64,000 nt of DNA from Octopus vulgaris. Its lineage: Eukaryota. Numbering within the stretch: position 1 is the first letter of the stretch; each line of letters opens with the position of its first letter. Below are positions 1-64,000 of this stretch, in pieces. Under the pieces are notes generated by a model. It was given only the letters and a program-made list of their open reading frames with translations, ran no database searches and was not told the origin of the DNA. The DNA lies in the NCBI GenBank assembly GCA_951406725.2, contig OX597815.1:14322001-14386000 (forward strand), written 5' to 3'. The position numbers were made by a program, and so were the translations under genes.

Positions 1-282
1 CTTGACACACACATAGCCCAATGTCATAATTCAAATCTAACGCAGCGAAAATTTTGAAAAGTTCCCCCAGTTCTGAAAAAATCGATAAATTCGACATGGG
101 GTCGAGAATCAGAAACACAAACCATAAACTGTCTAGGGGACGCAACTCCACCTTTTTTAAATCTCAAAAAAAATTTACCATCATTTTTTCCATTTTTTTG
201 CTATTTTTTGGCTATAACTCTCTAAAAATGCTTTATAGTTATTTCCCTTACAAACCTGAGCAACGCCGGGCGATACTGCTAG
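1..282 (+). mobile_element. 3' end of a non-autonomous Helitron
   Basis: Imperfect GC hairpin cctgagcaacgccggg (255-270), then 8 nt, then CTAG (279-282) and a flanking T. This matches the canonical Helitron 3' terminus. The 5' end lies outside the window. Confidence 0.7.
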
Positions 283-299
283 TAATTTCTAAATGGAAT

Positions 300-1286
300 G
301 GTTAACATGCGTTTAGATCTCATAGTTCTGACTCTTCTTCACACTACTATCGTAGTCTTTCTTAATTTTTTCCTTTATGTCTGCTTCTGTCTTTTATCGT
401 TTCCGGTTACACATAAGTATTTGTATAAGTAATTATGTACAGATTCTCGGCTTTCGCTGCCCTACGCATAATATATCATTCTCAGTCCTGGTTAATTTCT
501 CTTCTAGGTCACTCTCAACGCTAGTTATTACAGCAGCTTTGGGCTTATTCCATACTAATTTTTATGCTTTATCTCAATTCATGAAAACCTTTGAAAAGAT
601 TTTTTCCAGCTTGATATTTCTCGTAGATAGTTTCAAGTCAACCACATGATGGAGATTGTAGATAATTTGTTTTTAGCATCTGTATTCCATGATAATGTCA
701 TCCAGCAGATTTGTTAATGAGATCAAAGCCAGGCAGTGTTGGGGATAATAAATTACTTCGGAATATTCCCCTTCTTATGGGTAAAAAAAAGGTCTTGATT
801 GTCTCCACATTGCTTGCAACGCTATTGTTAACAATTTTGTCGTGGTATGACTGATTTACTTTCGTTTGGTTTAGAACTCCAGCATCGCCTTTATCTGAGA
901 GTATTGGAATGCTAGCACATGTCTTTCTATTTGATGCTAGCCTTTGCTTCCTTGTTTTGTTTTTAGTGTCTTCTACAATCGCTCGATTTGTATATAGTAT
1001 AACTGCTATTATATATCGATACATACCTTTTCGGCACCGTTTATTTTCATGTTGTTCTGGTGATATACTCTTTACCCTTTTACTCTTTTACATGATTTAG
1101 TAGTCATTTGACTGCAGCCATGCTGGAGCACCGCCTTTGGTCGAGCAAATCGACCCCGCGACATATTCTTTGTAAGCCCATTACTTATTCTATCGGTCTC
1201 TTTTGCCGAACTGCTAAGTTACGGGGACGTAAACACACCAGCATCGGTTGTCAAGCAATGCTAGAGGGACAAACACAGACACACAA

Positions 1287-1351
<65 letters not shown>

Positions 1352-2000
1352 TACGACAGGCTTCTTTCAGTTTCCGTCTACCAAATCCACTCACAAGGCA
1401 TTGGTCGGCCCGGGGCTATAGCAGAAGACACTTGCCCAAGATGCCACGCAGTGGGACTGAACCCGAAACCATGTGGTTGGTTAGCAAGCTACTTACCACA
1501 CAACTACTCCAGTTCATCAAATATATAACCAGCATGTTGTGTTTGTTTTCTGGCAATCATTTTATAGGACTAGATTTTGTGAGTCTCGAGTATACTGAAG
1601 GATGTGGATTAAAATGCTTTTCACCTCCAGCATCCAGTTAGATGTTGCTTCTTGTCTGTTTATTCTCTCTTTGGATGCTACTGCACGGAAACTAGTTAGT
1701 TGAGTCAACTAAAACTTAGAAATCTTGTTAACCGCCAGGTGCTTTCCAACAGGTTTAGTTTACAATGTGCTGGCGAGTTCTTTGCCAGTAATAATGAACA
1801 GTGCTACCGGTACCATTACGTAAAATGTATTTATCTCTTTACTTCTGATTCATTGTAGAATTTTAGTACACTAATTGTTTTTGTTCCATAATCTCCATCC
1901 AGAATACATGAAAGTTCATTGGTGTTGGTGTTGGTGTGCCTCCCAGCATTTTAAATGTCGTTAATGTCCCTGTAGAATCATTTGCTATTTGACTGAATTC
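300..2000 (-). pseudogene. Decayed R4/Dong-like non-LTR retrotransposon RT fragment, interrupted by a SINE at ~1066-1510
   Basis: Minus-strand frameshifted motifs occur in RT order: WKAPG (~1750), a W-LE-K-ILI..RPI..LP-like block (~1640-1545), an AWID-KK-DS-P-like block (~950-905), IRRGIFRSNLLSP (cf. RRGIFQGDSLSP; ORF 698-1024), and VVDLKL (cf. MDDLKL, ~645-628). Confidence 0.65.
1066..1510 (-). mobile_element. tRNA-derived SINE family 1, subfamily A
   Basis: Matches the other copies: A/B-box head, TTGGGCAAGTG CORE-like block, internal (TA)/(TG) tract, and tail GGCGGTGCTCCAGCATGGC...(AAAGAGT)n. Confidence 0.92.
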
Positions 2001-2259
2001 TTCGTATGTCTCAAAGCCTACTATTCTGTACGTTTTAGTTGCAATATTTTCTCTCTTGTTTCAAACGATTCATCTGTTTTATTGTTTATGTACGTGTTTC
2101 TTAATTGGGTACGTTTCCTTTTTTTCACGTTGGATCTCTCCTTTCTCCTTTCCTAGTTTGCTAAGTAACTACAAATCTTTCCTTTTTTCCCCTCTATTTT
2201 ATGTATCATATTTTCCTTTTATTTTGTAAAGAGGGAATTCGCTGAGAGATTATGAGAAT

Positions 2260-2690
2260 TAGAGTCAAGTCAAATTTTTCTCCGTGCATCCACTGATACA
2301 GAACAGATTTATCACTGACTATGTTGATATAAGGTTACACTGTTACCGTGAACAAAAAAGTGTTAATGTTGATTCTTGCCCAATGTTTTTTCTAATATTC
2401 TCTCCATTGAAAATTATATACACATTACTGCTACAGTCTAAATTTTGTTTGAAGTACATGATTTAAATTCCGTATAAATCGAAGGAATTTTCTTTGTTGG
2501 TTTCCACATTAGTGCGACGGCTGTGACGTAGCCCAAACCAACCGCTTATATCCATCACTGAAGAGGCTAAACACAGTTGAAACAACGTATCTGGCAGTTT
2601 GCTGATTTAATTTCAAACGGCATTCATTTCTAACACACATGAAATCCCCAAAGAGAAATTTCACAGCGATAAAATATTATAGCTAGCGGC
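2260..2690 (-). mobile_element. Penelope-like remnant: degenerate GIY-YIG on the minus strand, inverted pLTR piece with an HHR-like motif on the plus strand (2555-2595)
   Basis: Minus strand reads QNLDCSSNVYII...IGQ. Plus strand has CTGAAGA-GGCT-aaacac-AGTT-GAAA-caacg-TA. Confidence 0.45.
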
Positions 2691-3237
2691 GTCCTGCGCT
2701 TGTATATACATTATGCATGACACGTACCTCGTTATTGTAATCTACTGCTGTTTCTGATGAGTAGATTTTTTTTAATAGAATTAGTGATTTATTAGAATGT
2801 TCCGCTTCTCTTTTTTCCTTAATTACTTTTCTCTTCATGTTCAATCTTTTCGCCCAATATTTATCAATTTATACAATTATTATATGCGCAATATTTTCAC
2901 AGCACAATTGTGGAGTTAGGATGAACGAAACTCCATGAATTTTAAAGTAAAAATGTTTGAAGTTGTATAAAGATATGCAAATAAATATTTATTCATATGT
3001 ATATCTACATATATATACATATACATATACATATATATGCATATACGAATACACATATATATTTATACATATGTAAACATATATATATGCTCTTATATAA
3101 ACAGACATACATGCAAATATTCATGTATGTCTGTAGGAATGTACTGAGTCTGCATTGAGTATGCATTTTGATTTATGAAACTCCAATATGTACGTATGTA
3201 TGAATGTATGTATGTATTATGTATGTATGTATGTATG

Positions 3238-3275
<38 letters not shown>

Positions 3276-3379
3276 CATATATATATGTATATATATATAT
3301 ATATGTATGTATATATGTATGTATGTATGTATATATGTATGTATATATGTATGTATGTATATATGTATATGTATGTATG

Positions 3380-3695
3380 GATGTGTATCTCCATATGTGT
3401 GGGGTGTGTGTCTATATATGTGTCCTTGCGGGAAATAAAGTGTGTGTGTATATATACGGTCATATGTTTCAGTCTTCATCTATGTATGGAGGACTGCTTT
3501 TTGTCATCATATTGTCTCAAATGTTCATTTAGTCGTTCCGCAATGCTCCTAGAGTAAATGGCTCTTTGAGACAAAAAGCAGTCCTCCATACGCAAATGAG
3601 GACTGAAACACATGACCATATATACACACACACTTTACTTCACACAAGGACACATATGGAGACACAGATCCACACATATAGAGATGCACATCCAT
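3380..3695. repeat. Fold-back inverted repeat, ~125-bp arms, ~60-bp spacer
   Basis: 3380-3505 is the reverse complement of 3567-3695, e.g. ggaggactgctttttgtc / gacaaaaagcagtcctcc. Confidence 0.85.
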
Positions 3696-4277
3696 ATATG
3701 CAAACACGGTACACAGTTGCAAAACACACACACACACACACACACAGATTCAGATATTCACACACAAGGAGTCAGAGGGATACACTCACACGCGCAAAGA
3801 CACAAGCACACACATACACACACACACAGATAAACATAAAAACACACAAATACGTACACGCAAACATATGAATATGCAGAATACATGCATACAAATGTAC
3901 ACACATACATATATGTATATGCACGCACACACATACATGCATACATACACACATGTGCATACATAAAGACATGCATGTGCATGCATACACACACACACAC
4001 TAACGCATGCGCAGAAACAAACAAAAAGGAACGCAGTGTGAATAACGAAGAGAATCAAAACTATTGAAAAGATGGCAAGACGCAACGAAAATTTTAGAAA
4101 AATTTTTAAAATAAGTGGAAATTTTACCGGTGAGTGTGTTGAATTATAAGGCGCTAAAAGAGAGTGACTCTCCCCAGACACATCAGAATATGCTTCACCA
4201 CACGAACTCACATAAAGAATCTTGCAAACCAAATCTCGCCAGTTATTAAGGCAAACAAAATGCATTTTTGTTTGTGT

Positions 4278-4340
4278 TAATAGCTGACGAGATGCCGGAT
4301 CAGACTTCTGCTTCGACATCCGAAACTCTGAGTTTTATTA
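4278..4340 (+). ncRNA. Type-I hammerhead ribozyme-like motif, copy 1
   Basis: TAATAG-CTGACGA-GATG..CATC-C-GAAA-CTCTGAG-TT-TTATTA. Confidence 0.6.
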
Positions 4341-4361
4341 TGGCAACCGACTAATTGTCAC

Positions 4362-4437
<76 letters not shown>

Positions 4438-4612
4438 ACACACGCACACTCACGCAATTAAATCCATATAGTTTATCCAAATAAACAGATACATATCCGT
4501 GATGCACGTAAAACGATTTCCATGAATAAAAAATCCTAGACATAAGTGTGCGTGTATATGTATTTATTTCGTTTTTGGGATTTGATTTGCAGGATTCTTT
4601 ATTTGTTTGTGT

Positions 4613-4674
4613 TAATAACTGATGAGATGCCGGAGCAGACTTCCGCCCCGATATCCGAAACTTGAGTTTTATTA
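4613..4674 (+). ncRNA. Type-I hammerhead ribozyme-like motif, copy 2
   Basis: TAATAA-CTGATGA-GATG..TATC-C-GAAA-CTTGAG-TT-TTATTA, with a perfect 6-bp stem I and a near-palindromic stem III. Confidence 0.68.
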
Positions 4675-4771
4675 TGGCAACCGACTAATTGTCACGTATT
4701 ATATTATAGATAAATTCCTCTATTTACATAATATCGAGGTTTCATTCATTCTTTTGTTGTCATATTATTAC

Positions 4772-4806
<35 letters not shown>

Positions 4807-4808
<2 letters not shown>

Positions 4809-5135
4809 GAGTGAGAGAGCAGCGCATGCCATCAAAATGACACTGGGGTTAAAATATACGAAGCCCAGTATAGCCATCATGACTACCCGTCTGATAAGGG
4901 TACACCAGGCACGTGCATCACAACCATATGTGCACAACAGGATGATCTCATATCAAGATAAACAGCACATGACCTTGCAGGTGGGGCCCAGTTAGAATTT
5001 TCTTCTGGTCGAGTACACCATCCCGCTCAAAAGGTCCCTGAATAAGGGCTGTTTAAGGATGTTGAACGAACCACCCATGTTTCCAAAGGTGAATTATCCA
5101 AACCTCCAAGAATTCCTCTCAACACACGGCTATTA
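4807..5135 (-). mobile_element. Probable retroposed element (SINE-like or LINE 3' UTR) sitting within a (TAA)n tract
   Basis: A complex, GC-richer 330-bp island flanked on both sides by (TTA)n. On the minus strand it ends directly in an (AAT)n tail. Confidence 0.5.
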
Positions 5136-5258
5136 TGCTCCTCCTTATTATCATTATTATTATTATTGTTGTCGTTGTTGTTGTTGTTGTTGTTATTGTT
5201 GCTGCTGCTGCTGTTGTTTTTGTTGTTATTTTTATTATTATTGTTGTTGTTATTATCA

Positions 5259-5340
<82 letters not shown>

Positions 5341-5823
5341 AAGAGAAATAGGAGTGATACGCACAAGGGAGGGAAAGAAAGAAGAGTAAAGAATGAGAGA
5401 AAGAGAGAGAGAATCGTATTATATATAATTATAAGGGAAGTATAAGAGCCTCAATTGTAGTCAATTAGTATCATCAGTAATATAGTTAGGAATCAACTCA
5501 AAATCGCTGTGTTGTGTATTTGTAAGATAACTCAATGATTAAGGTGACATTGTGTTTTGTAGAGCTCAACACAGCGGTTAATTCAATTCAGATCCCTTGA
5601 CACCGTTGGATTAAGTGTCCTCACCGCTTTTCACAAAGAAAACATACTTGAGATTCTTGATACATACATGATTAATCAGCAAGAAGTGAAGAATATTCAA
5701 CATCTCAAACTTGTGATGGATTTCCATGAAAATATTCTGAAGTTTGATAACATTCACGCTGTCCCAAGGAACGTAGGCAAGGAAAAGAAAGTCAAAAAGG
5801 GTAAATCTATGTATGTATGCATG

Positions 5824-5857
<34 letters not shown>

Positions 5858-5894
5858 TGTATGTATGCATGCATGCATGTATGTATGTATATAT

Positions 5895-5934
<40 letters not shown>

Positions 5935-5999
5935 TATATCATATATCATATTATATATGTGTTCTATATTATATATATGTATGTATAAATACATATATG

Positions 6000-6031
<32 letters not shown>

Positions 6032-6193
6032 CATGTATGTGTGAGTGAGTGTGCATGTGAATAGATATGAATATATACATATATAAATATATTTGCATAT
6101 ATTCATATATGTCTGTATGTGTGTGTATCTATATGTACATACATGTGTGTATTATATATATATATATATATATATGGAGAGAGAGAGAGAGAG

Positions 6194-6238
<45 letters not shown>

Positions 6239-6258
6239 CCTCACTGTCCCTTTCTCTT

Positions 6259-6305
<47 letters not shown>

Positions 6306-6778
6306 CGCTCACTTTCTTATCCTACTCCGTCATATCTCTCTGTCTACTTTATTATTTAGTGGAGGTCGATTTTCGAAGCCTTCAAGTATTCACTAGAATA
6401 TCATCTTAGTCTCTTAGAGTTTCAAAGAAAAGAAATGCAACTAGAAACCAAAAGCAACAACAAAATCGTCTGCAAAACTGAGGATGTTGGCAACACAGAA
6501 ATAATGGATAGAGCAAGGAACATCAAAACAAAATATGAAAGAAATGAAACGATAAAGGAAAAACTTAAAGTAAATGCAATAATAGACTGGATGACAGATT
6601 AGAGATTAGGAACAGTTTATTGATATCTCAAAGACTTCACTGGCTCTTCTTAATACACATGCGCACGGAGTCACAAAGCTGTGTGTGTATGGATCTTTAT
6701 GCGGATGCGCTCACGTGTGTATATAGTGTGTATATACATACATACATTTTTGTATATATATATGTATATATATATATA

Positions 6779-6902
<124 letters not shown>

Positions 6903-7053
6903 GTACATACATGCACACATACATACACGCATATATACATAAGCGCACTGTGACTGAGAGAGAGATGCCTGTAAACACGCACTCGCGAACATATATATAG
7001 CATGTATATACAAACATACATATATACATACATATATATATATATATGTATAC

Positions 7054-7138
<85 letters not shown>

Positions 7139-7226
7139 ACATACATACACACATACATACACGCATACATACATAAGCGCACTGTGACTGAGAGAGAGAT
7201 GGCTGTAAACACGCACTCGCGAACAT
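6903..7226 (+). repeat. Direct duplication of ~90 bp (6903-6993 and 7137-7226) separated by (TA)n
   Basis: cataagcgcactgtgactgagagagagatg(c/g)ctgtaaacacgcactcgcgaacata occurs twice. Confidence 0.9.
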
Positions 7227-7520
7227 ACAACATACACATACACAAATATGCATATATGTGCGTATATATACACACTCACAGATCTATATATACAACACAT
7301 GCATAGAAATATAAACGTGTGTGTGTGTATGTGTGTGTCTGTGAGTGCGTGCAAATATATATGTGTATATTTATACGTGTTGTGTATTTGTGTGTATAAA
7401 TTGTACATAATTTATATAGTCACAACTGAATATATTTATAAAGATACACTTATGCTTCCACACACATATATGTATGTACGTAAATATAAATATATTTATG
7501 TGTGTGTAGGAGGATAGAAC

Positions 7521-7560
7521 GATAGATAGATAGATAGAACGATAGATAGATTGATAGATT

Positions 7561-7630
<70 letters not shown>

Positions 7631-7632
7631 AT

Positions 7633-7705
<73 letters not shown>
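7521..7705. repeat. (GATA)n microsatellite
   Basis: Directly visible. Confidence 0.97.
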
Positions 7706-7706
<1 letters not shown>

Positions 7707-8861
7707 AATAGCTTTTCAGATATTTACACAAAAGAGGAAGCTAATATTTAGTATGAAAATAATATATTTCCGAAATCATTCTATAAAATCCCCGGCGGGA
7801 ATTCAGCCCATGAAAATGGACAGAAAATCAAGAATCAAATATTGGAATGTAATGGAAATTGAATGTTGTTGCATATATAACATATTGACATCTAATACCA
7901 GGACTTTATCTATTTTCATATTATTTATGAGGAGTAAGTAAACTATGAGGATTATTCAATAATCATCTTATATAAAAATAACAGTGGCATAAATGTAGTC
8001 ATGGTTGACTATACATGTAATTAAATAGTCAGAAATTCACTGCGACTTTTTTCCTGACGAACGCACATCTTTAACGCATCGTACACTACATTAAAAAGAC
8101 TGCACTATTAATGCCAGAAAATATTTAGTAATTTTATCAACTGCAAACTCTCCATAGAACTTAGCTGAAGTACACTGTTCTCACACTTGGAATGGTGCAA
8201 CTGTTAATTCGCCCTGGCGTCTAAGAGTGCAGCCAAAGAAAAGGGTAACTCGATTCATTCGCTGAAATCGTTCGCCAACATATTTCATCCTTGATCGCAC
8301 AGCTATGCTGCCTCTTCTCTATTCTGTTTCTATCTCTATTATAGATGGTCCGTTATGCATTATGTTTACATAGGCTCTCCAGACCCACACTTCAGTATCT
8401 TAGAAAAAATTTATTTTTCGATCATCTTGCTACCGTTCAAGATCTTTAACAATAGTGTCGCTGCTATCTGACTTGTAGTAAAGAAAATAGTCACCGACAA
8501 ATCCATTAAATGAAGAAAAATTGCACTTCAATCGAAAGGCACATGTTGTCTGTTTAGTATCTTCTTCTCATTACCTCTGTCAAAAGAAACAGCTATATTG
8601 CCAACCCTTTGATCTAGTTACTTGTACATAACTTTTTGACATTTCTCGGATGTTTTTTCTATTTGTTTTGTTTCGTATCTTTTTACTATACATGTTCCAA
8701 TCTTGATCTATGGGCCCCGAAAACGTTGTATCACATTTTTTTGTCCATGTTTCAACTTCGCTAAACCATTCTCTAAATGATATTTCTTTAAAACTATTGG
8801 TACGCTGAAGCTAGTTAATTTGTTATCAAAAGTACCGAAAATTGAAAACTTCATATAAATC

Positions 8862-8913
8862 TATGTATGTATGTATGCATGCATGCAAGCATGTATGTAT
8901 GTATGTTTGTATG

Positions 8914-8947
<34 letters not shown>

Positions 8948-9045
8948 TGTATGTATGTATGTATGTATGTATGTATGTATGTATGTATGTATGTATGTAT
9001 GTATGTATGTATGTATGTATGTATGTATGTATGTATGTATGTATG
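8862..9045. repeat. (TATG)n microsatellite
   Basis: Directly visible. Confidence 0.97.
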
Positions 9046-9507
9046 CATGCAAGCATGTATGTACATGAATTCATATGTATTTGTACATAATTGGTGGACC
9101 TGTTTGAGATTTTTCTCGTCATGTTTTTTTTTTTTCATTACCATGTATTTCGAATTTGATTATAATGTACGTTTCGAGTAATCACAGAGTTTATATCAGC
9201 AATAAAACGTTAAATCGCAGCTAAACTCCAGGTGTTCTTGTCAGAAAGATAGCAAGAAAAATATAGAAAGATGGACAGAGAGAGAAAAGGAGAAAGAGAC
9301 GGTAAGTTTCAGCGTTTATTAACGCTTCATTAGTGACCAGTTGCTCGTTTCCTGTCCGTATTAAGAATATTAGTTATTTTAGTATACTCAAAATCGGACG
9401 GAACTAAATTAGTCTGTTAATTTTCATAATAGTGTAATCGATGGAAGCGTCAATTAATTAATCCAAGCATATTGTGTTTGTACCGATTAATAAGTGTGGG
9501 CGCACGA

Positions 9508-9573
<66 letters not shown>

Positions 9574-9706
9574 GAGATAATGGTGTCATTTAGACCCAAA
9601 CGTGCCAGGTAATGATGAATAAGTGCTATAGACAGACCATAGTTAAGTTCCAGATTCGGTAATATTGCGAATAAATGGTTCAACATTCATTCAATGTCAG
9701 CATGTG

Positions 9707-10028
9707 TATATAAGAATTTTTTGCATAATACGATAAAAAACCAAGGCTGTATAGATGTTAGAGTATTTATAGATAGAAGGTCTTACTGCTGTTTCTAGGA
9801 TATTAATTAATAATATCCCTTCATCGGAGACGGTGTGTGAGGAAAAATTTGTCATAGTTTGTATCACATCGAAACTAACTATTACTTAATTTTTCCTCTC
9901 ACAACGTTTCCGATGGAGGGATATTATTAATTAATATCCTAGAAACAGCTGTAAGACCTTCTATCTATAAATGCTCTAATATCTATACAGCCTTGGATTT
10001 TTATCTTATTACGCAAAAATTCTCATAT
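9707..10028. mobile_element. Fold-back element (~140-bp arms), each arm carrying a minimal HHR-like motif; PLE pLTR-derived
   Basis: 9707-9850 is the reverse complement of 9888-10028. Motif TCT-CCGATGA-AGGGATATT..AATATCCT-A-GAAA-CAGCTG-TA-AGA (consensus of both arms) at 9781-9830(-) and 9907-9956(+). Confidence 0.75.
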
Positions 10029-10438
10029 AGGCGCAGGAGTGGCTGTGTGGTAAGTAGCTTGTTTACCAGCCACATGGTTCCGGGTTCAGTCCCACTGCGT
10101 GGCACCATGGGCAAGTGTCTTCTACTATAGCCTCGGGCCGACCAAAGCCTTGTGAGTGGATTTGGTAGACGGAAACTGAAAGAAGCCCATCGTATATATG
10201 TATATATGTATATATATATATATGCGTGTGTGTGTTTGTGTATCTGTGTTTGTCCCACTAGCATTGCTTGACAACCGATGCTGGTGCGTTTATGTCCCCG
10301 TTACTTAGCGGTTCGGCAAAAGAGACCGATAGAATAAGTACTGGGCATACAAAGGAATAAGTCCCGGGGTCGAGTTGCTCGATTAAAGGCGGTGTCTAGC
10401 ATGGCCGCAGTCAAATGACTGAAACAAGTAAAAGAGTA
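10029..10438 (+). mobile_element. tRNA-derived SINE family 1, subfamily B, full length
   Basis: Starts AGGCGCAGGAG; A box TGGCTGTGTGG; B box GGTTCAGTCCC; ends GAAACAAGTAAAAGAGT. Confidence 0.95.
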
Positions 10439-10500
<62 letters not shown>

Positions 10501-10706
10501 CAAAAAGACAATAGAGGGCATTAAAACGTTCGGACAGAGAGACGACACAAAGGCGGACAAGAGAAACAACGATTAGAATGACACGCAAAAAAGACGGGTC
10601 ATTCTTGGTTTTCTTTCTTCAACACACACACACACACGTGTGTGTGTGTATATAGATATGTGCGCGCGTAAGTGTATGTATGCATATATGTACTTATAAC
10701 TACATC

Positions 10707-10748
<42 letters not shown>

Positions 10749-11254
10749 TAAGCATACACACACGTGCGCGCGCATGTATGTGTGTGTGCGTGAGGAATTA
10801 GGGTGATACATTTTCATTAATCTATTACTGGTGCAACGTAATGCCAATTATGAAATGCGTTTCATAATTTAATTCATACACAATAACTTCGAGAACGACA
10901 ATAACATCATTAAGAATAACATCGACATCTCATACCCAGCAAGTTGTGGTCGATAATGGGTTACAATAACATCATCTACAAGAACGACAATAACAGAAGG
11001 AAAAGAAACAGATGATAATCATGATGATGATGATCATCATCATCATCATGACGACGACGACGATGGTGACGATGATGAAGAATTGTTAGCAGTAGAATAA
11101 TTATTAGGTTTAATTAGGTTTGTGAACAATCTAGAGATTGGAGTAATTATGGTTACCGTTTAAGAAGTGGAGGACATTCAGTGAAAATGTATTAACACAT
11201 TTATGTTCCAATACAAACACGCACAGCTATATACAGATATATATATATATATGC

Positions 11255-11285
<31 letters not shown>

Positions 11286-11339
11286 TATAGAGAGAGAGAG
11301 AGAGATATTTATATATATAGATATATATAGATAGATAGA

Positions 11340-11461
<122 letters not shown>

Positions 11462-11544
11462 TAGATAGATATTTATATATATACATATATATATTTAGAT
11501 ATATATATATTTATACATATATAAATACATATATATATATATAC

Positions 11545-11594
<50 letters not shown>

Positions 11595-12089
11595 GTATGT
11601 ATGTGTATGTATATGTATGTATGTACAGCTTTATGTACTGATGCTTGAACATAAGCGTGGTCGCTATTAACAAGAATATTTGCAATGCCACCGTTATAAC
11701 AAATCCAGGACAGTTTTCCTTTGTCTAAAACTCCTCAAAGAGTTCTTTATTCCAGAGTATTTGGAATATCCAGTACACACTCTCATACACATACGCATAC
11801 ATACAAATATACACGTACAAACACACACATACATACGTACATACATACATAAATACACAAAGACAGACAGATAAACAGAACAGACAGGCTGGTGAGACAC
11901 ATACAGGGATGTATTGACATTGTTTACCTACGTTTTTGTCTGTGATTACTTTCACACTTCTCTCAAATTATTGGCCCTGTACCAATATTATAAATCATGA
12001 TGTGTTGTATATATGTGCGCGTGTGTGCGTATGTATGCGTGTCTATGCGTGTGTGCGAGCGTGTAGTCTTGTATGCAGTCATATATAGT

Positions 12090-12380
12090 TGGATGTATGT
12101 AAAATTTTGATGTTCAAAAACTAGTTTTATAGAAAATTCTTTCAAAATTCTTATTTTGTAAATCATTCATTAACGTGTGTTGGTTGAACTATGAAAATTC
12201 TTATAGAAAGAAACCTAGTATCTTCTTGCAAAACATACCAATACACACATCTAAATCAATTTTTTTCAGGGGCCCTTAAAATACTATGGCAGATACCCAA
12301 TTTATTATTTTGTTGCATGGAACTCCAAAAGCCTTATTTGGACTCTCAGTGGCCATAAGGACCACGGTTGAGAACCCCTG
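12090..12380. mobile_element. hAT (Charlie-like) non-autonomous element, right end
   Basis: Terminal ggttgagaacccctg is the reverse complement of the hAT-type TIR CAGGGGTTCTCAACC. I did not identify the left TIR. Confidence 0.5.
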
Positions 12381-12479
12381 CTTTAAACAATCAGCCTTCT
12401 GAAACGAAAGCAAATGGCTTAAACACAGTCATAGACTTACCATTATTTTCTCCTCTATATGAGGAACTGACTTCTATAT

Positions 12480-14815
12480 ATCACAATACTTTTTATTTGG
12501 GACCTATACAATTTAATTTACACACGACTGGCCTATCTGAGTTATTTTCACACATTTGAAAGCATTTGCAATGCATAATCTTCCTTCGTAAATCTTTTAT
12601 TAAATAATTTCTAATCTGTCCTTCCAAACACATTTCTTCGATCCATTGACTAAGTCTTCATAATTTCTGTTTTATCGATATTTATCTTCAAACAACACCC
12701 TTTACCACATTTATCAAGTATCGTATATCATTCTTTGTATATACAATGCTGAATTAGTAAGTAAATCTTCAGAATATTCCGCATACTTTCCATAAACCCA
12801 TTCTGTTCTTTCCCTTCCATCTCAAGATCCTTTCTTCCTGATGTAATCTATCATAACTGCAAACAAGAGAGGTGACAGAATGCTTCCCTGCTGTACTCTA
12901 CTTCAAAATTTGTCTGAGTGTTCAACGTCTACGCTTACTCGGTATTTATTTTCACCGTATAGTACACGTGCTAGATTGATATAGTTTTCTGTCGAATAGT
13001 AGCATAGCTCCTTCTAAATTATAGGCCCATGTGCACTACTAAAGGTCTTCCCAAAGTCTGCAAAAGCCATTAGAAACATGTCTAAAAATTAACGCATAGC
13101 TTTATGATGTACCTCTGCAAATATGTCTGATTCTTACAACCACAGGACCGTCAGAACTCCACATGCCCATCTCTTGGTAGTCTGTCCAATGCAATCCTTA
13201 TCCAATACAGAATAAACGAACGCAACATTTTCAATACTACGGTGAACGGTTATAATCCTCCGATCACCACGCTCTTTGAGATCAACTTATTTTGGTATGT
13301 TAGTTGCCACGCAGATCTTCTTGTCTTCAGGTATTTGTTCAATCTTCTGTATATCACCAAACAGTTTCGATAATGTTTTTCCATTCCCTTGCTTATCTGG
13401 TTTTAGCATTTCTCCTGTAATTCCATCTAATTCAGGATTCTTTCCGTTTTGCAATTGCTCAGTGGCTCTTGCTATTTCTTCAATGGATATTTCAAGTACA
13501 GCTATTTGCTCCTCCTTTTTTTGGATCAGAAATGATCAGATAACCTATCCTATAAAACGCCTTGTTCATGATTGTATTAAAATATTCGTTCGAACTTCCT
13601 TGGATGTTTATATTAAATGTTATTAGTCGCCCATCAGTATAAAACCGAGGTAGTCTTTTTGATCTCTTTATTTCTAAACCCATTTATTATTTCATAAATT
13701 TTTCGAATTCCTCTACTGTTTCCTGCATTGAGTAATTTATCTGCTTCATCAACTTTCGCTTTCAAGAATCTTCTTTTATCTTTGGAACACCTATTGACTT
13801 CTCTGTTGAGACACCAATATTTAGTTATTTGCCTCAATAAATTTCCATTTATCATCCAAAATGCATTTCCTGCTTTTTATCTTTCTGCCTATAACACCTT
13901 TACCTACAAACTGGTATATTTCTTTTAGCTCCTCCCATGCACTATTGATGTCCACATCTTCATCTATAGACTTCAAAACACTGCAAATCGATTTCGACAT
14001 CCAATTGCATATTCATCTCTAATTACATCATCCTTCAACTTTCTGCATCAAACAAGATACTCCATCCTTTTCTGTAGCTTCCAGCTTTAAATTACTTATC
14101 CTTGAATTGGGGTCCATTTCCGATATCTGAACTTCGATGTGTTTGTTCTAAAATCTAGCACTGATATTTTTTTACGTTGCCCATTTAGTTTGCTGTTACC
14201 TAATTTGATTTGGAAACTTTTTATTACAATATTTTTATCTGTAGATTACCATGCATATTTATGTATAATCATTTTGTTTGAAGAAAATACCTCCTATGAT
14301 GAGAGTGTTGCTTACACAAACACTGACAATTTTATACCATTTTCAAGGGCATCGCTATGATATCGTATGTTCTTCATCCTCGTTGCTACTGCCAGCTTCT
14401 GCAGTTATATGACCAATCTTGATCTACATATCTACTTCTAGTATACTTTAAATTCCCTCTTGCCATAATTGGTAGAAAGAATCTTTTGATCTATCGGTTG
14501 CATTATTTATAACTCTGTAACAAACAATAAAATCGATGTTGCATCGCTCCACTTTAAGCTTCACCAACGAAATTTCTTAACGTTTCCATTCAAGTAAGCT
14601 TCCATCACCCTCATTTTCATATTTTACCCATTGTATTAATTTTCACCCAACCTCGACTTATCAATTTTGTAGCATTCCATTGTCTTCTATGTCCTCTTCT
14701 AATGCGTATTATTTTGTTTATAGTTTTCATTTCTGTGTTATAAATCAGTCGAAGATTCGTTGGTTAGACACTTCGTTGATTGGTTACGCAGTTTCCATCT
14801 ACCAGCAGTTCATTC
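12480..14815 (-). pseudogene. Decayed RTE-clade LINE (endonuclease region plus RT)
   Basis: Minus-strand motifs: NGKNPELDGITGEMLK (~13450-13400), an RGL..TVVLKML block, MAFADFGKTFSS (cf. FVDFEKAFDS, ~13070-13035), VQQGSILSPLLFAVMIDYI (~12895-12840). Many stops and frameshifts. Confidence 0.8.
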
Positions 14816-15024
14816 CCATTCAAAGCAAACATACAAAACTATTGTGAGATATATTTATTGGGGAACTGTAATAAGGGCACAGGTAAAAATGGCACAAGTA
14901 AAAATGGCACGGTGAAAATGGAACAATAAGCTTACTGAAAGAGCTAATGGCAAAAGAAGCGGTTTTTACGTATGTATGCATATGTTTATATGTATGTATA
15001 TGTTTATATGTATATAGTCACCAC

Positions 15025-15072
<48 letters not shown>

Positions 15073-15339
15073 ATACATTACGCGCACACAGAGGCTTATA
15101 CAAATTTACAGTCATTGCTTATACGCACTCCCAAACAAATGTATATGCTTATTATAACTATATATAAATATACACATGAAAATATACATACACAAACTTA
15201 CATTCAGATATTTAGATGTATGTATGCATGTATAGCGTTATGTAATACTATATATATTTATATATACACTCACATACACATACATACACACACACTGTTT
15301 CTTTCTCTTTTTCTCATTGTGAATATATATATAATCAAA

Positions 15340-16620
15340 AGAAGCAACAATGATATACAGAGGTAATGCAGTATGATCGTTTCATTCAACTCCATTGAAT
15401 TGAACAATGCAATCATTATATCAATTTAAAATGTAGAGCAATCTTCAGCTGCACAAAGACATAGAATTTAATAAAATTCGAACAGATGGACACATTAGTA
15501 TAATTATACCTAAAATCTCCGAGAAGTTAAGGAGATAGACAAAGAACATGTACCTACAAGAACATAGCCGTAACTAAAGTTTTCAAGGAGACACTGCCTG
15601 TCACTGGTTTTTAGTTTCTTACCACTAAGAAACTATAACTATTATGTAGTGAGTAATAAAAATAACTTCTTAAACTTATAAAATGACCCTAAATTAAAAA
15701 AAAAGATTCGTGTAAAATAGAATTGTCCCATAACTTAAATATTCCTTTAGCCGATACCAAACATCAGTCTTATAGATATTAGCTAAATAAGTAAATATAA
15801 TTTTCAGTTTAATATATTTCGAATTCTTATACTTTTTTCTGAAAAATCTTCTCTATTGGTGTTGACGAGCTACATATTCTTTACCATAGTATTAGTAATT
15901 TAACCATTTTATTCCTTTTCTATGGTGTTTTGCCGTTGATTATTTTATTTAGTTTATAATTAGCCTTTATTTATTTATAAATTTATTCTAAGTTTTGTAT
16001 CTCTATAAATTCATACTTAGCTTAAATAAAACTATACTGATATATTCACTACTTATAAAAACAACTGCTTAGATTAAAATTTTATTAATATATAATTAGC
16101 ATGTTCTTTTGCCTCAATACTCCTTTATTAATACCAGTGAATATCATTTTAGTCAATATTCACAGATACCAGCTAATGAGATAGTATTTAAGTATACAAT
16201 ATGTAGAAATATCAAACTATTTCTATATTTTTTTCCTCTCTCTATTGTGGTAAAAGTTTGATATATACTCAAAAGTATTCATAAATTTATATCCTTTTGT
16301 TACAATTTTCTTCTTAATAATCTTTTGAATAACCCTAAACTTTAATTGTATACAATATAGCAACATTTTTAAAAGTATTTAACTATGGTGCTACAGGATA
16401 AAACTTCCTCCTGTTTCATTATCAATAGTCTGCTAGTGGGCAACCCTTTAATTATCAGGTAACATCTTATTTTAAGTTTTCCCTTACTAAACCTCATGAC
16501 ATTTCTTCTAATATCTGGATATCCTTGTTGCTTGTTTTGATTTTAATCACCTTATTTTGAAATTTTATGGATAATGCCGTACTAAATTCTGGTGTCTTAC
16601 CTTAAGTACCATATTCATCT
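15340..16620 (-). mobile_element. Decayed Penelope-like element 3' part with an HHR motif at 15368-15452
   Basis: GKEYV (GIY-YIG-like) at ~15885-15870. Downstream: GCAG-CTGAAGA-(58 nt)-GAAA-CGATCA-TA-CTGC. Confidence 0.5.
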
Positions 16621-16634
16621 GAATCTATCTATAT

Positions 16635-17055
16635 CTCTTTCTCTTTTTCTCTTTTACTTGTTTCAGTCATTTGACTGCGGCCATGCTGGAGCACCGCCTT
16701 TAGTCGAGCAAATCGACCCCGGGACTTATTCTTTGTAAGCCCAGTACTTATTCTATCGATCTCTTTTGCCGAACCGCTAAGTGACGGGGACGTAAACACA
16801 CCAGCATCGGTTGTCAAGCAATGCTAGGGGGACAAACACACACACACAAACACACACACATACACACACACATATATATATATATATACATATATACGAC
16901 AGGCTTCTTTCAGTTTCTGTCTACCAAATCCACTCACAAGGCATTGGTCGGCCCGGGGCTATAGCAGAAGACACTTGCCCAAGATGCCACGCAGTGGTAC
17001 TGAACCCGGAACCATGTGGTTGATTAGCAAGCTACTTACCACACAGCCACTCCTG
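16635..17055 (-). mobile_element. SINE family 1, subfamily A
   Basis: Near-identical to the other copies. Confidence 0.95.
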
Positions 17056-17059
17056 TATA

Positions 17060-18100
17060 TATTCTTTATACATGTATATATAATTTAGAGAAAAAACACT
17101 ATTAGTTTAATAGTGTTTTTTCTCTAAATTCAATAAAGAAAGATGTTACTCACACAATATAGAACGAAAAATCAAATGTAGACATAAATTACTTATATAA
17201 TAAGTTTAGATAATTTCTGTGTATATATATAAACCCTGTTTTATATTACTAATTGTTGTAGTAATAATTTGTAGTAGTACAATGTGTATAAATTAGCACG
17301 AGATTATATAGTCTATATTACATAATTAGAATAACTTGAAAATTACATGTTTATAAAATAAACTAATTAATGAAAATATATAAAATTTTAGAATTTTAGC
17401 TTAATTTATGTTTATTATATTATGTTTTTCAAGTATTTAGTATTTAAATTATTTAGACTTTACAATTTTCCAGTTAATATTATATTAAAGTTAATTTTTT
17501 TCCTTATTCTTACAGCTAAAATACATTTGTAATTTAAATTTTAATAGCTTATATACATATTTCTATGTATTTCTTCTATAAATTCAATTTACGCCATATT
17601 TTCACGCGATATATTTTTTATATATCTTATAAACGCTAAGTTCGACGTTTTACGTTTAAATTGGTAGTTAACGAAAATTCTTCGACAAGATAAGTTTATA
17701 TTTTTATTTTAAGAAATATTGTTAAATGCTTTTCGATTATTTATAGTTAATACACGTATTTTTTATATATTTATTTGACAATTACTATAAGTTAAGATAA
17801 GTATATTTATTCTATTATTATTATTTTTTATTATTTATTCTTAGACCTGATGAGTGACTATATTTTTTAATAGAATTAATTTTAGTTCGATTTAATTTTG
17901 AATCGAATTGATTTTATTATTATCTATTTGAAAATATAGCCATGAAATGTGCGTAGTCTTTTTATTACTGTTTATTATTTATTGTACTTTATTGATTTAA
18001 AATAAGGTTTTTTTATAGTATATGTTTTCTATATGGTGTGAATAACATCTTTCTTTATTGAATTGTTTAATAGTGGTTTTTCTCTAAATTATATACATAT
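17060..18100. mobile_element. AT-rich PLE-derived element with inverted ends
   Basis: 17068-17104 and 17128-17168 are inverted copies of 18066-18100 and 18025-18062. A palindrome with 23-bp arms spans 17082-17130. Related sequence occurs at 48085-48285. Confidence 0.6.
17843..17959 (+). ncRNA. Type-I hammerhead ribozyme-like motif with a long (~90-nt) stem II
   Basis: AGAC-CTGATGA-GTGACTATATTTT..AAAATATAGCCAT-GAAA-TGTGCG-TA-GTCT. Confidence 0.7.
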
Positions 18101-18565
18101 ATTATGCATTGTGAAATTTGATTTAAAATTGTTACATTAAATTTTCCCTGTAAGTTTGGGAATTATATTCCCTACTATTATTAATATAATATTTCCATAT
18201 ATGTGTGTGTTTGTATGTATGTATGTATGGATGTATGTATGTATGGATGGATGGATGGACGGATGGATGGATGTATTTATCTTTATGTTGAAAGTAAAGA
18301 ATTGAACTGGTAAAATACGGACTGCGAGCCAATAGTGTATATTTCAGTAAGCTTATTATGCCATTTTACCCATTTTTACCTAAATTACTGTCGCTGTTAA
18401 ATTCATCGGTGCCAGTTTGCTGCCAGTGATGTCTTTGCGTCTTAATTGGCTGACTAGATGAGGCCGTTACCAGGTATACATCGAACATACCAGGTATACA
18501 GTGAGACAGGTTAACGAAGCCTAGATAATCTCTCTCATAACACTAAAATGACTTTGGAGCATAAA

Positions 18566-18899
<334 letters not shown>

Positions 18900-19254
18900 A
18901 CAAATATACACACACAGACACGCACACAAACGCACAAACAAACAGAAGACACTCACATACACACACATATGATGTTCGCTACACTTTCAGGTCATCGTAG
19001 GATCTTTGTTGTCAACTATTATTTTTTCATACAATGGGAGGTTCTCTGTTTTGAAGTTTTCGAGAAGAAATTTGAACAAGTTTCAGTAAGCTCCAAAAAA
19101 TGTACTTCGTTTCTTTAGACTAGACCTAGATAGATGGTTATAGTAAAATTCACATGTAAATGCACATCGACATATTTTTGTTCGATGATTGTACCTTGTT
19201 CTTTATTTACCATGCAGTGCTAAAATGGAGAGCTAACCCACTCATGAAAAATAT

Positions 19255-19657
19255 TTACTATATTTACTATTTTACTATTTTACTTGTTTCAGTAATTTAA
19301 CTGCGGCCATGCTGGAGCACCGCCTTTAGTCGAGCAAATCGACCCCGGGACTTATTCTTTGTAAGCCCAGTACTTATTCTATCGGTCTCTTTTGCCGAAC
19401 CGCTAAGTGACCAGCATCGGTTGTCAAGCAATACTAGGGGGACAAACACAGACACACAAACACATACACACACATATATATATACATATATACGACAGGC
19501 TTCTTTCAGTTTCCGTCTACCAAATCCACTCACAAGGCATTGGTCGGCCTGGGGCTATAGCAGAAGACACTTGCCCAAGATGCCACGCAGTGAGACTGAA
19601 CCCGGAACCATGTGGTTGGTTAGCAAGCTACTTACCACACAGCCACTCCTGCGCCTA
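19255..19657 (-). mobile_element. SINE family 1, subfamily A, with a short internal deletion at ~19410
   Basis: Matches the other copies but lacks cggggacgtaaacaca. Confidence 0.95.
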
Positions 19658-20916
19658 TGGTAGACTTTTCTGTTGAACCTCAGTGAAATTTAGACATAAA
19701 AGATCATAAATTATGATTTGGTGCATATAATAGAAGCACGTGGAAATAGTACTGTAAATCAGCAGCTTCGCAGATATTAGCAAGCTAAAGAGAAGTGTCG
19801 AAGTAATAAGTTATTAAGGATAAGTGAAAATAAACCATCTCTGAAGAACTAATGAGAAACCTGCTGGACTATAGCTTTAGAGTTATACTAGTGATTATTG
19901 GAGCATCTGTAATTAACTGCTTCCTTCCCAATCATTTAAAACTAAGCTTCACAAAATTAAAAAGTATGCAGCTAATAACGGATTTAAATTTACAAGCTAT
20001 TACTACAAATGCGATTGCAAAATAATCCAAACGCTTAGACGTAATAACTACATATAGACACTTATTAATACATAGATGGCTAAACACATACATATATACA
20101 AACATAAGTACATGTATGAATACATATATATACATTTTTTTTTTTCATAAACAGTTATCGAACATGTAGCTACAACTATTTTATTTCAATGAAATTCTAA
20201 AATATGATGTTAACTACAATACGAAGTTAAATTTTGAAGCCAGTCGTCTTGGATAACATATTCTACATAGTTCAAATTATGAAGAGCCTTAATAAATGAC
20301 CGTCCAATTAAAGGGCCTCTGTTGTCCGTGGAATAACCAACACTTTACAAATTTTACATGGGTTTTGCATAACTAACATTATTCAAACTTCTTGCAATAT
20401 TTCGCTTCGTTTTATCTAGAGAAATTGATGAGTTACTCGCATTTCCCAATATACTTTCGCGTGTAGCCTTTATAATGATTTGTTTGACAACGACAATTGT
20501 ATCGTGTGCAAGTAATGTTGAGAAGCTTTTAGAAAGACAGCTTTTGTTTCTTCGAAACGATTAAGCGATGGCGTTATAATAGTTTGAGATGGTTATTAAG
20601 AGATCTGAGGTCCTTCACATAAACACGTATTTATGTTGTGTCACTGTTCCCATCATTATATTGCGCGTAAATCATTCTCAGTTAGTTTTCGTTTCAATTC
20701 CATATTTACGAGTTAAATGAAATACTTCAACTGTGACATAAATACAACTATGATATGAATAAATTACATACGCAGTTCTGATCAGACGATGAAATCAATG
20801 ATTGTTTTGACCGCTATGACGACTTGCCCTCACACCATGTGTGTTAGAGAAAGTCATACACATACAAGAGTACTCACTTTGCTGTGCATGTGTGTGCTTG
20901 TGTGTGCTTGTGTATT

Positions 20917-20958
<42 letters not shown>

Positions 20959-21050
20959 TGTGTGTGTGTGTGTGATCTAAATATTTGGATCTTACCTAAA
21001 AAGTATAAGGTGATTTGTGAAAAAGAAAAAACCTCCATCACAGGGGTTCA

Positions 21051-21262
21051 GTTAAGTTAAGTTAAGTTAACTTTGGGGCTCAAAAAGCAAAAAGCAAGGC
21101 CATGTAGGGGGACATGGAGTTATGTACAGGGAGGGTGTTCATGAAAGAGTTCAGGCCATTTCTGGTCAAGAGAGACTTTGAACCGAGCGGTCGTCGGCAT
21201 CTTCACTATCTCGTCCGGCAGCTTATTCCACGGATCCGCAACCCGGACGGAGAAAGCCCCTC
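21051..21262 (-). mobile_element. 3' end of a CR1-clade LINE
   Basis: Minus strand reads AFSVRVADPWNKLPDEIVKMPTTARFKVSLDQKW..*, then a short 3' UTR and a (TAACT)n tail. Confidence 0.85.
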
Positions 21263-21802
21263 TCCTTCGATTGGGATTCAGTTAAGAAGATTTGCATCTT
21301 CAGTTGTGTTTCATTCACTGAACGTCATCTTTGTTATTTCATTACATACCCATGGTTGCTGATTAGATTCTAGTGAATAAATTTTATTTCTAAACTTAAA
21401 GTAATGGCATAGTTATCTACTAGTAGCATCCTTATCCACATCATTATCCTTATATTGAAATTATAGGTTGCAAAGTACGATATACATGTCAATGAATCAA
21501 ATATAAGATAGCCGTCGACTATCAAAACAGATCAAACGTAGTTTAGGTTTAAATGTTTAAAACAGTTTTATTTCTAAAGGTGAAGTTTAGTAAACATAAA
21601 ACATAGAATCGTTACAACTCATCTTAGACATTAAAGTAAAAATAGGTGTATGAATATAGTTTGTATATCCTTTCCATTGGAGAACTATACTTTTCGATGT
21701 TTCTTTGCTGTATACTCCCCCTCTTTTTTTCCTTCTTTCTTTTCCTCGCCTTCTTCATCCTTTAAAGTTTGCCGATATATGTACATCTAAATTTATATAT
21801 TA

Positions 21803-21962
21803 CACAGTAGTGGGTGTGTGTTAAGTAGCTTGCTTACCAACCACAAGGTTCCGGGTTCAGTCCCACAGTGTGGCACTTTCGGCAAGTGTCTTCTAATATA
21901 GCCTCGGGCCGACCAAAGCCTTGTGAGTGGATTTGGTAGACGGAAACTGAAAGACGCCCGTC

Positions 21963-22021
<59 letters not shown>

Positions 22022-22497
22022 ATCCAAACAAGAAAGCACAAAAAAACACAACAACGCGAGGACGTGGAACAAATATAGTATTATTGGACGCTCAGGAAAG
22101 AAGGAAAGAAGGAGGGTTTAACGTTTCGAGCGGAGCTCTTCGTCGGAAACATAGGAGAAGTAAAGATCCAGAGAAGGGAAGACAGAGAGAAAAAAATCGC
22201 CAACGGTACACACGCGGTCACATTTTGATGTATGTATGTGTGTATGTATGTATGTATGTATGTATGCATTTTTGTATGTATGTATGTATGCATGTGTGTG
22301 TCTGTGTTTGTCCCCCCAACATCGCTTGATAACCGATGCTAGTGTGTTTACGTCCCCAAAACTTAGCGGTTCGGTGAAAGAGACCGATGGAATCAATACT
22401 AGCCTTACAAAGAATGACTCCTGAGATCGGTTCGACTAAACACGGTGCTTCAGCATAGCTGCAGTCAAATAACTGAAACAAACAAAATAGTAAAAGT
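21803..22497 (+). mobile_element. SINE family 1, subfamily B, interrupted at its internal (TA)n by a ~210-bp insertion
   Basis: Head at 21803-21965; 3' half at 22290-22497. Confidence 0.9.
22018..22226 (-). mobile_element. Short PLE pLTR-derived element with a minimal HHR-like motif (22116-22150)
   Basis: GTTT-CCGACGA-A-GAGC-tcc-GCTC-GAAA-CG-TT-AAAC. Confidence 0.7.
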
Positions 22498-23120
22498 GTA
22501 TTCGAATATCTAGAAAGAATAAAGCATTTGTTCACCATTTGCAAACGCTCGAAAAACACGAGAAAGAGACGTGTTATATAATATGCCGTACAAAGTGCCT
22601 AGATTTCTCTAGTCTGACATGTAAGATGGAGTGATGTCGGTGTGTATTATTTGACTTTATAATCAACACAGGTCTAAGTGTTTGTTGTAGACGTGGCCGC
22701 CGAAGTTGGAAGTTAAGTATACATGTCATCAATCAGTTTAGTATTTTTGTATTCGAAATTATTTATTCTTGCATGTATACTTAGTTTAGCATTGAGTATT
22801 GTATATGAATACGGAATCCATCATAGAAAATATGGCTTTGTGGCGAATTCTGTAGTGTACTATTGTGATGTCCTCAAATGTTTGTTTTTTTTTCTCTTGC
22901 AAGCTTTCTAAATTTTGGTCTGCGTACTGCGGTGCAGTGAATTGCAGTTGCTCTTTGTTGTAAATGCATAGTAAGCTAACTGACTGAGGAGTGTAATACT
23001 TGTACAACAATTAACAGCTGCAGTGAAACTTAGATACCTCACAGCAATCGAATTTACAAACGCCATTGGTCGTTTAGTAACTTCTTCGAGCGTTCACACA
23101 TTTATGGTTTGTTATCTCTG

Positions 23121-23334
23121 TTTCTCTCTCTCTCTCTTTTACTTGTTTCAGTCATTTGACTGCGGCCATGCTGGAGCACCGCCTTTTTTAATCGAGCAAC
23201 TCGACCCCGGGACTTATTCATTTGTAAGCCCAGTACTTATTCTATCGGTCTCTTTTTGCCGAACCGCTAAGTGACGGGGACATAAACACACCACCATCGG
23301 TTGTCAAGCAATGCTAGGGGGACAAAGACAGACA

Positions 23335-23407
<73 letters not shown>

Positions 23408-23570
23408 GACGGGATTCTTTCAGTTTCCGTCTACCAAATTCACTCACAAGGCTTTGGTCGGCCCGAGGCTATAGTAGAAGAAACTTGCCCAAGGTGCCAC
23501 GCAGTGGGACTGAACCCGGAACCATGTGATTGGTAAACAAGCTACTTACCACACAGCCACTCCTGCGCCT
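23121..23570 (-). mobile_element. SINE family 1, subfamily B-type head
   Basis: Full-length match to the other copies. Confidence 0.95.
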
Positions 23571-23574
23571 ATAT

Positions 23575-24330
23575 GAATAACATGTTTTAGTTTTAGTTGT
23601 TTTTGATAATTTATTAGTGTTTGCTTACGGTTGTAGGTCATGCATATATGTTTTCTTATAACGTACTCAAATATCTTATATTTGATTTATCCCTTGGTAT
23701 TATAAGTTTCTTTTTAATGCCTGATGATTATTAGTACTCGGTTTATTCTACCGGTTTCTGTATCTAATATTCTGTTAATCGAGGAAAATTTAAATGTCGT
23801 TCAACTTAGGGATTTTACCAGTTGTTACTATGTTACTATGTGAACATTCATTATTTCTATGTAATTATTTGCATTATTTGCGTTATGATGTAGTTTTGTC
23901 TTCTGTGTTAATGTTTATGGATATAATCCTCGAGTGTGTCTATTGCAATTAATATATTATCCACATACATTGAGCATGTTGTCTGTTTCATTCTTCGTAC
24001 TACTTCATTTTATATTATGACTACGTAGAAGGACACAAATATGGGTTCTAAAGGTGAGCCAGTGGCTACATCGCTTTCTTGTTTTTTATAATATCATTTC
24101 AATTGTGTAGGGTGTAAATGTAGTTTTATAATACAGGACACAATTTTTTCTTTAGTGTCTTACTAACTATCGGAAAAGCTGATCTAACTGAGTTTTGTAT
24201 CTATTCATTATGGCTTTTATCATCTCTAACAGTGGATCATTGTTAGGCAGACTTGCTTCGTCTAAGAAGGAGCTGTGGTTTGCATTGTTTATACGTATTT
24301 GGATGAACTTTCTTTAAATCTTTAAATGCA
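23575..24330 (-). pseudogene. Penelope-like RT remnant
   Basis: YKKQESDVATGSPLEPIF (cf. YxQxxGxAMGSPLxP) at ~24090-24040, then YVDNILI (cf. YVDD) at ~23967-23947. Confidence 0.7.
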
Positions 24331-24616
24331 ATATGAATTACGAACTAATTGATCAAACCATTACACAATACAATAACAAAAATGCACAAAACGCATGAGA
24401 CGTCACATCAATTAAAAAGACACAAACTACATATAAAGTGTATTATATGAACCAAATGCATATTAAGGACAGAAAAGTCAAATACATCGTCACAATTTTT
24501 ATAAAACAAAACACAATATGCATTGTACCAAGTGATAAATTAATAATATACTACGAAAATATTGAAATTAAAGCATTAATGATAACAATCCACAAGTGAG
24601 CTGCCACTGACTGATA

Positions 24617-24813
24617 TTTTTTTTATCTAGTTTCAGCTCACAAGCTGTGGCCATGCTGGAGCACCGCCATTTGGTGTTGCTACATGATTTTACTTCACGA
24701 ATGCTTTTTAGCAATTTGGTGCATGAGAGAGTTCGATGCAGCTGCCCTCATCTGCACCTCCTGCCGTGAAGTTGGTTCATCTGGGACACCTGACAAGAAG
24801 AGATCCAGTTTAA
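24617..24813 (-). mobile_element. 3' end of a CR1-clade LINE whose tail is shared with the SINEs
   Basis: KLDLFLSGVPDEPTSRQEVQMRAAASNSLMHQIAKKHS* (24811-24695), followed by GGCGGTGCTCCAGCATGGCCACAGC..GCTGAAACTAG and an A-rich end. Confidence 0.8.
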
Positions 24814-25036
24814 TGCAAATGTAAAGGATATAAAATTTACAACACTAAATGTTTTATTGGCCATACGTCTAATACCCTCTTCTGCCATCCCACTATGCGT
24901 TTACAAAAAAGGTATTGTATTCACGACGCGATTCTACACAAACCAAATCAACATTTAGTTACGGATAGTATTATTGGGGAATACATCTATAATCTAACGC
25001 ATTCACAAATATAGCTGATTAATAATGGAAACAGTT

Positions 25037-25429
25037 TTTTATTTTTTTTTTTTAGTTCTTTTACTTGTTTCAGTCATTTGACTGCGGCCATGCTGGAGCA
25101 CCGCCTTTAGTCGAGCAAATCGACCCCGGGACTTATTCTTTGTAAGCCCAGTACTTATTCTATCTGTTTCTTTTTGCCGAACCGCTAAGTGACGGGGACA
25201 TAAACACACCAGCATCGGTTGCCAAGCAATGCTAGGGAGAGACACACAAACATACACGCACATACATATATATGACAGGCTTCTTTCAGTTTCCATCTAC
25301 CAAATCCACTCACAAGGCATTGATCGGCTATAGCAGAAGACACTTGCCCAAGATGCCACGCAGTGGGACTGAACCTGGAACCATGTGGTTGGTTAGCAAG
25401 CTACTTACCACACAGCCACTCCTGCGCCT
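25037..25429 (-). mobile_element. SINE family 1, subfamily A
   Basis: Full-length match with small deletions. Confidence 0.95.
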
Positions 25430-25889
25430 ATAACACGCATGATATTAAAATAAATACTGGACGCATACACTAGTTATAGATATGAATAAATATGTGACTG
25501 ATGACATATATAACTAAAGGGAAAATTCAACTCAAACACATCAGTTCTTTCTTGAGGTAGTGGCGATGGATTTGATAAATAAATTTTTTCCAAATACATT
25601 CTAACGGATTGATAGAAAATATGAAATAAACTTGTTAAAGAAATACGATAAAAGTCATGTGTGAGCATGTTTGTGAGTCTCTGTGTTGTATGTGTATGAA
25701 TATGTGTGTGTGTGTGTGTGTGTGTGTTACTAAATACTTCATGACAGCGTTCTCGTCGTGTTTATCTGTTTCTTATCAAGTTTACTTTATATGTTCCATC
25801 AATTTGTTGCAGTTTATTTGGAAAAATATAATTATCAAACCCACACCAATGCTTAGACAAACATACATACAACACACACATACGCATTT

Positions 25890-25894
25890 ATATG

Positions 25895-25955
<61 letters not shown>

Positions 25956-26397
25956 TTATACGAAATATATATATACGCATACATATATATGTGTGTGTGT
26001 TTGTGTATGTATAAATATGTACATCTATTTGTATATATACGTATGTATAGTCATATATATATATATGTATATTTATATGTATATATTTATGTATATCTAT
26101 ATATTTATATATGCATATATATATATAGTGTATATGTATATATGTATATATATGTATATATATATTATATATATATGTATGTATGTATATCTATATATTT
26201 ATATATGCATATATATATATATAGTGTATATGTATATATGTATATATATGTATATATATATTATATATATATGTATGTATGTATATATATGTATTTATGA
26301 ATATATATATATTTATATATGCATATATATATATATAGTGTATATGTATATATGTATATATATATGTATATATGTATTATATATATATGTATGTATG

Positions 26398-26441
<44 letters not shown>

Positions 26442-26490
26442 TCATATATATATACACATATATATATATATATATGTTTATATATATAAA
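25890..26490. repeat. (TA)/(TG)-derived tract with a ~95-115 bp higher-order unit repeated about 3 times
   Basis: atatttatatatgcatatatatatatagtgtatatg recurs at ~26101, ~26196 and ~26310. Confidence 0.85.
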
Positions 26491-27727
26491 CTCACATCTG
26501 TGTTGTGTATGCATGATTGTATTTACAGTAGCATAGTTTCGTATGGAAATGTGTTTTCAATCTCTAACCCTCCCCGGTCATTTGATTAAATGTCAATGTA
26601 ATTCATTCCAAATTCTATTTGTAACTGTGACATTGGAACTATTGGATTTTAGGGTTGCAGCAAACAAAATTTCGTTTATATCTCTAGCGTCGTTTAATTT
26701 ATCACTGCCATTATCGAAACGCTATAAACTTGCAGAAGAATTTCAAAGACAAATACAACATTGCTTTTAAAAGGAGAAAGGTTATTATTCATACAGCAAT
26801 GTGCACTACACTTTATGCAAAAGTGGCTTGAAGATACCTTTATTTTTCATTTCCGTTCGGAAATTGGAGAACCTCACAGCAACCGTTTCTCGTCACGGAT
26901 AGCAAAGCTGTCTCAGAGCGATTTGTGAAGATCAATTGCCGACGGAACAGAGATACGGTGATTCTATACCTTCCTTACTGGAAAATCATTTCTTTTTCGT
27001 TTGCTATTGCTAGTGATAAGTCAATAGACACACACAGCGTTTCGATATTTGGTGCTTTAGTGGTAAAGACAAGAAAAATCTAATCAATATCTATAGGGAA
27101 AAGATTAGAAAGAAAGCCAATGATTTGTGTTTCGATTCGTCAATCTCGATTTTGTTTAAGAATAGGAAATCTAGTAAATTGTTTAAAGATAACATAACAT
27201 AAGAGCATTGGAATGTCACAAGATTATCTACTGTTTCTCAAACGTTCAGAATCTCTTTCTATATATTTAGCAAGATTTATAATCTTATAAATCTCTCCAA
27301 GTTTTTGGTGCTTAGATTTCAGTAATTCTACACCATTGTATTTCTTTGCCAGAGGTTTAACAGATTGCATATATAGGTATTTTAGAGAATGTTTTTTTTA
27401 TTTTCTCTGTCTTATACATACAAAACTGAATAATCGTATTTTGTTTAAAAATGTTTGTTTGCTCACAATTCTCCAGCCTCCACACTTCGAAAGAAATACA
27501 AATATGTATAGATCATTATACACACACGTTATCATGCATTCTATTAAGTTATTCAACACAGTACAGGGCAAAGATTTGCTAACTCAGCCTAGAATATTAT
27601 TCTAGCTTTGCTGAGAATAAGTTTAATAGAGAGAGAGCCATATACCTTATGCTATTACTGTGCTAATGTCTGTTTCGTATACCAGCTGTGAAACCTGCGC
27701 AGAAAACTTTGAGTTTTAATTGATATA

Positions 27728-27945
27728 TCTTTTATCTTTCATTTGTTTCAGTCATTAGACTGTGGCCATGCTGGGGCATCGTCTTAGAAAATTTTTAGTT
27801 GAATGTAATGACCCTAATATATTCTTTAAGCCTAGTACTTACTCTATAGGTCTCTTTTGCTAAACTGCTAAGTTACAGGGACGCAAACACACCAACACCG
27901 GTTGCCAAATGGTGATTGACACAAAGACACACATGCACACACCGT
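27728..27945 (-). mobile_element. Old SINE family 1 copy, 3' half only
   Basis: Diverged match to the tail and body. Confidence 0.8.
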
Positions 27946-28643
27946 ATCTTGTGCAAACATAGAAAAGTGGTTGTTAAAGCGATGATGATTATGATGACAT
28001 CGATGACAACGATGACGATGTCAACGACGAAAATGATGTAGGGATTTTTTTTTAAGTAACTTGACGGTTTCTTTTCTGTCATCAAAATTTAGATCACATA
28101 AATATATGGCCGTGAGTAAAAGCTCAACATCGAATGAGTCTGACGAGTTAGGTCTGTGACAATCCTGCATATCTGTTTTATGGGACCCGAATCAAACTGT
28201 CTTCTAAACAATAACATATATGTGTGTGTGTGTGTGAGTGTGTGTGTGTGAGTGTGTGTGCGTGTGTGTGTGTATGTATGTGTAATTTTAAGATCCAAGG
28301 ATCTAGGTGCAAGAATTTAGTAAGTTTCAAGCAATCCTTTGTAGGGTTAAAAAACAACTTTCGGGAACAATATTAGTTTATTGATGTAGAAGGTTGTATG
28401 CTTTTCCCCTATCAAAGTTCGATAAGCTGAAAATGTTATTCTATAGTTCAAGGTTGGCATCTGGGGCTGCTATGAATGCGAATAAAAAACCAAATTGAGA
28501 AAATGGAGCAGGCAAAATCCAGGGTCCATGTTTCCTAGCTAGCAGATCCTCGAAAGTAATATTTACCCTACGAGAGGTACTCCACCAGCTACCCGTCAGA
28601 CTGAAGATACATTAGTTACATGAAGGTTATGTTGTCGTTATAA

Positions 28644-28732
<89 letters not shown>

Positions 28733-28822
28733 TTTATAAATAAGGATAATATCGATATTTAAGTATTGATCTTATCAAGTGGCCAGCATGGGAATAAATA
28801 CCATACAAAGGTAATAATTATT

Positions 28823-29107
28823 TAAAACTATAGATTAGGGTATCTGAGAGATACCACCATGCTGCAATAGCGGTCAAAACCCTGACCCTAAAGCCACATT
28901 AAATGTTCATATATCGCTAGGAGAGAAGACAGAGACAGAATAAACTAAATCCAGGATCTTGAATTATCTAGAAAAATCTTTTTTGCTAGTTTATTTTGTC
29001 TCTCTGTCTTCTCTCCTGGCGCTATATGAACATTTAATGTGGCTTTAGGGTCAGGGTTATGACTGCTATTTCGGCATGGTGGTATCTCTCAGATACCCTA
29101 ATTTATA

Positions 29108-29113
<6 letters not shown>
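28823..29113. mobile_element. Fold-back element (~125-bp arms) with degenerate HHR-like motifs, between (TA)n tracts
   Basis: 28823-28947 is the reverse complement of 28987-29113. TAT-CTGAGAG..ATGCC-GAAA-TAGCAG-TC-ATA at 29058-29095(-). Confidence 0.75.
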
Positions 29114-29160
<47 letters not shown>

Positions 29161-29207
29161 AACAAGTCAAAATAGAACATGCTAAAATAATTATATAAAG
29201 AACATTT

Positions 29208-29245
29208 CAGTACCGGTTTCGGTCATTTTGAGACCTTTTCAACTG
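29208..29245 (-). ncRNA. Minimal hammerhead-like motif, U3-A8 core variant
   Basis: CAG-TTGAAAA-GGTC-tcaaaat-GACC-GAAA-CCGG-TA-CTG; all three stems are perfect. Confidence 0.72.
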
Positions 29246-29392
29246 TAACGATTAAATAATTAAATTTAGAAAAATTAATTAAAATAAAAGTTTTTTTAAA
29301 GGAATATTTGTATAGTGTTCAAATATAAGTGGCATTCTGCCTTTCTCTGTCTCCCTTGTTTGCACTTGTGTGTTCGAGGCCGTTTCACCCTT

Positions 29393-29464
<72 letters not shown>

Positions 29465-29466
<2 letters not shown>

Positions 29467-29705
29467 TCTTTTTCTTGTTACAGTCATTTGACTGTGGCCA
29501 TGCTGGGGCACCGCTTTTAGTCGAGCAAATCAACTCCAGGACTTATTATTTCTAAGTCTAGTACTTATTCTATCAGGTTCTTTTGCCGCACCGCTATGTT
29601 ACGGGGATGTAAACACACCAGCATCGGTTGTCAAGCGATGTTGGGCGACAGACACAGATCCATACATAAACACACACACACAGTCACACACACATACACA
29701 CACAC
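29465..29705 (-). mobile_element. SINE family 1, 3' half
   Basis: Tail and body match up to the internal (CA)n. Confidence 0.88.
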
Positions 29706-29853
29706 TATTTAGGGGAAATAGTTTGGATTAATTGACAGATGAAACACATTTATAAATAGACATGTGGGGGATATAGAGAAGAAAGATTATTATTACTAGT
29801 AATATTATTATTATTATTATTATCATTATTATTATTATTATTATTATTATTAA

Positions 29854-29884
<31 letters not shown>

Positions 29885-30228
29885 ATTATTATTATTATTA
29901 TTATTATCATTATTATTATTATTATTATTATTATTTTATGCAAGCGATGCTTACTGTAGGTATTAATACAAACTATGTGGCAGAAAGAGCCTAGATTATT
30001 ATTGATATTTAAGTATAATTATATGATCACGAATATAAATTTATATTAATAGTAGAGTGTAGTGTTAGTAAAAGTAATGACTTCAAATAGGTGATTGATG
30101 TTAGTGTTGGTACATATATTATATACAATGCACGTATAATTAAGTGGAGCGTGCAGAAAATATGACTATAAAGATTGTTGAATTACATATAATTACATAA
30201 ATATATATATATATATATACATGCATTC

Positions 30229-30270
<42 letters not shown>

Positions 30271-30366
30271 GCATTTTATGTAATTATATGTAATTATATG
30301 GGTGAACTTACAATATTTAGGTACATGTATATATATATGTAATTACCTATAATTACAAAAAAATGC

Positions 30367-30419
<53 letters not shown>

Positions 30420-30879
30420 TATGTAATTATATGGGTGAACTTACAATATTGAGGTACATGTATAAATGTATAATCAAGTATGTAAGGAGATGATGGTTGA
30501 TGTGGAAGGTGTATATAGTGCAAATTAACGTTGCCGTGAGTATTAGAAGGGTTGTGTTAAGTTGATATAAAATGGTTTGAATTTGGGTTTGAGTTTTTGG
30601 AAAATGGGTTTTAAAAATTATAGTTTAAAAATTAACTATTAACGAGTAGAATATAAATATTAAAGAGTTAAGTAATATTATGGGAATAAAAATATGGATT
30701 ATAAGTATATCTCTAATATATCTCTAACGGTATTAAGAGTGTGTTTCAAAATGATAAATGATAATTAGAGTGTATATTGTGCGATTGAAACATTAAAAGC
30801 AGGATTTATATTTTTAAATATAAATGTGTGATTAAGGTGGAAAGTATGTATAATTTGAGTTGTTAAGCTTATATAGAAT

Positions 30880-31500
30880 ATATTACGGTATTTCTATAGG
30901 ATGTATTATATATTATTGTTATTTTGCGAGAAAGGAAGTGCTGGATAATTCATATTTACAAAAAATATATTTCTTTACATGTAAGCATTGGAAAATTTTC
31001 TCGGATCTATCATTTAAAAGTTTATTCTAAGAAAATAAAATGTATGTCTCATCTCGGCAAAATGAGCTGGTTTTCGCCGGTAGCTTATACGCATAATTTT
31101 CTAAGTTATATTTCTATCTTTTAGTTTCCAGATAAATTTACTTAGGCCAGTGCTGCTTTGCTTATTAGCATTTCTAAAGGAGCTCTGACGGTTCGCATGC
31201 CTAGATTTCACATAACACGAGGTTGCTCCGACATAATAGAGATATTTGCATCTACTTCAAAGGTTGCTTGGTATACTCGGCTTTTACGTTTACAGTAATT
31301 CTTGAATTTACATTTTTCTTTAACCCTACAATCACAGAAAGCATTCAAATAGTTATTAGATGTGTTATTTGTGTTTGTATTATTGTTAAGATATATCATT
31401 GTCTAGATATATTATGTCTGGCATTTATATTTCTTTGGATATCATTTGTTTTCGTATTTAGAGAGGGGTTGTTTCTATTTGTGTAATATGCAGCAAGTTT
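30880..31500 (-). pseudogene. Penelope-like (Neptune-type) GIY-YIG endonuclease remnant
   Basis: CDCRVKEKCKFKNYCKRKSRVYQATF (ORF 31208-31399), then KSRHANRQSSFRNANKQSSTGLSKFIWKLK. Confidence 0.8.
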
Positions 31501-31519
31501 TACAATAGTAAAATATGAT

Positions 31520-32755
31520 ATATGTCGAGATGTGTCTCGTTTCTCTGTTTTTTTTCGTTGTTCGAAAAAAGTTCGTTTCTGTGTTTTTGTTTTTATGTTT
31601 TCGTTTCTCATTTTGTTCAACGTTTTTTTATGTCCTGTACCCACAGATGCATGTATATATATATATATATATATGGCCTAGTGGTTAGGGCAGCGGACTC
31701 GCGGTCGTAGGATCGCGGTTTCGATTCCCAGACCGGGCGTTGTGAGTGTTTATTGAGCGAAAAGACCTAAAAGCTCCACGAGGCTCCGGCAGGGGGGAGT
31801 GATCCCTGCTGTACTCTTTCACCACTCTTTCTCCCACACTTTCTTCTGTTGGCCTGCTCGCTTAGCCAGCGGGGTGGCGTCATTCGAAGGCTAAAACAAT
31901 GCGAACGCATTGTGACCAGCGATATGTAACTACATCTGATGGACTGGTCGGTCACGTGATATATATATATATGTATGTATATATGCATATATTTATATAT
32001 TATTTATATTATTATATGATCGAACGCCACGCAACCTTTTCAAAGTAAGTTTTACCTTAATAATTACGATGCGCACTCTTCTAACTTTACTAACCCTTCT
32101 CTGTCTATCTCTCTACCCATCTTGTTCTTCATCCTTTCAGGTTTTGTTTCCCACCCTTCCCTATTCTTCTCCTCACCCCTTCACCGTTCCCTCTCTCTCT
32201 TACTCCTCCTCCTCCTCGACTCTCTCGTCGCTGACACGTGACGAACGAGAATCTACCTTTCTACACACAACCTTCGTAAAGACTAAACGTTCTTATACTG
32301 TCTCCATAAGCTCGTCTTTCTAAACGTTCAGAATAGTTTTTCCATCGTGTTGGCTTAAAAGCCCTCACGGTTTGTTTTTTTCTGTTTTGTTCTCATTGTT
32401 CTGTTCTTGCTACCGCTTACACCCTCCGCAAAAAATCCTAAATTTTATTTAATTTGCTTTGCGGGAAGGACTGTTTCAATGAAATCGCATCTTGTCCTTG
32501 CCCCGAAACGTAGAGTAGTTGAAACAGGGACAACTGAAGAAGGGGAATATTCTTTATGTTGTATGTCTCGTTTCTCTGTTTTTTTCGTTCTTCGAAAAAT
32601 GTCCGTTTCTATGTTTTTGTTTTTGTTTTCGTTTCTTATTTTGTTCAACGTTTTTTCTATATCCTGTACCCATAAATGCGTGTATATATACATATATATG
32701 TAGGTATGTACATATATGTATATATGCATTTATTTATATATTATTTATATTATAT
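31520..32755 (+). mobile_element. Non-autonomous PLE-like element with direct terminal repeats (31520-32016, SINE-interrupted, and 32560-32755)
   Basis: Duplicated tgtctcgtttctctg..ttgttcaacg..tcctgtaccca block. The 3' half of an HHR (CCCC-GAAA-CG-TA-GAG) is at ~32500. A reverse-oriented relative lies at 53860-54380. Confidence 0.65.
31673..31959 (+). mobile_element. tRNA-derived SINE family 2, inserted in (TA)n
   Basis: A box TGGCCTAGTGG; B box-like GTTTCGATTCCC; non-tRNA body; related copies at 54789-54941 and 38285-38348. Confidence 0.9.
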
Positions 32756-33993
32756 GTATATATGTGTGTGTGTGTTTGCGTGTGTGTGTGTGTGAACGAT
32801 GCAAAAATGGGTAAAAAGTTCATTCCAAAACATGTCTGTGCGACGTTTGTTTACAAGAATATGTGAGCTAACGAAGCTCCTTTATATCAACAATTGTCTC
32901 TCATGTTGGAAGTCTTGCAATTGCTGTTTCGAGTATTGTACTCTCAGCTCGCATATCAGAGGTGCCTGACTTATCTTTCGTTGAGATTTTCCCCCCTAAC
33001 GTTAAATGTTCTTCATTGATTGAAAAAAAAAATGAGTTCTGTTTTACTCCCTCATTTCTTCCGAAAAAGATTTACCAAATTGCGTATTTCTTTTTCTTTA
33101 TCATTTTTAAAAATTTATTCTAATATTACCATTTATCCCCTATATACCTGTACTGTTGTTTTGCGTAGTTCTTTTCGACATCGGTACAAAGCGTTCCAGA
33201 GAAGTAATTATATTATATACGAGTTGATAAGAGTAGATGAAAATAGAGAAATTATGTGAAAATATTTTTTTGCAAAATAAAAATTGGTAAAAGTTGAGTA
33301 AAGCGGATAAAAATTATTCGAAAGATTTTATAAAAGTGGATAAGAATACAGGAAAAACTGATAACTTTCTTGATTTGAAGATAAAAAAGAAAGCATAGAC
33401 ATTTAAATATTTCAAAAATCATTCTACAGATTGATAGTGTCCTTAGTTCATTTCAAATCAGATGGTAAGTTATATTTACCTACAGATTTCTCAATGTTTT
33501 TTTTAGACCAAAACATTGTATATTTTCTCTGCTGTGAGGCTGCACTACACTGAATTTGGAATAGAGACAAAGGAAGAGGAGGCAAAGGCTCACATACATC
33601 TTCTTCGGAAATCGGTTCATTCCTTTCAGGAAGATTTCAAATAATTAAAAATAGAATAGTACATACATAGAAACGTATGTATGTACATACATATTTTTAT
33701 TTCTTTCCGTGGTTTGTTCCTTTAGCTCCAATAGCTATAATACAAGATGCGGTAACCTTCACCACCAGCTTTCAGTTTCACTAAGTGCTGTATCAGATGT
33801 TTTCTTGTTTTTATTGATTTTCACTTTAGAGTCTCTCCTTTTCTCTTACGCTCTTTCCCTCTCTCTCTCTCTCTCTCTCTCTTTCACTGCCTCTCTCTTT
33901 CTCTCTCTCTCGTTCTCTCTCTCTCTTCTCATATATATGGAGTGTATGTATGCCTATATACATATGTATGTGTATGGATTTATGAATGTATGC

Positions 33994-34034
<41 letters not shown>

Positions 34035-34744
34035 CATACATACACAAATATTAACAAATACGTACATACATATACAGGTTTAATTTATGTATCTTTCTTT
34101 ATACGTATGTGTATATACATTGTCTTTTTATATGCACATTTATTAGTTATATTATAGATATTTTGGGCCATAAAAGAAGTCTCCTTCAGCAATAAAGTCT
34201 TTGATATATGCAACTACAGAAGGGTTACGGCTAAAATGCCTTCTTACCACATATCTTCTCGATTTAGACTGATCGGGGCTCACACAAATAAAGACGCTAC
34301 GAACCAGCAAGAGATCGTTAGCAGAGTCACTCTGAATGCTAGAAATACCAACCAAATCACAATCAATTCCCATATTTGCAGTGTTAAGTAGCGAAGGACC
34401 TAATATCCAATTTATTCTCTGGTTGACAGGAAGACAAGATTTTCGTGTTTGGAATGGTTTTTTGTTTTCGTTCTAATTAAGGTAAACAACCACCAAAAGA
34501 TCATTTACATGGTCGCACGACCTGTAAAGTAAGCAAATGTTGTTTTTTTTCAGATTAGCAGCCAAAACTTTAGATTACACTCCTCCAACTTAAACTGTAA
34601 GACTTTTATCATACGTCTGTTGAGTCAAGGTTGACCTGGAGCTAAACAAGAAAATCTATAAGTAATTTTAGGATAGTGCTTCAAGAAGGCAACAAGAACC
34701 ACAGGAAGAAACAGTATTAAAGGATAATAATAAAAATAATCAAT

Positions 34745-34982
34745 CAATAATAAATCTCTGAACGAGATGTAAACAGTAACCGCTCGACAACGTAAAGTAT
34801 AATAGCCATCTTAATATGGCTAACCACTAAGGGTGGGTGTTACTGTAGCTTTTAGCCCCAGGAGATCATCGTCTCCAGCTGGCTTTAGGCACACTCTCTG
34901 TGCTCTTATGGTATTTGCAAAGGGAGGTCATCCATCTCCCTTTAGTGTTTAGCCATATTGAGATGGCTATTATACTTTACGT
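34745..34982. mobile_element. Fold-back element family X, with the right arm internally deleted
   Basis: 34790-34833 is inverted at 34938-34982. Homologous to 53453-53768. Confidence 0.8.
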
Positions 34983-34989
34983 AATAAAA

Positions 34990-35200
34990 ATAATCGTTTC
35001 TACGATAGGGTACAAGGTCTGAAATTTTAGGGGGGGGGGGTGGAGATTAGTCCATTATATCGACTACCGTGACCGACTGGTACTTCTCGAACGGATGAAA
35101 GGATGAAAAACAAAGTTGACCTCTGTGGCATTTGAACCCAGAAGGGGAAGTACCGGAAGAAATATTGCTAAGCATTTCGTCCACTACGGTCAACGATTCT
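34990..35200 (-). mobile_element. Old SINE family 3 remnant
   Basis: The diverged aaaggatgaaa..caaagttgacctc..atttgaacccag..gctaagcatttcg block has a B-box-like GGGTTCAAATGCC on the minus strand. Confidence 0.6.
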
Positions 35201-35385
35201 CCCAGAATTGAAAAGAAGACAGAATGAAAATGGAGATGCAAAAAGGAAATGAAGCGAAGTTTGATGCAGGAGGACTGAGAATTACTGAAAGGAGACAGAA
35301 GGAAACATCCATCATATTTAAAGGGTATTGCACTGGTTTATAATACACCGCACACGCGCATTCCACACATACATACATACATACA

Positions 35386-35416
<31 letters not shown>

Positions 35417-35589
35417 GTACATACGTACATTTCTCAACCAACTAGGTCCCGACTTCGACAAAACCTGTTACTCTGAGTTTCACATTCCCGTTCGTCGTAC
35501 AGTTTTTGCTAGTAGTAAAGCATATTACTCTACCACTGGTATTTGAGTACCCTTCTTTTCACCTTGTTTCACATTTATGTGTTTACTCC

Positions 35590-35623
<34 letters not shown>

Positions 35624-35626
<3 letters not shown>

Positions 35627-36119
35627 TCTTACTCTTTACTCTTTTATTTGCTTCACTCATTTGACTGCGGCCATGCTAGAGCACCGCCTTTAGTCGAGCA
35701 AATCGACCCCGGGACTTATTCTTTGTAAGCCCAGTACTTATTCTATCGGTCTCTTTTGCCGAACCGCTAAGTGACAGGGACGTAAACACACCAGCATCGG
35801 TTGTCAAGCAATGCTAGGGGGACAAACACAGACACACAAACATATACACACACACACTTATATATATATACATATATACGACAGGCTTCCTTCAGTTTCC
35901 GTCTACCAAATCCACTCACAAGGCATTGGTCGGCCCGGGGCTATAGCAGAAGATACCTTGCCCAAGATGCCACGCAGTGGGACTGAACCCGGAACCATGT
36001 GGTTGGCCAGCAAGCTACCCACCACACAGCCACTCCTGCGCCTGTAGAAGACACTTGCCCAAAGTGCCAGCAGTGGAACTGAACCTGGAAACATGTGGCT
36101 GGTAAGCAACCTACTTACC

Positions 36120-36122
<3 letters not shown>
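35624..36122 (-). mobile_element. SINE family 1: full copy (35624-36043) plus a second head fragment (36044-36122)
   Basis: Directly visible tandem head. Confidence 0.92.
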
Positions 36123-36175
<53 letters not shown>

Positions 36176-36184
36176 CGTTTATAT

Positions 36185-36449
36185 ATTTGTTGTGCAAGAT
36201 GTTTTACGTGAAGTCAGGTGTTGAAACAGACATTGTTGTATTTCGGAATGGTCATTTTGCCAGTTTAGCCAATAAAAACAAAAGGAAGAAAGAAGAAAGC
36301 AAAGGACCACTGATGCGGTCACAGGAGTGTGACGAAAGAACTCTAGCCGAAATAGGATTAAGATTAATGTAAAAAATAAGCAAAGTAATACCAAATATAT
36401 AGTGCGTGTGTTTTTATTGGCTAAACTGGCAAAATGACCATTCCGAAAT

Positions 36450-36457
<8 letters not shown>
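36185..36457. mobile_element. Element with perfect 49-bp inverted repeats (36232-36280 / 36409-36457) and a degenerate HHR-like motif in the spacer
   Basis: attgttgtatttcggaatggtcattttgccagtttagccaataaaaaca and its reverse complement. CTGATGC-G-GTCAC..GTGAC-GAAA-GAACTC-TA at ~36310-36345. Confidence 0.7.
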
Positions 36458-36490
<33 letters not shown>

Positions 36491-36686
36491 CAGGTTTGGC
36501 CAAAAGTCACTCGACAGTAAATGAAAATTCCATAAATACTATCTGTAATTCGAATGGAAGAATGTGTCGCTTGAGAAGGACTTCAATTTGAACAACTTTC
36601 ATGATGTTTCATATTTAGATATTTTTATTGAATTCATTCAAATCAAATGGTTTTGATTTATTTCAGGTAACTTTTGGCCAACCCTG
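36491..36686. mobile_element. Tc1/mariner-type MITE
   Basis: TIRs CAGGTTTGGCCAAAAGTCAC / GTAACTTTTGGCCAACCCTG; inserted in a TA tract. Confidence 0.8.
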
Positions 36687-36949
36687 TGTATATATATATA
36701 TATATAAAACTTGTGCCAAATTTTGGCATTGTCAGTTACATAAGCAGCAGGACGGGTGGCACTGAATAGTACAGAGATTTCAAACGTGAATAGACACACC
36801 TGGTTATCCTGTTTTATCTGTGCGGACAAAACTCGGGTTTAAAATGTCCAAACATATTACATTTATAGAAAACATGTCTACTAAGTAAAAACATCAAATG
36901 ATATTATTTTCCTTATAGAATTGAGTCTTTCAAAAACTGATTGTATCCA

Positions 36950-37120
36950 TTCATTTTTGAGATGTCTGTGTTTCTTTCTGTGTTCCTTTCTGTGGAAGAG
37001 CGTAGGCTCGAAATATTAAAGACTTTTTCACTTCTCGAGCGTTAAACTAATACATCTGTTTGTTGTCTACACCACCTGCCTTCGTCTTTCGTTTTTTATT
37101 TTTGTGAATTCTCTCCTTAT
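36950..37120 (+). mobile_element. Short PLE pLTR-derived element with a decayed minimal HHR (36986-37021); relative of 22018-22226
   Basis: CTTT-CTGTGGA-A-GAGC-gtag-GCTC-GAAA-TA-TT-AAAG. The downstream gagcgt..taatac block is shared with the 22-kb element. Confidence 0.62.
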
Positions 37121-37144
37121 ATATTGGTATATATGTATATGTAA

Positions 37145-37175
<31 letters not shown>

Positions 37176-37178
<3 letters not shown>

Positions 37179-37586
37179 TCTTACTCTTTTATTTGCTTCA
37201 GTCATTTGACTGCGGCCATGCTAGAGCACCGCCTTTAGTCGAGCAAATCGACCCCAGGACTTATTCTTTGTAAGCCTAGTACTTATTCTATCAGTCTCTT
37301 TTGCCGAACCGCTAAGTTGCGGGGACGTAAACACACCAGCATCGGTTGTCAAGCGATGTTGGTGGTGCGGGAAGCAAACACAGACACACAAACACACACA
37401 CAGACACATATATATACATATACATATATACGACGGGCTTCTTTCAGTTTCCGTCTACCAAATCCACTCACAAGGCTTTGGTCGGCCCGAGGCTATATTA
37501 AAAGACACTTGCCCAAGGCGCCAACAGTGGAACTGAACCTGGAAACATGTGGTTGGTAAGCAACCTACTTACCACACAGCCACTCC

Positions 37587-37591
<5 letters not shown>
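37176..37591 (-). mobile_element. SINE family 1, subfamily B
   Basis: Full-length match. Confidence 0.93.
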
Positions 37592-37672
<81 letters not shown>

Positions 37673-37722
37673 CATATATGCGTGTTTGTGTGCACGCGCG
37701 CACGTGTCTATCTGTATATATA

Positions 37723-37936
37723 CTAGGTGGCCCAAAAGTAAGTCTACAGTTATCACCTACGCACTTTAAATTTGTTTTTTAAAACATTTTATTGCATTTA
37801 AATGTCTATCTTACAATTAATTTAATTAGCATAGAATAATGGTTTCATATGTTTTTATAATTAAGATCTAAACTGTTAATATATAAATGTGAAAGAGATA
37901 GTTGAATGACTGTAAGCCTACTTTTGGTCCACCCTG
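37723..37936. mobile_element. Tc1/mariner-type MITE
   Basis: ~28-bp imperfect TIRs CTAGGTGGCCCAAAAGTAAGTCTACAGT / ACTGTAAGCCTACTTTTGGTCCACCCTG; TA on the left flank. Confidence 0.78.
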
Positions 37937-38206
37937 AATGTATGTATGTATGTACACATACATATGTGTGTGTACATGTAAGTGTATATATATATATATA
38001 AACTTAGATAAACTTAGATATGTTTCGACCAAAGATTGGTCCTGGCCATGTCTAACTTAATAGCACCACCTGATAGGATTATTTGAATCCTGTTTAAGTC
38101 AAGTTTTGTTTATGGTCCATTCAAGTATTGAGTTTTTGTTGGGTGAGTTGTATCCAATTATGGGTGGCTTATCGGGTATTCTTTTAAGGAATCTATCCAG
38201 ACTCCG

Positions 38207-38272
<66 letters not shown>

Positions 38273-38348
38273 GTGTGTGTGTGTGAGGCGCAATGGCCCA
38301 GTGGTTAGTGCAGCGAGCTCGCTGTCGTAACCGACGGAGCGCCACGAT

Positions 38349-38423
<75 letters not shown>

Positions 38424-39519
38424 ATTTAGAGACCGAGTTCAACATATAAAGTCCCATTTGAACGATCAACCGGAAGACGTTCTCGTTAAATTATCACGTG
38501 AATTGGCTGGCCATTCTTTGCTCTAGAGAAAGGGGTGATTGCAATGGACTTCGTTGACCTCCGCCGCCCATCTCCAGACCAAAGAGATTGTTGTTAATAT
38601 TCTGCACAAACAGTTTCAAGTAGAATATGGCAAGAAAGAGGGTTCTCTCTTGTTTTACCAAACACTTTCACCATGAAAATGTAGGAAAATTAAGATATGT
38701 TTGAGCTAGCATCTACTCATTTAGGATGCTTCTAGCAAATGTAATATTGCTTTAAAACAATTAAGTTCCATCTTGAGTATATTCATGTTTCGATATATAC
38801 ATTGCTATGATATATACTTGTATCATAGCATAGATTATGTGTTGATATGTATATGGTTGAAACCGCTCCTTCTATCACACAACCAAAGTAAAACTATGGA
38901 AATGTCTATTAGTAATAATTTATAGAACAGCGCAAGCACTCATCCATTTGTCGAAGACGGAGATTGAAACAGGAACCGTTAGTTCTTCAATTAATACTAT
39001 CCCAATCGATGTATTTTTCGTAACAGCATGTTACTTCATAATTCGTAGCGATATATATTTACTATCATTGAAAGGAGAAAGTTTCACTAATATATACAAC
39101 ACGAAATACGTAAAATAACGTACAAAAAATATTTCTAAATTAAAATGAAAATCAAAATATAATATATTTTTGCTATATTTTTTGTTAGTTTACATTTTAA
39201 CGTTTTTTTCTTTCGTCTGAAATCTATTTATTTACATAAATAATAGAACAGATTATTCTACGTTTGGTGAACGCTCTTTTTAACACTACTTTTACCATCA
39301 GATATGTCAGAGATAGGTAAATACGCACACTCCGTTTGTCACTCAATCTGCTGAATATAGCAGCCAAAACTATCACAGATCACACCTTTAAATAAAAGCA
39401 ATGCTGATCAATATGTTTCCTAATATAGAAACGAAGAGATTGTCACGGTAGGAATACTCTTTGTTGTAGATTTTCAACTACGATCGATCTAGGACGAGAT
39501 GACACCAGATATCACAGCA

Positions 39520-40773
39520 AGCCAACAATTGGTCCGCTAGATATTGGAGCTACCTTTCCCTTAAATTACAACCTATCGTCTTTAATTATGACACTATTCA
39601 ATGAAAAATATGGAAATGTGTCCTGGAAATATGTACGTTCGAAACAGAGACCTCACTCTCCGTTTGGCCCCTTTAAAATCTCCCCACAGATCGGATCACT
39701 GATGACCCAAAGGAAAGTGCTGAGCTTATTGCTGCATGCTATACTGACATTTTTATTGTTGAAAATCCAAATCTACCTTCTTCACCAACTCTAACATCGA
39801 ATTCCATAACATCTGTGAAATTCACACCCACAAAAAGCTTCGGCGCCACCTCGAGAATAAGCGCAAATATGTGTCTCCTGGTTTTGATGGTGTTACTTAT
39901 ATGCTTCTCAAACGTGGCGGGCTCTTCGTTTTGCACCAGCTTTCATTCTTATTTCAATTCTGCCTTAACAACTGTTTCACTCCAGAGAACTGGAAAATTG
40001 TCAGTGTCATTCTCCTCTTCAATACAGGTGATCGCACATCACCTGCCAACTATCGTCCAGTCAGCCTTACTGGCTGCATCGCCACACTGATGGAGTCCTG
40101 TGTCAAAGAAACACTCTGAAATTTTTGGAGCTCTCACAACCCTATTCGACCCTCGCAATTTGGATTTACCCATAACTCCAGCTGCTGTGGCCAACTCATC
40201 GAGTTTCTTAAGGACATCTTTGGAGTTACTTATGGCGGCTTCTAGGTGCATGTTATCCACCTTGACTTTTCTAAAGCCTTCAATTCTGTGCCATACAAAT
40301 AACTCATGGCAAAACTCTCTCATCGGGTGTGACAGACGATGACTATAACTGGCTGAAGTCAGAAACGTGTAACAAAACGAATAACTACCGTTAGGAATCT
40401 ACCATGCTCTGAACGTCTTGCTTCCCTGGACATGGACACATTGAACCTCAGACGTCTAGCAACTGACTTGGTAGACACCACAAGATTATCCAACAACCTT
40501 GAGCACCTTTTTTGAATTCCATATGTCATACACTTGTGGACATGCTCTCAAAAAACAACACAGTGCTCATAACTTTCGGAAGCATTTTTTCTTACTCAAA
40601 ACTGTTGAAGCATGGAATAAACAACTCGCATCAGTCGTTAGCTGTCAAGACACTACATCCTTCAAAATTTCCATGTTTCCTGAAATCCGCCAACAGTACA
40701 GATGATGGTTTTTGCTTAGTTGTAGTGCACCTGAGCACTCTATATATAACAAATTCTTTCATATTTTATGTTG

Positions 40774-40775
<2 letters not shown>
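39520..40775 (+). pseudogene. CR1-clade LINE ORF2 remnant, internally deleted near 40360
   Basis: SPGFDGV..TPENWK..NYRPVSLT (ORF 39871-40119); VIHLDFSKAFNSVP (~40250-40295); ERLASLDMDTLNLRRLATDL; RKHFFLLKTVEAWNKQ. Confidence 0.9.
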
Positions 40776-40836
<61 letters not shown>

Positions 40837-40869
40837 TGCAAGCACGTACACATACATATACATACACAA

Positions 40870-40902
<33 letters not shown>

Positions 40903-41302
40903 CCCAGATAGATATAGATATATATATATATAGTGTGTGTGTGTGTGTGTGGTGGTGTATACCTTATTTCTTTTTGATGGCAGCGACCACAACATGTGGT
41001 TGAAACTAGTAGGATAAAAGACACATATTCGGTGTACGCAACTGAAACTGCTTTGAATTATAAATATATTTTGGGCAGATATACTTCTAGGATAGATATT
41101 TTCGTTTAAAGCACTATATCGGAGTGGGATGGACACTGTCATCAGACGTGCTTCGCCCTTTTTGTGGCTTGTCAATGACGTGTACCCTATAACCTAAAAA
41201 TGTCAGGCGTTCTCGTAAATTGGTATTGAGACAACATGTCTATGAAGACATTTTTCCCACAGAGAAAAAACGCAGGATCAGGTTTTTATCATCTTAATTT
41301 TC

Positions 41303-41406
<104 letters not shown>

Positions 41407-41448
41407 CATACATACATACATACATACATACATACATACATACATACA

Positions 41449-41480
<32 letters not shown>

Positions 41481-41779
41481 GGTTTATATGGATATGTACA
41501 TATTGTACATATGTATGTGTATACGTGGTGTATTTGTGTGTATGTGTGTGAGTGCGAGTGTGTGTGTGTGTCTGTGTGTGTGTGTGTACTAAGCAAATTA
41601 TTGTACTATATTTTACTGAGATTTCACTCTAAAGTGCTTTCGTTCGGTTAAATACCTTTCGTTCATTATATTTTTTTTTTATTATTTCATATGCTGTGTA
41701 TGTTTTCTACGATTTCGTTTCTTTAATGTCAATTTGCGTTTATTTACATCACTCGTGACCATTGCGAAACACATTAACT

Positions 41780-41934
41780 GCACTACAACTCCCGAGACGT
41801 AATGGGCGAACACTTCCGAACGAGGTTCCTCATAATCACACTTATATAATTATAGACCGAGTTGAGAATTACGTCATTGGTAATGTTTAGATGAGGTATT
41901 TCATCAATATTTAAAACTAAATGGCAGGGTAAGT
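41780..41934 (+). promoter_or_regulatory. Candidate promoter motif cluster followed by a consensus splice donor
   Basis: ACTACAACTCCC (41782-41793), ACTTCCG (41812-41818), TTACGTCA (41869-41876), ATTGG (41876-41880), ATGGCAGG|GTAAGT (41921-41934). Confidence 0.35.
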
Positions 41935-42558
41935 TTTAGCCTTATCATTTATTTATTTTTCCATGAATTGAAACTCAATAATATTCTACTTTAAGATAAT
42001 AACAGTAATAAATGAAGAAATATATGAATGAGGCACTTTTTTTTTTTTACAAATTAATAAATATAGAAATAAACATTATTTCATTCCATCTTACGTTCAT
42101 AATTTCGACATTTTCACAAAGTAATAGAAAACACAGAAGAAAAAGTATGAAAAGTTATTTTTTTTTTGTTGCCATTTTTTGGTTACCGTTATATTTTTGG
42201 TTTTGTTTACTATTGGTTGATTTGTTTTTATAGTTTTGTTGGGGGTTTTTTGGGGTTTTTTTTTTCTTATTTCGCTTCTTTTACTTTAAAGAAAATTGAT
42301 CAACATAATATGATCTAAATAGCCTGTCTGACAGTTGTGGTATACGAGTAAAAGAAACATTTAGGTGACTTATTTGAAATATTCATGGACGTAATTTGTG
42401 TATTATAGCCTAAAAATAGATGAAAGTAAGTAGATATCAAACGGAATGAAAGTATTCAGAAAGAACAACAAAGAACAAAAATGGCGAACATAAAAATATT
42501 TTCAAACATCTTTATATGAGAGCGTATGCGCACGAGTTGTGTATATACTGTATGTATG

Positions 42559-42592
<34 letters not shown>

Positions 42593-42738
42593 TGTATGTA
42601 TGTATGTATGTATCTATGTATGCATTATCTATGTATATGTGTATGAGTATGTATGCGAGTGCGAGTGTGCATGAACGTGTGTGTGTGTATGTATGAATAT
42701 ATACACTTATCTGTTTGTAAGTTTATACATACACACAC

Positions 42739-42788
<50 letters not shown>

Positions 42789-42882
42789 GTATATGTATAT
42801 ATATGTATACATACATACATATATATATGTATATATATATATATATATGTGTGTATACATACATATATATATATATGTATAT

Positions 42883-42922
<40 letters not shown>

Positions 42923-42986
42923 ACATACATACATATATATATGTATATATATATATATATATATATGTATACATACATATATATAT

Positions 42987-43043
<57 letters not shown>

Positions 43044-43295
43044 AGAATCTACTATTTCGGCGTGGAGTTTTAATTGCCTGTTTACGTGCGTGTCCGTGTG
43101 ATTGTGTGCATGTCTGCGTGTGTCAGTGTGCCTATGATATATATGAATATCATATGCAAGGATGTATATGTGTGAGTGTAAGAGTAAAACTGAAGACGTT
43201 TGTGTGCGAGAAAATTTGACTGTATATAGATATGCATATTTATGTGAATGATTCTATTTATGTTTGCATCTCTGTATAATTATGAATGTTTATAG

Positions 43296-43385
<90 letters not shown>

Positions 43386-43890
43386 TTGGTTCCAACTGAC
43401 TGTCGACTGTAAGTCGAGTTGACCGTAAGTCGGCCTATAGGTCTACATAGCTTTGTTTTATACTTTTATATTCTTAAGATGCATTCTAAGGTAAAATTCA
43501 CACACTACATTCTGTATTATACCATTATACTAGCGTTAGTCAAAAATTTCGGAGTCTCAAGCAGTTGTGTTTTAAATAATTCGAGGTTGCCTTGATGTCT
43601 CTGCGACACGATATTCATCCAACACCTGGAGTAACCAAAGTGGCGATCGTTAACCAAACCTAAGGGGAGCGTTTGTTAGCTGACATGACCCTAGATGGGT
43701 TAATTTCTAAGAAATTAAACCCTTTAGATTTAAAGTGGACAATTTATTTTTCATGCCGGGAGCTGGCGTGCCAATCGCCGTGGCGTCCATCGGTCGTAAA
43801 TCAGATAGGTCGTGAGATGATGACGACCTGTATGCATATATATATAGATAGATACATACATATATGCATGGGTATGTATATGTGTGTATG

Positions 43891-43943
<53 letters not shown>

Positions 43944-43982
43944 GTTACAAAAAGAAAATAGAAACTACACGTGGAAATGTAA

Positions 43983-44519
43983 GGGGAAAGTAAGAAAAAA
44001 ATAAGCGAAAATGCACACTAGAAATCAAAACAAGTAAAGGCTTTTTATGAAAAGTAACAATAGATATATACAATTAGATGAACTGAGGTAGAAATAAAAG
44101 TAATAAAAGGCATTATTGTGAATTATTAAAGAGATTTAAAAGCATACCGGTTTCGTAAATTTCTAATCATTGCTTTGAATACAACTAATCATTGTTTTCA
44201 ATGCACACCGATTAATGAACGGTGTTAGTTCTATTAGTCCCTGAAAAAAAAAACTACTTACACATAATCATTTTTCTCAGGGAGTAATGGACCTGACACT
44301 ATTCATTATTCGGTGTGCATTCAAAGCAATGATTAGTAATTTACGAAACCGGTATGCCTTTAAATCTCTTTAACAATTCACAATAATGACTTTTATTACT
44401 TTTATTCCTACCTCAGTTCATCTTATTGTATATATCTATTGTTACTTTTCTTAAAGAGCCTTAACTTATTTTTGATTTCCAATGTGCATTTTCGTTTAAT
44501 TTTCTTCTTATTTTACCCA

Positions 44520-44522
<3 letters not shown>
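43983..44522. mobile_element. Fold-back element (~260-bp arms) with HHR-like motifs
   Basis: 43983-44250 is the reverse complement of 44270-44522. GCA-TTCAAAG..GTAA-t-TTAC-GAAA-CCGG-TA-TGC at 44317-44357(+); the left arm has GCA-TTGAAAA on the minus strand. Confidence 0.78.
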
Positions 44523-44579
<57 letters not shown>

Positions 44580-45123
44580 TCGTAAGAAGAGGCATAGCAT
44601 CACCTTTACTTCTTTTAATATATACTAGCGTGAGTATTTAAAGGAACTAGAGGTAAACCTATTAGGTATTTCTCAAAACTTTATTCCAAAGACGGGGAAG
44701 TGTAGCCTGTGTTGTTTCTGTATGGAAATATACTCGCTCATCCGCTACTCATTGAAAAGTGAAAGAAATTGGAATACGATGATTACTTAATGCACTTTAT
44801 ATATGCATTTTATATACTTTATTCACAATTTTATAGACTTAATACACAGCACTCATGAAATAAATATGCACTCTTATGTTTCCATCTTTCCCATAAAGGA
44901 AAAAATATCCAGTACATATGATACAACCTTTAATTAAATAGCATATATTTGCCACGTAAATAAGAGTGAATATTTCATGGAATTGCACTTGTTGGCGTGT
45001 GTTAAGTGATAGGTGATATAGAAATAAAACTTAGTTCAATTAAAAAAATACACTTTTCACTTTTCACACGTGTATGTGAGTATGTATATATGTATATATG
45101 TATATATAAACATATATATATAT

Positions 45124-45210
<87 letters not shown>

Positions 45211-45519
45211 TGTATGTATGTATATATATATGCGTGTGTATGTATTTGTGTATACGTGTGTGTGTATGTAAGTGTGTATATTTGTCTGTAGACATATGTG
45301 CATGTGCGTATGTGTATGTAAATGTGTATATTTGTGTGTATGCACATGTACATAGGTTTACATGGAGACATATGTATGTATGTCAATATGTGTGTGTTGG
45401 TGAATGTGCAAATGTATGTGTATGTATGTGAGTACGCATGCAGGTGTGTGTAGGGGTGTATGTCTGTGTGTGGACGTGTGGATGTATCTGTAAGTATGTG
45501 TGTGGATTTATATGTGCAT

Positions 45520-46385
45520 GTGATTAGGTGGGGCTACACCGTGCCAGCTGTGAAGGATGAATTAGGTGACCTCAGGTCGAAGGATTAACAAATGTCATCT
45601 TTTGACAAGAACTCAACATTTTTTACCACTCCTAATACAGTAACCCATCTCTTTATTCTTCTTTCCTCATAGACTAATTCCTTCTCCCTACCATTTTCAA
45701 TTACGTTTTGTCTCTTCGTCTTACTCTTCACCGTACTCCATCCTTCCTCTTGTTCTACTCCATGTTCTCTTTTCTTTTCCCGCCTTTTTCTTTCAGTGAA
45801 TTTTAGGGCTTATAAATCTAATACTCTCCTACCCTTCCTTAATACCGGTTCCCACATGCTACGCATATCTGCACTCGGTCTGCATGTGTCCTAGCCTATG
45901 TGCTGCTTCTTTTAGTTTTCGTATTTTCCAGTGGTGTTCTCAGTCTATTATTTTAACTTCATCCCACAGGGGGAGTTGGTCTCCATTTTTCCATACATGA
46001 TCAGCTATACCCGATTTATCAGTATCTCCTCATGCCACAGCTTTGCGATGTTCGTCTATCCTTATTTTGAGGGGACGGCATGTTTCGCATTTGTATAGCC
46101 TACCACAGCTGCATGGGATGGTGTACACGCAGTTTTAGGTTATATTCTCTTCTATTGGTGGTTTTACTCGAAGGAGATATTTGCGAAGTGTTCTATTACT
46201 CTTGAATACTGTCCTGATGTCATATGGGCCGCATATCTTTTGTATCTTTTCGGAGAGGCCTTTCACATAGGGTAGATAGGCTGTGGACAGTTTATTAGTT
46301 TCATCCTCTCTTTTCTTCATAACTGGAGTGGGCAGTATGTTTTTGGGATAGTTGTTGCTTAATAGATTGTTACTTAGTTTGATCC
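45520..46385 (-). pseudogene. Penelope/Poseidon-type PLE 3' part (GIY-YIG endonuclease plus 3' UTR)
   Basis: NNYP..LPYVKGLSEKIQKICGPYDIRTVFKSNRTLRKYL (ORF 46135-46320), then CVYTIPCSCGRLYKCETCRPLKIRIDEHRKAV..SGIADHVW..RKLKEA. Confidence 0.9.
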
Positions 46386-48018
46386 TCTATATATACACAG
46401 ATATACATATATACATATATATATACTTATATATGCATATATACATATATATGTATATATATATATATACATATATATATATACACATATATATACATAT
46501 ATATATACACATATATATACATATATACATACATATATACATATATAAAAATATGTGTGTGTGTGTGTATGCATGTATGGATATACACATATATTGTTTC
46601 ACATTGATTTCCATGGCTCTGAACTGCCTCCGAAAGCAGGAATTTCCATTTTGAGACATTTTCAGAGAGGTTTTCAGAATATGAATAGCTTTATATAGTT
46701 TTAACTTAGCGATAAGAAGTTATTATGGTTCAAAAAGTGAAAAAAGAAGCCGAATTTTCACATTTTATCCATCTTTTATCCATCTTTGACACATATTCTC
46801 TACCCATTACACAAGACAGCGAGCTTTAGAATGAAGAGTCAATTTATGTGTCCTGTTAAGATTTCGAATTAAAAAATAAGCCACAAATCATAAAATCATA
46901 GCAATACATTTATTCATACAGTGATTCATAGGAATAATCAATCAAAGGATCGAATAAATCAGTACATTTTGAATAAACCCAATAGGCACATCTTTTAGAA
47001 CAATTTTTTTTTGAAGTTCCAGTCTTGTATAACACGGTATCTGTTACCTCCTCATATCAAGATTTAACTACAGTCATTCAGTACTACAATATGTTTCTTA
47101 AACAGCATTTTTCTTTTCTGAACTAAATAGCATGTTTTAGTTTGTTGTTTTTTTTTCCTTATTCTCTTTTGTGTCCTTAACACTTTCGGCTGCTATCTCC
47201 CTGTCATTTAACTAATTTTATATTAACAGCTAATCATCCCTAATTATAATGCCACTGAGCTTAGATTCTGGGGAAAATCTTTTACGGCTGAAAATTAGAT
47301 CCATAACTGTTGAATTTCTTCATTTTCATCACTGAGTATTTTTTTCTGAAAATGTACAAGAACTGGATGCGGTCCAACATTTTAGGATTGTTTTATATTT
47401 GAGTTCTCACTACGCTGTTATTATCATGACAATCACTTGCTTCGCTTCAACTTTTAGGATGTCTTCATCACTATTCATACTAAATTATATTTTGAAAAAC
47501 ATTTTTTTTTCTGTAATAGGTTTACAAAGAGCCAGTTTTTTCTACTTACCAACGGATGTAAAATTGCTGTGCAATTCGGCAAAAGATATTCGACCAAACA
47601 TTATCTGAATAAGGCAAGAAATTTATGTGAATTATTACGAGTAAAATATGGGTAATTTTGGACTGCCTTTTTGTGTTTGATAAAGTATCGGTAATTTGGG
47701 GCGATAGCACACGTGCGGGTAAGAATTAGGTAGAAATATTTACCTTGTTCATTGGAACGAAGGTTTGGGGTACTAAGAGTCAAATTTTAATTTATAAGAG
47801 TTAAATTCTAATTCGTTATAATGAATTTCGTTATAACAAAAGTGTTTAATGTGTTTTAAAGGGTGATAAGGAAATGAAAAATTTGTCGGGAACATATTCG
47901 TTATATTGGAAGTTTAGAATTATGTGTATGTATGCATATCTATATATCTATCAATCTATTTATATATGTGTATATATATATATATATATGAATACATATA
48001 TGTATATATATGTATACG

Positions 48019-48074
<56 letters not shown>

Positions 48075-48277
48075 ATTATATTAAATTAGAGATAAAACCA
48101 CTATTAGTCGAATCAAACAATAAAAAACTTAAGCCAATTAATTAATTTATATCATTTTAAATATATATCAAAAGTATTAAAAGTTTAATGAGTAAAAGTA
48201 AAAAGTGTTTACTATAAAATTGGATTCAATCCTAAATCTTATTTTCCCTGTAAGTTTGGATTTATTCCCTAATATGT

Positions 48278-48340
<63 letters not shown>

Positions 48341-48407
48341 ATTGAGAGTACTACTATTCGTAGATACCAACACGCTAAGAGGGACCAATGCGGTCAAAAC
48401 TACTAAA

Positions 48408-48494
<87 letters not shown>

Positions 48495-49286
48495 TATGCT
48501 TATATGCACGGACACATATGTACATATATGGATACATACATACACATAAATACATACATACATACACACGTACGTACGTGCGAGGCATGCGTGCGTACGT
48601 ACATGGCATGAGTGCATATGTTCATATATATTAGAACTTATTTATCAGGTGATACCGTCGCATTGTTTCAATACATTCTTGTATTTCTTCAAATGGAGGA
48701 TATGATGGTATTATTGGTTGGTTGTTTGTTTCCGATGAGAGACAGCTGGATGTATATATATACAGAGGTAGAGATATATGGTGTAATGGAAACAAAACTA
48801 GCAATGTTGTAGGAGACGGAGACGAAATAGTAGGGAGCGGGTGTGGAGTACAGAAGCTATATGAATGTATCCGGTACCGGAGTATATTTGAACAAATATA
48901 TGATATTTTAGTGTGATACACATGAAAGTGGAAGTTAAGGAAAAAAAATATAACACGTAAACTCCTCATATACAGATATACATTCGTGTGTGTGAGAGAG
49001 AGAGAGAGAGAGTGATTGTGTGTTTGCATGAGGGGGATTGTGTGTTTGTGCGTGTGTATATATAAAAGATATAGATTTTCATATATGTATATATCCGTGT
49101 ACATGCATCCATATTTCCAACGTATGCACATACATATATACATATTCATCTGCATATATATATATATATATATATATATCTGTGTGTGTGTGTGTGCATA
49201 TATAGACATATACGCACACATAGATATAGAGATAGATTTATATATATATATGTATGTATATAAATACCTATATGTGTGTGTGTGTG

Positions 49287-49332
<46 letters not shown>

Positions 49333-49904
49333 TATATATATATATATATATAAATGTATGTATGTATGTATGTATGTATAGATACAGAGGAAACGATCGT
49401 GATTGGGCTACAGAGTGGGAAAAATACAGAGAACGAAAGATATTAATGAACCAAGTGTGATATATGAGATACATACCGAATAAAGGTTTTCTCTAATATA
49501 TTTCCGGAAACGGAAGTATGCCGTCAAATAATCTATCCGAAAATAGATTTCGTCTGATGTATGTATCTGTTTCACAATATATCCATTGCATTACTATCAA
49601 ACAAATCCGTCCAAAGATGCATTTCTGTGATTCTCATACACCAACCATATTTCATATAACCATTTTTAATGTATTTCTCATATTCAGGCTTTTTGTAGTC
49701 AGATTTCTTTGAGGACAGCGATTATTTTTGTTTGTGTTGAAATTTGTCCTTTGTATTCTTCATTTTTATTTTTCATTCTTTTCGTTAATATTTTTGTTCT
49801 CTTCCTCGAGTTTGACTTTTGCAAGCGACTCACAGTTCAAATACTCTGTGTACAATTCATTAATACATATTCCATTTCGAAAAGCATGTCGCAGTGGTTG
49901 GATG

Positions 49905-49981
<77 letters not shown>

Positions 49982-50157
49982 GTAGACATACAGATACACG
50001 GACAGTCATTTACATATGCTTCTGTGAAGCAATGTATTTGTCTGTATGTATGCATGTGTATCAATATACATATACTTATATACACACAGTGTGTATGTAT
50101 ATGAGTATATGAATATACATACATACATGCATATATATATATATATATTTATATGTG

Positions 50158-50209
<52 letters not shown>

Positions 50210-50699
50210 ACAAAGTGAAGTTGCAAGGTACTGCACGAATGGAAGTATATATGAAAGAAGGTTTGAAAAGGCTATTTTAAAGATTGGCTTGACCGATTTC
50301 ACTTTCTTAGAAAAAGACTGTCAAAATAAAATGTAAAGCTTTTTATAAGCTTTGTTGTGTTAAGTGCTGGCTATCATAAAAGTATTAAAATACAGTTATG
50401 CATTCTTTGATAATAATAAGAAAATGTTTAAAACAGCTTACCAGAAAGTATTTAAGAAAGTATTCAGAACGGGACTACAAAAAGTATTATGAGTTCAATA
50501 AAAATCATGTTTGTTTGGTAGTAAATATATATACATAGAAGGAGATATTTTTAAGAATTTACAAAAAATTGGAGTACTAACATATCTTTCTGACATTTTC
50601 TGTATATTATGTGTATCTAAGGAATGTTTGCTATTTTAAGGGACAATGTGGGAGGTTGGTTGGGGGGATTTTTTTATCTTTGGTCTAGTCGGTAATGGT

Positions 50700-52130
50700 T
50701 CAGTGGTATTTAGTACTGGTCTTAGAGGTCAGAATGGTATGAGTGTGTGTGTCTCTGTGCACGTCTCTATGTGTGTGTATATACATGTGCTTGAGTTTGT
50801 GTGTGGGGCCGTCTTTGATTGGTCCCAGCGTTTATTGTGGTATGTGTATATGAGTCTGTGTATTTTATATTTGGTAAGATGGTGTGTGTATATGTGTGCA
50901 CGTTTGTGTGTGTGTGTATGTGTGTGATTGATATTTTGAGGGTGTTGTGTGCGCGAATGTGTGTATGTGTTAGTTCGCGTGTGTGTATGTGTGCGCCTGT
51001 GTGTGTGCGTGTGTATGTTTGTGTGTTTTGTTTTGGTGGGGATGTTCTGTGTAAGTAAGTGAGTGTGTGTGTCTCTGAGTAAGTTTGTGTTGTCATAATT
51101 GTCCTTGTGGTGTGTGTGAGAGAGAGCCACCGTATGTGTGTGAGGATGCATATGTATGTGTGCGTGGCTATGTGTGGGTGTGTATGTGAGTGTGTTGTAT
51201 TTAGCAAGGGTTCTGTGTGTGTCCGTGTGTGTTGGGTTTATCCAGGTGGTGTGTATGTGTGTGTGTTTACGTTATGTGCATGTTGGTATGCATTTGTGTG
51301 TGTATATATGTGGGTATGGTTTATGTAGTTTCCGGGGGGGGTGCATATGTGTGTGTGCTGTATTTGTGAGTGATTTGTTTTGTTTGTATCGTGTGTCTCT
51401 GAGTATGTTTGTATGGTTAGTGTAGTGTGTGTGTATACGTGTGGGTGTGTTTATATGAGTGTGTCTATGTGTCTTGTATTTGTCGGGGAGGTGTGTGTCA
51501 TTGTGTGTGTGCTTGCCTGTGTGCATATGTGTATATCTGTGTGTCTGTGAGTGTTTGCTGTGATCGTTGGGATTGTATTGCGTGTGTTTTTCTTTTCAGT
51601 GTGTGTGATTTTTTACTGGGGAACAGGCGTATTGTGTTTGTATGTGTGTGTGTGTACATATGTGTTCATATATGCGTGTATGTTTGTGTGGGCTGTGTTG
51701 TATTTGTGTGTTTGTATGTGTATCTGTTGGTGTGTTTGTGTGAATGTGATTTGTAATTGTCAGGGTGGTGTGTGTAGGCGTGTGCATGTACGTGTTTATG
51801 TATGTGTGTATGTGTGTGTGAGTGTTGGTTATGGTTGCTAGAATCGTATTGCAAGTGTATATATGTATGTGTTTTTTCTTGGAATGTGTGTAGGTTTGTA
51901 CTCTAGGGTGGAGGTATTGTGTTTCTGCGTGTGTGTATATTTATGTTTGTGTTTCCGTGGGAGGTTTGCATTGTATTTTTGTGCGTGTCTGTGTAGGATT
52001 TTGTACATCTGTATGTGTTTCTGTGCATGTTTGTTTTTGTGGGTGTATACCTGGTGGGGTATGTTAGAGTATGTTGAGTTGTGGTCTGTATTTTTGAATA
52101 AGATTATTTTCCCTATTTATTTGGATTTGG
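50700..52130 (-). repeat. 1.4-kb degenerate (CA)-rich tract directly downstream of the PLE endonuclease; probably its 3' UTR
   Basis: Low-complexity GT-rich plus strand, contiguous with the PLE remnant at 52130. Confidence 0.6.
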
Positions 52131-52960
52131 TCAGTGGTGTTGTCTGGGCATTTTTATAGTGGGAAAACTAGGAATTTGGGAGACTTGTGTTGTGCACAGA
52201 GATCTAAGTGACCACTAAGTAATATCTGTTTTATGGTAGGATCCCTCAATTGTTGGCGGTGGACTGTCATCCTTTCTCTGAGAGTAAGTCTCGTTTGCCC
52301 TATGTAATCTTTGTGGCACCCTTCACACCTTATGGCATAATGTAAATTTTTTGATGCGCAGGTGAAGTTAATCTTTAGGACAAAATTGTGTCCCGATTGT
52401 AATATGTATATGGTTCCTTTAAGAAGGTGGATGCAAGTCCTGCAGTTGGAACGACCACATTTTTTGACGGTGGGGGTGGGCTTGTGATGGGTAAATTTGC
52501 ATTGATGAGTAGATTTTTTTATGTATTTGGGTTGTCTTTTCCGTTTTATTATTTTATGTTATGGGTTTCGAGTACTTTTTTTAGACATGGATCTTGACTC
52601 AGTAGTGGGATGTTCTTGTATATAATTGTGTAAACTTCCGAATTTCTTGGATTGTCTGTTGAGAGGTATGAGAGACTATTAATGTACTATGAGTGAGTTT
52701 CAGTATTCGTAAGTCTTGGGTATCGATTGTCTTGGCCCGTTCTATTCCATTATCGACTAACGATGCTGGACAATGTCTTTCGAGAAGAATTACCTTTAGT
52801 TCTTGGAGTCTTTTATTCCGTGTTCTATAATTTGAGACAATTGTACAGAATCTTCTTGCTAGGTTAAAGGGGAATTTCTCTTCGTGTGTTTTGGGTGATT
52901 GGAGGTGAACAGAAGGTATTGTTTTGGAATCAGTTGGTTTGTAGTGGATATCAGTTTCAA
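52130..52960 (-). pseudogene. Penelope-like (Neptune-type) RT C-terminus plus GIY-YIG
   Basis: IETDIHYKPTDS..PFNLARRFCTIVSN (ORF 52599-52979); KKCGRSNCRTC..FTCASKNLHYAIRCEGCHKDYIGQTRLTLRERMTVHRQQ. Confidence 0.9.
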
Positions 52961-53400
52961 TGTTGGAGCCTGCCAACATCGAAATAACATCACGGCAAAA
53001 GAATGCGACTACCTAAGAAATTTTAATTGCAAAACCAGCATCCTCTACAGGCTTCCAAACATCCATAAGAGTAAAATTATAGCAAGAGTAAAATAATAAA
53101 AGTCCACTTCAATCTGCATCGCTGTACCACATCCCACTGATGTCAAACTGAAACCGATTGTAGCAGGCCCAATTAAAGCTAGCATTGGTTTAACGTTAAG
53201 AAGAGTAGGATATTTTCCTTGATTTTTCAAACGGATCATCACATGGAGAACTGTGTTGACCTCCATTGATCGGCTTGAGATATTGTTAAGCAACTCAGTT
53301 ATTCTCATACTCTTCTTAACACAAAGCCAATGGTAGCCTTAATTCACAAATAAAGAAATTATTTATCCAGCAGTGCGATGTTGAGCACTCATTCCAACGT
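52960..53400 (+). pseudogene. Inverted upstream fragment of a PLE RT
   Basis: KECDYLRNFNCKTSILYRLPNIHKSK..LKPIVAGP (cf. FYGLPKIHK..LRPIV). Confidence 0.8.
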
Positions 53401-53411
53401 TCCATATATAC

Positions 53412-53451
<40 letters not shown>

Positions 53452-53452
53452 C

Positions 53453-53766
53453 AATAATAAACCTCTGAACGAGGTATAAACAGTAACTGCACGACAATGT
53501 AAGGTATACTTGCCATCTCAATATGGCTAACCACTAAGGCTGGGTGTTACTGTTGCTTGTAGCCCCAAGAGAACATTGTCTCCAGCTGGCTTTAGGCACA
53601 CTTTCTGTGCCATTATGGTATTTGCAAAGGGAGATCATCCCTCCCTTTGCAAATACCATAATGGCACAGTGTGCCTAAAGCCAGCTGGAGACAATGTTCT
53701 CCTGGGGCTACAAGCAACAGTAACACCCACCCTTAGTGGTTGGCCATATTGAGATGGCAAGTATAC

Positions 53767-53768
<2 letters not shown>
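53453..53768. mobile_element. Fold-back element family X, near-perfect 132-bp hairpin
   Basis: 53502-53633 versus 53641-53768: 3 substitutions and one 4-nt indel; 7-nt loop. Confidence 0.9.
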
Positions 53769-53859
<91 letters not shown>

Positions 53860-53865
<6 letters not shown>

Positions 53866-54149
53866 GAAGGTAAAGACAAGACGCGATTTCGTCTTAAAAA
53901 GTACTTCCCGCAAAGCAAATTAAATAAAATTTGGGATTTATGAAATTGGTACCAAAAACAGTGATAACAAAACAGTAAAAAGAAACGGTGAATGCTGTTA
54001 TGCCAAGACGATGTGAAGTGCTGAGCGTTGGACAAACGAGCTTTGAGAAGAGACAGAAAGAAGGCACGACTTGTTTTAGGACGGAAGAGGAAGAACGAAA
54101 GATCGATGGTCGTTGGTACGTGTGAGCAGCGAGAGAGGCAAGGAGGAAA

Positions 54150-54192
<43 letters not shown>

Positions 54193-54380
54193 ACGGTGAA
54201 GAAGAGAGGAGAAGAATAGGGAAAGTGTAGGAGAGAAGAACAGAAATGAAGAAGTAAAAGAGAGGGAGATAATAGAAAGAAAAGAGCTAGAATAAGAGTG
54301 CGCATCGTAATTATTAAGATAAAACCTACGTGGAAAAGGATGCGAGGCGTTCGATTGTATGATAATATAAATACCAATCT
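53860..54380 (-). mobile_element. Relative of the 32000-32510 element
   Basis: Shared blocks taattacgatgcgcactct, ttttatttaatttgctttgcgggaag and gaaatcgc, in reverse orientation. Confidence 0.8.
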
Positions 54381-54382
54381 AC

Positions 54383-54443
<61 letters not shown>

Positions 54444-54503
54444 ATATATAGATATAGTTATATATATAGTTAGATATATAGATATAGTTATGTATATATA
54501 TAT

Positions 54504-54594
<91 letters not shown>

Positions 54595-54737
54595 TAGATA
54601 TAGTTATATATATATAGAGAGAGAGATAGATAGATATAGATATATATAGATATATATATATATAGATATATATATATATATATAATGTAAATATATATGT
54701 ATATATATATATATATATGTTTGTTTGTTTTTGTTTT

Positions 54738-54936
54738 GTTTTTCCAGTTTCAGCTCTTGAGCTGTGGCCATGCTGGGGCACCGCCATTGTGGTGAAAGAG
54801 TACAGCAGGGATCACCACCCCCTGCCGGAGCCTCGTAGAGCTTTTAGGTGTTTTCGCTCAATAAACACACACAACGCCCGGTCTGAGAATCGAAACCGCG
54901 ATCCTGCGACCGCGAGTCCGCTGCCCTAACCACTAG

Positions 54937-54941
<5 letters not shown>
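54738..54941 (-). mobile_element. Chimeric SINE: family-2 tRNA head fused to the CR1-type tail
   Basis: 54941-54789 matches 31673-31825. 54788-54738 reads GGCGGTGCCCCAGCATGGCCACAGCTCAAGAGCTGAAACTGG. Confidence 0.85.
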
Positions 54942-54984
<43 letters not shown>

Positions 54985-56462
54985 ACATTATAAATATATC
55001 TACAATATATATATATATATATATATACATATATATAAACATATATATTTACATTATATATATCTACATTATATATATACATACATACATACATACATAC
55101 ATACATACATACATACATACATACATACATACATACATACATAACGTAGATAGGTTGGGGGAAATCCCAGTTGTTCCCACTCGAAGCAGATTTGCTTAAT
55201 CCATTATTACTATCCAGTATATTGTCGCTGTGCTTGTTATAAAGATGCACAGAAGATATTAAAGTTGAAAAGTCTGGAAATATTGTTTGCGGGGTTATTG
55301 TATATTATGATGGGAAGCTTGAAAATTTATTGATATTACTTAGAGATTTACATGTTAGATAGGCAAGTAATGAATTTCCTATTAAGTAATATTATTTAAT
55401 TTCTCTGCCTGAAGAATTTCTAATAGGAAATTCTTTACATGTCTATCTAACATATCAATCTCGCTAATTCCCATTAGCAAATGAATCATGTGTAATGGTG
55501 AATAAATAATACCAACGAATTTTCCAACTTCTCGTTTTATTTTATAGAGATATATAAAGTAAACAACACGAATGAGGTTTAGAATTTGCGACAGTTGTTT
55601 CGGTAGATAGATTTTTATTTATTTAATGGAGACATGAAAAATTATATATCATAATATACAAGCAACCATTATCGGGTATAATTTTAAACATCGACCCGGA
55701 CATATATATGCATGTGTCCGGGTCGAGAGTGTGTGGAGTGTCATCCCTGGTGCTTCTGGTAACATGTAACCCAGTGCAAGATGTTACGTGGTTGAAATGT
55801 CTGTGTCTAAACCAGAATCTCTACCAAGCCCCATTAGTAATGAGGTTGATTTTAGTTAAAATATTCTGCAGGACGGGAAACAAATCCTTTCAAAAAGCGG
55901 ATGAATTCAATAGAATCAACGGTCTACCAAAAGGGAAATTGGCCCAATGCAAGTCTTTCTTCGCTTCAAGCTCAAGAATCGCTTGATTTTTAACATCTCT
56001 ATTATGAAATGCATATTATGGCTGACTGTAGGCAATAAGGGCAAAACATTCAATGAAAATATCCATGAAGGAATGAAAGCATGTTAACGTAGATGGTAAG
56101 CTCTCTGAACATCTGCTGCTAGGGAGCCCCATATTTAAATTGAGATTTAAGTCAGCCAAATATATATTAATGTACTGTCTGCCAAGTCTCTATCACTCTT
56201 TATAGTCTGCATTTTTTGCATACATATTCTACACACATCAAGTACCTATGTTATTCTCTGAAATACAGACACCGCGATAGTATCTTGGATACAACATATA
56301 TCATTAGGGCAAAATATGTTAACGTATGACTGATCGTGCAAACACAGAATTAAGCAACGGTCTCAATCGAATACATTCCGTTACACTTAATATAATGTAT
56401 CGAGAACTTTTTCGTTTGTTAAGTATAAACAACATATATATATGCATACATGTATAAGTACA

Positions 56463-56522
<60 letters not shown>

Positions 56523-57090
56523 CCCACGCATGCATAAACAGAGACTGATATATATATATATATGGATATATACTGAAATATTTGTGTTTTTATTTTGTTT
56601 GGTACACGTACAAATAATGGTCTTGAAATGATGGAGTTGAACCATGGAATAAGCTGGCTTGTAGGAATGATGCGCGCCTTAAAGATATATCACGACTTAT
56701 TGAATCAGTTGTGTACACCAGGAAGATGTAAATGAAATCAACGTGATATATAATTTAGGGTCAATTTCTGTGTAAGCAAAAATTGATGAATAATTCAACA
56801 CGTTGAAACAGAGGTACACGAACGTTTATACACGTGTGTGTGTATTTGTGTGTGTTTGTGAATTCAAAGTATATGTACGCAATTATTCGTCGTATACGTA
56901 GTTATATATACACATATATACTAAGAGAAAAGAGAGGAGTGAACAATATAGAAAACTAGTGAAGGAAAGAAAGAAAAAGTTAGACAGAGAATGAAGGAAT
57001 AAACCACTCTTAGATACGCACCGTGTAAGTATCTATCCATTCTGTCTCTCTATGTATCTATGTACAGATGTGTATATATACATACATGTG

Positions 57091-57150
<60 letters not shown>

Positions 57151-57152
57151 TG

Positions 57153-57198
<46 letters not shown>

Positions 57199-57222
57199 TA
57201 TATATATATATGTATATGTATA

Positions 57223-57263
<41 letters not shown>

Positions 57264-57267
57264 GTAA

Positions 57268-57302
<35 letters not shown>

Positions 57303-57401
57303 GTATATATGTATATCTATCTCTATATATATATATCTATATATATATGAATATATATATGTATGTATATGTATATATCTCTCTATATATATATCTGTAT
57401 A

Positions 57402-57438
<37 letters not shown>

Positions 57439-58160
57439 GCATGTGTTTATATATATATATGTATGTATATGTATATATCTGTGTGTATATATATATATAT
57501 ATAAGAAAGAGATGGGGAGTGAGAGAGAAAGAGTAGGGGAAAACCTTCGTCATGTAATGCAAATATTTCTTTTATAAAAATATCCTTGCATATTTGTGTA
57601 TGTGTATGCGTACTCAGGTATGAGTGTATATTTATGTCTGTGTGTATATATTCTGCTTCAACGTTTTACACAAACACACACATACTCCCCTAGTACATGC
57701 ACATATGCACCTCCATATGCATACACTCACACACGCATGCGCATATACATGTATATATATAAATATCCGTGTAGATATATTTATATATATATATTCATTT
57801 TTCAATCAATCATTCTTTTGTCATATGCATGCATATTCATTATAAACAAATACGCTGCCCTATATATGTGTGTGTATGTACGCGTGAGTGTGTGTGCATA
57901 CGTAAATATACAGAGTAGACATATAGGTGTATATATACATGTGTGTGTTAGTGTCCGTATGTATGTGTTTGTGTGAGGGTAATTGTGTATGTTTGTATAT
58001 TTATGTACAGATAGATATAGATTTTCATATATGCATATACCTGTGTACATGCATACATACTGCTAAGGTATGCACATACATATATACATATTCATCTGCA
58101 TATATATATACATATATATATACGTACATATATAGTATATAGATGTAGATAGATAGATAC

Positions 58161-58216
<56 letters not shown>

Positions 58217-58677
58217 GTATGCATGTATATATATATATATTTATGTATGCATGTATATATATATGTATGTATGCATGTACATATATATGTATATATATGT
58301 GTGTGTGTGTGTGTGCGTATACACGCATATGTATTTGCGTTTGTATGCACCCATACGTACATAACATACACACACAAATGTACAGATCTGTCTCTATACA
58401 TACCGAGAGAGAGCTTCTGATATAGAAGAATTGTGTGTACTTAAGTATTATAAATATGCATGTATATATGCCAAAAGGAATGATTTGCCGCCGTTTGCCA
58501 TATTGACCGTAGGACAGTACTTAGAAAGCTACAGGCAGCAGTTAATGTATCATTCTCAAAGAGAAGCACATCTCCATATTTCTATGTAATCCGCCGTCCA
58601 TCCGTTCATGATTCTATATTGGATTCTAACAAAGAGCTTTTCCATCCTCCAGATGAATTTGCCACAATTATTTTCAA

Positions 58678-58730
58678 CATCATCATCATCATCACCATAA
58701 TCATCATCATCATCATCATCATCATTATTA

Positions 58731-58788
<58 letters not shown>

Positions 58789-58843
58789 CATCATCATCAC
58801 AGTAGCTATTCATATCATTCTTATTATTGATGCTACTACTAAC

Positions 58844-58886
<43 letters not shown>

Positions 58887-58895
58887 TAATAATAA

Positions 58896-58965
<70 letters not shown>

Positions 58966-58980
58966 GTAATGATAATGATG

Positions 58981-59060
<80 letters not shown>

Positions 59061-59125
59061 ATGATGATGATGATGAGGATGATGCCGACGAAGACGATGA
59101 TCATGAGGATTATGATGATGATGGC
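58678..59125. repeat. (CAT)/(TAT)/(AAT)/(GAT) trinucleotide microsatellite cluster
   Basis: Directly visible. Confidence 0.95.
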
Positions 59126-59689
59126 GATGCTATGTTTTCGGAGTTTAGCTTTTCTCCGCCCCCTATTTGTCATTGACTTAACCTTATTGTTAGTGTGTTT
59201 GTTTCACTTTCACTTTCGCTTTGGTTTTGGATTTTGTTTTAATCTTCTTTGTTTTTCTTTGTTAATGTTTTTCTTTTTCTCATTTTTGTTACGTATTCTA
59301 TCCTTCCCCTCTAATACATACATATATATATATATATACACTCACACATATACGCATATACATACAGATATATATATCCGTGTATATATATATATATGTT
59401 CATTCATTTACACATGCACTCTTGCATGTATGCATAAATATACACATATGCATTTGTGTGTGTATGCAAGAGTGTCTGCATGTATATATGTATGAATGTA
59501 TGTTTGGATGTACGTATGTATGTATTACTTTTATTCGCGCATGCGCATGCATGTTTAGGCATACAAAATCTTTGCTCCACCAATTTCGGGACTTCTCGAA
59601 GCTCTTTGTACCTTTTCTTCTCATCTTTATGCTATTCTTGATCTTATTTTTATTTAGATTATTTTTTACTTTCTTCTGATGCCCACATT

Positions 59690-59736
59690 TATCATTATTA
59701 TTATTATTATTATTATTGTTGTTGTTGTTATTATTG

Positions 59737-59800
<64 letters not shown>

Positions 59801-59832
59801 CATTATTATTATTATTATCATTATTATTATTA

Positions 59833-59878
<46 letters not shown>

Positions 59879-59930
59879 CATTATTATTATTATTATTGTT
59901 GTTGTTGTTGTTGTTCTTCTTCTTCTTCTT
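59690..59930. repeat. (ATT)n/(GTT)n microsatellite
   Basis: Directly visible. Confidence 0.95.
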
Positions 59931-60298
59931 CATATTGTTCTTAACTTTCGTGTTCTTTTCTCTCTCTATGTGTCCTGCATTCGTTCTATTAATCTTTCTT
60001 TTCTGTTTTCATTCCACCATTTTTTCATTATATAAGTCATTTTGTTTAATTCAATCATATTTTCTCTTTCATTCGGTTTCTCTCTCTTTCTTTCTCTCTC
60101 TATCGCCCTGTCTCTCCCGCTCTCTCTCTATCTCTCACTTTCTGTATATATGCATTGTATTATTTTTTGAGCAAGCGAATACAAAGACACACACACACAC
60201 ATATATATATTTGTATTTATGTATTATATGAACATGTATATCTAAATGCATCTATGTATCCATATGAATGTATATATATATATACATATAATATACAT

Positions 60299-60375
<77 letters not shown>

Positions 60376-60469
60376 CGCATGTGTGTATATGTATATATAT
60401 ATATATACAACGCGAAAGAGAGATTGAGAGATATGCATATATAAGCATATCGTTATATTTCATATAGCA

Positions 60470-60501
<32 letters not shown>

Positions 60502-60885
60502 GTATATATATGTATATATATATATATATATAATTGCATATGTATATGCATATCGTTATTAGTCTTTCGTTCATTGATTTTGTATTTATTTCTTTAATCA
60601 TTTCTGCCTTTCCTCCTCTCTTCCTTTCTCTCTTACTTCTCTACCAACCTCTTCTAACTTTTCAACATTCTTTGCATCGTTCTATGAATCGCTCTCCTTT
60701 TTTTTCCTTCTTCCTGTTCATGACCGTCGTTTATCCTTCTTTCAGCCCCACTTAATCCCTTCTACCCCACATCACCACTTAGACAACCATTTTTCTTTCC
60801 GTCACACCAGCGTTTTCTTTTCCTCCATCTTTATAATTTCATTCAATTTATTTACAAATTCCTTTATCTCTCATATCCCTTCCCA

Positions 60886-60920
<35 letters not shown>

Positions 60921-61015
60921 TCTCTCTCTCTCATTCTATCTATTTATCTATATATCTATTTATCTTATATATATATATATATATATATGTATATGAGAGA
61001 CAGACAATATATATG

Positions 61016-61068
<53 letters not shown>

Positions 61069-62128
61069 TCACTCGCACATACAAATATGCGTGCATATAT
61101 GTATACATGTGTGTCTATATATATATATGTACAGATATATGTATCTATACATATAAATGTATATATATATAGATACATACAAGCACACATATATGTATGC
61201 ATATGTGTCTATATATGAGTGTGTCCGATTGTATGCATTGATATATATATATATAGACAGAGAGAGTGAAGAGATGAAAGAGAGTGAAAGAAAACTTTTC
61301 CCTTGTTCTTTTTCGTTCTCATTTTCCAGCTAATATTTTATTTGCGTTCTTGTTTTTCTACTTTTTCCTTTTTCCATCTCTCAGAATGAGAAATATTCCA
61401 TATAAAAGCTTTTACGGGAGAAGCATGTCCTTAAAATGGCAGCAAGATATACAATAATATTGTTTGTGCTCGATGGAAATGCTTGCTTGTTATATTTTGG
61501 AACTTATCCTCGTCATCACCACCCACTTCGCGATTATCTCTTCATCATCATCATCATAATCATCATTGTCGTCGTCAGCACGATCGTCGTCGTCATCATC
61601 ATCATCATCATCAATATCGTTATCGTCGTCAATATTTTCGTCGTCATCGTCATCTTCATCGTCGTTGTTGACTTGGTGGTCGTAGCCGTCCTAGCATGCT
61701 GGTGGTTGCCGTTGTAGCTGTCAGTGACCGCAACGGAGAAACAGCAACAGTAATAACAACAAGAAGGGACAATACAAGGATCATGGACTGCAAGTGGAAA
61801 TGTATTTCCACAACAGGGAAAATAACAAGAAAAACAACAACAAACAAGACAGACACTGGAAGCTACAACAGCAAAGCAAAGACCGCAAGAAAGGAATCCA
61901 CGATAATAGCAATAACAGGCATAGGGATTGATATCCAAATCACAAACACACACACCCATACATACACACATACATACATACAGATAGACACACACACATA
62001 TATATACACATATATACATATATATACATCTGTATATACATATCTACGTGTATATATGTCTTTATATGTGCATGCATTTATCTGAATATATATTGCACAC
62101 TAACATATACAATTCTTTCCTTCTTTTC

Positions 62129-62129
<1 letters not shown>

Positions 62130-62211
<82 letters not shown>

Positions 62212-62225
62212 CATATATATGCATA

Positions 62226-62273
<48 letters not shown>

Positions 62274-62287
62274 CATATATATGCATA

Positions 62288-62339
<52 letters not shown>

Positions 62340-62359
62340 CATATATATGCATATATATG

Positions 62360-62414
<55 letters not shown>

Positions 62415-62461
62415 GTATATATGTATATATATGTGTATATATGTATATATATATATATGTA

Positions 62462-62510
<49 letters not shown>

Positions 62511-62600
62511 ATATGTATATATATATATATATATATACATATATACATATATAAATACATATATATATATATACATATATATACATATATATATATATAT
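62130..62600. repeat. (TC)n and (TA)n/(TATG) tract with higher-order duplication
   Basis: gtatgcatatatatgcatatatatg recurs three times. Confidence 0.93.
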
Positions 62601-63242
62601 TCGTTGTTGTAGAAAGCAATATAACATATCCTGCTATTATCCTACAGATATCACACCATTCCAAGCATTTGGACAATAAAAACCGCATGGATTATGTATG
62701 AATATCCAACGAATGTTAATATGTGAATCAGCAAAATATACAAAGGGTGCAAGCCTATGCATATTTCATCATTGAATATCCCGCTACATGTGTGTGGATC
62801 TATAGGCCCACATACATACTCATGTTAGCACTGGATATAGATATACACATATAAAGACATTGATATACATGTGTATGTAAGTGTGTGTGAGTATTATATC
62901 TGCATATACATCCTGGCACACAAATTATATGTATCCCTAAATATATATGCATTTGTGTTGCCTGTGTGTATGTCTGTGTATGTCTGTGTGTCAGGAAGTA
63001 TGAGCTTTAGATTCTTGCTGTTTTTGCATAAAAAAAAAAAATTCTCTGTTACCTGAGCGTCTATTCGTTTCATTTCCGAGAAAAGAAAAGAAAAAAAATT
63101 ACATCTCAACCTGTCAAAACAGCACCTGTCTACCTAGGTGTGAATAGGTACAGAGTAAGTAGTAACAGCTCGTTTCTCTCACATCAGAGCATCTCTGTAT
63201 ACCTGTCAAGTGGTTAAGTGTTGTCAATGTTTTTGTTGTTGT

Positions 63243-63315
<73 letters not shown>

Positions 63316-63449
63316 GGTGGTGGTGATGACGATGATGATGGTGATGGTGGTGATGGAGATGATGATGATGATGGTGGTGGTGGTGATGATTATGATGATG
63401 ATGATGATGATGATGGTGATGATGATAGTGATGATGGTGATGGTGATGG

Positions 63450-63488
<39 letters not shown>

Positions 63489-63798
63489 CGATGATGGTGG
63501 TGGTGGTGATGATGATGGTGATGATGATGGTGATGATGATGATGATGGAGATGATGATGATGATGATGATGATAGTGATGATGGTGATGGTGATGGTGAT
63601 GGTGATGATGGTGATGATGATGATGATGATGATGACGATGATGGTGGTGGTGGTGATGATGATGGTGATGATGATAGTGATGATGGTGATGGTGATGGTG
63701 ATGGTGATGATGGTGATGATGATGATGATGATGATGACGATGATGGTGGTGGTGGTGATGATGATGGTGATGATGATGGTGATGATGATGATGATGGA

Positions 63799-63832
<34 letters not shown>

Positions 63833-64000
63833 GTGATGGTGATGGTGATGGTGATGATGGTGATGATGATGATGATGATGATGACGATGATGGTGGTGGT
63901 GGTGATGATGATGGTGATGATGATGGTGATGATGATGATGATGGAGATGATGATGATGATGATGATGATGACGGTTATGATGGTGACGATGGTGGTGGTG
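63243..64000. repeat. (GAT/GGT)n microsatellite with higher-order repeats, running off the window end
   Basis: Directly visible. Confidence 0.97.

What the first reader, a model, noticed from the sequence alone, without database searches (positions are those of the whole stretch)
4268..4698. Tandem HHR pair defining a ~334-nt retrozyme-like monomer
Two diverged ~95-bp direct repeats each contain an HHR motif. Predicted cleavage after GUU at 4334 and 4668 would release a 334-nt RNA, the size class of animal non-LTR retrozymes that form circular RNAs. Differences between the copies mostly keep pairing through G-U swaps (GATG/CATC vs GATG/TATC; TAATAG vs TAATAA against TTATTA). Stem III is near-palindromic with essentially no loop, which suits dimeric cleavage. 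Inverted pieces of the same unit occur at 4211-4260. The extra C before GAAA and the GUU triplet are non-optimal.
Basis: partly seen in the sequence, partly recalled or inferred. Interest (0 to 1): 0.72.

Follow-up and report, generated by a model that had tools for sequence, protein, structure and literature searches.

The report
Flipped Hydra transposon tails, not retrozyme
The two hammerhead-ribozyme motifs are real but are decayed tail ends of a common protein-coding jumping gene, likely turned to face the same way by a small local DNA inversion, so the 334-base stretch between them is a one-off piece and not a repeating circular-RNA element.

Summary
In detail: two 91%-identical copies of a minimal type I hammerhead, with predicted cuts after 4334 and 4668. 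The retrozyme reading does not. The motif is the 3′ end of a dispersed Penelope-like retroelement (373 exact 19-mer core matches). Longer copies run into a broken RT plus GIY-YIG ORF carrying the Hydra-clade motifs (RWK, DKT, CxCx5C); one has hammerhead pLTRs at both ends, 3063 bp apart. The GUU triplet and palindromic stem III match published Hydra hammerheads. The 334-nt 'monomer' has no full-length match elsewhere: it is (AT)n, unique DNA and the tip of a second repeat. Neighbouring copies elsewhere are mostly head-to-head; no other short direct pair was seen. Flipping about 4233-4603 in silico restores an intact neighbouring repeat and an ordinary head-to-head pair, so a micro-inversion with 24-27-bp breakpoint duplications best explains the direct pair and the inverted pieces at 4211-4260. 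Subfamily changes spare the catalytic core, suggesting active ancestors kept the ribozyme; these two copies look neutrally decayed. Cleavage was not tested. The scan noted other hammerhead and Penelope families in this genome, but no look-alike of this sequence. New member of a known kind.

The parts
3107..3488 (-). Inverted 5' arm of repeat family B (unclassified; fixed 3' end next to (TA)n)
   Evidence: matches other B loci in reverse
3587..4235 (+). Repeat family B, sense arm, broken off about 12 nt before its normal 3' end (left breakpoint of the inferred inversion)
   Evidence: 29 of 31 other B loci with the anchor motif continue into the normal end; this copy switches to family A
4233..4260 (-). 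27-nt inverted stub of the hammerhead unit (family A); forms a hairpin with 4262-4293; inferred breakpoint duplicate of 4602-4628
4262..4366 (+). Family A (Hydra-clade PLE) 3' fragment, copy 1, ending in (AT)n
4278..4340 (+). Hammerhead motif 1: stem I 4278-4283 with 4335-4340, core 4284-4290, stem II 4291-4320, extra C 4321, GAAA 4322-4325, stem III 4325-4333, predicted cut after 4334
   Evidence: sequence; pair counts; layout as
4362..4433 (.). (AT)36 microsatellite, the likely insertion target
   Evidence: Hydra PLEs prefer (TA)n
4436..4540 (.). Spacer with no second copy found in the genome
4563..4603 (-). 3' tip of repeat family B in reverse, including the end missing at 4235; 24 nt overlap with 4212-4235 (right breakpoint)
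4602..4790 (+). Family A 3' fragment, copy 2, running to the element's natural 3' end and a (TAT)n run
4613..4674 (+). Hammerhead motif 2: core 4619-4625, stem III one base shorter than the family, predicted cut after 4668

Best explanation
The two motifs are decayed 3' ends of a Hydra-clade Penelope-like retrotransposon, likely inserted as one ordinary head-to-head pair and later turned into a direct pair by a roughly 370-bp inversion. Shown: the motif sits at the 3' end/pLTR of an RT plus GIY-YIG element; copies are dispersed, variably 5'-truncated and mostly paired head-to-head; the 334-nt interval is not a repeated unit; flipping the segment restores an intact neighbouring repeat and a standard pair. 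Inferred: in the active parent the hammerhead would cut tandem precursor RNA as a dimer through its palindromic stem III; the element was reverse-transcribed into a (TA)n target with an inverted truncated arm; staggered breaks or a template switch (3-nt microhomology at 4233-4235) then inverted about 4233-4603 and duplicated 24-27 bp at each end. The locus itself is most likely inert.
For: Family link: L021/L031 and L006 run from a broken RT/linker/GIY-YIG ORF into this motif. Of 11 further loci picked by RT DNA, 5 carry the motif downstream in the same sense. L080 is pLTR-ORF-pLTR with motifs 3063 bp apart. Hydra motifs among 12 broken ORFs: RWK 2, DKT 6, CxCx5C 6, YKDD 8, KCxLC 5 (against the definition). 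Copy number: 373 exact matches of a 19-mer, 0 for the reversed control. Arrangement: 13 of 13 close pairs among the first 100 listed matches are head-to-head (counted by eye); 19 of 27 and 17 of 19 neighbour relations in two locus sets are head-to-head, and the only direct ones are this locus, L080 and one split hit. Interval. Inversion: B's missing end lies reversed at the far side; both A pieces start at the same element position (250 and 251); the flipped sequence gives one continuous 255-nt B match and one 181-nt A arm. The duplicates differ (2 of 24, 4 of 27), which argues against an assembly error.
Against: The stub 4233-4259 should be the twin of 4602-4628, yet it differs at 4 of 27 positions while copy 1 differs at only 2 and shares the private G (4276/4611; 2 of 105 copies) that the stub lacks. 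This needs a later conversion or a back-change. No orthologous un-inverted locus was available. Pfam support for the ORF is weak (GIY-YIG E 0.015, below cut-off; RVT_1 E 0.037 only on homologue P0001). Clade placement rests on motifs and a by-eye comparison, not on a tree. Loci were chosen by similarity to the query, so arrangement counts are samples and not a census.
Confidence: 0.85

Rival explanations
1. Non-LTR retrozyme: the 334-nt interval is a mobile monomer cut out by both hammerheads and circularised.
For: Size lies in the 150-450 bp class and GC is 29%. Both copies keep all 11 core letters checked. Their stem III strands can pair with each other (-4.8 kcal/mol). Animal retrozymes are argued to derive from PLE pLTRs.
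Against: No second copy of the unit or its middle was found. It contains (AT)36 and the reversed tip of an unrelated repeat. The repeats extend only about 100 nt, so there is no head-to-tail array. In a transcript of 4200-4700 copy 1's stem I strand is locked in the 4233-4293 hairpin (P 0.997; stem I P about 1e-10), and stem I stays near 0 for a transcript starting at 4262.
Confidence: 0.03
2. Same element family, but two independent truncated insertions and two independent B pieces came together by chance, with a small deletion, and no inversion.
For: PLEs tend to insert into or beside earlier copies and both families end at (TA)n. About 13 of 73 copies are truncated in the same short size range. 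Copy-to-copy distance (8 of 90) overlaps the family range.
Against: Needs several coincidences: matching A start points, B's missing tip present exactly at the other junction in reverse, and a variant shared only by these two copies.
Confidence: 0.07
3. The inverted layout arose during the insertion itself, by template switching of the PLE reverse transcriptase or of repair onto flanking target DNA, not afterwards.
For: The breakpoints coincide with the element's 5' junction; the duplicates have diverged about as much as the arms; PLE insertions are known for complex tandem/inverted structures and 30-40-bp tails.
Against: No other locus among those examined shows captured, inverted flank between two direct copies. 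Sequence alone cannot order the two events.
Confidence: 0.05

Closest known systems
Hydra clade of C-terminal EN+ Penelope-like elements, e.g. Hydra-1_Obim, Hydra-1_Ajap, Penelope-3_HM (Craig et al. 2021, PMC8557442; passages, section 11 and supplement parts read)
   Same: RWK, DKT, CxCx5C linker, CxxC and CxH motifs, C-terminal GIY-YIG, (TA)n targets, 3' type I hammerhead with a 4-bp palindromic stem III and 1-nt loop. 10 of 26 published Hydra rows have U at the cut site; two have the same ACUC-N-GAGU-U.
   Different: A different family from Hydra-1_Obim: its hammerhead sequence differs and short motifs of this family were not found in the supplement's Hydra entries. About 3.06 kb with a longer 3' UTR, a true pLTR copy (L080), a longer stem II with one extra C, and an extended stem I.
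[quoted passage not shown]
   Same: Long helix II, small palindromic helix III, mostly single or opposite-strand copies 100-700 bp apart, occasional pairs about 3 kb apart around an ORF.
   Different: Here one pair is direct at 335 bp, best explained by a local inversion. The extra base is on the 3' side of helix II rather than after A9.
Metazoan non-LTR retrozymes (Cervera and de la Pena 2020, PMC7229834, passages; Li et al. bioRxiv 10.64898/2026.07.22.740005, part 1 of 5 and passages)
   Same: Type I hammerheads about 330 nt apart in low-GC DNA.
   Different: No repeated monomer, no multimers, no dispersed full-length units, and the motif has a coding parent element.
Inversions with inverted breakpoint duplications from staggered breaks (Ranz et al. 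2007, PMC1885836; abstract only)
   Same: Short inverted duplications at both ends of an inverted segment.
   Different: Here about 370 bp with 24-27-bp duplications, inside transposon debris, and with no outgroup to confirm it.

Membership tests
Hydra-clade PLE | Single ORF with RT and C-terminal GIY-YIG | tested here: met
   Broken but colinear in L031, L076, L080, L081; 40% identity to an intact 673-aa homologue; atlas neighbours are RT- and GIY-YIG-bearing clusters; Pfam hits are below cut-off
Hydra-clade PLE | RWK motif and DKG changed to DKT | tested here: met
   RWK in 2 and DKT in 6 of 12 broken, mostly 5'-truncated copies
Hydra-clade PLE | CxCx5C linker; CxxC and CxH motifs; no CCHH | tested here: met
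   CxCx5C in 6 of 12 and KCxLC in 5 of 12; no cysteine pair between the two tyrosine motifs in the alignment
Hydra-clade PLE | Type I hammerhead near the 3' end; (TA)n targeting; pLTR and inverted truncated copies | tested here: met
Hydra-clade PLE | Length generally under 3 kb | tested here: inconclusive
   3063 bp between the pLTR motifs of L080, slightly above the published range
Hydra-clade PLE | Placement inside the clade in an RT/EN tree | not tested
   Reference proteins were seen only in a paper supplement and were not entered into tools
Type I hammerhead ribozyme | Conserved core and three stems | tested here: met
   80 of 105 copies, including both here, keep 11 core letters; 90.6% of cells paired; none of 18 differences between two subfamilies hits 15 core positions, P 0.033
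Type I hammerhead ribozyme | Covariation of stems | tested here: inconclusive
   Score reached by 33 of 500 shuffles; one A-U to G-C change in stem I and one A-C to G-C repair between subfamilies
Type I hammerhead ribozyme | Self-cleavage | not testable with these tools
   No pile-up of read ends at the site in fragmented RNA-seq, which is not a test of cleavage
Non-LTR retrozyme | Head-to-tail tandem repeat of a 150-450 bp monomer | tested here: not met
   Only about 100 of 334 nt are repeated; no tandem unit of that period
Non-LTR retrozyme | Multiple genomic copies of the monomer | tested here: not met
   No full-length match besides itself among 124 listed matches from 40 scored of 1145 candidates; middle unmatched
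Non-LTR retrozyme | Expression as abundant circular RNA | tested here: inconclusive
   No reads on 4436-4600 in 3 runs (about 6% of each read), but the runs were not shown to be this species and were not RNase R libraries

The most novel reading that the evidence does not exclude
A micro-inversion of an ordinary head-to-head PLE pair has created, de novo, a direct pair of intact hammerheads around 334 nt of host DNA. If transcribed from near 4262, the two copies would pair through stem III, cut at 4334 and 4668 and yield a circle: a snapshot of one route by which retrozymes are born from PLE debris.
Probability: 0.04. Interest if true: 0.6.

Novelty: new member of a known kind. Interest (0 to 1): 0.2.

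Why it matters
Modest. It adds a Hydra-clade Penelope-like family with at least three subfamilies, a full pLTR-ORF-pLTR copy and a natural series of hammerhead variants, useful for testing whether these GUU hammerheads cut as dimers. It also warns that two hammerheads about 330 nt apart need not be a retrozyme: an inversion of a head-to-head insertion gives the same look. If the locus did make a circle, it would show a simple path from PLE debris to a retrozyme.

Tried and rejected
Rfam: no hit at gathering score, and no hammerhead among 11 weak hits at E up to 10. First clade guess Penelope/Poseidon (recalled) was dropped after the motif test pointed to Hydra. The PLE-like ORF just downstream of the motif in L003 is a different element: none of the ORF searches linked it to this family and it gave no Pfam hit. 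Pfam on single broken pieces and a PDB sequence search were uninformative. Run search: no RNA holder listed. Laying 3 raw RNA runs and one contig set on 4436-4760 gave only reads from other copies (39 of 39 at 4611 carry the family C, not this locus's G), in both mate directions, with no end pile-up; on L080 the reads were 3'-weighted, in both directions, with no pile-up at the hammerhead. Family B was scanned for a standard hammerhead core and for an upstream ORF; neither was established. Lünse et al. on dimer-cleaving PLE hammerheads is not held and is known here only through a review passage. Literature searches; an octopus repeat paper (PMC13282606, passages) does not mention ribozymes. 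Supplements of the bioRxiv retrozyme preprint were not seen and might list this family.

Full report
Observation. The window holds two direct copies at 4267-4366 and 4602-4700, 91% identical. Each reads as a type I hammerhead: 6-bp stem I, CUGANGA, long stem II, an extra C, GAAA, a self-complementary stem III and GUU, with predicted cuts after 4334 and 4668, 334 nt apart. Rfam does not recognise them, they fold no better than shuffles, and a loose core pattern hits 15 places in the window, so the single sequence proves little.

The motif is a dispersed repeat. The window's genome is 2.8 Gb in 227 contigs. The 99-nt unit gave 1819 first-look candidates, of which 40 were scored. An exact 19-mer covering stem I and the core occurs 373 times, against 0 for the reversed control. 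Copies share a fixed 3' end beside (TA)n or (TAT)n and differ widely in how much lies upstream: 5 to over 320 nt in 73 copies.

Parent element. L021/L031 and L006 continue upstream into a broken ORF with RT, linker and GIY-YIG parts. A search with the RT DNA gave 1200 candidates. Of the 11 loci besides the seed, 5 carry the hammerhead unit downstream in the same sense and one has it inverted at the 5' break; in the others the element or the fetched locus ends first. L080 is a complete pLTR-ORF-pLTR layout with motifs 3063 bp apart. The ORF matches intact 667-752-aa proteins at 38-40%; atlas neighbours carry RT and GIY-YIG families; Pfam scores stay below cut-off. Craig et al. define the Hydra clade by RWK, DKT, a CxCx5C linker, CxxC and CxH, no CCHH, and (TA)n targets. 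These motifs are present among the 12 broken copies. Their supplement lists Hydra hammerheads with the same 4-bp palindromic stem III, and 10 of 26 rows have U at the cut site, including an octopus family. That family resembles this one by eye but is not the same. The host is probably an octopus (inference from that resemblance and the genome size; not tested).

Is the ribozyme under selection? In 76 aligned copies 90.6% of cells pair, but covariation is weak (33 of 500 shuffles reach the score). With a divergent subfamily added (105 copies, three groups of 50, 23 and 32), the core is the same in all three majorities. N7 is C, U or A (36, 34, 34), the stem III centre is U or G (50, 48), U17 is kept in 104 and the extra C in 94. 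One stem I pair changes from A-U to G-C. None of 18 differences between two subfamily majorities falls on 15 core positions (P 0.033). This suggests, without proving, that active parents needed the fold. The two window copies differ from their subfamily majority at 6 and 4 of 90 positions (median 7), mostly by transitions, and copy 2 has lost a stem III base.

The 334-nt unit is not an element. It consists of the motif's tail, (AT)36, about 105 nt with no second copy found, the reversed tip of another repeat (family B, 2248 candidates) and the motif's head. No other match covers more than about 100 of the 334 nt (40 of 1145 candidates scored, so this is not a census). Close neighbours elsewhere are head-to-head: 13 of 13 pairs among the first 100 listed matches, 19 of 27 relations in 72 loci and 17 of 19 in 30 more. 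The rest are tail-to-tail, several of them partial-hit artefacts, apart from this locus, L080 and one split hit. This is the pattern described for PLEs, not for retrozymes.

Why a direct pair here? Family B runs to 4235 and stops about 12 nt short of the end that 29 of 31 other anchored B loci show; that end lies reversed at 4563-4603. The inverted A stub at 4233-4260 and copy 2 begin at the same element position (250 and 251). Flipping the segment in a script gives one continuous 255-nt B match and a normal head-to-head A pair. An inversion of about 370 bp with 24-27-bp duplications, the kind of signature described for staggered breaks (abstract only), accounts for the direct pair and for the inverted pieces at 4211-4260. 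The duplicates have diverged, so an assembly error is unlikely. One point does not fit neatly: copies 1 and 2 share a private G that the stub lacks.

Could the locus still cut? Both cores are intact and the stem III strands can pair (-4.8 kcal/mol). But in a transcript of 4200-4700 the 4233-4293 hairpin takes copy 1's stem I strand and core (P 0.997), and stem I is not predicted for either copy in a transcript from 4262. No promoter or host gene was identified; the window's long ORFs are mostly microsatellite. PLE hammerheads cleave slowly even as dimers. RNA runs showed only other family copies, and their species was not established.

Verdict. A real hammerhead motif of a known kind, in a family of Hydra-clade Penelope-like elements that I did not find described, at a locus whose retrozyme-like look is best explained by a small inversion. 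Earlier notes of the scan describe other hammerhead and Penelope families in this genome but none like this sequence. Interest 0.2.

Noticed in passing
window 3107-4235 and 4563-4603; loci L036-L069: Repeat family B: 2248 candidates, fixed 3' end at (TA)n, variable 5' truncation and frequent inverted arms, so it behaves like a PLE tail, but no standard hammerhead core or linked ORF was established. It holds a long internal hairpin (by eye).
   Followed up: partly
window 52154-53012 (-): Two open frames that look like RT-thumb and GIY-YIG pieces of another Penelope-like element (by eye; family label recalled).
   Followed up: no
L003:1623-2986 (+): A different, broken PLE-like RT ORF (with a DKG motif) begins right behind a family A hammerhead, with a short duplicated flank; probably a nested insertion.
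   Followed up: partly
L080 (G000:C6:1744669-1748589, -): Complete but broken pLTR-ORF-pLTR copy of the family; its two hammerhead copies are nearly identical.
   Followed up: yes
G000:C2:109848525-109850663; C4:105474835-105476459: Head-to-head hammerhead pairs 1.6-2.1 kb apart, probably long inverted insertions of the same family.
   Followed up: no
L112-L141: Divergent subfamily whose extended stem I appears to be kept by a shifted pairing register with different sequence (by eye).
   Followed up: partly
L047 (about 2008) and L041 (about 2071): Other CUGANGA...CGAAA motifs unrelated to family A turned up in flanks, probably other PLE families.
   Followed up: no
window 39677-40090 (+): Open frame that reads like a LINE fragment (by eye).
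   Followed up: no
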